Source: Guillardia theta CCMP2712
Lineage: Eukaryota > Protista > Cryptophyta
Direction of reading: 5' to 3'
DNA length: 64,000 nt
NCBI RefSeq assembly: GCF_000315625.1
Contig: NW_005434636.1
Location: forward strand, 124,001 to 188,000
Part shown: positions 1 through 64,000 of the stretch, one piece after another
How positions within the stretch are numbered: the stretch's first letter is position 1
Layout of the letters: each line of letters begins with the position of its first letter
Position numbers and translations under genes: made by a program
The notes under the pieces: generated by a model
Told to the model about the DNA's origin: nothing
What the model saw: the letters and a program-made list of their open reading frames with translations, nothing else
Database searches by the model: none

Positions 1-78
1 CAGAGGGAAGGAAACAATCCATGGAAGGTGCAAAGACCTTCAAGACTTCGGGATCGGGTTGACCTTAACATTAGGAGC

Positions 79-1881
79 TCAAGAGAATCGCACCGTTGCT
101 GCTGTCACTCCCGGGGGGCACAGGAGGAGGACGGGGATCTCGGGCACTCCGGTATGTTGCCAGCTGGTTGGGAGACGGGGGCTGACAGCAGCGTTGAAGA
201 TGAGGCTCTCCCACCTCGTCCAGGACACGATCTCGAGCTCTTGCAAGAAGAAGCGGGCGAGACAGAGCCAAGACGTCGCACACTCCTCTGATCTCAACAC
301 GGAGACATCTGGCTCCATCATCGAGCGGGTCTGGCGCTGACCCTCCTCTTCTTGCCCTCCCTCATCCTCACCTTAGGCGAAAGTCCGTGCAACGGCAGCG
401 CAAAAGGAAGAGCTGGGAACAGACTATGTCTTGACTCCCGTCCGAAGGTGCCTGCTACCCGATGCTCTCACGGCGACTCGGCTGAGCAACTTGTAGATCT
501 GGGAGGAAGAAGAGCGGATGGAGCATCGAGGATGCCACTTGCATCCGTGAAGAGCTCATGACAACCGGGTGACTGTCTCCTCGCCTCTTCTTGTTCGACC
601 TCGTGATGAGAATGATCAGGTATGCCTATCAGCCCAACAAAGCGCTTTCGATGCTGGACGCTTTTGACAACGCTAAGGTCCTGCTTCTTTCCTCCTACTC
701 TCCCTCCAAACCCTCCCTCGCCATTCCCATTCCTCAACAACCTCTTCCTTGGCCTCCTTTCGGAATTTCCTACCACCGTTCCTCCTCTTGTCCTCGTCTT
801 CTCTTCACCTCTTCTCCAATAATCTCCCTCTACTTGCTCGTGCTCGGTTAAACGCCTGACAGGATTCTCCCACCGCTGAGCCACAAGAGGCAGTAGCCAG
901 CCCCCTGCCCGAGCAGACGCCAAAGAGATCGGCGAGGAAGAAGAAGGAAGAGGCCCCGCTATCCAGCCCCAGCGACCCCCCGAGGTCCACTCGACGAACT
1001 TCGAGGGCGTCAACGACCCCCGGGAAAGAGGTGGGGGATCCTTCGTCCATCGCGAAGAAGCGACAGCAGCTCAAGGCAAAGCTCGCAGCAGGTTTGACTC
1101 CTGCTTCTCTCTCGTTGAAGACTGATGCTGGGTTGCAGCATCTCCCCTTCACAGTCCGAGAAAGTGATGAGACAGCAACGACAAGTCTCGGCAAGTGTTA
1201 CTAACCATAAACAATATAACGCGGGATTGAAAGTGAACAAGGAAGAGAGAAGGCAAAGTGGCAGATGGAGCTGAGAAGGCTCAGACGGGGATGGGGATGT
1301 TGTTTGCAAACTCTTGGAAATGAATCTCAACAAAGATCGACTTGTCATCTTCCTGAAAGAGATCATTGAAGTCAGTGAGGCGAAAGGATATGCATGATAA
1401 CACGGAGTGCCACCTCCTCCGTCCTGTTGCTCAGCATGTCCATGATGTCGCCTGCATCGAGGTCAGGAGCCAGCAGCCACCGCTCTGCCTCGACTTCGCG
1501 TGCAGATGGCGAGAGGATCAAGCTCTTCGATGTGCGAGCATCTCCAGACGACCCATGCGGAGCTGCCGATGCCACGTCAGCTCAGCAGGAGGAAGGGAAG
1601 AGTACGTGGTGAATGTGTAGGGAGAGCTCTGCGAGATGTTGAGATTCATTTGAGTCCTGCCAAAGTCTTAGAGGAAGGCGAGCAGAGGAGAGAAGGAACA
1701 CGATGAGAGCAAGGGGGCGGAATGAGGGACAATGAGGGAGGGTGAGATAGATGGAGCAGACCCGAGGTCCCAGAAGGTCTCGTTGAGCGAGTTAAATCGA
1801 CGGCTAAGGCCAGTCGAGCACTGGGTGAGAGTCCAGTTGGTGTCCTGGTCAAGGACAGTTGAGCTACAGGAGGGATTTGGG

Positions 1882-1923
<42 letters not shown>

Positions 1924-2420
1924 CTGACTGAGACGGCGAATATTGACAGCCCACTCGTTATGTGCAAGGGTGGAACCTGTGCAGGACGCTCTCAGCGCAA
2001 GGAGGAGAGGAGGACAGAACATGGAGGAAAGAGAGGAGGTGGGGGAGCAAAGATGATAGATGCCTGTTCCAGACTCGCCGATGCCTCGAGTCAGGGCCCT
2101 CCCTAAGCCCATGCCGTGCCCTAGCAGTCTTCCTGTCAGAGGTCTTCTTCCCTCCCTCTTCCCCAACCCTCTCCCCCCTCCTCTCCTCTCTCCCTGTTCC
2201 CCTCCGTTCCTCTGACCTCTGATCTCTCGCTCGTCTGTTCCCGGGGGAAAGACAGTGACCCCCCATAAGTCTCCTCCGCACGTTCGGATCTCCGGGCCCT
2301 GAAGAGGAGGAGGGTCAAGAGATGCGGAGCAAGGAAGCATATCACCTTGTAGCAGATCCTCTCCGTATTGAACCCCATCCCGTTGTCTGAAGGAGAGCAG
2401 GCGATAACCCACCTAGCACG
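79..2420 (-). CDS. Multi-exon hypothetical protein, possibly the 3' continuation of the BTB-BACK gene; may run off the window
   Basis: Several protein-like minus-strand segments (79-321, 805-1194, 1372-1575, ~2250-2420) separated by GT-AG-bounded purine-rich spacers; no recognisable domain. Confidence 0.35.
1882..1923. repeat. (GACGAG)n hexamer microsatellite
   Basis: About 7 tandem units read directly. Confidence 0.9.
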
Positions 2421-2689
2421 CACTGTTGAATCCTCTCCTTGGTAGTCCCTCTCCTCTCTCTCTTACTCATCCTCTTCTTCCTCTCCCCTCTCCTTCCTCC
2501 CCTCTCTCTCCTCTCTGCGTTCTCTTCTACATGCCACCTTTCGGTTCCTCTTACCGTTCGCAACTGGCAGGATGAGATGGGTCATTGCAAGCGTAGCAAC
2601 CTTTTCCCAGCCACATGGGCAGCCGATTGTGCAACCTTACATTCTCCTGACATTCAGATCATCATGAGAAACAAAAAGCAAGGAGGAAT

Positions 2690-4486
2690 GACCTTGCAAT
2701 ACGTCAAACTGCCGTGATGATATTGATATCTTTCGAGGAGCAGGCGAGACGGAATGACTCCGCTCTTCTCTACAACCTTGACCACAAGTAAATCTCATCA
2801 CAGACAGACAGGCAAGGAACGAGTAAGACCATTCAAGATTACAATACCTGATGGAAGAAATTCAAAGACATGGTCGGAAACCTTATCAGCTCAATTATCC
2901 CGGTGTCTTTCAGTAACTTCTTGACTCGTTTTTCATGTTCTCCGTCTTCTTCCTCCCCGAACGAAGTTTGCCAGGTTGCCCACCTCAACACAGCACGGAA
3001 TATATCATCTTCATGCGCGAAAATCCGATCCTGATTTCAACTGAAGTGTTACAAAACATTGCACCTCCAAGACAGATGAAGAGAGTGTTTCAGGAGGTTC
3101 TTGTCACCTCCTTTGCAAGGGTCCGAACAATGTCAGCTTCCAACGATACGATTCCCTCGTTCTCCAGCACCTGTTGAGGTGACATGATGCGTCAGAGCTG
3201 CAGTTTGAATCGTTGTGATGCGAAGAGGAGAGGGAAGTAGGAAGAACCTCCTTCGCGTTCAAACGAACGTATTCCATGCAGACGAGCTCATGCCAGTCAA
3301 AGCGTGTGTTGAGTTCCTTTGTCACGTCGCAATTCTTGAAGCTGCCAATTTCAAGATCTTATTCCCGCAAATGGTAGTACTAATCAACCAGGACATGATT
3401 ATTAGAATTACCATCACCATCACCATCACCATCACTATCACCATCACCATCACCACCAACAACATATCACGATAATTCAGTCAATATCGCTATCATGATG
3501 GTTTCCCCATTGCTAACCTGAAACTGGCAGAAACAAATGCAAAAGCATTGAAAGGAGAAATGTTGTCTGCGAGGTACTCCTGCAGCTTGTGATCAGGGAC
3601 CAAAGAACATCATCGTCGTCTTCACCTCCATGTACTTCTTGGCATCATCATATCCGATATGCTTGGCAAGAGTTGCAAACGAATCAAACGAAAAGATGGC
3701 ATCCCTCAAAATTCCAGAAAGGACTTTGTCGTTGTTTGTCAAAGATGATTTCGACAAAGAATGCCGCAAGAAATCAGAAACTGCCTGTTGCTTTTGCAAC
3801 CATCGGATAACAAACGAAACGGGAGAGACGAAGATAGGAGGGTCTCTCACAGAGACTAGGAACATGACTGTGTCAAGGTCAAGGTCAAGGAAGGTATCTG
3901 TTTCAGCAATCTCATCTTCGTGCCCTGAAATGAAGGCAGAGCAGATTGGAATCCAAGACGAGTGCATGGAGGGGCAGCCTTCAGCGATCCCCGATGCGAG
4001 TTTGAGTGCATTGTTTGCATTCAGCAGCTTCTTCAGGCGTTCACTCGTCTCTTCTACCAACTCACAGATCTGAAGTCTGTCCAGGGTCGTTAACAACTTC
4101 AGCAGGTGGTCCTCTGTTATCTCGAAGTCTAGCCCGTAGAAGAAGCCAGTGATTGCCATGCCGACTTGAGGAGGAACATCTCTGATGACCAAGTGATTGT
4201 TCTCTGCTTCGCACATGCCAATGTTCATCGCCCTCTCGAAGAAAGGGGACTGGCTCAGAACAAGCTTGTGTGAGGGAATCTGGACTGAACCATCCTCGCA
4301 GGTGAATTCCAGGACGATGTCTGAATATTGCTTGTTGTTGAAGAATCTCTTCACGTCGAACCGAGAATTCCACGAGCTCCCACTTCTGTCTGATGAGTTC
4401 ATTCCAGACAGAACGAACGAGTTGTCAGGCGTTTCTACAACTCCATTGGCGCTTGCGCTGCTACTTTCGTTGAAGGTTTCATCCAT
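2690..4486 (-). CDS. BTB/POZ-BACK domain protein (Cullin3 adaptor-like), multi-exon; 3' end uncertain
   Basis: YSDIVLEF...IPSHKLVLSQSPFFERAMNIGMCEA is a BTB signature. Downstream exons give BACK-type HEDDIFRAVLRW...IELIRFPTMS. Start taken at MDETF. Confidence 0.85.
3409..3457. repeat. (CACCAT)n microsatellite in a BTB gene intron
   Basis: Tandem hexamers read directly. Confidence 0.85.
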
Positions 4487-5461
4487 GGTTCCACAAGGGC
4501 TTCTGACCCTACATCCAAAGATTTCCCAGAACCTGAAGTTTTTGTCACCATGACCATAAACAATCAAAGGCAAGGTAGATGGTTGCAACAAACAGCGATC
4601 AGACGCATTACATATTCGAAGCGCTTCTCGTGAGATCAATCATATGATGTCAGTTCACCCTAATCTTCATATGATCCGATGTCAAACTTGCTACGTCATA
4701 ACAGCACTCCGAATGCTTGCCCCTTCCCGTCCTCGTTCTCTATCGATCTTCTCACATCATCTAAACTCTTTCCCTCTCCCTCCTTTCCTTCTTCTCTAGA
4801 TCTTCCCTACTCCCTGATCTCTTCCTCTATCCCCCCTCTTACTCTTCTCCCTCTTCACTTACTCTCTCTCTCTCTCCTCTCTTCATTTGCTCTCTCAGCA
4901 TCCTGTTGCTTGGGTTTGTCGCCTGAACAAGCCCTGTATCTTCATGGCCTTCTTTGGGCGACTTTGTTGAACTTTTACTCACTGACAGCCCGGCGAGTGC
5001 CGCCGCGCCCGGCCCGGCGCCCGGCCGCCAGTCACCGGGCCGGGCCCGGGCAGCAGCCGTGCGGGCGGCAACTCTGAGTGCAGCCACGATTTTCCTGCGA
5101 GCTAGCCCAGGCTCCCATCACTGAATCCTGATTCTGCTCCAGCCTCCGCCCGGCGCATGTGCCACGGTGACGCTGCTCCGTCAAGTGGCACGGCTCGTCA
5201 GCGTGGGGTCTTGTCTTCCTCTCCCTCTCTCTTTCCCTCTCTTCTCCCTCTTTCTTTTCTCCTCATTCTCTCTCTCTTCTCTCTTCCTTTCTCACTATCT
5301 CTTAATCTTTTTCTTTCTCCTATCCTTTCAGTCTCTGTTATCTTCCTATCCTTGCTCTGCTTATAAATACTCCGGGCTTATCTCTGAAGTCAATTACCTA
5401 TCTGCTCTAACTTCGCTACTGCATACAATCCATCACGTCGTGCGGGACCGTACGGGCCGGA

Positions 5462-5522
5462 GCCGCTCAGCGGCGGCCGGGCTCCGAGCCCGGGCCGCTC
5501 AGCGGCGGCCGGGCTCCGAGCC
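5462..5522. repeat. GC-rich 29-bp direct repeat x2 (period 32)
   Basis: gccgctcagcggcggccgggctccgagcc at 5462-5490 and 5494-5522. Confidence 0.85.
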
Positions 5523-5651
5523 GCCGGCGAGTCCGAGCCGCCCGCCCCCGGCCGGGCTGCCACTTAACTTAGTAACTTTGAGTAAACGTAATTGGGGTAA
5601 GTAGGGGATGAGGGCTAAGAGATTTCTCCGAAAGGCCAGTGACCTTTCAAT

Positions 5652-5705
5652 GAGGACCCCTACCCCATACCTATCATATCCATTATTGATGGGGTAGGGG
5701 TCCTC
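5652..5705. repeat. Perfect 17-bp inverted repeat with 20-nt loop
   Basis: gaggacccctaccccat (5652-5668) and its reverse complement atggggtaggggtcctc (5689-5705). Confidence 0.9.
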
Positions 5706-6499
5706 TATTCCAGCGACAGCGCCAACAGCCATGGCGTCGCAGGTGCGAACTGAGGAGGAGGATGTGAAGGGAGACAGAGAGAGGAAGGAGAGAAGATGAA
5801 AATTGTGATGATTTGAAGTGAACAAGAGGACCTTCAGTATGGGTGTGTGTAATGAAAGAAGGACAAACCGAGACGAGCGTGTGAGTGGGTTATCATTGAG
5901 GTTTATGGTTTAGTGCGCGGTGGAATGGAAGGTTGCACACAGGATGGAACACAGGAAAGAAATAGTCGGATGTTTGTGTTCAAACATGGAAAAAGGGATG
6001 TGAGGACAGGAGGACGGGTACAAAAACAGCAAGCTAAGACAAAGGAGAGGCGTGCTGAATTTCGATGTCGGCTATACTCTATGATAGATGTTTGCGAATT
6101 TTTGGAATCTGTCATGTTGTTTTGGTTTTTTTGGGCTGCTGTGTATCATTCAAATGCAGAATTTTGCATATTCTACAAATTTGGATGTCGAATCATTCCT
6201 TCAACTAGTGGAGGGCATGGTGTTCATGGAATTTGTGTTGGAACAAGCGTGTGCGGTGTGATGGTGTTTTGTAAACTGAACAGACGCCTCTTACAAGTGT
6301 TGGGAGGCTTTGAAAGATTGATGTGAGAGCATTTTCATTTTGTGTTATGCTTTCTGCGGGATGGGACTGATTCGCAAAATGAACATGTGAGATGACGAGC
6401 AAAGCCTAGGAAATAGATAGATCATGAGAATTTCAAGGTTATGAATGATAATTTCCTCATCCGTGACGATATTTCTGTTTGCAACATCAGATCACAACG

Positions 6500-7374
6500 A
6501 TGCTCGTTGGGGAGGGCGCAAAGCTCGATGTGCACGGATGCAAGACTGTGGACATGGCTTCCTCCTTCGGAAAGGTGCGTGCGAGTGAGGTTGGGGTAGG
6601 GCATCCGAGTTACTCTGCGGCAGGCATTGCTTGAGTTCGTCTTCATCGTGTTTGCTTGCATCACCTTGCTTCTCGGCATCAACGCGGCCAAGAGCAAGGC
6701 AGCCAGCCGCGTTCTCTTCCCTGCCACCTTTGTCACTGGAATCGCCTCCATTGCCTATTTCTCCATGGCATCTGGCGGAGGATGGGTGATCGCCCCAGAC
6801 TGCAGGCAGCTCTTCGTGGCCCGCTACCTTGACTGGCTCATCACAACTCCCCTCCTCCTCATCGACCTCGGCCTCGTCGCTGGCGTCAGCCGCTGGGACA
6901 TCATGGCTCTCTGCCTCTCTGATGGTACTTGAGACTCTCAAGGTTAAGTGTTGCTGACGTGATCGTGACAGTCTTGATGATTGCTACTGGGGCATTCGGA
7001 TCTTTGACTGTTGGCAACGTTAAGTGGGTTTGGTGGTTCTTTGGTATGTGCTGGTTCTTGCACATCATCTTTGCCCTCGGCAAGTCCTGGGCTGAGGCCG
7101 CGAAAGCCAAGGGAGGAGACTCTGCGTCCGTTTACAGCAAGATTGCTGGCATCACTGTGATCACTTGGTTCTGCTACCCTGTTGTCTGGGTGTTCGCTGA
7201 GGGCTTCGGAAACTTCTCTGTCACCTTTGAGGTGTGTTGATCTCACTCATGAGTTGTTGTGCTCATGTCGTGAACTTGCAGGTTCTCATCTATGGCGTTC
7301 TTGACGTCATCTCCAAGGCTGTGTTCGGCTTGATCCTCATGTCGGGTGCTGCTACTGGCTACGAATCCATCTAA
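6500..7374 (+). CDS. GtR3: Type-1 microbial rhodopsin, light-driven proton pump (G. theta rhodopsin 3); exons 6500-6574, 6624-6924, 6972-7231, 7282-7374
   Basis: Spliced product MLVGEGAKLDVHG...ARYLDWLITTPLLLID (DTD motif, equivalent to BR D85/T89/D96)...LDVISKAVF (retinal Lys)...GYESI*. Three 47-50 nt GT-AG introns. E194/E204 equivalents present. Confidence 0.96.
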
Positions 7375-7425
7375 GGATGTGTTGATAATCGATCTTCTCC
7401 TGTGGAATGCAAAAAATAATCTCCT

Positions 7426-10267
7426 TCAGCTCCAAATGTCCTGCTGGTATCTTCCTGTTGCTTGCAGATTCCGCAATCTCTCCCTCGCGGCTTCCTCGCT
7501 GCCCTCCTGCTTGTTCGTCAGGAGTTTGCTCAATATGTCACTGTTCACCATGGAAATAAGCACATCGACAAACGCTCTGCGCACTTCCGATGCCATTGAT
7601 ATACTGTTTGAGCGTGAGCGAACGTACCATATAAGGAGACGATTACCTTCCACACACGTAGATGCATCCTTGTTTCTTGGAAATGACATTAGGTCCATTG
7701 ACCGACGTTGGGATAGATCTACCTGCATTATTTGAGCGACTTCTGTTCTTTGCTGGCGGATTCTGTCTTGGACGTAAATCTTCTTGGAGGTCTCACGGCT
7801 GAATGCAAAGTGCAATGAACTGAGACAACGTGAGAGGTAAGAGCAGACAAAGAGCCTGCGTACTTGATCACTCCAGCGTCCATCATCGATTCCATCTCTT
7901 CCCGATAGAGACAATCTTCATCTGAACAAGAATTAAGAACTAAGTCAACCATGCCGGTCAGAATCAACGCACCTTCTTTTCGACAACCGTAGAAGAAAGC
8001 AATGTCAACATTCACTCCCGAGATCTTCATGGCATGATGCGCTTCTAGGTACATTGCCCGCAAGGGAGCGATTCCTGTCCCCGCTCCAACCTGGGTCCAG
8101 TTACGATCCAACAAAACACTAACATCTCTCCCGCCATCACCACCTCCACCACCTCTTCTGCCTCCTCCTCGCCCTCCTCCTTCTACTCTTCTAGCTTCTC
8201 CAGCTCTACCTCCATCTCTAACTTCAAACTCGACAACTTCACTCACAAGAATGATCGGCGTGCTCAAATCCTTGGGCAGCTTGAAGGGGCTCCTTCTCAA
8301 CTGAGCCTGCACCGAACATCCAACATGTACGCAAGAGAGGAACGAGGAGCATGTTCCTTCGAATCTCCGCTCCGCTCTGCTCTCCATGCTCTGACCAGGT
8401 CGGTCGATCTCCTCCTCCAACACCTTGAGCGTCAGGTGAACTTGCTTTGGAGAGGACGAGCTGCTGGAGGATATGGAGTAGTAGCGAGGTTGAACCCTCG
8501 GGAGGATCTGAAGTATCTGCAATGCGGGGGTGAAACAGCGTTAAAAAGGTAGCGAGAAGGCTGACATTTTCAAGAGTGAGATGAACGCTTTTGTGATCGG
8601 CCAGGACATCAACAATGTTCTTGTAACCCTGCAAACTTCTGAGTGAAGAAAGATCGGAAGAAGGGAAGACCTTGACGATGTGTTTCTGATAGGAGAAACT
8701 GTCCTCACTCAGCCAGTTTAGATTTCTTCTGTCATCATCGGACAGTGCAAGTTCCGCAAGGAAGGCAAGCCAATCTTGCTTCACGCAACAGTTCAAGTCC
8801 AGATAACTAGCAGATCATTTAGATAGACTGCACCCGAGTGGTCGTTTCGCCATTTCGACCAACCTTGTGAAAATCTTCCTGAGTGTGCACGGAACAGGAA
8901 AAGGAGATGCGGCAACATCATCTCTTACTATCACCCACTTGTCCAAATCTGTTCAACTGTGATCACATTCCATCGTACCACATCATTATCTCACCGATCG
9001 AAGTTCGCACAGCAAACCTCTCGACCAAACTCGACTTGTTCTCTGGATAGATCGCAAGGTGATCGCCAGTCTCATACGCATCTTCTTTATCTTTCATCAA
9101 AGATCACCATCTCTCCCATCATCACAAAGCAACCCACCCTCAAGATCCAATTCCACGTGAAGGAACCTGCGGTCACCAGACTTCTGCAGCTGATCATGCA
9201 CTCAACGGAAAGTCGGAAGAGATCAAGGGTGAAGCAACAACACCTCTCGTTTCTCTCGAACTTTCATCAGCTTCTTCGTCACATGGTCGAGTTTCGCAGA
9301 CGATGCCGGGAGCTTCTTGTTTGAACGCGTGGCTGCTTCCTCCGATTCAAACATCTGGATGTAGAAATTCTTTCTCGTTGCCATGGGCTGATCATCGTAT
9401 CCCTTGCGATCTTTCACATGAAATAATGTGTCGAGAGCTCTTGACACTTCTTTCGCCCACCTGCCAGCCGATATCATCAGTCTGAAAAGAAACGTCATGT
9501 CAACCAACTTTGCGAAATCCTCGTCCCCCCCTCCTCCTGCCGCGTCGCAAAGGAGGAGCTGGGACAGCCTCTCAGCTCCTCTTGCCTATATCTTCTGTCA
9601 GCCACCACGAGCAAGCTCTGCTCTACAACCTCCATCAGCCTGTCAACATCCTTTGCGACTGTGTTGTAATGTTCATACTGAGAATTCCCCAGTCCCAGGA
9701 CTGTCTCTCAATCAGAAAATGACCATCAAACATGAAGCAGAGGCTCGCACCTGAGTATCTCACACCGGGAAATCTTGCTTCCTCACTCTTGACCCACTCG
9801 TAAAACGTCTTTGCGTTGTCCGTCGGCTCACCTTCTCCATACGTCGCCAGCAAAAACAAGGCGATCTGGGGGCTGGCGCTCGTGCCTTCAGCGAAAGATG
9901 CCTTTGAAAAAAATTCCAAATCCACAACATCCACCAAGAAACCCCTCTTGCGCAGAAAGTTTGCTATCTCATGGGCATAGTTCTCAGCGGTTCCCGTCTG
10001 AGATCCAAAGCAGATTGAAATGACATTCGTGGAAATATCCAATCCATTTCTTGAGCTCTCTGTGCAAACCGTTGAGCATCACCAAGGAGAACTAGCCGAC
10101 ATATATCAACCTGTCTTTTGTGTTGATTCGGTTTCGCCTCCGTCATCGACAAGTTCGAGGGTAGTTTTCAGCAAGTACCTAAGGGGGAAGGTATCACGGC
10201 AACCCAATGTTACATTTTCATACCCCAGAGCGATGATAACAACTATGATCGCGAGCAAGTAAAACAT
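7426..10267 (-). CDS. CPR: NADPH-cytochrome P450 reductase (diflavin reductase), multi-exon
   Basis: N-terminal anchor MFYLLAIIVVIIALG; FMN motifs FGSQTGTAE and ATYGEGEPTDNA; FAD motif PRYYSISSS; VGAGTGIAP, FFYGCR, IYVCG; C-terminus GRYQQDIWS. Confidence 0.93.
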
Positions 10268-11716
10268 CTTCACCAGGCGTCTTGCTTATATCCTCATTGT
10301 TGAGACAACTGAGCATTTCGTGTCATAACCTTTACAACCAGAAGGAGCAAACAACAAAGAATTTTTGTTGCACAAGTTTGCCTTGTCCGTAAAGAAAGCA
10401 TGCTCTCTCTACATACTCCACATTCCTGATCTACTGCCTACACTAAATCTGTTCTTTCTTACATCACATGTTGCTCTCATCCTCTCCCTCCATCCCTCCC
10501 TCCTCCTCCTCCTCTCCCTCCGCCCTCAGCTTCCACTCCCTCGCCATGTCGCCCTGAGAGCTTCATCGAGTTCGAGCTATTTCATTTAATCGTTTACCTT
10601 CTTAGCTATTTAAATTAGACTGAATGCTCCGGCCCGGCCCTGGCTAGCACCGGCCCGACAGACTCGCCTCCGGCTGGTCACCTGAAGGCGGGGACAGTGG
10701 ATGTTTCACTTAGACATAAATGTGCTGTCCTTTAAATTTATCTATATCATCTCTGAGGCGCTGCTGGGGACTTTTAGCTTCAACCCATACTTCATGAAAA
10801 AAAAATCAATAGAATGTAAATGACTTATTAGGCCATTTTATCAAATAGCAATAACCGGAACCTTCCTATGAAATAATAATTATATGGGTTATTAGACTTC
10901 ACAAGCTATTTGTCCCTCTACGTCGCCTTCCGCGCTGCCTCTGGGGGGGGCTGGGGATCTTTTTGCAGTGAGGGTCCTGTGAGTCTTTTCAAGGTTTATA
11001 GTTCAAAATTACAATTGAGATATTTCAAAAATAGGCGAAGTTTTTGATTTTGTTTAAAAGAATCAGTTGGGCACTCGAAATTGACACGACCCAGTGTGAA
11101 AACGGGATACTTGCAATGGGCGATGGAGGAGTAGAGAAATCAGGCAGGGAAAACAGGATGACTAGCAGGAGAAGGAGGAGGAGGAAGCAAATAGTTTGCA
11201 GGGCTTACCGTCACCCCCTGTCTCGTATATTCCCCCCCTTTCTGCTCTCTCCTCCTCTATTCCCTTCTCATCTCCCGTGATTCCATAACCCTCGTTGCTC
11301 CCTCCTCGGGCCTTGCTTTCTTGTTCTTCATATGCAAATGCTTGCAGAATTTGTCGCTATCCTAGCTCCAGCCTAGCGTGTCTTTAAAGCACTTTTCTGG
11401 ATTGCTGCCTGGTGCGTCCAAGAGCAGCTGGTAGAGATCAGGCCCCGGTGTAATGTGTACAGGATCGACGACACGTCACAAACAGACTAAATAGCATAGA
11501 TGTCCAAACCACTAGAAGGAGACGATGACGACCTACATACATTGCTGTTGACCATTGAAAGGGATCACGCGCCGCTGATGGTCTCTCATGCACCCTGCTC
11601 GTGGTGTTGGTGGATTGCAAGAGTAGTCGATGTTTTCAGGCCCTGCCACGTTTCCAAGATGTTGCTCTCATCATAGCTCTCCTGCCATCGTCAAGCTGAC
11701 AGAATTCTCGCAGGAA

Positions 11717-14140
11717 ATGAGTTTTTGGCTGATTTCGGTGCCAGTGGGATCGATCCACAAGGCAGGTGAAGGGCCATCATGTCGCAAACCTGACGATTGT
11801 TACAGGTGGGATCCACCAAAGCTGAAATCTGGGATGGGCTGTGCAAGGCGTTGCCAGACGTCGACAAGCATAAGATGCAGGTCATAATCCACGCGGTTTG
11901 TTGAATGTATGACCGGCGCTCTCTCTCAGATCCCTGAGCTGCGCGTTGGAACTCTGGATTCTTTGATGTCACTTTCCGATGATCTTGAAAGAATCGACAG
12001 GCAGGAGCAAGATTTCGTTCTCTTGGCATGCTGATGTTTCTGTCACAGATTTGTAGAAGGTGTTGTTCACCGTCTTGAGAAAGAAGTTTCGGAGGGAGGC
12101 GGATCTGGTTCGGGGCCAACTGTCGATGGCAGTGAGTCGGCAAGTTGCAAGACTATCCGTTGGTTGACATGTGCTTCCAGCGGCACCGGAAACTCACCTG
12201 ACGAGATTCTCCTGGGATCAAGTGACGATCATCTTCGAAGAAGTTTCATTCTTACATGGATGGTTGGGAACAGGCGAGATTTCCTATCAAGAGCACACTG
12301 TCAGAGGTGTGTGGGGAGGCGGGAAGTGAAGTGATCACGGCTGATGAAAGAATGCAGCTTGTCAACATGATTCAAGATCTTGTCCATCGTACAGACGAGG
12401 AGCTGAAGGTAAGAATAATCCTTGGTTCCATTGAGATTTGACGATTGCGAAGGTGAAACTGATGGATTACAACTCTATCAAGTCTTCACTCGGAGCGTGC
12501 GAGAGGAAAACTCAGGGAAGGTCTGAGCAGCGATGAGCCCTTGAGCGTTTTGAAGCTCACAATTCTCTCCCTTCAGTCTGAATGCGGCTTCTATCACTCC
12601 ATACGTCAGAAAAGGTCTACCTGATGGAGATGATAACAACGATGATAATGATATGATGATGGAGATGATGATGATGATGATGCTCAAGATATGGATCTGA
12701 ACAATGATCTTCAGATGATTTTGTGTCCTCGGAGAAGCTAAACACAGTCTTCTGTGCTGTTCCCAAGTTTGCCGTAAACGGTGAGTCCTGTTTCATGTCC
12801 AACTACCTGATCTGAAAGGCGTCTGTCAGATTTTCTCAATAACTATCAAACATGGGGTAAATTTCAGACGGAAAAGATGGTACCTTGACCTTTTCAGCTG
12901 CATCATGTCACCAACACTCGAATGTTTTTAGGGAGAAATCAACGGTGTTGTGCCTGGCTCTGCCAAGGAGTTGGCTTCAGATTCAGAGTACAGCCTGTAC
13001 AGAGTAGTTGTGTTTAGAATGGCTGGTGATCTTTTTGTGTGAGATTCCAAACTTTGTGAACATGTGTTGGCAGAGGATGAGTTCAAGACTGAGGCTCGCA
13101 ATGGGAGAGTGACGGTTTGCAAATTCCTCTGATGAGCTCTTGGGGAGGTTCCAATATTTGTACAGGTGAGAGATTTCACCTATCAGGATGGCCAGCAAAG
13201 AGCCGATGAAGAGGGTAAGTGGCCATGAACATCGTTGTGCTTGCTTGTAGTCTGAATTCCTCTCTAGAGCTGTCGAAGCTGAAGAAGGAGGAATCCCAGG
13301 TATGTTCCACTCTGCTCAACAACCTCTAGCTCGCTGTCTTCATGGACATCGTGACCCCTTCGAGAGCACGAACATCTGATGTCAACGTGCTTAGGCCAAG
13401 GGCAAACTTGAGAGGTGGTCAACCACGTCCTTCTCCGAGTGCTTTCGCGCGTGGATTCACCTCAAGGTGACGTCACTGATGCTTTCTCTCCTCCTCCACT
13501 CTCTGCTCATCGATTCCCCTTCTGCCGCATCTGCTTGCGTCTTGTCTTTTCCTCCCTCACACATCCGGTTTCTCACGGTGTTGTTGATGCCTGTCTCCTC
13601 GCTCCATCTTCGTTTTGGCTTCTCCTCCTCAACCGCCCCCTCCGATGCACTTGACTACCTCCTCCCTGACGATTCTTTAGGCCATTCGCGTGTTTGTGGA
13701 ATCAGTCTTGCGATATGGATTGCCGCCGAATTTTCAGGCGATGTTGATTAAGCCAGGAAGAAACGAAGACAGAGTCCGCAAGACACTCAATAGCACGTAC
13801 GCGGTGCTTGCAGCCCCAGGATTGGAGAAGGTGAGAAGAAGTGATGATACGAGAGGTGGAGAAGAGAAGGGAAGGGTGGAGGAGGAGGGTTGGTACAGGA
13901 TGTCAGTACAATTGTTCAGCAGGATAAGGGCAGTGGATAGGAGGAGGACGGAGGAGAGGAGGAGAATTGGGGAGCGGAGGAGGAGGAGGAGGAGGAGGAG
14001 GAGGAGGAGGAGGAGGAGGAGGAGGAGGACAGTTCAGCTGATTCGTGGAGTAGGCACTTGAGGATGGTCCTGCGCAGTCAAGATTCTATCCTTACGTCGA
14101 CATTGAGGTTTTGTATGTGACGCAGCTGTTTTCCAGCTGA
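11717..14140 (+). CDS. ATP6V1C: V-type H+-ATPase V1 subunit C, many short exons
   Basis: [53 protein letters not shown], terminal YPYV. End coordinate approximate. Confidence 0.93.
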
Positions 14141-14394
14141 CTCGCTCGCAGATCAAGTACACAGCGATGACGGATTGAATATGCACAGATGTAGCCAGGC
14201 TCCTGCTGCATCCATTCCAGCATCCACACAAACGATTCTTTCGGACGATCGAGCTCATGCTGCTTCATGCAACATACTTCAGTTTGATTACAACGGTCTC
14301 AAAAGTTCCATCATTCTCTTCTCCCTCCTCCCGCTCCTTCCCATGCTTCAAGCTCTTTTCCCTCCTGTTCCTCCTCAATCACAAGCACGGCTCC

Positions 14395-16818
14395 TCATGA
14401 AAGCTCGAAGGGGTCTACCCAGCTCTTCCATCCCTCTATCCCCATCGCCATCTCCTCGTCCGACAGCAGGCAGTCGTCGAGCGCTTCCTTGAGCTTGTCC
14501 TGCAACAGCTTGAGCGACCCTTGACCTTGTTCGTCCTCCTCCTCCTCCTCCACCACCACCACCACCACCACCTCCTCCTCCTCCTCCTCCACCACCACCT
14601 CCTCCTCCTCCTCCTCCTCCTCACCCGGTTCAGGTCGGTACCGATGAAGACGATCTCCGTCCGCCTGTCACCATGCGGATTCTCCTTGAGCTTCTTCTGC
14701 ATCGTGTTCCTCGTCTGCTCCTCCATCTCCGGCCAGTCGCTCTCTGCTGCTCGTATCAGTGTAGGCCCCATGTGTTTGACTCTCTTCTCCTCCTCTCCTC
14801 CTCCCTCCTTCACGTCTCCTCCCTCTTCACGTTCGCATTCTCCCTTCCTCTCCTCTCCCGTTTCACCTGCTGTCTCGCACAGCCATGGTCTTTCAGCCTT
14901 GAGCGTAAGGAAAGCGCCAGCCTGAAGCGAACGTCAGAGGAGCACAAGAGGCATGAAATGGAGTGGCCAGATGAGGAAGAGGATGAAGATTGAGGGAGGA
15001 TAGCGCAGGAGCAGGCAAAGGAGGAGCAAGAGCAGATTGAGTGTGGGAAAGTCGAAAAACAGGATGGGAAGAAAAGGGACCATGAGACAGCGAGGAGGAC
15101 CAGGGGGAAACTGATGGGAAGGACAAGGAGGAGGAGGAAGAGGAAAGAAGGAGGAAAGGAGGAAAGGAGGAAAGGAGGAAAGGAGGAAAGGAGGATGATG
15201 AGGAGCTGGTGGCGGAGAAAGATTCGCAGGGAAAGTCACACCTGGCTCCAAGTGATGCAGTAGGCTGAGGAGGTTGCGAGCCACATGACTCCCTTAGATC
15301 GCAGGATCTGACCCAAACACGCCTCCTGCATCTCTGCAACCATCTCCTTCCTCTGCCTCTCCCGCTCCTTCACATCGTCCTCTTCGTCGCTAGCTGCATC
15401 ATCGTTGCTCTCCTGTGCGAGCATCGTCAGGGAGAGAAGTTCAAGGACGAGTCCTGCTTCACCTCTCTGACGTGTTCCGAGGGCACGCTCTTGTCTTCGT
15501 CTCCGTCATCGTAGTTGATGTGATAGCTTACTTCCTTTCCTTTCACCTCCTTCCCTGCTACACAACCCGGATGAAACGCTTCGCTACCCATCCATCGAGC
15601 CTCGACCCTGCTGCCAATAGCGAACGTCCCATCTTCATCTCTCTTGACACCCTCCTCCTCCTCCTCCTCCTCCTCCTCTTCTTCCTCCTCCTCCTCCTCC
15701 TCTGCGTCTTCTTTGTGTCCAATATCGCCATTTCCATTCCTGACCTCCGTTTCTTCCTCCTTGCGATCCGAGTGGCCATGTTCATGTTCATCATGGCTGT
15801 GATCATGGTCATGTTCATCATCTTCAGGGAGCATAGCAGAGGTGAAGAAAAAGCGATCTGTGAAGTTGTGGTAGAGACGCATAGGATGAAACGGTCTCTC
15901 CGATCTGTACACCATGCTCGTTATACCGTACTCGATCGTCTCCGCCATCTGAGTCAACGGTGTAGTGTACAAGAACGATTTGCCCCATCCTGGGTGTTGG
16001 GTTGCCTTCTCTAGAGAGAACAACCCAGTGTTCACAACCTGGTCGAGAGGAACTTTGCCGTGACTTGTCGAGATGATGTTTGCCTTTGGGTTGAGTTTGC
16101 AAATGACTTCTTTGATCCGCTCGACCTCCCTCGCAGACACAAGGTCTACCTTGTTCACAATGACGACATCTGCAAACTCTAACTGGTCAATCATCAGGTC
16201 TACAACTGTCCGATCGTCTTCAGCCGGGGCTTCCTGGTGTCTCTCGTGCACTCGCTCAACAGACTCAAACACAGATGAGAAATTCGCCGCATCGACGACA
16301 GTCACGCACGTGTCCAGCCGGGAAAGGGAAGACAGGGCAGTCACAGCCTTGCTCGCATTCTCACTTAGCTGTGACGTGATCGCCTTGGATAGACCGTCTC
16401 CTCCCTTCGCCTTCTTGCTCGGCGGCTCTCCAACCTTCTTCTCCTCCCCTCCTTCTCCATCCTCCTCCACATTCATCACGAAACTCTCTGCCGTATGCAT
16501 CGGCTCCGCCACACCCGTGCTCTCTATGATCAAGTAGTCAAACCGACCATCTCGTGCTAGTTTGCCGATCTCTTCCACCAGGTCCTGACGGAGGTCGCAA
16601 CAGATGCAGCCGTTGGACAGTTCAATGATCTTCTCCTCCCTCTGTATGAGCGCAGTGTCCTTGATAATGTTGGCATCGATGTTGATTTCCGCCATGTCGT
16701 TCACCAGCACTGCGCACTTCATTCCCTTTCTGTTCCGAAGGATCTCCTCGAGCAATGTCGTCTTGCCTGATCCGAGGAACCCGGACAGGAGAGTGACAGG
16801 AAGACGCTTGTCGGTCAT
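14395..16818 (-). CDS. COG0523/CobW-family G3E P-loop GTPase (YciC/ZagA-like zinc metallochaperone) with inserted Tudor-like domain
   Basis: GFLGSGKTT, CICC (CxCC), ESTG, NKVD, RPFHP.RL, His-rich HDHDHSHDEHEHGH, ILRSKG.WLAT, GDRRTEIVFIG, L..CLL...W...DPF. Confidence 0.94.
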
Positions 16819-17212
16819 GATGGCAAGCAGCAGCTAGTTGGGGCTGTTGATGATGTTGGCTGAATAGGAGCAGCGAGGGAGACAAGGAGCAAGGGAAAGG
16901 GTTGAGACGAGCTAGGGATGGGAGCCAGGACAGGAGAGAAGAGGGGAGGGAGGGAGAGAAGGAAAACGGGAGGAGGGGGCAGTAGGAGGAAGGGGAGGAA
17001 GGGAGCTTTACAGGTTGAGCACGTGCAGTTTCTTCTTGGAAAGTCGAACAAACTTTAACCCACCCCCTGTTGATATAGTGAAATATCAGACAAGACTACG
17101 GGTTTAATGAATGCAAATGTTCTTTTTAATTATTGATCGAAAGAACTCTTCAAGAGTCGTTCTTCTTGGTAACTTTCAATTCTGTCTAGCGTCTCATGGC
17201 GCCTGTCCGCCC

Positions 17213-17312
17213 NNNNNNNNNNNNNNNNNNNNNNNNNNNNNNNNNNNNNNNNNNNNNNNNNNNNNNNNNNNNNNNNNNNNNNNNNNNNNNNNNNNNNNNN
17301 NNNNNNNNNNNN
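17213..17312. other. Assembly gap (100 N)
   Basis: Run of N. Confidence 1.
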
Positions 17313-17709
17313 GCACCGCCCCGCCCCTCCTTCCCCCTCCCTCTCCTCCTCTCCTCCTCTCCTCCATCTCTTTCCCTTCCTCTGTTCCCTTCGATATGCC
17401 CTTCTCCCTTCCTCCATCCACTCGCCTTCCCCTCCTCTGCATAATATTCTCCAGCCTCTCCTCTCCTCACTCCCTTCTCTTACCCACCCCTTTGTTCCTT
17501 CAAACATGTTGTTATTGTTGCACAATTTCATCGCTTGCTTTTCCCTGCTTCTGTTGAATGATTGAATAGATTAAGATATCACGAGCCATCCGAGTAATTT
17601 CCAGTTTCTCGTACAGGTTGCTAGTCATGTGAATCGATGGAGAGATGCGAAATCTTGTCTTGTTCCTCGAACAATCATCATGGCTTCACGACGAGACAAT
17701 TCACCTTGA

Positions 17710-21066
<3,357 letters not shown>

Positions 21067-21149
21067 TTAAGTGATTGACGCAATCTCCTCTCCTCTCCTG
21101 TTTCTTCCTCCCCTCCCCTCCCCTCCCCTCCCCTCTCCTCCGCTCTCCT

Positions 21150-24100
21150 TTCCTCCCCTGCCCTTCCCTCTCATCTTCTTACCACCTGCCTTCACTGAAC
21201 TGATGTCTTCAGGTCCCTTGCCCTTCTCCTCCAAGAAGCGCTGTATCTCTGCACTGAAGAAGATCAAACCATCATGTACATGTACTCATCTGCACTTGTT
21301 TCTTCGAGCCTTGTCCGATTTTGATCATTCGTGGATCGCTTGCAGACAAGACCATCTGGAGAGGAATGAGGATCTTCATCTTGCTCTGCAAGAAGAACAA
21401 ATCCTCCCCTGCTCTGAAACACATCCACAAGCGATCTGTCAGATGTCCTGTCTGCTGTGTGTGAGTCTTCTATCTTTCTCTCTCCCTCCTTCCCTCTTCC
21501 TTCCTACCCCCTTTCTTCTTCTCTCTTCCCTCATCAACTTTCTCTTCTCCCTTTTTATTTTTCACTGCTCTCAACGTGATGAAAATTTTCAGTGAGACGC
21601 AAGTGAGCCAAGGCCCAAAGCAGCTCAGGAAGGGAAACAGAAGCTGGTGCATAGAAGTTCCCCCCCCCCTTACTACTTCTTGTCCTCACTCTCTTTGTCC
21701 CATCAACCTCCCAATCCTCCTTCCGCTCTCGATCCCCCCCAACCACCCTGTTCTCCTCGTCATTCCCCTCTTATCTTGGCTCAGCCTCCTCTCCTCTTCT
21801 CTCTGCTCTGCTCTGCTCTGCTCTGCTCTGCTCTGCTCTGCTCTGCTCTGCTCTGCTCTGCTCTGGGCTTGCTTCCGCCCGTAGCCCTCTCTTGTCTTAC
21901 TTGCCCTCGTAAGGATCCGAGGAGCTCGAGCAAGCAGCAGAAACAAGGACAGGAGCAGAGGTCAGCCAAAGAGAGTCAACGTCTTACAAGATCGCGTGCG
22001 ACTCTTGCGGGAGGAGGAGAGTAAGATGCAGAATATCTTCGAAACCAACCAGGACGAACTCATGGACCTCTATGGGTTTTGAACCAGCTCCCTCCTCCCT
22101 CTCCCTGCTCCCTGCTCCCTGCTCCCTGCTCCCTGCTCCCTGCTCCCTGCTCCCCACACTCTCGTCGTATGCTCCTCTCTCCGCCCTCCCCACTTCCCCT
22201 CTCCAAGTCTTCCCCCGGCCGCCGCCATGGCTGGTTCTTGTGAGGAAGATGTTGGACAAGGAATGTTCATCTCAACATGTCATTAGCGTCAACGTCATCG
22301 GGCTAGCAAGGGATTGTCTCGAGACGTGACGTTTGTCTGCAAGAAGCCGCCTACCCCGAACGGAACTCGCCTCGCAATTGATTGACGAAGATCCAAGTTT
22401 CCTCCTGGGGAGAAGTCAGAGAGAAAAGTGAAAGAGGATCGAAGAAGACAACAACGAGGATCTACCTCGAGACAAAGGGCTCCTGATTGTTGCTGAAGGC
22501 AGGACAATAGAAGAAAGGAGAGAAGGGAAGAATGTAAGGTTGTATCTCCTTCTCAATGTTTAGATGTATATACCTCTCGCAGATGTTTGCACGTATGAAG
22601 TGTGATGTCTTTGTAAATTAGAAACAGATCGATCTCGTGGACTATCATACTTGAGCCGAGGCGTTGTATTCGACCTGAGGGAATCATCATTATCATCATC
22701 ATCACCACGACCACCATCACCACCACCACCATCACCATCATTATCACCACCACCACCATCACCATCATTATCACCACCACCACCATCACCATCATTATCA
22801 CCACCACCACCACCATCATTATCACCACCACCACCTCCTCCTCCTCCTCCTCCTCTTCCTTTCTCTCTATCATCATCGCCATCAGCATCATCAACAGATA
22901 CTTCATCACTTCTTCAACTCAAAGCGAAAGAATTCGGATCATCCAAACCTGAGGTTATCTCGATTCGAGCTTTTGCTCCTGGAACACGTCGAGATGTGAC
23001 GTCTTGCGTCTGACTGGAAACAAGTCAGGACTAGACACTCGTCATTACTTCTCACAGAAGGAAAAATCCTGTGGCAGTGAGGGCAGCCGACGTTTGCAGA
23101 AGATGGAGAAATGAGAGAACGAGTCTGATGTCTTGAAAGTTGAAAGCTCTTTGATGAGAAACAAGTTCAGGAGTTTGGAGCACAGAATGTAGCGGAATGC
23201 AACATGTCAACAACGATTGAATAATACAACATGTCAACGAGGTTGTTGATCTACAAAGACTGACCCTGGCAGCTCTCAAACCATCGCGGAGTTCCTTGCA
23301 TTTTTGTCGCCAAGACGTGTAAGTTCCTTCAATCGAGAGATAAGGAAATGAGAACATGAGAACAACACATTAGACTAACTCTGAGATGTTTTGATGGGTG
23401 ACGCAAATTCTTCCAACGAGCGAAAACTGTCAAAACGATTATCGTTGCTGTCTTCTTCCTCCACAATTTCATCATCATCAAGAACAACAATAATCTCACT
23501 ATCGCCGCCACCACCACTGCTTTCAATATCTCCTCCTCTTTCGTCCTCCTCGTACTTCCCAAACCCGTGCCCCTTTGACGACAATCTCCTCATTTTCATT
23601 TTCATCTCAACCTTTCTCTCGCTTTCGTAGGGGTCGATTTCGTCCTTATTGATTTTGTGTCACAGATACCTTAAAAATCGATCAGAGAGAGAGAGAGAGA
23701 GAGAGAGGGAGGGAGAGAGAGAGAGAGGAGAGGGAGAGAGAGAGAGGAGAGAGGAGAGAGGAGAGAGGAGAGAGGAGAGAGGAGAGAGGAGAGAGGAGAG
23801 AGGAGAGAGGGAGGGAGGGAGAGAGAGAGAGAAGAGAGAGGAGAAAGAGGAGAGGAGAGGGAGGGAGGGAGGGAGGGAGGGAGGGAGAGGAAGAGCGAGA
23901 GGTCACAACATGTATTGACGAGCATCACCTTTCATTCTTTGCTTCGCACTGTTAAATACTCCTCTCTTTCTCTGCCCTCTTTGAGTCTTCTCACAGATCT
24001 TCATGTGCACAGAGATTCTTCCGCACTGTTACTCTCCCCCCGTCATTGTCAGAAATCACCTGTCGATTGCAAAATTCCTTCCGCAAAATCTGCACGCCAT

Positions 24101-24971
24101 TCTCCCATCAGATGTGCTGCCCAGCAAAGCATCGTGATGATGATGGTGCTGAGCAGCAAAGTCGGAGACAACCTGCACAGCTCCTTCAGTCTTTCATCAC
24201 AAGATTCCAAACTTGTCAAGTCACGTCATCGTGTGTTCTCCAGCGTGGCAGTTCATCTTGGGGTTTGAGAACCCTCGAGCTTCTGACCGATACCCCTGAC
24301 AACCAAGTCAACAAAGTGAAATCCACATGGCAAAGGAGGAGGAAGAGCAGGGAGGAGGAGCAGGAATAAGTAGCGCGAGCAAGAGCGAAAGCTACAGCGA
24401 AAGGAGGGAAAGGATGATCACTTGAAAGGTCGCAGCTCCAGCATGATGGGGAATAGGAATAAGAGGGAGAAAGGAGCAGGAACAGAAGCAGGAGGAGACA
24501 GTGAGAGCTGTAGTGGGGGGGTGGGGGGGGTAGGGGGTAAGGCAAAGCACCCTGATCACGGACGGATTGAGCAGTTTTCAGTCTCGCACAACGTGACATG
24601 TGCGAGCGCAACTCTCGCTGCGGAAACTGGCGTAGAAGGAACATGTCACAAACCAAGGGAAAGGTGAACATGAGGAAAAACCTCTCTGTCGCAGCCGGGG
24701 CATGGAATTGGGATCTGCAAGGGACGTCTGTCAAGAGATACCAGCGCAATTCGCGTCGGAAGAACATTGACGATGAGGGTTCATGTTGTTGGGGTCGTCG
24801 GTAGCGCTCATGATTTCAAGCTCACCGCATCTGTCTTCAGCCGGCATTGTTTTACGTGAAAAGGAAGCGACGCCTTTGATCATTGTCAGCAATCTCAGAA
24901 CAAACTCTCGTCCGCACCTTGAAGAACTGCTGTCCGCACATGGTGCACGTGACTGAGCGAGGAGGCGGCAT
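21150..24971 (-). CDS. C2HC zinc-finger protein (zf-C2HC_2, ZC2HC1/FAM164-like), multi-exon; 3' end uncertain
   Basis: Spliced fingers TCTMCGQQFFKASLPFHVKQC, PCPGCDREFPQRELRSHMSRC and ACRFCGRNFAIDRISVHMKIC; helix SWRQKCKELRDGLRAAR resembles the family's WR..H..F...IRAA. Confidence 0.75.
23683..23900. repeat. (GA)n/(GAGAGGA)n purine tract, intronic
   Basis: Read directly. Confidence 0.9.
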
Positions 24972-26038
24972 GCTCACGTTGTCTGCTTCCCTTGAAGACG
25001 AAAAGTCACATCATCCTTATCCCGATGTCAATACAGATTGAGCCTGCCAAGTACGTGCGTTCATGTTCGGAAAAATTCCTTCTCATGAACCCGATACTGA
25101 CATCTTCACACTCTCCCTCTGTGACCTTCCTTCCTTGGCTCTCTTCTCGTATCTCCTCTTGGTCACTCCTCTCTCTCTCTCCTTCTCTCTCTTCCTCCTC
25201 CTCTCATTCCCCCTCACGTCTAGCCTCCTCTCCCGTATTCTTTTGTGCTAGCATTGGTCTCCCATCTTCCCCAGGAGTCTAATAAGTGCTTTGTACTGGT
25301 TGTATTAAAATTGGGGAATCATTACTGGATCAGCAAAGAAACGTTAATATTTATAAATTTTATTGAATTATTAAGTAAACTATTGGATCATTCAATTTAT
25401 AAAAGGATGTAATAGTACAAAATAATTTAAATAGTTTTACATTTAAAACATTCCTGCTTTTAAAACTACCCTAAACTTTCCAGTGCGGCCCAATTCAAGC
25501 AAATTTTTGACAGATATGAAAATATTGTCAGTCTCTATTTCAATTTTTCGTATACAGAATTTCAAAAACAGTTGGAAAATTGAGCACCCTCGAGACAAGC
25601 GGTATTGGCAAGGCTCGAGCGGTGATGGCAGCGGCGGCAACTACGGCCAAGATATGGGAGACAGCGAGGAGGAGGGAAGAAAGTTGTTGCATGAATCGAT
25701 GTTGAAACAATGATATGAGCTAGCACTGTAGGAATCCTACGGCAATGCAACCAAAGCAATGGAGATTTTTCATGTTTCTCAAAGTTAGAAAACAGAAAGA
25801 TTTCTTTTGGTTGAGATTGAGACGTTGGCCTTCGCGGCTACAAGCATAGATCTGAACATATCTTCATTATGGTGAAGGTCTGAGTATGTTTGATATCCAG
25901 TGTAGCAGACATGGAGTTAGTTGGTGGAGGAGCAAATACGTTGTGCGACTTAATCATCCGGAAACTGACCAAGAGTTTCAGTTCTGTGAACATCGAACTT
26001 GCCTCCTCCTTGGTGAATTGCTGTAGAATATCATCAGT

Positions 26039-27971
26039 ATGGAGCACCAGGAGCTACAAAACAAGGTGGGACCTGACTCAAGATTGAGCCGCTCCTATAT
26101 CTTGTGATGCTCCTTTTTGCTAGCTTGCTGCGTATCAGCAGAACTTGGCCGCTCTTGAAGTTCAGATTAAGGTGTTCATGCTGCCTGTTGACGTGTATCA
26201 GCGCATGACACGATCTTGATGTAGAATGATCCTACGAACGAGCAGTTGATCTCTCTCAGGTAACCAGCAACGGCCCATATCCTGCCATGGCGTTTGATCC
26301 GGCTGCAGAAACAATATCCGTGAGTACATCGAACTGACGAAAGATCTACTGGGGATCGGTGAGACTGCTAACGAGACAACTTATTCTTCATCATGGATGA
26401 ATCAGCCCACTGAAGGACTGACATCAAAGTATTCTCTCTCCGTGCTCATTCTGTCTTCTGACTTCCCTCGCCTGACAGAAATGTAGCCGGGAAAGAGGTA
26501 GCAGTCGGTCAGTACGTATCTGTCTTCGCCCCCCAATACCAGACGTATGTAAATGCGATCGTCACGGAAGCAAAGCCTGGCACAGCCACAGTCACAGTAA
26601 CACTTCTCGGATATGGACAAGCATTGGAGGTTGGTTGTGGACCTCGTTTGTGGGCTTGTTGGAGTTGGAGATGAATGTTGAAGTGGATGAATGGTGTTGC
26701 TGATTCGTGGGACACAACATAGAAACCTCTCTGATCTCGTAATGATTATTTCTTCGTTGGAATTGAAACCGTACTTCAGGTTCAAATTCCCTCCATCAGA
26801 CAGGCTGAGTTTTGCAGGCCATCAGATCTTCAGGTTTAGTTGATTGGAAGTTTTGTTTGGGTCGAAATTGAATTCATTGTGAAAAGGTTGGGATGATGGT
26901 TGAAGGAATTTATTCAGCAGATGGATATTGGTATACAGCGAGGATCGATCAGGTTCAACCAGACGGAAAGTAATCAGCGCCTGCAGTTTTCAGGATTCGC
27001 AGATTGACTTTGAGACAGGTACTTTGTTACTTACACGGACTATGGGAATAGTGAAAGCATAGACATCCGTCATATTCGCATAAACCCAGCATTGCTTGGA
27101 CAGGTAACTTTTTACTGTGTGATTTCCTTAAGATATTTCTTAATCCTAAACTCAAAATTAGGTTGATCAAGATGACGATGACGGTACATCCATTTTGTTT
27201 TCTCGTATTCTGTTTTTTTTTCAAATTCAATTCTCAGCTAAGGGCAAAGGGAAGGCAAACGACAAGAAAAGAAAGTCTACTGATGATCCAACTGATGATC
27301 CGGCGTTGGTGAATATCCATCCCGCCCGTAGGGCCCGCTGACTTTTCTGTGTAGGCTGATTTTGTCATCCCGGAAAAATTAAAGATCAGACCCATGGATA
27401 CAGAGGATGTAAGACTAGATGACGTGTAAGTTTATCGAAAGCTAAAGTCTTCAACAGGTCAAAGCACAAAAGCGCAAGAAGATTCATGCTCTGAAATCAG
27501 CGCATCGTATGAAGAAGGTCAAATCAGCTACCCATATCCTGCTCGAGGTTGAATAGTTTGTAGAGCGAAGCAGAAAAGAACCAAAAGGCCCAATCATGGA
27601 CCAACTTTGCTCAGAAAGCGGTACTTGAGAATAATCTTGTCCCTCACTGCATTTATTGATCCGAAATTTCCGCCAGGGATCATCCAAGTCAAAGCTCAAA
27701 GGCTTCATGAGCACAACGAAGAAGGAGAGCATTTTTAAGACTACGGAGGAGGGAAAGGTGAGAAACAACGAGCTCTTAGGCGAGACTCCTGACTCCATTG
27801 CGATGAAACAGGTTGGCGTCACGGGAAGTGGAAAGGGGATCACAAATTGGCAGCAGCTAGACATTCATTCGGTAAGGCCTAAGTATCTTTCCCTCCTCAT
27901 GAGGGATGATCTGACGACTGTACAAGGTCAAGAAGGCGCAAAACCTCGCAACAAGGACCGAGGAAGACTGA
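26039..27971 (+). CDS. SMNDC1: Splicing factor SPF30 (SMN-related), multi-exon, with two Tudor-like domains
   Basis: LAAYQQNLAALE...DPTNEQLISLR..I.EYIELTKDLL; Tudor YSADGYWYTARIDQV..YFVTYTDYGNSE; IPEKLKI..KRKKIHALKS; C-terminal KESIFK...VGVTGSGKG. Confidence 0.9.
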
Positions 27972-28324
27972 ACGTGATGGCTATCTCGGCCGTTGAGTCT
28001 CCTTCTTCTTCGATCTGCCTCCTTCAACCTGCGAAACTTGGTTTGCAAACTCTTGTCTACTATGATTCCATTGTTCTAAGATACTTCAGTCTGACTTAAT
28101 AAAACTCCCTAAGGGACCGGAACGTTGGCACGCTGCCGGCAGCGGGTGGAAGGCCTTGCCTGACATGTTGAATTTATTCAATTTGATTGTACAAAGAATA
28201 CTCAAGAGAAAGAATAACACAGCTGGAGGCTCAGCTGGGCGGAGAGAATCGAATCTGAGGACGAGTGAAGGTTGGCAGGATGAAGGCTGAAGCCTGTGAC
28301 TCTCGTGTTGTCTGCAGGGATCGG

Positions 28325-30376
28325 TCAGCTCAAGACTCTGCTGGGGAGGAGCACGAGGAAGGGGTACCTCGGAGCCAACTTCAACCCGTCTTGCCTCCTC
28401 GGCGGCCTGCCATTTCGATCACAGAGCGTATAGACAGAGGGAAGTGGTCCAACCTGGATCAGACTCTTGCGTCGGGCAATCTGAGATCGCAACAGAGCCT
28501 GTACACAAGTTGAGATTCCTTGCACCTTCCTCGCTCCTGCATCACCTCAACTTGTATGGCCCCCGACATCATGTTGTTCCAGTCCTCTTCGCTGGGAGCA
28601 TCGATTGGCTGTGTCAACATCATGATCAGGGAGGGCAGGGGGAGGTGAACAAGATCGCACACCTCCGAGTCGTGCTGATCCAAGAAACCTCTCTTCTGCA
28701 GCACCCTTACCACCTTCTGGACCGATTCCGAACTGCAAGCCTCGTCAGTCTCAGCAAGAAGATTACAGGGAGCGATTGTACCCTTTGCAGACAAGGCTGT
28801 TGACGCTCGACAGCTTGATGCTGCTCGAGTGGATCTCGTTCTGAAACTTCATCTTCTGGTCGATGATCAAGAAAAACTTGTTCCCACGATGAGCCTCAAC
28901 ACAGTGCATGACCATAGCGAGCAGTTTGATGTTCTGATCTCTCCTCATCCACTCATCGCTGACTAGCGCGATGAAGATCCTACAACCGGCAACACTCTGC
29001 ATGGCCCTCATCTGTGCCTCCCGCTCCAGCGCGTCCTCTTCCGACGGGAGCAGCAGCGCTGCAAAGTCAAGTCTCGTGTACTCCTCGAAGATGGCGTTAG
29101 CCAACACTTGCCCAAAAATCCCGTCAGAGCTGGGGTCATAGGATATGATCACATCCATGCTCTCATCCGTCGATTCGACATCCCAGAACTCAGTGAAGGC
29201 CAGGGCATCCCCTGCCATCTCCTCGATCCCCTCCACTAGATCTCGCGCTACGAACTCCTTCCCACCCGTCAGCACGGCATCGAGAACTCCCGAGGTCCCT
29301 TGTAAATCCGTAGGTTTCGATGGATCGTGGTTCCAGGATATTCTCTTTTCCCCCCTTGCAGAATGAATGATAGATTCTGCCCTCGACTTCATCTTTGGAA
29401 GCATGTGTTTGATACAGAGCAAGGAAACCAAGACAAAGAACAACTATCAGACCAGCGTTAGCTACAGACTCACAAAACAACTTCCGTACCAGAAGCAGCA
29501 GGATAACCATCCAATCCAAGGCAATTCGATCATCCTTCTCAAGAGCTCTGTCGAGCTTCGGGTGATAGTTCACCAAGAAAGACGGCGCACTGCTGCTGGG
29601 ATCCGTTTGAGTGATCGTTCGGTTCTCGGACGACGTTGCATCGATCTCCTTCAGGAGCAGATGCTTCCTCAACTTTGCCCGCTGCAGATGTTCAGCAGCC
29701 CGCGCTTTCGCTTGCGAACCCCACTCAGGAGGTGTTCCGCCTGTCGTCCCCTGCACCATTCCTGGCTTGAGATATCCCAGGTTTCTTGCTGAACGGAGGA
29801 CGTTTTGCAGTCTTTGCTGGTTGGGGTCCGGGCTCGCCACCGCACTGATAGCTGAGCGAAAAAGAACGTCTTGCAACCCCTTCGGCAGTGCGACGAGCAA
29901 CTCGGGGGAAGAAGCTCCTAACACATTCTGCAGGATCTTCATGGCCGCCATCACCCTTTGGGCTTGAGCCTGTGGCACTTCAGGGGAGGACAAGAGAGCA
30001 AAGCGACAAGTGACTCACCTCTGATTGCCGCCAGTCAAACGCAGGCTGGTTCGACTTGCGGTATTCCTCTAGAAGCTGCTTCGCCATCTGAGGGTTGTTG
30101 TTGATCATGGCAGCTTGCGCAGCCTGCAGCAAAAAACTCAACATGTCGCCACCATCGAGTCTAGCAAGCTCTCACCATCCCCTGATTGAAAGACATTGGG
30201 AGCCTTGGATCCCTTTGCCTCACAAACTTTGTGAGTGAAGGATATCCCTCCAAGGAGTCCACCATCGCCGTGTCTATCCCCTTTGTGCTGCCCTTTCGCA
30301 TTTGGGCCATCAGAACCAGGAAAAACAAGGCAAGAGCAGCAGAGGCCAAGTAGATCAAGGTTCTGTTGAGATTCAT
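28325..30376 (-). CDS. Membrane protein with an N-terminal signal/TM helix, a second TM helix and a C-terminal TIR-like domain
   Basis: TLIYLASAALALFFLVLM; TM LFFVLVSLLCI; DVIISY...CRIFIALVSDEW matches TIR betaA/betaC patterns. Confidence 0.6.
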
Positions 30377-31056
30377 CCTCTCTGTCGCGCTTGTGTGTAA
30401 CAAACACAATCAATCTCAATACGACCTTCCTCCCTACCGAGCCCAATCTCCCAGTTCCATCTCCATGTCAGGTTGACAGTAGTCCGGGTTGAGAGATGGC
30501 TGTATCAGATGTGGCAAGACACAACACCAACAGCTCCTAGACTAAGTGTGTTTCATGCTCATCTCGGATTCTGTGCATCAATGTTCGAACTTCATCTCCT
30601 TTTCGTCCGCCCGATGCCATGGCCGTCGCCTAGATTCATGCCATGGATCTATTTCCGGGGAGCGCCGGATCGAGTTGGCTTAATAATTTAATGTTTTGAG
30701 TTAAAATGTGAAAAATATCAGTTCATAATTGAAATTTGCCAATTAAATTCTGAAGTTCTTATAGAATGTGATGCCAACCTCAAAATCACGCTCCAGCGGT
30801 CCGAATTATGGGAAGTTGGCAACTTTCACAAGTTGAAAGTTTCAAACTTGCAAGTCATTGTCGGCATGGGACGGATCGCTATGGGAGTCAGGGAGACGAA
30901 GGAGAGAAGAAGACAGGATGTGGAAGGCAAGGGCGCGATGAGAGGAGACACCACTGATCGAAGCAAGGGACGGCTGAAGGATACATTCATGTGTACTCAG
31001 TCAAAGACTCGTGTTCTTGATCCTAACAGGTATCATTGAAGAGCATCGATCAGCAA

Positions 31057-34000
31057 ATGAAGAAGACGGGCCTTATGCTGAAGCTGTTTCTTGTGTTGAT
31101 GCTTCGAGGGGCATGTAAGGAAGGAGTGGAGGCAGAATTCGAGGACTGGGTTTCGCAGATCCTGCCTTGTCATGCACGTTTGCAACAAGCGACGATGCCA
31201 AGATCCGATGGCGTGTGCTCTGAGGGGATTCTCATGTTGAGAGGAATGGGGCATGGTCGGTCGTCAAGATTGATGCTGAGAGGAGGAGCAGACAACACTC
31301 AGGTGTATGGTAGTAACACAGGCAAGGAACGATGTTGACTTTGTCTTGTGAAGAGTTCCGAATGGAAAATGTACATGTCGCGGTCACTCAAGAAGCCATA
31401 CTGGGTGAGTCTTGAGACTTCCGTCGCTGCGCCTGACCAGCATCGACAGGTCAACGTCAGGACTGGAATCACCACCTGGCAACAGCCAGCGGTGTCGGCT
31501 CCTCCGATGCCACGGCCTGCCATGGCGTCCCCTGCCCCGCGCCCACAAGTTGGAGAAGAAGTTTCAAGGAAGCGACTCAAGCAGGAAGTCTCCTCAGAAT
31601 CGCCAAGACCGGCCGATGGTGCCGAGACGAACAAGTGGGAGAACAGGACGAGAGAGCTGGCAAAGAGACTGTCGGACTCGCTGGTTTCAATGATGTCTTC
31701 GAGGGATGCTCCTATGGGTCAAAATGGAAGCGTGACACTCAAATCCTTCTTTGACGCGAAGATACAGAGACTGAACGAGAGTCTGATATCAGAGCAGGTC
31801 GATGACGGGGCCCGAGACGAAATCATGTACAAGATGCAATGGTTTCGGAGTGTACAGCAGCTGCTGAGTGAGGATTTTGTTGATGGCTTCAACCCCCCTG
31901 CGCCGACAACCAGGCGCGAGAAAATCAGGCAGTTTTTCGAGCGAGACATGGCAGCAACCTTGCAAACCATCCCGAGTTCAATTGGTCTGAACAAGATCAA
32001 AGAGGTACGGCTGCAGCACTGGCCTGCATCATGAATGATCTCACTTGTTAAAACAGACGGATTGGGTTGTTCGATACTCCAGATCACAGAACAAAGAGTA
32101 CTGGGTGAACCGACTGACTGGACAGACCAGTTGGACTCCTCCTCAACTCCCGAATTTCACTCCTCTCGAAGAGTTCTACATAGATCAGATGAGGTAAGAC
32201 AGGGCTTGCCCGACTTGTCCTGAGGGAACCTGATGATGACTCCTTGATGGCTGTGTCTGTGACTAATCGGTGATGACTTTAATCTTTGGCCGATCATCTA
32301 GAAATGTTTTTGTGTCTCATGTCTTTTCCGTTGTTTGTCTGCCCTCAGACCTTGTCTTCGATGAAGTTCTGCGTCCTTCTACTGACATTCGCGGCGCAGC
32401 GAGCTGAATCAGACGCTGTGGAAGTCCTGGGACCATGAAGGGGAACAGTCAGAAACACAGCACGAGCCTCCGATGAGCGCAGCAGAAATCCCAACGGACC
32501 TCACAAGCTTCCTCTCCGGTGGCATTCTTGGCTCTCAGGTGATGAGCTGTGAAGTGTTTGTGCCGCCTCCTCTTCATAGAGGCGCCTGATTTTGTGACAG
32601 GGTGCAGCGGTCGATGACTACAGAGATGAGGACTTGGAGGAGATTCTCGCTGAGTTTGGTTTCAGGGTGAGAGACGGTGAGGGAGTGCGAGAGTTTGTTT
32701 GTCTTCAGGTACTCACTGCACATGTGAAGGTGACGAGTTCCCCAAGGTCCTTGGCCTCAAGGTCAGACATCGAGTGAGAGAGTCTCCGTCGATAACTGTT
32801 GGGCAGGACTTTGACGAAGTCTGCAATGAGACCTTTTCAATGCTTGGAAACTTGAGCGAGGTTCCTGGCGCAAAAGACTTCGTCACTGCAGCAAGGAGAC
32901 TGCTGGAGAAGAAAGAAAACAGCTCAGGTGCCTTGCCCAGCACCCGAACTCCTCTAAGACTCTCTGCAGCCCCGTTGCAGAACTTGAGAGAGAGCCTTGA
33001 ACAAGACAACCTGACTCTCAATGAGTTTCTTCAAGAGGTACAACGAGACACCTCAAGCTCAGGACATGCGCTGTCCAAGGTGGCGGAGGAGGCTTGCATC
33101 CAGTCGCTCAACGACCTTCCTCTGCGACTCGACCATGAGACTCTGAGCGCCTCGGAGCGCGTCATGATGTGGAAGACCATGGCGAGGAGCAACTGCACTC
33201 TGTGGGGGAGGATGGACTTAAACCTGAGCACGAGCCTGCAACGCCCCAAGCTGATCCCCCAAGACTTTCCCAGCTTGTCTCTGGCCTTAGGTTTTTTCCT
33301 GCTCGATGACAGCTGGGGGGCTGAACGCTCATGCTCTCTGCAGGACTGCTCCTCCACACCAACCGCACCCTCTTCCTTCACGCCTCGGAGGTGCAAGGAT
33401 GTGGACTGTGGCCAGACAGCTGCAAGGAGCAGATGGTCGTCCCCAAAGGCTCCTCCCTCTACTTCACCTCTGACAGGGTCTCCATGCCTGCATGCGACCT
33501 GTGCGGTCTGCTCCTGATGCTGCTCCAGGAGCTCGATCACCACTGGTACATGGAGGAGAACAGCAGCGGAGTGATGCTGGGCTTGAAGAGTCTGCGGGAG
33601 GAGGAGGACGATTTGGACTCCCCATCGTTCTGCATCCAGGGTAAAGGATGGAAGTTCGAGAGCTGCTCCTTGCAGAGTGAGAACGGGACCGTCATTATGG
33701 CAGAGCTTGAGGTTCCTGACATGGGGGATGCGTGAAGCTCAGGGTTGTCAACAGGCTGAAGTTTCAGTGATCCGCAGCTCCATCGGAGGCTCGGGGACTT
33801 CAGAAAGGGCTGGAGATCTAGGAGCAGGCATGTGCTCGAATGCGATCCAAGCTTTCGAGAAAAGCCGGTCTGTCTCCTCCTCCTCCTCCTCCTCCTCCTC
33901 CTCCTCCTCCTCCTCCTCCTTCTCCTCCTTCTCCTCCTCCTCCTTCTCCTCCTCCTTCCTTTGCTGCTACCTCTACTCATCCTCTCTTGAACAAGCTTCC

Positions 34001-34860
34001 TTCCTCCCTGCTTTCCTCGCTTGGGGCGACTGCCGCTCTGTTCATCTCTCTCTTCATGCTCCCCTGCTAAAGAGATCGTGACAGGATCAATGTAACTGAG
34101 AGTAATGTGAGCCACGTCCTGTTCGCCGCATGTCGATTTCTTCATCATACGCAAGGAAGCATCATGAGGTCTCCTCCTCCCCCCTCTTCCCCCCTCTTCC
34201 CCCCTCCCTCCCTCCTTGTCGGCCTCAATCTGTGCCATGTGACAGCACGTCAGATGTCGCTTGGAAAAGTGTGGTGTGGCTCTGTGGCTCAACAACTTTG
34301 CGCACGTTGACGTCACTGAATCCTCTCTCACCCCGCACGGCGAGGAAGGAGCTTCTATCTTCTTCCCAGGGAAGGAGTGCGAGTGCGGTTCCCACGACGA
34401 GCTTTCAACCAGCAACCAACAGGAACTTCTCTTTCACTTCTGCTTCCGCTCTCACGCCTTCAGCTTTTCATCTTCATCTATCATCACCGCTGCTGCTGTC
34501 TTCTCCTCTTCTGCCCTCTGCTTCCCTGCATGCCTCATGCCTTCTCCTCTTCTGCCCTCTGCTTCCCTGCATGCCTCATGCCTTCTCATTTCCATCCTTC
34601 CCCTACCTTCTCCTTCCCAATCTCCCGACATCCTGCAGTCCTCCTCCCGCTCTTCCTCCCTCACTGACGTCTCATTCTTCAGTGTGAGCTTGTCATGCGA
34701 TCTTGCCGAGTTTCCCGTCCCGTTTGGCTTCCTCAGGACTATCAAGGTGAAGCATCTGCCCTCAAGCAACACCTCTCAACCGCTCCAGGTGGGGAGCTGC
34801 CGGAGACGTGCCCGTACCAAAAGGGATGGAGGCTGGAAACAGAAAACTTACAAGTAGTTT
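31057..34860 (+). CDS. WW-domain protein with putative bipartite targeting leader and probable C-terminal beta-helix-like repeats; possibly two genes
   Basis: Spliced WKMYMSRSLKKPYW|VNVRTGITTWQQP is a Pin1-like WW domain; hydrophobic N-terminus with leader ending LMLRGG; C-terminal beta-rich segments are only a tentative call. Confidence 0.6.
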
Positions 34861-34965
34861 GAATTCAAATTCATTTAAGGAGAGTGCGGCAAATCAGGGC
34901 CATTTGACACTCCCTCTATTTAATTGTGCGGGGGGATTTCCTGTATGCTCTTCGCGGCATCATCC

Positions 34966-36739
34966 TACAGCACAAAGTCACTCAACAACCCGGCGACATA
35001 TAGAGGCAGAACACAAGGAGGAAGCGGTCACGTCGAGTTTACCTCCTCAGTGATGGTCCCTTCCGTCACGGTCTCATCGCCAGCTTTGACAATCAGAGTT
35101 CCACCCTGGCAGGAAGAAGAGGAGGTCAAAAGTCAATACTCTAGTCAAGCACAGTATACCTGCTTCATGGTGGTCGGTTGACCTCCCATGACCTGCAAGT
35201 CGACCGCCAACGGTCAGGATTCAGTTTGAGGCATCGTGTAAGCATTGCCTTCGCTCGAATCTCATAAACTTTCCCAATGATTTTGTCTTCGAAACTTACT
35301 TGTATGACCTTATGCTTTACCTGAAAGATGCTGTCACGAGCTAAAACTGACTGGCATCACGGCTCCTTCACCTGCTGCGAATCGACAAAAGTGCAAGGAA
35401 TCCACCCTGATCTATTCCATGGATTGTCCATCTCCCGACATTGAATACAAATAGCATCCCCATCAAATTTGTCTCTAGAGATCTTTGTCAGTGAAGCAAT
35501 CACAGACTTCGGTGCGCAGTATGACCTGTGCACTTCCACAACAAATTTTCCACTTGGATGAGAAATAATCCGTCCCCAGTCCTTCCTCGGTGGTGTTGGG
35601 ACGTTTCGTGACTAGGGGAATCAATAATCAATCGTCCACCTTCTCATCGTACGCAAGGAACATGGTGGCTTTACCTTGACCCCATTTGCAGTCGCCGCAT
35701 CATGTTGCATGACCGGCTGAACTTGAGAATAATCTGGAACCATGGCAGGAGAGGGCGGAGGAACTCCCATCGCCTGCGAATAAGATCCCATGCCTGGGGG
35801 AAAACTTCCCATGGAAGGGGGGAAATTTCCGATACCCTGGCAGACATTTCAATCTTCTGCGTTTGGCTACTTTCAATACATACGGGCATGGGAATACTTG
35901 AGACTGGAACAAGAGTCGCTTCTTGGCAACGCACCAACTCTGACTCTGAGCCTGCAACAAGACAAGTTCATCAAAATGGTCAGAGATACTGTAACTAGCA
36001 TACCTGTAGAGCAATGAATAGTGTACCCCATAGTCCCATCTCCCCTCGGATAAAACCTTCGCTTTATCATGGATACACTTGGTCCATCCATAGTAGCGAC
36101 ATAACAAAATCCCGTTGACTATGTTCAAACAATCAAGACTTGGAAAAACCGACGTTGAACAAAGATTCACATGAAATTCAATCCCGAATTCTCCTATCTC
36201 GCCTTCTGACACAAAGTTCAGCCCCGTGACCTGGACAAACATTCCATTCTCAGATTCATCATGGGCTGTTGTGGGATGAAACCTGAGAAACAACCATCTG
36301 CGCTCGGCCTGGTCCTCCCGCCAAGGCTCCAAAACGAAGAAACCCCGTCTCGAGATGTAGAGGCATATGATCACTACTTCGCCAGGTTCTCTGTTTGCCC
36401 ACAGGGAGGTAACCAAAACAGACAACACGCAGTCAGATGTGCTAAGACAGTCCAAGGGCAAACAAGAAGACAGGCCATAACTACCTGCTGATAGATGATA
36501 GCTGGTCGCCCGTACACAGGGGTGAAAGTCGCCTCCTCGTAGTACTGGATCTCTTCGGGCATTGTAGGAAAGCTCGCCTTGCCCGTACCACTCCACGAGC
36601 CAATCAGCCATGAAACCTGTTGCACCCCGTCCATCATCTGCTGCATTTGCATGCTCGGAGGGAACGCGAACGGGACAACTCCAGGCATCATCGGCGGCAT
36701 CATATGAGGATTGAATGGTGGACCCTCCCCGTACGGCAT
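34966..36739 (-). CDS. Nitrobindin/THAP4-like (DUF1794) beta-barrel protein with Pro/Met-rich flanks and an extra C-terminal region
   Basis: VSWLIGSWSGTGKASFPT..IQYYEE..F; spliced RTWRSSDHMPLHLETGFLR; IKRRF..MGYTI. Ends approximate. Confidence 0.82.
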
Positions 36740-37599
36740 CCCGCGCCTGCTCTTTGCCTTAGGGTCAGCCGCATCCTCGGCAGGATCGCGGGGGCGGCGC
36801 GGGGGCCGAGGTTTGTGATTAGGAGAGGACGTATTGCTTTCTCGCAAGAGAGCTATCAGCCTCAGTTGCACCAACAAGAAGGGACCCTTGAAGAGGACGT
36901 TGTTCAACGACCGAGTTCCAAAGGGATATCACCCAGCTCTCAACGACAAGAGACAACCTTACAGGGATTTCTTGCTGATGTTACCTGATCTTTCCCTTCA
37001 GCTTGATTACACTAGGCAATTCCCCTCGTTCTCGCTTCCCATCCCACAAAAAACTCCATCCAACCCAGGTTTTGAATCTGACAAACACGTCAGTAGGGTA
37101 TTTTATGATTGAAGAAGCCAAATGCGAAATGAGGCTGAGAAATAATTTGCTCATGAACAATCTTGCTACAAAAAGGAGTTTTTCATCCCTGCTATAGCTT
37201 GAATCTATGTAGTTTCATTTACACAAGAATTCCACTAACCAGCAACAAACCATGATTTCCCTAGTTCTCTCTTTCTCTCATACTCGGAACATGGGGAATT
37301 CCCTATCTATCAACATGTTCAAAGATAATCCAGTGTGTTTCCTTCCTCAGTGACTGCTGCTATCTGCTAACCGGCAATGTGCCGTTCCTCAGCACGTGTG
37401 CTTCGACAAATCTGGAAATGTGACCTCACGCCTACCATTGATCAGCATGTCTTGCATTGCACATAGCAGCTTCTCAATCGTCTTTTATCCTCGGTATCAA
37501 TCTCTTTCATCCACTCGTTCGCTTCCTCTGCTTCTTCCTCCCTCCCTCCTTTCCTCTCCTCCCTACGCTCTCTTTCGCATTTCACATCTTAACCACCCA

Positions 37600-39240
37600 C
37601 CCTTCGAATTCCATTACCCCACCCCTACGAACTAGAGACGTCTCTACCACCCAGCTAAGTTAAGTACCCCACCCTAACAATTTGTCTTTTTTGTATCACC
37701 CCCTTGGTGATCCACCCACCTTAACTTGCTCAAATTAACCCCTCCTATGTCAGAGACCCACTCCCCTACCACCTTCACGCCGTTACCCCTGGAAACTACG
37801 AACTAGGTACCACCCCCGAGCTATCCTTTTACCCACCCTCCCTGAGAAGATCACCCACCACCACGTTTAAGTATGCTCACCCCTCAAGATGAATACACCC
37901 TACCCCTACTTTCCTGCTGATACCCCATGTCTTTCCTTCAAAAGTACCGGTAGACAATAGTCCCTGATACCGGTATCCGTATTACCTGACCCCTCCGATA
38001 TCTGCCCGACTTGGTGAGCACCCGTACAATCCATCACACCAGCACCCTACCCTGCCATAGATCCCCCCAGGTTGAAACCGCCTGATGATTATTCGGTAGA
38101 TATTTCAATTGTCCATATAAATATTGAAAGATAAACATTACATTACCAATATTTATTTTGTTTGGGGGTATGATTGGAAATGTAGAAGGGGTAGGGTGGG
38201 TCCTATGAAAACGATTTTGAACGGAGAGAAGGGGGTACTTGATGGAAAAGGGGCGGTGGTAGCTCAACATGCAAGCAGAGGATCTTGGGCGAAGGGTAGG
38301 TGGGTACTTCTTGAGGACGCAGGGTGGGTACTTGTAAGAACAATTCAGTGGAATATGGGTGGGTGGGTGATGTACCCCCGGGTACAGTAGTCCACCAGAC
38401 CGGTAACGGGTGACTGAAGGGATAGGTGGGGGTGGGTTGTACACCGGAAGGTCAGGAGAGTTTTTCCCTGCGGTTACGTGTGAGCTATGAAAGTTTATCA
38501 GGATCGTTCAAAGTTCTGAAGTTTCAAAGTTGGTGGTCAGAGCCTCACTGCCGTCCGTCCGAGCCCGGAACTGAAGCGCCTCCGGGCCGGCCGCGGCCGG
38601 GCGGCCGCCCGGCCGCGCGATGATCCGGCGGGGTCACCCCGCCGCGCGCGACCAGGGGGGCACTCGATGGTGAGCTGCGTGACCGAGGGGGATGCGCCGA
38701 GCCTCGGACTCGTGAGGGACGACGGTGCCGGGCCGCCGCCGCGCCGGGGCCGGCGACCACGGCGCGCGGCGGCGGCGAGCCTCGAAGGGCCCGGGGGGCC
38801 GGTACCGCCCGGGGGCGAACGGCCAGACAGTCATCGCGGCGGCCGGGGCCGCGACGCGAGCGGCCCGGCCCGCCGGGCGGCCACGCCCACCCGGTCCGAT
38901 CACCCCCGTGACGGAGTCTTGCCGCAGTCATGAACTTCCAGCCGGCCCGGGGCCCGGGCGCGGCCAGTCCCGCGCGCCGCCGCCTGCCAGGCTGGACTCC
39001 GGGGGGCCTCCGAGTGCCTCGGCGGAGTCGGGCGGCCGCGCCCGGCGGCCACCGTCACCTCGGACAAGTTGCGGCAGTCACTCTCGGGCCGGCGGCTCAC
39101 GGGCGTCAGCGGGCGTCAGCGGGCCCGCACAGCACTGCACTGATCACGGCGACTTGAATATCTAGCAGAAAGCTGGACGAACTTTGGAAACCGAGTTAAG
39201 ATGAGAAATTCGAGGCCCGTGACTCGAGACGAACAAAGCA
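37600..39240. repeat. Intergenic composite low-complexity element (TACCC-rich / AT core / GGGTA-rich / AAGTT / CCGG-rich)
   Basis: Compositional blocks read directly; similar blocks at ~5440-5710, 41360-41650, 59750-60150 and 61900-62610. Confidence 0.6.
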
Positions 39241-39422
39241 GTTGACATTTGGAAGTAAATCATCTCATGCTTTGCTCCCGCCATGAACTTGTTTGGGTGC
39301 AGAAGGAATTCACTGAGCCTATCAAAGTTGGTGGAACTGGCCTACAGTACTGAGAGTCGAAGTGATAGGATAGCTTTTCTTTCACTTTCTTGTTACAATC
39401 CAATCAAGTTCATCAGTTTGAC

Positions 39423-39960
39423 CTATGTCGCCCAATCAAGTAGGAGTGGCAATGCGCTCCTTGGTTGTTCATTCGACCATACCTCTGTGTTCCCGCTGGA
39501 CGACATGTACCACTCGATCCACTCCTCCTCTAGCGGTCCTCCACCTCTCTCCTCCACAACCTGCTCCTCCTCTCCTGCCTCTTGCCCACCTCGAGCCTCT
39601 GAGCTGCCTTCCTCGACCTGCTGCTGGCTACGGGGCTTGCGCTCGTAAGGCCAGCGGGAGATTCCGAGGCGGCGGCATGCGCTCTTGAAGGCGGTGAGGG
39701 AGAGACCCTGAGGAAAGAGCGAGAGTGAGGGAGAGCACAGAAGGGAGAACGAGAGTGAGTGAGTGAGTGATGGAGGAAGGGAGGGAGGGAGATCACGGGA
39801 GGGGTACCAGGGAGGCGGCAGCTTTTGTCTGTGGGAGGTGGAAGAGAGTTTTGAGGGAGGAGGCCTTGAGGCTGACGCCCCTGGAGCCCTTGTAGTACAT
39901 GAGAGAGCCTTGAAGGATCTTCCGTCTTGGATGGATCAGGACAGTCGTGCTGCTTGCCAT
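39423..39960 (-). CDS. RWP-RK transcription factor copy 1; exons 39808-39960, 39423-39707
   Basis: Spliced MASSTTVLIHPRRK...LKTLFHLPQTKAAASL|GLSLTAFKSACRRLGISRWPYERK...EEEWIEWYMS. Confidence 0.92.
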
Positions 39961-40737
39961 GATGCTTGCTCGAGAATGCAGAGAGTCAGCTTTGGTTCCC
40001 TATCGACGGTTTTTGCTGGGGGGAGATGCGATGGCCACAACAGTATATCCTCCGAACCCCCTCATGTTACGCCTCTCTCGATATTTTTTTACTACAGCTT
40101 CCTCTGTCATCATTTATCCGGTCGGATCCTGACGTTTTGACTCTGAGGCAGACCTCCGAATTCAGGAGCGACGTGCTCAGTTGCAACGGTACGTACAAGA
40201 TACGTGGCAGTGGTGTCCTGACATGACTGCTGTCTGTCCGCTAGTGCGACATGCACGTGTTTCTTTCCGATTGAACATGTGCATTGCATGAAAGGACACA
40301 TACTCAAGTGTTATCCGGCATCATCCCTTAGAGTCTTGAGTTCTTCAGGACTGGTCGGGCGTCATACTAAGATGCTACAGACATACAGGTAGACTTACAA
40401 ATTTTCTCAGCGCGCGGCATCATGAACACAGGACAAGTACATTCAGCCATATCAGACACGAGATAAGATGATAGATTGATGGTCGTGACTGAAAAGGTCA
40501 GTCAGAAACAAAGGGGGAGCTATCATCACCTTACTCGAGTGCTCTATGCATAAAGCTGGATTATTGTATTGATTTATTAGATACAAGCAGCTACTTTCCT
40601 CTATACAACTCTTTCCATGCCTCAAATCCCACCTTGCTCCCTTCAGATCCAAAATGCTTCACATGCATCTTTCATCTTATGTTACAGTTCCAAACACTAC
40701 CTGCTTACTTCGCTGTCCTCCTCCCTTCGGATGACTC

Positions 40738-41299
40738 TCACAACTCGTCATTTTCGCTAGACGACATGTACCACTCGATCCACTCCTCCTCTAGCGGTTC
40801 CTCTTCCTCCTCCTCTTCCTCTTCCTCTTGCTGCTGCTGCTCCTCCTCCTCCTCTCCTGCCTCTTGCCCACCTCGAGCCTCTGAGCTGCCTTCCTCGACC
40901 TGCTGCTGGCTACGGGGCTTGCGCTCGTAAGGCCAGCGGGAGATTCCGAGGCGGCGGCATGCGCTCTTGAAGGCGGTGAGGGAGAGACCCTGAGGAAAGA
41001 GCGAGAGTGAGGGAGAGCACAGAAGGGAGAACGAGAGTGAGTGAGTGAGTGAGTGAGTGAGTGAGTGAGTGATGGAGGAAGGGAGGGAGAACGAGAGTGA
41101 GTAAGTGAGTGATGGAGGAATGGAGGGAGGGAGATCACGGGAGGGGTACCAGGGAGGCGGCAGCTTTTGTCTGTGGGAGGTGGAAGAGGGCCTGCAAGGA
41201 GGAGGTCTTGAGGAGGACTTCAGTCCTCTTGTTGCAGGCAGGCAGCAGCAAGCCTTGGAGGATCTTCCGTCTTGGCTGAACTCGGACGGTGACGTTCAT
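40738..41299 (-). CDS. RWP-RK transcription factor copy 2; exons 41150-41299, 40738-40989
   Basis: Spliced MNVTVRVQPRRK...LQALFHLPQTKAAASL|GLSLTAFKSACRRLGISRWPYERK...WYMSSSENDEL*. Confidence 0.92.
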
Positions 41300-41733
41300 C
41301 TCGCGCTTTCGTGCCTTCTGCGGCAGTGGGAAATTCGACGGTCAAGATATCCGTGTACAGGTGGGGGATGGAGGGTGGGGTATTTGTACGGGGCGAGGGG
41401 GGTGAGGGAGGTCAGGAAGGGGGTAGTTCTGATTTGCACCCCCTAGGCGGACCCGCCGACGTCCATGTATCTTCCCGGGGCTCGATATCCGGGGAAAGCA
41501 CGAGGTACCTGCAAGTTGAGTAAAACTTACCGGTACTGCGAGATCAGCTCGTGTCACCAGGCGCTGGGGTCGCATCGTCTCGATCCGACTGGATGCTGAC
41601 AGTCGGTCATTTTCTGTCCCTGCGACCGCTCGGAACTTTCCGGTGCCCCTACAGCCTATCCTGGAGTCGATTTCCGTAGATCCCCTCTCTCCTACCTCCT
41701 GATCCCTCCCCCTCCCCTCCCCTCCCCTCCTCC

Positions 41734-41833
41734 NNNNNNNNNNNNNNNNNNNNNNNNNNNNNNNNNNNNNNNNNNNNNNNNNNNNNNNNNNNNNNNNNNN
41801 NNNNNNNNNNNNNNNNNNNNNNNNNNNNNNNNN
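41734..41833. other. Assembly gap (100 N)
   Basis: Run of N. Confidence 1.
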
Positions 41834-42442
41834 TCCCCTCCCCTCCCTCCGTCCCTCCCCCTCCCCTTCCTCCCACCTCCCCTCCCCTCCCCCTCCTCCA
41901 CCTCCCCTCCCTCTCTCTCCTCCCTCCCTCCTCACATCTTTCGCCTTCTGCTTTTCTGTGGTTTTTCATCGTCCCTTGTATTTCTCTTCCTCACCCTAGA
42001 CTGCTTCGTTTCAAGAAATCGTGCTGCATTTCTATTGTCTCCCTCCTTTCATCTCCCTCTTTCGTTTTCTTCCTCTCCCTCTCCTCTCCTTCAATGTTCA
42101 AGTCGACTGCTCACTCATCTATCACTTTGTTTGCCTCTGTCCTTCATGAACGACATTCTGCTAATTTATTGCTGTTTTCTCCTCTCATTCAACGTTGAAT
42201 GTAACCGCAGCTGGTAGGATTCTTTATTCGCTGACATTGTCTTTGTATTGCACTCAACCCATCTGTCAATTTTGTCTTCCGATCGTTTTTTTGGCTCCTT
42301 TGTCAATTCATATCAGTCATCGGTTTCCATCTCCTTCACTTGTAATCTTGAATTCGATTTGATGTATGGTGGAGTCTACCTCTTTTAAAGTGAAAGAATG
42401 CAGGGTCCTTTTGAGATAAAGCTTTGTATCAACATCTATGTG

Positions 42443-45400
42443 TTAGCTAGAGTACTGCAAATTACGGATTGCTTCTTGCTCGAGTAGAGCTAAGTCCGAT
42501 ACATCAAGCTCGTCCTCGTCCTCGTCCATCAAACTTGCTTGCATCCAGTGAGCAGGAGGCGCTTTGGCTGGCGTCTTTCCGATCTCCTGAGTCTTTGACC
42601 CTTCGGCTGGCTTGTCATCACGCTGCTGCAAGTTTGCCAGCGCTGAAGCCTCCAGCCGCTTCAATTCCTCCAAGTCCAAGTCATCCTCCTCGTCCTCGTC
42701 GTCCAGATCGAGTTTCAAGCTGGGAGCAGAGCTGGGCGCTGCCTCCGTCTTGATCTTCTTCGGCATCGCCTGCTCGTCAACATCCTTGTCATCCTCGAGG
42801 TTTCTCTTGAGCGCGCCCACCTCCCCAGCACGAAGTCCCTCAGTCACAGCTGTATCCTTGCTCGAGCTCTCCTCCACCGACTCCCCTTGCACCTCTTCAG
42901 ACTCTCCTCGTCCTGCCCCAACATGCTCGTCAACTGCAGATTCCGGTGCAGCATCATCGTCGGACAGAGGAGTCAGGGCGACAGTCGCTTCTTGTGCCTG
43001 CTCGCTCTCCTCAACGTTCGCAGAGACGCTCTTCTCCTCATCACGTGACGAGTGCGTTGAAAGCTTTGGAGGAAGGAGGGAGGTAGACAGCTTGGCTGCT
43101 TCAGTTTGTGTTGCTGTTTCTGCCTGAGAGCTGCTGGACGAGTTCAAGGTGTCCGCAGGTATGGATTCATCCTCATCATCAGTATCGAAGGGCCCAGCAT
43201 CTGTAGCGTTGCTGACGGTGTTGTCCACAGTCTGTTCGATATCGCTCTCTTCTGCCAACTCGAGGATCTCCTCATGTTCCTCTTGCTCGCTGTCTGTCTC
43301 CGCATTGCCATCAACGCTGTCTTGAGTGGTTGGCTGTGAGGTAGGATGCTGTGGCTGTGTCACTGTACAAAGTAACTCACTTTCCTTGTGATCGGGAGAA
43401 CTGCTGGCGGGGCTGTCTTCAAGGTTTGTTTCATCCTCATCGTCAGTGTCATCGAGAACAAGTTTAGCTCTTCTCGGATGCTTCTTCGCGATCGAGGTCG
43501 CACTCTCATCGTCTTCAGAGGGAGCGCTTGCTTCGTTTTCCCCTTGGGGAGGGAGATTGGTGGATTCATGTGACCCTGTGAGGGAGGAAGGTGCTGTCTC
43601 GTCTCCAGCTGGAGCCTCTTGTGTGTTCCTCCCTTCATCTTCACATCCTTGTGTCTCCCTGCCCTCAGATTCAACGAGGCACTCGTTGTCATCCTGCTCA
43701 AGGCTCGTTTGAACATCCTGCGATGCGCTGCTCTTTGGTCGCTTGTTAGCCTCGGCATTCTCGTCAACATCCTCCCGGGACCTCTTGGAGTTGCTCTGCT
43801 GTTGAGCTTCTTCCAGGCTGTTCGCGATCATCCTAGAAACCTTGCGGGCGAGCTTGGGGAGTTTCATCCTTTCCTTTCCACCGATCATCGCCCTGATCTT
43901 ATCGTCGGGGAGGATGTAGCCATCATCATCAGGGTCAAAGAGATCGTGCAACTTGATGTAATCCAGCACAAAGGCCATGGCCTCTTTGCGAGCCATTCGA
44001 TCTCTGCCAACAAATTCTGCCAAGGGTCTGCTCAGGTACAGCAAGTCTTCAGCAGGCTCCTGCTGAGAGGTCGTCGACTGCTCTAGCGTGCTTTCTTGTG
44101 TCTCAACTTTGGCGGGTTGGACGGGAGCATCATCGTTCTGTTGGAGGCGTTGCAAGATCGGCACATCATCATCTGAATCGCTCACGACAGGTTTGTTTCT
44201 GACCGAGGTTGTAGCTCGAGAAAGGAGGCTCCTCTTTAACTTGGGCATTTTCACTTTCCTTTCTGGCTCATCCTTGCTTGCACTCTTGAACGACGACCCA
44301 ACGAGGGCCTCAGACCGAACTTCTTGTGGAAGATCGAACTTGCAGCTCTGACAGCACACCCATATCGCATTCTCATCTTTGATGTCGCCCTCTTCCAAAC
44401 CAACACAAGGTCCGTGGAACCAAACCTCACACGCCTCGCAGAATACCATGAAGACGTCTACCACAGATCTGCCAAGCTTGCACGACCGCTTGCAGTGGAT
44501 TTCGTTCGTTGAAGCACCAGGAGCTTCATGATGGTGGCCCTTGGTCTCTAGGAGGAACCATCTCTTCTTCGACGAGTTACCGTATTCGCCCTTGTTCAGG
44601 ACGAGCTCTTTCTCTCCCGTCAGCGATCCCTTGGTGTCTTTGCTCCGAAAAGCCACTACCGCAACAACAGCATCTCCTCTGTTTTCCATAACATCTTTGA
44701 TCCTGCATTGGAACCATTTCGACGAGTCATTCCAAAAGTACATGATATCTTTTCCCACTAAATTTCCAAGATCGAGAGATTCTTCGGATAAAGCCCTCAA
44801 GCCTCTCGACAAGGTACACCCATCTTTCTTGGAGGACTTGGCTCTCTCCTTCTTCGGCTTGCTTTCCGATGATCCAGAGCTCGCTGTCTTGCGCCTTCTT
44901 GGTTTTTGGGAACCAATGATCAGATTTCCTCGCCTGTCCTTCAACGGCAGATCATCAGCACAATCTGCCGAACAGACCCAGTTATCGTCATCTGTCACGT
45001 TCCCATGTTTGACTCCGATACATTCTCCATGGAACCACACGTTGCACGTGTCACAGCAGATCATAAAGCTTCGGCTGTCCCATTTCCTCTCTTTCTTACA
45101 TCCCTGTGTGCACATTTGTGCCTTGGCAACGTGATGGGTCTCTTCGGCCTCGGAATCTGTAAAGCATTTCAGCGCATGCAGACAACTCAATCTGCCACCT
45201 GTTGCAAATGCAGCATCTTGATTCTCGTGCTCAACTTCTTCCTTGTCGTCGTCGTCCAACTCAGTCTCTGAATCTGTTCGCTCTCCACCTTCACTCTCAG
45301 TTGCTCCTGCTTCCCCTGAATCACTCATCTTTTCATCCGGCTGCTGGGGACTTGAATCAGGCTTCAGTCCCTCTGCTGTGATTTCTCCGATGTTGTCCTC

Positions 45401-48400
45401 TTGCCGAGGTCTTGCCGTTGCGTCCACAGACTGTTGCTGTTCCTCAACGGCGACATCTTCATCATCCGTCCTCTCTGTTTCTTTCGCGACCACTAGTTGA
45501 GAGTTCTTTTCTGCAGCATTCGATTCTTGTGCATCAGATGAATTCTCAGGCATGATGGTTTCCGACTCGGAACCTTTCGAGCTATCATGCAACAAGTTCT
45601 CGTCTGCACCAACCTTGGGATGTTCGTCAGTGGGCAACGTATCGGGATTCGCTGAGTTGATCTCCTCCTCCGGCAAGGGCTCAAGACGGAGAAGGAATCT
45701 GATTGCAGCATCCCTTACACTCTCCAAGATCTGATCCAGATCGACTGCAGATATCAACTCTTTCCCTCTCGACAAGGATATCCCCACAACTTTTTCGATC
45801 AAATTCTGTAGGAGCAAGATCATTCGATTTAAAATCATCGCATTCAGAACCTGAGTGAAATAGCCCAACATCGCCTCCAGACGTCGGATACCGTTGTTGC
45901 TCAAACTCTTAAGGCTTCCTCCCGCACATGACGGATGGAGCTCCTTGATCTGACGCTTCATCGTTTCTTTCGGAACAGATACTGCAGTGCTTGGAAGTTC
46001 CGAGCCTCTGACGCTCTGCTTCAGATCTCGGGAATGAATGGGTCATTTAAAATTACCTCAGAACTTCACCTACACTACTTCTTGGCTCTTGTGGAATCCA
46101 TTTACGGATGGCCTTGCCAAAGAGTCAGTACACGAGGGAAACTCTTTGACAGGTTTGCTACCTTCTTGATGGATGTTTCCGAGAAAGTACAACTCAGTTC
46201 AGGCCGACCCAGCAAGCCTCCCATGAATTGATAACAGATGAGCTTCAATCGGTCTTTGGCATCGTTATCCACTCGCAGCTTCCTCGCGCTGGAGTCCAAC
46301 TTCAAGGCTTTGTCCACCATAAGGGCAGACGCAGGCTGCCTATTCCTCTTGGCTTTTGGCTTGTCGTCCTTCTCTGAGGGAATGTAAATCCTTCTTGTCC
46401 TGGGCTTTCTTGCTTTTGTCTCTTGTACTTCGTCGTCTTCGGTTTCATCACCTCCGGACTTTTCTGATTCAGTTACATCGCCAGCATTGTCCTCTGAATC
46501 TGTGGCGAAGGAGCTCATAGCCTTGCGTCGAGGTGTTCGTGTAGTTCGTGTGCGCGGCCTCCTTGCTGAGTTGGAAGAAGTTGATTTGATTACCTTCCTT
46601 TCCTTGGCCTTGCTCAAGGAATAGTTTGCTTTTTGATAGTCATCAGCAAATGTCAAGCCTTTCTCAAAGAAATCCTTTGCATATTCATCGTGCTCCCACA
46701 ATCCTGACTCATGCAGATCGTCTCCCTGAGGAGCTTGCCCAACATTGTTTGATTCCTTGTTGGCAGACATTGCGATGGGCTCATCATCATCACTGTCATT
46801 CTCAGCAGTGCTCGCCTTCGAAAGCAGAAACTTCTTCCTTGAACTTTGGGTTTTGCCCTGCTTGTTAGCGACTTTGTCACTTTCTGATTTCATGTCAGAA
46901 TCGTTTTCCGACTTTTCATCTTCAGTTACATCGCCAACATCCATGCCAACTGGTTCGTTGTCGTTCACTGCAGTGGCATTATCTTTGACAATTTCCTTCC
47001 CATTTTCCGTTTCTTGAACAGAGGACGGTTCTGGCTTTGATTCGCAAACCTGTCCTGTCGTAGTTGATAAATCGCTGAAAACTGCTTGTGAAGACAGTTC
47101 TCCCTTTGATTCCAACGCTTTTTCTGTCGTAGATGATGAATTCGTCTTTGAGTCCAACACTTTTGGTAAATTCATCTTCGACACACCTGATAGATAAAAA
47201 TTCAGAATTGAGACATGCAAGATGGCTGTCACTCACAATCCTTGAGTCTCTTCTTCAGGTACTCTTTCTTCCGATGAGGGACGTGAATTCCAACAATCTT
47301 GCGACCGCAAGTCGTCGCTACTCGCACAACCTGATCATGATTTTCAGAACGGCGTTAGAAAGTTCCGAGTCACTGACCTTCACACTAAATTCATCGTCGC
47401 GAGGATTCTTGATCGCAACAGATTTTTTGATTTCCTCCCAAAAAGGAAATACTGATCCAGTAAGAATGTTATACACATACATTCTTTTCTTGTAAACACA
47501 AACATCTTTGCCTTTACAGCTTGATGATCTTGCACTGTGCCCGCAATGATCCTTTGAGTACTCATAAATCTCCTTCCAAATTTTTTCTGCTTCTTCTAGG
47601 TCCAGCTTGTCGTAATCATTCCGAAGCTTGAAATTTGAAACTTCCTCTGGCCTATGACCTGCGTGCGGTAGAGTGGTATGATAGATCCTCCGTCTCTTAC
47701 CATGCACCTCCTGCTTCTTTGCAAGTGCAAGAATGATATTGTAGAAAGCATCATTTTGAGGGTCCTTCTTCTTGTAAAAACCAGCCACCTCATCATTCTG
47801 GCTGTCTAGAAACTCTTTAGCTTCTTCCCATGACACTCCCCTGTCTCCCCAAAGGGTCAGCAGGCTTGTGTGAGCATTGGTTGCTGGATTCTGGTGAAGG
47901 ATTTCTTCATCTTTCAGCTTCAGCTCGGAGGCAATGTCTGTTATTCCATCCTGATATTCCCCACGCATTTTGGCATCACGAATGAGGATCTCCATAAGCA
48001 CATGCCAGAAAGAGAAAATTTGCCCTTGCAGGCACAATTTCACTCCAAACAATCTGTTCAGGAATACATTGACGGTGGGAAATGTTTCTGAATCCCCGTG
48101 CCCAAACATTCCGGCTTTTTGCAGCGCTGTCATCGCAACTGTTGCAAATTTTTCGAAATCGTTCTCATATTCAGTCTCCAGAAACTCCAATTCATTAACC
48201 GCGTCTTCAGCAAAGGGAGGGAGCGACCCGTCTGATAGGCAGTTGAAGACTTTCTCAAGAGCCTCCGGACCATACCGTGGATCGATGGCGAAGTTGGTCA
48301 GACCGCTTCCTCCTGTCGCTCTTCTGTCCCCTTGAGTCATCGCACCCAGTTGCTGAAGTCTCTCAGCTACCGCACTTGCGAACCTCCATTCACCACCGAT

Positions 48401-51400
48401 GGGAGTCATGATTAACTTGAACTCTGGGGCGCTGGACTGGTTGGATCTATGGGAACGGCCCATTTGCTGCACAGCTCTGTCTGCACTCCAAGGTAGCTGG
48501 AGAGTGATGTGAACGCGTCTCCGTGTGTTCTTGACACGCCTATCGGCATGCAGGCTGATGCCAGTCGATGCAGCCTCTGAGATGATCGCGACCAGTTTTT
48601 TCCCCGACATGAACTTCTTCCTTTCGCGAATGTTGATCGCATCGCCCGAAGAGTCTGATTTGATGCGTTTCACAAGCGTCCATTCGCCTCGGACGCAGAC
48701 TTGTCTCACGGATCGACCAGTCATCTCTGCAACACGTTTGGGGCCCCCGAGCAAGTCAATGATTTCATCCAATGGATTTATCGGCAGCTGCAAAGCATCA
48801 ATTCTTTCAAGAATCTGTTCTTTCTCCTCTGTCGTCATCACTTTCACTCCGAACTTTTCTATGAAATTTTTAAGGAGGTTGCATGCTGCTGAACATCCGG
48901 ATTCTTCCTCAGTTGCTACTGACTCGCCTGTATTCTGGAAAACCAGCAACATCAAAACTTGTCACAAAAATGATATGAAAACTATACCTGCAAACCAATC
49001 ACGACGCACTTTCCTTGTTGGATTGCTTCGTTTGCTATTCTGACAACACCTTTCACCTTAGCAGCCATACAGATTTGGCCCCAAAATCTTTGGTTAGCAC
49101 CCCAAAGTTGGGACCGCAATTGGTTGATTTCCTTTCTAGTGAGATTCTCTATGCCTTTCTTACAGAATCCGGAGAAATGTGATATGATATCTGACCATAG
49201 CTCCACCGCTTTGTCGTACTTCAGCATGAATTCTTGATCAATTTCTTCTTCCACAACCTCAAACTCAGCACCTTTGAAAGACAGGGATCTTGCTAGGTAT
49301 TGTCCTAACTGTTTCAACTCCATCGCAAGCAGTTCCATCGCTCCCGTCCCTCCAGAACGAATCTCTCTCACAAAGGTGTCTGGGGTATCAAACGAGGTTC
49401 CAGGGCCCCACAAACCTAGTCTTGAGGCATAGAGCAAATGCTCTGGTTCACTCGCACCGGTAGCGGAGACATACACAACTCTTGCCAACGGTAGCTGCTG
49501 CTGAATCTCAATGACTGCAGTAGCTGACTTGGTTCCATTAGTCCTCAATGCTTGGCTCAGTTTGTGTCGTCCCTTTTTCGGAATCCTGATGTTTTTGGCC
49601 TTATGTGCCTCATCAAAGGCAAGAACTCCATCGAAGTCCTCCCCAGCCCACTTGACAATCTGTGTCAGCCGGCTCTGATCCTTCCCCCCTCCTGCTCCGT
49701 TTCTGACCAACAATGAGTAGGTGCAGAAGATGACGCCCTGATTGAGCTCCTCGAAGCTATTCAGGTCCTTATTGTTGCCGTAGTCTCTCAGGTCATGAAT
49801 GGGAATTGCTCCTCCACCGATGTCGCAGATGTCTCTCTTTGCATCATCAATGAGATCTGAGCTGATTGAAATCCATATTGCCCTCTTTCGACCTCGAATG
49901 AAGTTTTCCAGTATGATTCCTGCGATTTGACGCCCTTTACCCACACCTGTTAACCTGTCAATCTGCGAAGTTTTACAAGTGGTGCATTGTTTACCCGGCC
50001 CGTCGCCCATGAAGAAGCCAGAGCGATACTGGGTTCCAGGGATCATCCGCTCGTGTTGCTCACATGCATAGATCACAGATTCCAGCTGCAAATTTGTCAG
50101 GCGCCCTTCCTTGATGGTAGCCTCCGGCAATCTGAGCTTGATGCTCCATTTGGGAGGAATGATTGAACTCAATGTTGAAGTCTCCGTGATGGGATCAGGA
50201 TGGCAAACCAAGCTGCTTATCTCTTTCAATCTCGGAGGTGCATACTCTGGATTCAGGATCAACAAACTTTATCACATCAAAGACCAAGTGAGATGTTACC
50301 TGTGAATGTCTTTCCCTCTTTCTCATTGTATGCAGCTCCAAATTGCTCATCCAATACCATCTCTTCTGTTTCAATACGCATCTGCTTGAGAGCAGGATCT
50401 TCATAACCGTTTCGATGTGGACACTGCTTGGTGTGTCGCCCTCCAGTCTTCCAGCAGCTCTCACAAATTTGCTTTACCGTGTTGTGAGGAAATGTCGCTG
50501 GAATATTTTGGTTGACCATACCAAATGTATACGCCTGCGGAGAGTACATCAATGAATTCCCTTCGCTTGCTCCTGCATTGTTGTATGGCGGGATAGCAGC
50601 CCTAAACATACTTGAGTACATCATTTGGTATTGAGGGTTAGAAAAAGCATTTGGTTGGCGATTTTCAAAACCCATAAGGTCACGATTGTAGGAATTCAAT
50701 CCAGCATATGATGAAAGAGGCTGATCTATCGAAGAGGCACCTGGAAATTTTTCTGGTTTCAAACTTTCTAATCTCGAATTCCCCCATACGTTGTAAGCTT
50801 TTTCTTCTGAATTGGCTGCTACAGGCCGATTCGATGAAGGCGAAGGCAGGTGCATCAAGTTTTTCTGATCCCCAACAATAAAAGCTTCCCGATTGAATGG
50901 TTTCACCTGTAAATGAGACGGAACTGTCCTTACAGAGCCGGAGGCAGCCAGGACTTTTTCGGTATTTGGTTTCTGAACCATCGAAATATTCACCTTCTCA
51001 GTCTGGCGCTGAGGGTTTGAGGGAGCAGCAGCAGGCTTCAATGCAGGAGCAAGCTCAGGCTTCAATGCAGGAGCAAGCTCAGGCTTCAATGCAGGAGCAA
51101 GCTCAGGCTTCAATGCAGGAGCAAGCTCAGGCTTGTGAGGTTTTCGATTCTCAACCCTCGACAAAATCCAATTGTAAGCTTTATCCTCGGCAGCGGAAGG
51201 AGCAGGTTTGTCATCCGAGCGAGCAGGTGCAGACTGCTCTGACTTACCACTTGCAACCTTTGAACCCAACTCGTTGTTTGATGACAGAGCTTGACTGATT
51301 GCAGGCGACCGCTCGAGAGGATGGAGGGAATTTGGTGCAGACTTGTGGTTTGAAAGAACGGACATTGGTTTCCGATTGAGAGCGGTGTTCGCCTCGTCGT

Positions 51401-51458
51401 TTTCCATCGACCATTTCGATGGAGGCAGAGCTCCAGGTCGTGTCAAAGGATTGTCCAT
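42443..51458 (-). CDS. SBNO: Strawberry notch family SF2 helicase-like protein with long C-terminal extension (two PHD fingers, Tudor-like segment, SWIB)
   Basis: LQLESVIYACEQHE, GFFMGDGPG|VGKGRQIAG, FDEAHKAKN, VYVSATGASE, ISEAASTGISLHAD, QLPWSADRAVQQMGRSHRSNQ, FLNRLFG. A short in-frame exon VVRVATTCGRKIVGI links the core to the downstream ORFs. Confidence 0.9.
51033..51134 (-). repeat. 24-bp coding tandem repeat x4 (KPELAPAL) in the SBNO N-terminus
   Basis: aggcttcaatgcaggagcaagctc repeated. Confidence 0.9.
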
Positions 51459-52163
51459 GGCTTATTCCATACAAACAAACTCCTTTCATGAAAATAGTTA
51501 GTGATTTCATTAGCAAACAATTCAGTCGACCAACAAAGACAAGCAACAATGTCAAACATCCATTTCTTTCCTATCACTTCAAGTAAGAAATCAATGCTTC
51601 AGACCCTAGCATCATGTCATACAAAACTCATTGCTGCTCCTATCGTCCCTCAATCACCCGTCACATCCAACAAATATCAAACCTTGGCTGTCATTCTTAC
51701 AGTATCACTTCTTTTGAACTTACTCTACGTTCCTTGCTTATCACATCTTTGTCCTGTAGTACACCAAGATGCCTCATATCTCCATCCCCCAGCCTTCTCA
51801 ACCTCATTCCTCCTTCTCCTCGTCTTCCTTCTTATCCTTCTCCTGCTCCTGCTCCTCTTCCTGCTCCTCCTGCTCCTCCTGCTCCTGCTCCTCCTGCTCC
51901 TCCTCGGACGCCTTTCAGCATGCGAAGGGCGATTTGGCGGGAATAACCACTGACTACCCCGTCCTTCTGCTTCTTTTAGTACCCACCCGTGTTAAGCAAA
52001 GGTCCTGCAAGATTTAACTTATTTTCACCGGATTTCTGCTTCTGAGAATTCCTGTAACGACGAAGCGACCCAGCTACGAAGAAATCGACGGAGGAAGAGG
52101 AAGAGGAGCAGAGCAGAGCAGAGCAGAGCAGAGCAGAGCAGAGCAGAGCAGAGCAGAGCAGAG

Positions 52164-52194
<31 letters not shown>

Positions 52195-52353
52195 AGGAGG
52201 AGAGCAGAGCAGGAGGAGAGCAGAGGGGAGGGGGGGAAAGGGGAGGAAGGAGGATGGAGGCTAAGGGAGAAGAGAGGGGAACAAAGAAGAAACAGAGAGG
52301 ATGCAGGAATCTGAGGATGAAAATGACAAGGACAAGGGTGTGCGGGGCCAAAA

Positions 52354-53796
52354 ATGAGTCTGACTGCTGCATGCAGGATGTCCCGGACAGTGAAAGAAGT
52401 TCTCTCAGTATCAAACCGATTAAACTTTGGAGATATTTGCCGTGAGGAGTATGCAGGCAGCAACACGATGGCCCTATGGCTGCGAATGTTGCAGTTCCAC
52501 TTCGAAGTGAACAACTTGAAGAGAGACGAGTATGTTCTTACTGCTTACAACCTGCTAGACATGCGAACTCAACAAGATCTGTCGCTTCTAATCAGCTCCG
52601 ATGAGCTCAAGAAGATGAGCTGGAAGGAATTCCAGCATCTGCTGATGATAATAAATTGCTCCGTCTACCGTCCTGATTCCTCTGGGAACAAAGAGAAGCA
52701 GAGTGACAATGAGAGTGCCGTCTCGTACGTCCTTCGCTCCCAGGCGATGTATGTTGATGCTCAAGTCTCTAGTGTCATGAGGGCCGTGGACTTCGACGAG
52801 GAGAAAATGATTCAAAGTTTCCTGGAAGGTCTCCGGGATAGCGCGATGAAGCAATCCCTCATGGACTGGAAGCAGAGCACCAACGCGAACTGGCAGGAGC
52901 TGATGAAGCAGGCGGTGAGTCTGATCAAGGGAAGCGTCGACCTCAACAAGCTGCAAGCATGTTTCTCATGCAGGAACAGCGGCGGGCAGAGGAAGAACAA
53001 CAACATGAGGAAGAAGATCGACGAGGCAGCTCTAGCTGGTGCTGGTGCTGAAGAACCAGCCAAATGCATCCTCTGCGGCGGGGAAGGACGTCACACCAAG
53101 AAGTGCCCTGTGCGGCAGGCGAACAGAGGAGCCGGGTCAGGAGCAGGACCAAGTGTGGGAGCAGCAGCAGGACTGCGAGCAGGACTGGGAGCAGGAGCAG
53201 GACCTGGGCAGAGAGCAGGAGCAAGGGCAGGTGAAGGAGGCAACGAGAGAGCACGGAGAGAAGGAAGGGACGGGAGGGACGCAAGGGGTGGGGGCGGCTC
53301 AGGGCCTCCTCCTGCTCCTCCAGGGTCAGCACAGGGAGCTCGACGGATGTTGACGTTCCTCCCGCTGAAGTTCAGGAACGATTCTCCCCTCCTCGTTCAT
53401 GCGCTTGTGGCCTCAGCAGCGGCTCGTTGCCTCATCAAGAGGGAAGTGGTACAGCGGCTGCAGCTGCCAGTGCAGAGCTGCTTTCTGCGCATACTGCAAC
53501 CTATGGGCGGTGAGATGGTCCTGACTGAGATGGTGAAGATGCCCGTCACCGTTGGAGAGTGGAGGAGCAAGGAGGAGAAGTTCTTCGTGATGGAGCACCT
53601 GCCCACCGAAGCGCTCCTCTCCTCATCATGGCTCTGGGCGAACAAGATTAGCATGTCCATGTCGTTGGACGGAACGGAGCTGACTGTTGGCGACGCTAAT
53701 CCTCCCATAATCCTTCCTACTTCTCCGCCCGAGGATGTGACGATGCCCGAAGGAGCCTTCATCTCCCACTTCGAGGTGATCGAGGAAAGAAGTTGA
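52354..53796 (+). CDS. Retrotransposon-derived Gag capsid + zinc knuckle + degenerate aspartic protease (480 aa, single ORF)
   Basis: Capsid-like WL..F.., SWKEF, MHR-like KQSDNESAVSY, FLEGL, WQELMKQA; CILCGGEGRHTKKC; retropepsin fold with ALVASAA in place of ALxDSGA. Confidence 0.82.
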   Translation: MSLTAACRMSRTVKEVLSVSNRLNFGDICREEYAGSNTMALWLRMLQFHFEVNNLKRDEYVLTAYNLLDMRTQQDLSLLISSDELKKMSWKEFQHLLMIINCSVYRPDSSGNKEKQSDNESAVSYVLRSQAMYVDAQVSSVMRAVDFDEEKMIQSFLEGLRDSAMKQSLMDWKQSTNANWQELMKQAVSLIKGSVDLNKLQACFSCRNSGGQRKNNNMRKKIDEAALAGAGAEEPAKCILCGGEGRHTKKCPVRQANRGAGSGAGPSVGAAAGLRAGLGAGAGPGQRAGARAGEGGNERARREGRDGRDARGGGGSGPPPAPPGSAQGARRMLTFLPLKFRNDSPLLVHALVASAAARCLIKREVVQRLQLPVQSCFLRILQPMGGEMVLTEMVKMPVTVGEWRSKEEKFFVMEHLPTEALLSSSWLWANKISMSMSLDGTELTVGDANPPIILPTSPPEDVTMPEGAFISHFEVIEERS

Positions 53797-54005
53797 GAGC
53801 GATTCCCCTCCCGCCGCTGCTCCTCTCCTTGTGAAAGAGGTGGAGGGGGTGCTGGAGATGTTGAGGTCAGGTTATATTGGTGTAAAGTCGAGCATGAAGG
53901 AGATTTGCATCAGAGTATTTGTGTTGATTCCCTTCTCCTTGCTCCTTTCTCTTCCTCTCTCCCCCATCTTCCTCCTCTGCTCTCCTCTCGTTGCCGTCGC
54001 TCGCT

Positions 54006-54514
54006 TCAGTTGCGGAACGGACCCCATCCGTCCCCTGGGCCCCGCTCCCCCTGCGAGACACCCGAGCGCTCTTTCCTCTTCCTCCTCACTTCCGCCACGT
54101 TTTTGTCTGGAGCAGCAATCGTTCCTGAGGCGACGGTCAATTGACGATAGTGAAAAGGGAGGGAGGTGGAGGAGGGAAGAGAAGGGGAGGACGAGAGAGA
54201 GGGAGGAGAAGGAGAGGAGAGGAGAGGAGAGGAGAGGAGAGGAGAGGAGAGGAGAGGAGAGGAGAGGAGAGGAGAGGAGAGGAGAGGAGAGGAGAGGAGA
54301 GGAGGACGAAAGGGCAGAAAGGAGGAAGAGAACAAGAGAGTACCGAGATCTTGAAGGCTCATGCTGATGTCTTCCAGGAATTGAGCATCGCCACAAAGGG
54401 GTCGCGTCTGAGAGAGGAGGATGAGTGACTGAGATGGCAGGGAAGAAAGTCGAATCTAGGAGGAATGAGGTGCAGGTGAGGACAAAGAAGAAGAAGATAA
54501 CACGGAGCATGATG

Positions 54515-54548
<34 letters not shown>

Positions 54549-54892
54549 GGAGGAGGAGGAGGAGGAGGAGGAGAGGTCATGAAGTTGAGACCTCGAGGTT
54601 CCCCGGGAAATCTCCTCCATCCTCGAGGAAGCCAAAGGCAGCGCGAAACTCGGCAGGGCCCGCCTGAGTGAAGCTGAGCTGCTGGCCAGCAGGAAGAGGC
54701 CGCAAACCTTGATCTCGGACCCGAGGTGGCAAGGGACGATCCTCTCGAAGTTCCACTGGGCCTGTCAAGCTAGTCAAAGCTGAGGTGTGCTGGATAGGAG
54801 CTGGAAGCGACCACTCTGTCGGCGAAGGCTAGGACCTGAAAGTATGAGTCCGTCAGCAAGGGGACGAGAGGAGGAGGAGCAGGAGGAGCAGG

Positions 54893-54928
<36 letters not shown>

Positions 54929-57167
54929 AGCAGGAGTGGGGGGGGGAAGAGGAAATTGTCACCTTAGCAGGTTCGCGGTCAAGAATCAATTTCTGCAAGA
55001 CTGCAGGAACCTGAGGAGGAAGAGCTGTGAGAAAGAGTTGAAGGACATCGAGGGGGGAACGACTCTAATGATGTGTTGGTGATCATGGGTTTGAGGAGGA
55101 GGAGGAGGAGGAGGAGGAGGAGGAGGAGGAGGAGGAAGAGGAGGAGGAGGAGGAAGAGGAGGAGGAGGAGGAGGATTACAAAGCATTTGTCCTTGAGTGC
55201 TTCGACAGACTCTCGCCAGTAAAACTTTCCCTGGCAGGAGCAGTCAGCGCGGAGTAGAAAGGACAGAAGAAGTGAAGAAGTTGAAAGAGCAAAGGATAGA
55301 AGAAGGGGATGGGGGAGAAAGAGAGTCAAACAAGAAGAGAAGGAAGAGGAAAAGGAAAGGAGAAAATTGGCGATTGGGCACGGGAAGACGGAGGAGGAAG
55401 ACCTGGGGGTGGGGGCCGTCCTGCGGCCGCCAAGTGAAGGGAAACAGTCCATTCCAACCGAGTTCGTTCATTTGTCCCTGATACAAGTTAGATAGTTAAG
55501 CCCTCCCATCCCATCCTCTTCCTCTGCATCTTTCCTTCAACGCTCCTCGCTCCCGCAGCCTCCACTCCTTCCTTCATCATGTCCACTTTCATCCATTCCT
55601 CATACACCCAACCCTCATCTCACCCTCTCCTCCTCTCCCCTTTCCTTGTCTCCTCCCTTGTCTTCCACCCGTGTCTCCCTCCCTTCTCTCCTCATCCTTC
55701 CTCTCCTCACCTTCTGAAGGTCTTTGAACGCCTGTCCCCAGGGAACAACTTCCACTCCTCCTGCCATGGCACATCAGACCTCCTCCTCCTCCCACAACAT
55801 GAAGGCAACCAGGTTGGAAGAAGAGGGAGAAGAGCGCTATCCTCTCCCATCCTCTCTGTCGCACTTCCGGCGTGTCCTGCACCTTCCCAAAGGCTGGTCC
55901 AACCATCAGCGACAGGAGACGAACTCTCAAGCGCCTCAACCATCATCGCGAGCATGGAAGAGGAGCGCGCGGGGATCGTCAAGGATGATATCGGGGATCT
56001 TGGAGGGGAAAGTCTGCACGACGTCGGTGACCAGGAGGGTCTTGGACTTCTACAACAAGCACGTCAAAATCACCAACAGACCGCAAGGCCGCACGTCCGC
56101 TCCTCTTCCTGACCTTGTGGAAGAAGGCCACATCCTCAAACACGCCCGGAGCTTCTCCTCCACGAGACTTGAAGGGGCCAAGGACGACATGCTCTAGGTC
56201 GTCCTTCCATGGGACATCTCCGTCGCTGCTCAGCGGGAGCGGTTGAGGGTTGAGACCCCAGAACAGCTGGGTGTACCTTCCCGAATGTGTCAACCAACGC
56301 CACGCTCCTCCTCTCCTCCTTCCCTTCCTCCCATCTCTGCCACCCTGATCCTTTTACTATCATCTCCTCTTCTCCTTCCTTCGTCCTTTCACTTCCTCCA
56401 CAAATTTGCCCCTCTCCTCCTCCTCACCCCAACAATCCAACGTTCTCAAGCCCGAACGGGAAGGAGTACTGATCCGGCACAACCCACAGCTCCGCGGAAG
56501 GAAAGTGTCGCTTGAAAGGACCAGCAGCCGACTTGTGCTCCAGCGCCGTGGAACCCAGCACAACAAACCGAACATTGCCATGCTCCCCCTCTAGCTCTCT
56601 CACGAGCTTCAGACATTCTTCAGTCGGAGGTACAGGGTTGAAGACCAGCAGCCCTCCCTTCTGCAGCTTCACCACCGTCATCCTCAACGGCGTCCACACA
56701 TAAAGAGCTCCGATAATCTGATCGAACGCCCACACCTCATCCTTCACAACTTCTGTCCTCACCGTCTTCTTCCTGCTGTAGGGAGCAAGGGGAAAAACCC
56801 ACCACCTACCGTAAGCCAGTCCTCCCTCGTCCAGCAGCGAGGATGCAGAGGCTCGCTCCGCTGGCTGCAGAGCAGCAGCAGCAGCAAGTGGCAGGGTTGC
56901 AAGAACAGATTTTCTGGTGAAGAGCGGGGTTTTGGTTTGATGTTGATGGCTGCTAGATAGGCGAAGGTCCGAAATTTCCTTTTCCTCGCCCGATGATTTG
57001 AGCGACAGCACGCTCGGAGGGACGGAGCGTGTCCTGGCGTTAGCTCCCATTGAAATCCTGCCTGAGAGTTTTCCGCATCCTGCAGGCATACTGATGAATT
57101 GATATGCGCGCAAGGAGGACACCAAAGTAAGAAACAAGATCGCTTTGAGTTGCGGTGCGGCAACCAT
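54006..57167 (-). CDS. DUF4336 family protein, probably plastid-targeted, multi-exon
   Basis: PLAPYSRKKT.RTEVVKD.VW.FDQ, PLRMTVVKL..GGL.V..P..PT.EC, LEHK, DQYSFP; signal peptide MVAAPQLKAILFLTLVSSLRA-YQF; terminal exons D.QFLEDIS..L and GERGPGDGWGPFRN*. Confidence 0.85.
54213..54303. repeat. (GAGGA)n microsatellite in a DUF4336 intron
   Basis: Read directly. Confidence 0.9.
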
Positions 57168-58118
57168 GGTTCTGTAGATACTTCGCAAATGCGAATTCAA
57201 GGGTTCACGATTCTCTCGATGGGGTCTTTCAGCTTCTTCTGCAACAGGAAGAAGATCAGTTTCATATGTCAAGAAAGTTCATAGAGTCTGCTGTTCAAAC
57301 ATCCTCAGTTTTAAAGGTCGGGTTAACTCACTTCCATCGCTCCTACTTGTCTTGCTGTTTTCGAATCCTTAGAACTCTCGGGACTGTCAAGAGCTAATTT
57401 TCCTTGTACGCATCTACAAGTGTGTTTCTTCTCCTGCTTCCTTACGTTTCAATGTCTCCAACTTTGTGATCTCTTCAACCGACATGATCTCAGCACTCTG
57501 TTCCTCGTTCTCTCTGCTTGTGATCGTCTCTTGTCCTCTCCTCTCGGTGGTGACTACTGCTGACCCCCTCCCTTTTATATACACGATCTGATCCCTACCC
57601 CCACCCTGGTTCCACGAGGTCTTTGTCCACCCCACCTCAAACACAAAAATGACTACCCTACCTTCTATATCAAAAGGACGACGAAAGTACCCCTTCTATT
57701 TACAAGATACCCCTACCATGTCGATACGCCTGCTCACATACCCACCCCAGAAGAGCTGCTGACTGATGACAAGCAGGAAAGGAAAGCTTTCGAAGCACAG
57801 GGAGCAGGAAGGGAATATAAGGATAGGAAGAGATGAAGGGCGGAGGGAGGGAGGGAGGGTGAAGGGAACTTGAGGGATCTGGAAGGGAAAGGGATGACAA
57901 TGAAGGGGCGGGGAATGCGATCAGGTCAAGGAGGCAGGAGAGGCCCATGGATGGATCCTCGCCTTTTGCTGTATTTGCAAGTTAATGAGCAAGATGCAGA
58001 ATTCGTAAGATGGAGTTGCTCATGAAGCGCACACCGAGACTGTCATGTCGATTGTGAACACATCCCCACACTCGTACACAGCCACGACTCCATTTCCTAG
58101 CTGCCTCACTGTTGTCTT

Positions 58119-59383
58119 TCATTCGACCTTGGATCCATGTGTCAAGATTGAACTCAACCTGTTCGACGAAAGCTCCTGAATCTCCTGGAAAGAGAACCCG
58201 CTCGCCTTAAAAATGGAGAACTGCTCGTCAAGTTGCTCGCAAGCTTCGCTGCCCAGCTCGTCCATCACCTGCTTCAAGAAGGACGCAGTCCTGATCCTGT
58301 GGTACATCGCAAGGCAAGCATCCTCGTCCGTGGGCCAGTCGTGGGTCTCGTGGAGCTGGCTCAGGTACATGGGGCATCTCTCTCCCAGCCTGTTGGGCCA
58401 GCCAACGTTGTGCGCCCAGATGCCATGGCTGGTGCTGCTCTTGTTGAGGTCCTGCTCTCTCTTGCCGCAGAAGTAGCACCAGAACTCGTTGCAGTTGAGG
58501 CAGCGCATGTGCGTGCAGTTGTCGTCCTTCATGCCGGAGATGCCGCAGGACGGGCAGGGCACGTTGAGCCCCATCTCCAGCGCCCTCTCCACCTTGTGCT
58601 TCTGAACACTCATCTGAGCACACGCGTAGTGCTTTTCGATCTCTCCCAGCTTCCTTGCTGACTGCCGACGATGCTGGTAGTTCGCATCCAGCTGGGGGAC
58701 TTCCAGCTTGCAGGTGGTGCAGGAAGCCTTCATGCAGTTCACGGCCTGGCAGCGCATGAACATGGCTCCATCCGACATGGCGCGAATCTCGAAGTACGGG
58801 CAGAAGGGGCAGCGAAACAGCTTCTCATCCTCGGTCGTCAGGGTGGTTGCGAAAACGTAGACGAGCATCAGGTTCTCGAACCTCTCGAGCTGAGAAGGGT
58901 TGAGGCACCTCTCGATTGTCTGCAAGTGGGTAAGGTCAGGACGCGCTGAGGGAGCGACATGTGGAGAAACCTTCACGTTCAGCTCCAGAGAGCAGATGGG
59001 GCACTTGGGAGGGAGGTTGTACTCTGGGTTCTCGAGGATGTTGTTGATGTAAGTTCCGCTGCAGGACTGACAGATGGCATGGCTCTGCATGCAGACGATG
59101 GCCTTTCCGTCTCTCGGCACAACCTCCGCACAGCCCATGCACTCACCGAGAGTTTCTTTCTTGGATGTTGCATTTGCCGCCCTGCCGCAAACAGAAGATT
59201 TCACTTCAAACACCTTGTGCACAGCTATAACATCTTCATGCTCCAACATTCAAGGTTGTACACAACAGCAGGTATCGCTCGAGTCAACACATTCAATCTG
59301 CCTTTGTTTCACCTGGTGTTTTCGTTTGAGTTTGCTTTCGATGGTCGTGAAGGAGTGGAGGTGTTTGAAGGATTTTGAGACAT
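58119..59383 (-). CDS. RBR (RING1-IBR-RING2) E3 ubiquitin ligase; start uncertain
   Basis: RING1 CMGC..C.QSH.IC..C..CPIC; IBR CPFC..C....C...C..C..H..C; RING2 CPSC....KDDNCTHMRC..C...WCYFC with the catalytic Cys. Confidence 0.88.
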
Positions 59384-59569
59384 GCTGATTAATCAATGTT
59401 TCAGGCGAAGCTAATAAAGAAAATTGAAGGAGAGTGACGTCGGGAAGGAAGAGACAGGTGCGTGTGTAATTCAAGATGTGACGAGAAGGGTTGAACCAAG
59501 TGCAATGAGAAAATGCAGCAAAGGACTTCTAAGAGCGGGAAGGATATGCAACTGTAGAGGCAGAGGATC

Positions 59570-59660
59570 AGGAGGAGCAGGAGGAGCAGGAGGAGCAGGA
59601 GGAGCAGGAGGAGCAGGAGGAGCAGGAGGAGCAGGAGGAGCAGGAGGAGCAGGAGGAGCA
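59570..59660. repeat. (GGAGCAGGA)n 9-mer tandem repeat
   Basis: Read directly. Confidence 0.9.
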
Positions 59661-60268
59661 GGGGCGATGGGGAGGGGAGGGTGGAACAGGTGCAGTGCGA
59701 TCAGCCTCGGACTAGAGCAGCGATTCCCCCTTAGCTAGGAAGCAAGAAGGGTCTAGTACCGGTCCCAGAAAGAGCAAAGGATGAAGGCTGATTGGTAGGT
59801 AGGGTACTTAGTTGAGAATCGGGGCGCCCGGTGACAGTATATTTTAAGTTTTTCCGAGTTCCGAAGTTCAACAGTTGGCCCGGGCCCGGACCCTGTAGTG
59901 CCGCTGAAGGTGTGTGTGTGAGTCAGTAGGACCTCGCCGCAAGCCACTGGGCCATGCCGATTGACTCGGCGGGCCATTCGAGTCAGTGATACCGCAAGCC
60001 TGCTGAGTGCCGGTAGCATCATCGGATCACAGCCATTGTCCATACCGCACTGAAGCCGCCAGGGTCACGGCCCGGCATTGCCAGACCGAGCCTGCATGGC
60101 CATGTTGCGCTGACTATATTCGTCTGTGACTTGCGGCTGGACGGCCGCCCTTGCCCTCATGCCATCATGCCATCATGACGAATGTGATTCGCCGGGGCCA
60201 CGCAGCGTAATCTTAGGCAAGATTTAAATGTACATCGATTTTGTAAGATGGAGTTGAATGAGACGAGA

Positions 60269-61405
<1,137 letters not shown>

Positions 61406-62940
61406 TTTCGCGTATAAGCTATTCTCCTTCAATGAGCCTGCAGTATGTTAGTTTCAGATAGACCCTGTCAGAGCATTGCAAAACTCCAGAATCCCCAAAA
61501 TTCTTGTCTGAGATCCATTAAATTTTCACTATGCAACTTTTGGCAGATGCTTCTTGTCACCCTCTCACCTTCCCTGAATACAATCATTCATCTCAAACAT
61601 CTCTTGTTCTTCACTTTTAACATTTATCTTCCCTTATGCTTCTTCCTTCTCGAATGTTTTTCTAGTTTTTCATATTTGCTCTCCGCTGACCTGAAACAAT
61701 TTCGTATCGTTGCATTCTCTGCCCCTTCTTGAAGTGATCTCCAAGCATTGCCACCTAGTTTCTCGCATCTTCTCACTCGTTCTCTTCACCATCTTGTACT
61801 CTGCGCATCTTCCTTGTCTTCTCCTCCCCTGCATCTGCGCTACTCCTGATTCCCTCCATCCTCTCCTGCCATCGCACCGCTTTGATTCGTTTTAGAGGAC
61901 CCCCCCACCCCTCATTCCTCACCCCTCACCTCGAGCTAGGCCCTATACCACCCTACCACCCCACCCTGTTGATTATCCACCCTTGTAAATTCGATTGAAC
62001 CACGGGTGCAAGGCCTACCCAAGGGTACCCCCTTGAGTGAGCAGAACTATTATGATCACCCCACCCACTGTGGACACAAAACTTGACCCACCCACACTCT
62101 GCACCCTACCCCCCTATGTGGAGACTACTACTATCACATCGATACCGATATCACCCCTTCTTCGTCCTTCCTTTACCACCCCCCTTTGATCACCCCACCC
62201 CATGCTGCAACCAGATCTATACCCCTTCCCCAATGTGGTCCACATCCCCACTTCGACCCACTGCACTAGCGCCCTCACAAGTCCGGGCCGGCCACCGGGC
62301 AATGCAATCGCTGAAGGGTTATGAGCCTCCCGGGGTATCACCCCACCCTGGTCGAGCCCCTTTGACCATTCCCCAATCACCCTTGTGATTCCCATGATCT
62401 TCGTGGGAAATGAACCGGTAGGATTTGACAATGGGGTGGTCAAAGGAAATTGGGGTAGTAAGTGTTAGGGGTAGTAGCTTATAGCAGGAAGGGGTCTTCT
62501 TACCCGAAAGCCACTAGAAAAGGGTAGGTGGGTGTTGCTTTAGCCGAGTGGGGTGGGGTAGGGTGGGGGACGACATGGCGGTTATTCTGTGTAGCTGCAG
62601 AGGGGTAGCATGGCGAGGAATGGACGCAAGAGAAGGGAGAAAGCGCCGCCATGTGAAATAGTTACGAGAACAAAGGAAACTATGAAGAATGGAAGAGGAT
62701 TTCCATGGAAGAGGAGAAAGGGAAGGGAAAAGAAGTGTGATCCTGCGATGGCTCTGACGAATGCGTTGCTTCAGGATCCCTGGCAACTCAACACTCAAAA
62801 AGATTTTGAGTCTGCAGCGTTTTCAAAGTTTGGATTGACCAGTTGTTTGTGTTTGAGGGATGAGATTCATTCTGCTGCTTGAGAACGACTGAGGATTTAC
62901 CTACTTGCCCTCAAGAACTGATTTCAACCAGTCTCCGATC

Positions 62941-64000
62941 ATGACAATACTGACAACTGACGCTCCTTCTTTTCACAATCTGTTTGCATGGGAGGATATA
63001 GCTCTGAGCATCCTTGCTCTGCTGGAGTCTAAGAGCATTGTTGCATTCAAGTGCACGTGCAAAGCTTTCTGTCGCTCGACGTTCATAGAGCCAGCAGTGA
63101 AGATGCGGGTGGAGAACATAGTTTCTTCACTCACCGCATCTCAATCGCGCCAAGAACATTCTCCGCGGTACGACCTCATGAATCACGTGAAGCTGCTGCC
63201 CAACGAGACATGGCAAGAGTTCCTCCCGGTCATCGAGAGCTACTCGGAACCGTTGGAAGCGAAGAAGTTCGTCAGCGTGAGGTCTGATCCCGCCATTGGC
63301 GCTTCTGTGGTCTACGAGCCTCTCATGCTGACGTGTTTACAGCACGGGAAAGTCTCAGACGGGACATACAGTCCTGGTGACGAGCGAAGGAGAGGTCTGG
63401 AGCTTCGGGTCAGACGGGTGGGACGGGCGGCTCGGGCATGGCGATAGGAGAGGTCGGGTGTTCCCCCATCGGGTGTTGGGACTGCCGAAGATGAAGACGG
63501 TGAGGATCTTGTGCGAGAGCAGTTCGAGGAGGCTGACGAGCAGCAGGTGGCGTGCGGTGGGATGGCGAGGAGCGCCCTGAACAGCGGCAAGTGCGACCCA
63601 GCCATGAACCCGGACGTGTTTTCAGGAGCTCTGAGCTCAAACCACCTGCATTTCACTCCCCGGGGGGTAAACCTCGCTGTCCTCCATGCTGGTTTCTGTG
63701 TCGGCGTCTCCTGTGCAGGAGAAGTCTTCGTGTGGGGTGACGGAGCACATGGCTGCCTCGGGCTCGGCCACCTCGCGGCGTGCTTCACTCCTCGTCCTGT
63801 TCCTGCTCTTGCCGGGACGCCAGTGCTGGAAGTAGCGGCAGGAGGAGCGCACTGTGTGCTCGTGACAAGGGAGAACGTGGTGATGGCGTGGGGGCTGGGA
63901 AAGTTCGGGCAGCTAGGAACAGGTTCACGATCGAGGCAGATGTTGCCGGTGGAGGTCACGGCGCTGAGGAGGAAGAACATCATCGGGGTAGCAGCAGCCG
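62941..64000 (+). CDS. F-box-like + RCC1-repeat protein, runs off the window
   Basis: EDIALSILALL...IVAFKCTCKAF (F-box-like); RCC1 repeats GEVWSFG...GRLGHG, GEVFVWG.G.HGCLGLG, VAAGGAHC, AWGLGKFGQLGTG. Confidence 0.82.

What the first reader, a model, noticed from the sequence alone, without database searches (positions are those of the whole stretch)
52354..53796. Candidate domesticated Gag capsid-pseudoprotease gene (Arc/PEG10-like) in a cryptophyte
Seen: an uninterrupted 480-aa ORF with a Ty3/gypsy-like capsid (MHR-like KQSDNESAVSY; FLEGL), an atypical CX2CX5HX3C knuckle, a Gly/Ala linker and a complete retropepsin-like domain. The catalytic DSG reads ASA (GCC at 53410-53412), and the distal ILG motif reads LLS. 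No RT, RNase H or integrase follows: a convergent host gene (DUF4336) stops ~210 bp downstream, and I see no LTRs. Known: domesticated gag genes such as Arc, PEG10 and PNMA keep the capsid and lose pol. Inference: an intact frame with loss of exactly the catalytic residues suggests selection for a non-cleaving capsid or scaffold, possibly RNA-packaging. I do not recall one described in cryptophytes.
Basis: partly seen in the sequence, partly recalled or inferred. Interest (0 to 1): 0.85.

Follow-up and report, generated by a model that had tools for sequence, protein, structure and literature searches.

The report
Retrotransposon-derived Gag–pseudoprotease gene, Guillardia
An unannotated, intact 480-codon gene in the alga Guillardia theta looks like the capsid, zinc-knuckle and protease part of a jumping gene with its protease active site lost, and a transcribed relative in a sister genus suggests the host keeps it, which would be the first such case in this group of algae.

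Summary
The ORF is real: 52354-53796(+), 480 aa, with host-like codon usage in both halves. The window is Guillardia theta CCMP2712 scaffold JH993002.1. NCBI calls no gene between SBNO and DUF4336, where the ORF lies.

An exhaustive phmmer search with residues 1-260 against 1.84 billion proteins found one relative. It is a Hanusia phi EukProt protein (45% identity, E 3e-57). It keeps the unusual CX2CX5HX3C knuckle and a Q-x3-E-x7-R triad.

- **Capsid part:** the Hanusia protein hits Pfam Ty3_capsid and Retrotrans_gag (E about 1e-4, below gathering cut-offs). The window ORF hits Retrotrans_gag weakly in the same register.
- **Protease part:** residues 348-427 hit Asp_protease_2 (E 2.6e-4, also sub-threshold). 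A-S-A stands where D-S/T-G is expected, and LLS where ILG is expected.
- **Mobile-element features:** no pol, no LTRs and no second copy in the window.

The Gag-protease origin is well supported. Host maintenance is likely, because an open frame at this divergence is improbable under neutrality and conservation is mosaic. It is not proven: genome copy number, expression in G. theta, synteny, dN/dS and conservation of the protease-like half could not be tested. Structure prediction was too poor to test the capsid fold.

The parts
52354..53796 (+). Uninterrupted 480-codon ORF plus stop. It is not annotated in GCA_000315625.1.
   Evidence: Not in the protein collection with any of 7 start choices. 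Coding score is host-like.
52486..52968 (+). Capsid-like, all-helical region (residues 45-205). Blocks at residues 45-100 and 166-205 are 64% and 55% identical to Hanusia phi.
   Evidence: The only hit of the exhaustive search is P0001, E 3e-57. P0001 hits Ty3_capsid at E 1.6e-4 and Retrotrans_gag at E 1.5e-4. The window ORF hits Retrotrans_gag at E 0.05 in the same register. The model has about 10 helices at pLDDT 66.
52699..52737 (+). Major-homology-region-like triad Q116-x3-E120-x7-R128.
   Evidence: All three residues are invariant between G. theta and H. phi. That this spacing is the retroviral MHR signature is from general knowledge.
53065..53106 (+). Zinc knuckle CX2CX5HX3C (C238, C241, H247, C251).
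   Evidence: The ligands and the unusual spacing are identical in H. phi. A profile of the two sequences gives weak matches to HIV-1 nucleocapsid knuckles (E 0.6-1).
53128..53358 (+). Gly/Ala/Arg-rich low-complexity linker (residues 259-335), encoded by a GCAGGA/GAGCAG-type simple repeat.
   Evidence: No coding signal. H. phi also has a low-complexity Ala/Gly/Pro stretch after its knuckle.
53359..53673 (+). Retropepsin-like domain (residues about 336-440). The Pfam match covers residues 348-427.
   Evidence: Asp_protease_2 at E 2.6e-4 and 22.1 bits (cut-off 24.3), covering profile positions 10-89 of 90. gag-asp_proteas at E 0.009. The low-confidence model has beta strands at 359-413.
53410..53418 (+). 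A353-S354-A355 at the position where retropepsins carry the catalytic D-S/T-G.
   Evidence: for coordinates. The placement is inferred from the Pfam register (residue 348 at profile position 10) and the flanking pattern: hydrophobic residues, the motif, then A.
53614..53622 (+). L421-L422-S423 within ALLSSSWL, at the position of the distal ILG(xD) motif, 70 residues after A353.
   Evidence: for coordinates. The motif assignment is an inference from the known retropepsin pattern.

Best explanation
This is a missed protein-coding gene of Guillardia theta. It descends from the gag-protease part of a Ty3/gypsy-like LTR retrotransposon and is now kept by the host at a fixed locus between SBNO and DUF4336.

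It retains four parts:
- a helical capsid-like domain;
- one zinc knuckle;
- a disordered linker;
- a retropepsin-like domain that cannot cleave, because the catalytic Asp and Gly and the distal Gly are replaced.

**Inferred mechanism.** The protein acts without enzymatic activity and stays as one uncleaved, 'immature-Gag-like' chain. The capsid-like domain mediates self-association, the knuckle binds nucleic acid, and the dead protease fold is kept as a dimerising module.

**Most likely role** (my estimate about 35% given domestication): interference with related retroelements by co-assembly, in the manner of Fv1, Ty1 p22 or enJS56A1, or by forming inactive protease heterodimers. An Arc/PEG10-like cargo capsid is less likely (about 15%).

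**Shown:** the ORF, its domain order, the substitutions, the homologue, and the absence of pol and LTRs. **Inferred:** host maintenance and everything about function.
For: - The ORF is intact and scores as coding in frame 1 in both halves, with host-like codon usage.
- An exhaustive phmmer search with residues 1-260 found one relative in 1.84 billion representative proteins. It is a Hanusia phi EukProt protein, 45% identical, E 3e-57.
- H. phi public data are an MMETSP transcriptome of a species related to G. theta (PMC5619915).
- The homologue's top Pfam hits are Ty3_capsid (E 1.6e-4) and Retrotrans_gag (E 1.5e-4), covering nearly the whole profiles. The window ORF hits Retrotrans_gag in the same register.
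- The C-terminal part hits Asp_protease_2 (E 2.6e-4) and gag-asp_proteas. About 20 other window ORFs gave no retroelement hit.
- The knuckle ligands and their odd spacing are invariant, and so is the Q-x3-E-x7-R triad.
- Conservation is mosaic, with 64% and 55% identity in blocks against 25-34% in loops. Aromatic residues are kept: W 4 of 4, F 6 of 7, Y 4 of 5.
- In a neutral simulation at the divergence that gives 67% amino-acid identity, a mean of 8 stops arise in 480 codons. None of 2000 runs stayed open.
- There are no LTRs, no pol, no second copy in 64 kb, and host genes lie within 0.8-0.9 kb.
Against: - All Pfam hits are below the curated gathering cut-offs.
- The AlphaFold models were poor (pLDDT 38 full length, 66 for the N-terminal crop). 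Foldseek found no capsid or any other match.
- The ORF is not in the G. theta gene set or in any source of the protein collection, so there is no sign of expression in G. theta.
- Copy number in the rest of the 87-Mb genome could not be searched.
- The Hanusia protein ends inside the low-complexity linker, so whether the protease-like half is conserved is unknown.
- The C-terminal half was searched only with the word index and a 264-840 aa length window.
- Retrotransposons are also transcribed, so a Hanusia transcript alone does not prove host function.
- On its own, the 145-codon C part stays open in 12% of neutral runs.
- The in-frame join of the two halves goes through a repeat that is open in several frames, so that join has about a 1 in 3 chance.
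Confidence: 0.55

Rival explanations
1. It is a stranded or non-autonomous retrotransposon remnant, not a host gene. The copy would be truncated (gag-PR only) from a family that still lives elsewhere in Guillardia and Hanusia genomes. Its open frame would reflect recent insertion, or selection at the level of the element rather than the host.
For: The Gag-PR domain order is retroelement-like. The annotators did not call it, as often happens with repeats. Cryptophyte genomes carry retrotransposons, including a Copia element in G. theta (PMC12220804). Copy number was not testable here. Fast divergence (45% identity between related genera) is typical of Gag.
Against: There are no LTRs or other non-simple direct repeats within 8 kb, and no room for pol. 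An element old enough to have lost both LTRs should also have lost its frame. The residues at both expected protease motifs are replaced while no stop has arisen. Codon usage is host-like. No annotated G. theta protein or any other protein except one Hanusia sequence matches residues 1-260. A live family would be expected to leave several annotated fragments.
Confidence: 0.3
2. It is a lineage-specific host protein unrelated to retroelements. It would be a helical domain plus a CCHC knuckle plus a beta-rich domain, whose weak Pfam similarities are chance or convergence.
For: Every Pfam hit is below its gathering cut-off. There is no structural match. No hit to solved capsids or retropepsins by sequence. 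A similar knuckle motif sits in the neighbouring non-retroelement ORF.
Against: Two independent domains each take retroelement families as their top two hits, at E about 1e-4 against the whole library. They lie in the canonical N-to-C order with a knuckle between them. The profile coverage is nearly end to end (positions 6-96 of 97 and 10-89 of 90). The MHR-like triad is conserved.
Confidence: 0.08
3. It is a chance ORF in non-coding, repeat-rich intergenic DNA.
For: It is unannotated. It is flanked by purine-rich microsatellites, and its middle is a simple repeat open in several frames.
Against: P(open) is about 4e-10 for the whole ORF and about 4e-5 for the N part alone. The codon signal is specific to frame 1. 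There is a homologue at E 3e-57 in another genus.
Confidence: 0.02

Closest known systems
PEG10 and RTL3 (mammalian SIRH/RTL genes derived from Ty3/gypsy gag-protease)
   Same: They are capsid plus CCHC knuckle plus retropepsin-type domain kept at a fixed host locus without RT, integrase or LTRs (PMC11011659, PMC7212762).
   Different: In PEG10 the protease follows a programmed -1 frameshift and keeps an active Asp-Ser-Gly used for self-processing (PMC7212762). Here the two parts are in one frame through a simple-repeat linker, and the motif reads Ala-Ser-Ala. There is no detectable sequence relationship to the mammalian genes, so the origin would be independent and in a cryptophyte.
Arc / dArc1 and PNMA (capsid-only domesticated Gag genes)
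   Same: They are Gag capsid-derived host genes. Some assemble capsids and carry RNA (PMC11011659, PMC6525542).
   Different: Those lack a protease-like domain. Assembly and RNA binding are untested here, and intercellular transfer has no obvious place in a unicellular alga.
Gag-derived restriction factors (mouse Fv1, sheep enJS56A1, yeast Ty1 p22)
   Same: They are a Gag-derived protein, kept by the host or the element, that interferes with particles of related elements. Such proteins evolve fast. Fv1 is cited in PMC11011659; the others are from general knowledge.
   Different: No such activity has been tested here. None of those carries a dead protease domain.
RTL1 (retains likely inactive RT and RNase H folds)
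   Same: It is a precedent for a domesticated retroelement gene keeping an enzymatically dead but structurally conserved domain (PMC11011659).
   Different: In RTL1 the dead domains are RT and RNase H, and the protease is kept. Here the protease itself has lost the expected motif residues.
Autonomous Ty3/gypsy (Metaviridae) retrotransposon gag-pol
   Same: It is the source of the domain order CA-NC-PR and of the best Pfam matches.
   Different: Here there are no LTRs and no RT, RNase H or integrase. The expected catalytic motif is lost, and the ORF sits between host genes.

Membership tests
Ty3/gypsy-type Gag capsid (Pfam Retrotrans_gag PF03732, Ty3_capsid PF19259) | Profile match to the family models | tested here: inconclusive
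   The Hanusia homologue scores 22.4 bits at E 1.5e-4 (cut-off 24.1) and 21.6 bits at E 1.6e-4 (cut-off 29.1), with near-full profile coverage. The window ORF itself scores 14.3 bits at E 0.05, in the same register. The hits are significant by E-value but below the curated cut-offs.
Ty3/gypsy-type Gag capsid (Pfam Retrotrans_gag PF03732, Ty3_capsid PF19259) | Two-lobed all-alpha capsid fold | tested here: inconclusive
   The model of residues 37-201 is all-helical with about 10 helices, but pLDDT is 66 and pTM 0.46. Foldseek against PDB and BFVD gave nothing at E<=0.001.
Ty3/gypsy-type Gag capsid (Pfam Retrotrans_gag PF03732, Ty3_capsid PF19259) | Major-homology-region-like Q-x3-E-x7-R | tested here: met
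   Q116, E120 and R128 have that spacing and are invariant in H. phi.
Ty3/gypsy-type Gag capsid (Pfam Retrotrans_gag PF03732, Ty3_capsid PF19259) | CCHC zinc knuckle downstream of the capsid | tested here: met
   C238, C241, H247 and C251 are conserved in H. phi. The spacing CX2CX5HX3C differs from the canonical CX2CX4HX4C.
Retropepsin (clan AA aspartic protease) | Profile match to retropepsin-like models | tested here: inconclusive
   Asp_protease_2 scores 22.1 bits at E 2.6e-4 (cut-off 24.3), covering profile positions 10-89 of 90. gag-asp_proteas scores E 0.009. No hit to solved retropepsins by sequence.
Retropepsin (clan AA aspartic protease) | Catalytic Asp-Ser/Thr-Gly | tested here: not met
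   The position reads Ala353-Ser354-Ala355, and the distal ILG position reads LLS. It is therefore filed as a pseudoprotease derived from this fold, not as a protease.
Co-opted (domesticated) gag genes | Loss of pol and LTRs, sitting among host genes | tested here: met
Co-opted (domesticated) gag genes | Single or low copy in the genome | not testable with these tools
   Only 64 kb of the genome was available, with no second copy in it. No annotated paralogue exists in the protein library.
Co-opted (domesticated) gag genes | Orthologues in other species at a syntenic locus | not testable with these tools
   A homologue exists in H. phi, but only as a transcript-derived protein with no genomic context.
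Co-opted (domesticated) gag genes | Purifying selection | tested here: inconclusive
   dN/dS could not be computed because no Hanusia nucleotide sequence was available. Indirect evidence is 0 of 2000 neutral simulations keeping 480 codons open, plus mosaic conservation with aromatic residues kept.
Co-opted (domesticated) gag genes | Expression as a host transcript | not testable with these tools
   The H. phi sequence comes from EukProt. H. phi public data are an MMETSP transcriptome (PMC5619915). There are no data for G. theta, and the ORF is absent from all sources.
Autonomous LTR retrotransposon | Flanking LTRs and RT, RNase H and integrase | tested here: not met
   Only simple repeats are shared between the flanks. 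Only 781 bp lie downstream before the next gene, with no retroelement Pfam hits there.

The most novel reading that the evidence does not exclude
Guillardia and Hanusia keep a host gene made from a retrotransposon's Gag and a deliberately disabled protease. It would act as a trans-dominant poison of related retroelements, or of retro-like viruses, by co-assembling with their Gag and forming dead protease heterodimers. This would be the first co-opted gag gene in a protist and a new way to use a pseudoprotease.
Probability: 0.2. Interest if true: 0.75.

Novelty: new member of a known kind. Interest (0 to 1): 0.5.

Why it matters
Co-opted gag genes are known from animals, plants and fungi. A survey of 2,011 eukaryotes found 14 events and none in protists, and its authors noted that their sampling was biased (PMC8321522). 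A cryptophyte case would extend the phenomenon to a distant, unicellular lineage with a sequenced model species.

It would also offer a simple system to ask what a capsid-like protein does without multicellular signalling. Keeping a protease fold that has lost its catalytic residues would be a useful example of a retroviral-type pseudoenzyme.

At the practical level, it shows a missed gene in the G. theta annotation, and probably a second one next to it.

Tried and rejected
- **Word-index protein searches.** Searches with the whole ORF, with residues 1-225 and with residues 336-480 found nothing. The first was swamped by the low-complexity linker. The others were limited to proteins of 264-840 aa.
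- **Exact look-ups.** Look-ups of the ORF with 7 alternative starts, and of the Hanusia protein, found no encoding contig and no cluster members.
- **Metagenome scans.** Two scans, one with the N-terminal alignment and one with the C-terminal part, gave no relatives.
- **Searches of solved structures by sequence.** The whole ORF, the N-terminal profile and the C-terminal part gave only low-complexity noise and weak HIV nucleocapsid knuckle matches.
- **Structure prediction.** AlphaFold2 on the full length and on the N-terminal crop with a two-sequence alignment gave pLDDT 38 and 66. Foldseek against PDB (twice) and BFVD gave no meaningful match, so the fold test is inconclusive rather than negative.
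- **Other libraries.** NCBIfam gave nothing relevant.
- **LTR search.** Repeat finding and sensitive blastn of the flanks found only microsatellites, which are common across the window.
- **Neighbouring ORF.** I considered whether the 393-aa ORF is a paralogue. Only a 10-residue knuckle motif is shared.
- **Other features.** No tRNA or Rfam family lies nearby that could mark a primer-binding site. No spliced-leader acceptor-like polypyrimidine tract lies just upstream of the ATG.
Full report
**1. The observation**

The ORF at 52354-53796 on the + strand is open for 480 codons.
- KQSDNESAVSY is residues 115-125.
- FLEGL is residues 156-160.
- The knuckle C238-x2-C241-x5-H247-x3-C251 lies at 53065-53106.
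- LVASAAA is residues 351-357, with Ala353 encoded by GCC at 53410-53412.
- LLS is residues 421-423, inside ALLSSSWL.

At local base composition an open stretch of 480 codons has probability about 4e-10. The N part alone has about 4e-5.

I trained a codon-usage log-likelihood on Pfam-supported genes of the same window. Residues 1-225 score 0.21 bits per codon and residues 336-480 score 0.19, in frame 1 only. Host genes score 0.05-0.32 when left out of training. Residues 226-335 show no coding signal.

That middle stretch is a GCAGGA/GAGCAG-type simple repeat. It is open in other frames and recurs in nearby intergenic DNA. The in-frame join of the two halves is therefore weaker evidence than it looks.

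**2. Where the window comes from and what surrounds the ORF**

An exact look-up of a neighbouring IBR-domain ORF placed the window on Guillardia theta CCMP2712 scaffold JH993002.1, assembly GCA_000315625.1. I mapped that locus onto the window.

The NCBI gene set has no gene between SBNO and DUF4336. SBNO starts at window 50202 on the - strand. DUF4336 spans window 54577-57050 on the - strand. The ORF is therefore unannotated. Its product, with any of seven possible start codons, is absent from a collection of about 15 billion proteins.

The annotated end is 781 bp downstream. DUF4336-like exons are detectable only from about 55.6 kb upward.

Other mobile-element features are missing:
- There is no room for pol downstream, and ORFs there have no retroelement hits.
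- The flanks share nothing but microsatellites, which are common across the window.
- There is no second copy in the 64 kb.

**3. Relatives**

Word-index searches with the whole protein and with each half found nothing. I used the one exhaustive phmmer job on residues 1-260, against 1.84 billion representative proteins. It returned exactly one protein, P0001. P0001 is 308 aa, 45% identical, E 3e-57, and covers query residues 14-258. It is EukProt EP00960_Hanusia_phi_P026044.

Hanusia phi is a relative of G. theta, and its public data are an MMETSP transcriptome (PMC5619915). The homologue is therefore most probably a transcribed sequence.

It ends inside a low-complexity Ala/Gly/Pro stretch that follows its knuckle. 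That fits a transcript assembly broken at a repeat. The consequence is that I cannot say whether Hanusia has the protease-like half. Two metagenome scans found nothing.

**4. What the domains are**

*Capsid-like part.* The Hanusia protein takes two Gag capsid families as its top two Pfam hits:
- Ty3_capsid at E 1.6e-4, residues 25-151 on profile positions 23-147 of 198.
- Retrotrans_gag at E 1.5e-4 to 5e-4, residues 56-149 on profile positions 6-96 of 97.

The window ORF itself gives Retrotrans_gag at E 0.05, residues 87-162 on profile positions 26-97, in the same register.

*Protease-like part.* The C-terminal piece takes two retropepsin-like families as its top two hits:
- Asp_protease_2 at E 2.6e-4 and 22.1 bits, residues 348-427 on profile positions 10-89 of 90.
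- gag-asp_proteas at E 0.009.

All of these lie below Pfam's gathering cut-offs, so I do not claim formal family membership. However, about twenty other ORFs of the window gave no retroelement hit. Two independent domains also point to the same kind of element, in the canonical order, with a CCHC-type knuckle between them.

*Conserved motifs.* Between the two species the knuckle ligands and their unusual spacing are invariant. So are Q116, E120 and R128, whose spacing Q-x3-E-x7-R is the signature of the retroviral major homology region (the signature is from general knowledge).

*Protease motifs.* The flanking pattern is hydrophobic residues, the motif, Ala, then an amphipathic stretch ending in L-x-L. 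With the Pfam register, this places A353-S354-A355 where D-S/T-G is expected. Seventy residues later, LLSSSWL stands where Ty3/gypsy proteases have ILGxDWL. These two placements are inferences, because the tool does not print the profile alignment.

**5. Structure**

AlphaFold2 with only two sequences gave pLDDT 38 for the full length. The crop of residues 37-201 gave pLDDT 66 and pTM 0.46. The crop is all-helical with about ten helices, which is compatible with a two-lobed capsid. Foldseek against PDB and BFVD found nothing meaningful. The fold test is inconclusive, not negative.

**6. Is it kept by the host?**

Evidence for:
- *The open frame.* I evolved the ORF neutrally to the divergence that gives 67% amino-acid identity, roughly one lineage's share of the observed 45%. 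This creates a mean of 8 stops in 480 codons. None of 2000 runs stayed open. The N part stayed open in 0.9% of runs and the C part in 12%.
- *Mosaic conservation.* Residues 45-100 are 64% identical and 89% similar. Residues 166-205 are 55% identical, and the knuckle 62%. Loops and the basic spacer are 25-34% identical. Aromatic residues are kept: Trp 4 of 4, Phe 6 of 7, Tyr 4 of 5. This pattern indicates constraint on a folded domain.
- *Other signs.* Codon usage is host-like. An element old enough to have lost both LTRs should also have lost its frame. The residues at both expected protease motifs are replaced while no stop has arisen.

Evidence against, or missing:
- Genome-wide copy number, expression in G. 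theta, synteny in Hanusia, dN/dS and conservation of the C-terminal half could not be tested with these tools.
- Transposons are also transcribed.
- The annotators did not call this gene.

I put host maintenance (domestication) at about 0.55, a stranded or non-autonomous transposon remnant at about 0.3, and the remaining readings at about 0.1 together.

**7. How it probably works (inference)**

The protein cannot process itself, so it would remain a single Gag-like chain.
- The capsid-like domain would mediate self-association.
- The knuckle would bind nucleic acid.
- Retropepsins are obligate dimers, so the dead fold is most simply explained as a retained dimerisation module.

In a unicellular alga that carries retrotransposons (PMC12220804), the role I think most likely is interference with related elements. 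This could work by co-assembly, as with Fv1 (PMC11011659), Ty1 p22 or enJS56A1 (general knowledge), or by forming inactive protease heterodimers. The fast divergence between sister genera fits such a conflict. An Arc/PEG10-like cargo capsid is possible but less likely.

**8. Comparison and novelty**

The closest known kind is the co-opted Ty3/gypsy gag-protease genes of mammals, PEG10 and RTL3 (PMC11011659, PMC7212762). Three things differ here: the origin is independent, the reading frame is single, and the protease motif is lost. RTL1 is a precedent for keeping dead enzymatic folds (PMC11011659).

A survey of 2,011 eukaryotes found 14 gag co-options in animals, plants and fungi and none in protists. 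It does not mention cryptophytes (PMC8321522). My literature searches found no report of such a gene in cryptophytes. I therefore rate it a candidate new member of a known kind, of moderate interest, with clear and cheap decisive tests.

Noticed in passing
window 50277-51458 (-): A second unannotated long ORF (393 aa) lies head-to-head with the focal ORF, about 900 bp away. It has no Pfam hit and a weak coding score. It contains a perfect 24-bp x 4.3 tandem repeat (51032-51134, KPELAPAL x4). Its CX2CX6HX3C knuckle has a GRHTKQCPHR that matches GRHTKKCPVR of the focal ORF at 8 of 10 positions. It may be an N-terminal extension of SBNO or a separate missed gene.
   Followed up: partly
window 54577-57050 (-): The annotated DUF4336 gene ends 781 bp after the focal ORF's stop, not about 210 bp. 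The low-complexity ORFs at 53872-54510 (-) show no DUF4336 similarity.
   Followed up: yes
window 52106-52225 and 54169-54304: Purine-rich pentanucleotide microsatellites, (GAGCA)x23 upstream and (GAGGA)x27 downstream, bracket the ORF. Similar arrays occur elsewhere, for example (AGAGC)x30 at 20786-20937. They are a general feature of this genome and not LTR remnants.
   Followed up: yes
window 15427-16818 (-): A single ORF combines a CobW/HypB/UreG-type GTPase domain with a C-terminal Tudor domain, which is an unusual pairing.
   Followed up: no
window 42443-50265 (-): The SBNO helicase ORFs (AAA_34, Helicase_C_4, SBNO domain) are followed on the same strand by a 1172-aa ORF with PHD fingers and a SWIB/MDM2 domain. 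Whether this is one very large gene or two genes was not examined.
   Followed up: no
window 1-64000: No tRNA gene and no Rfam family at gathering score in the whole window.
   Followed up: yes
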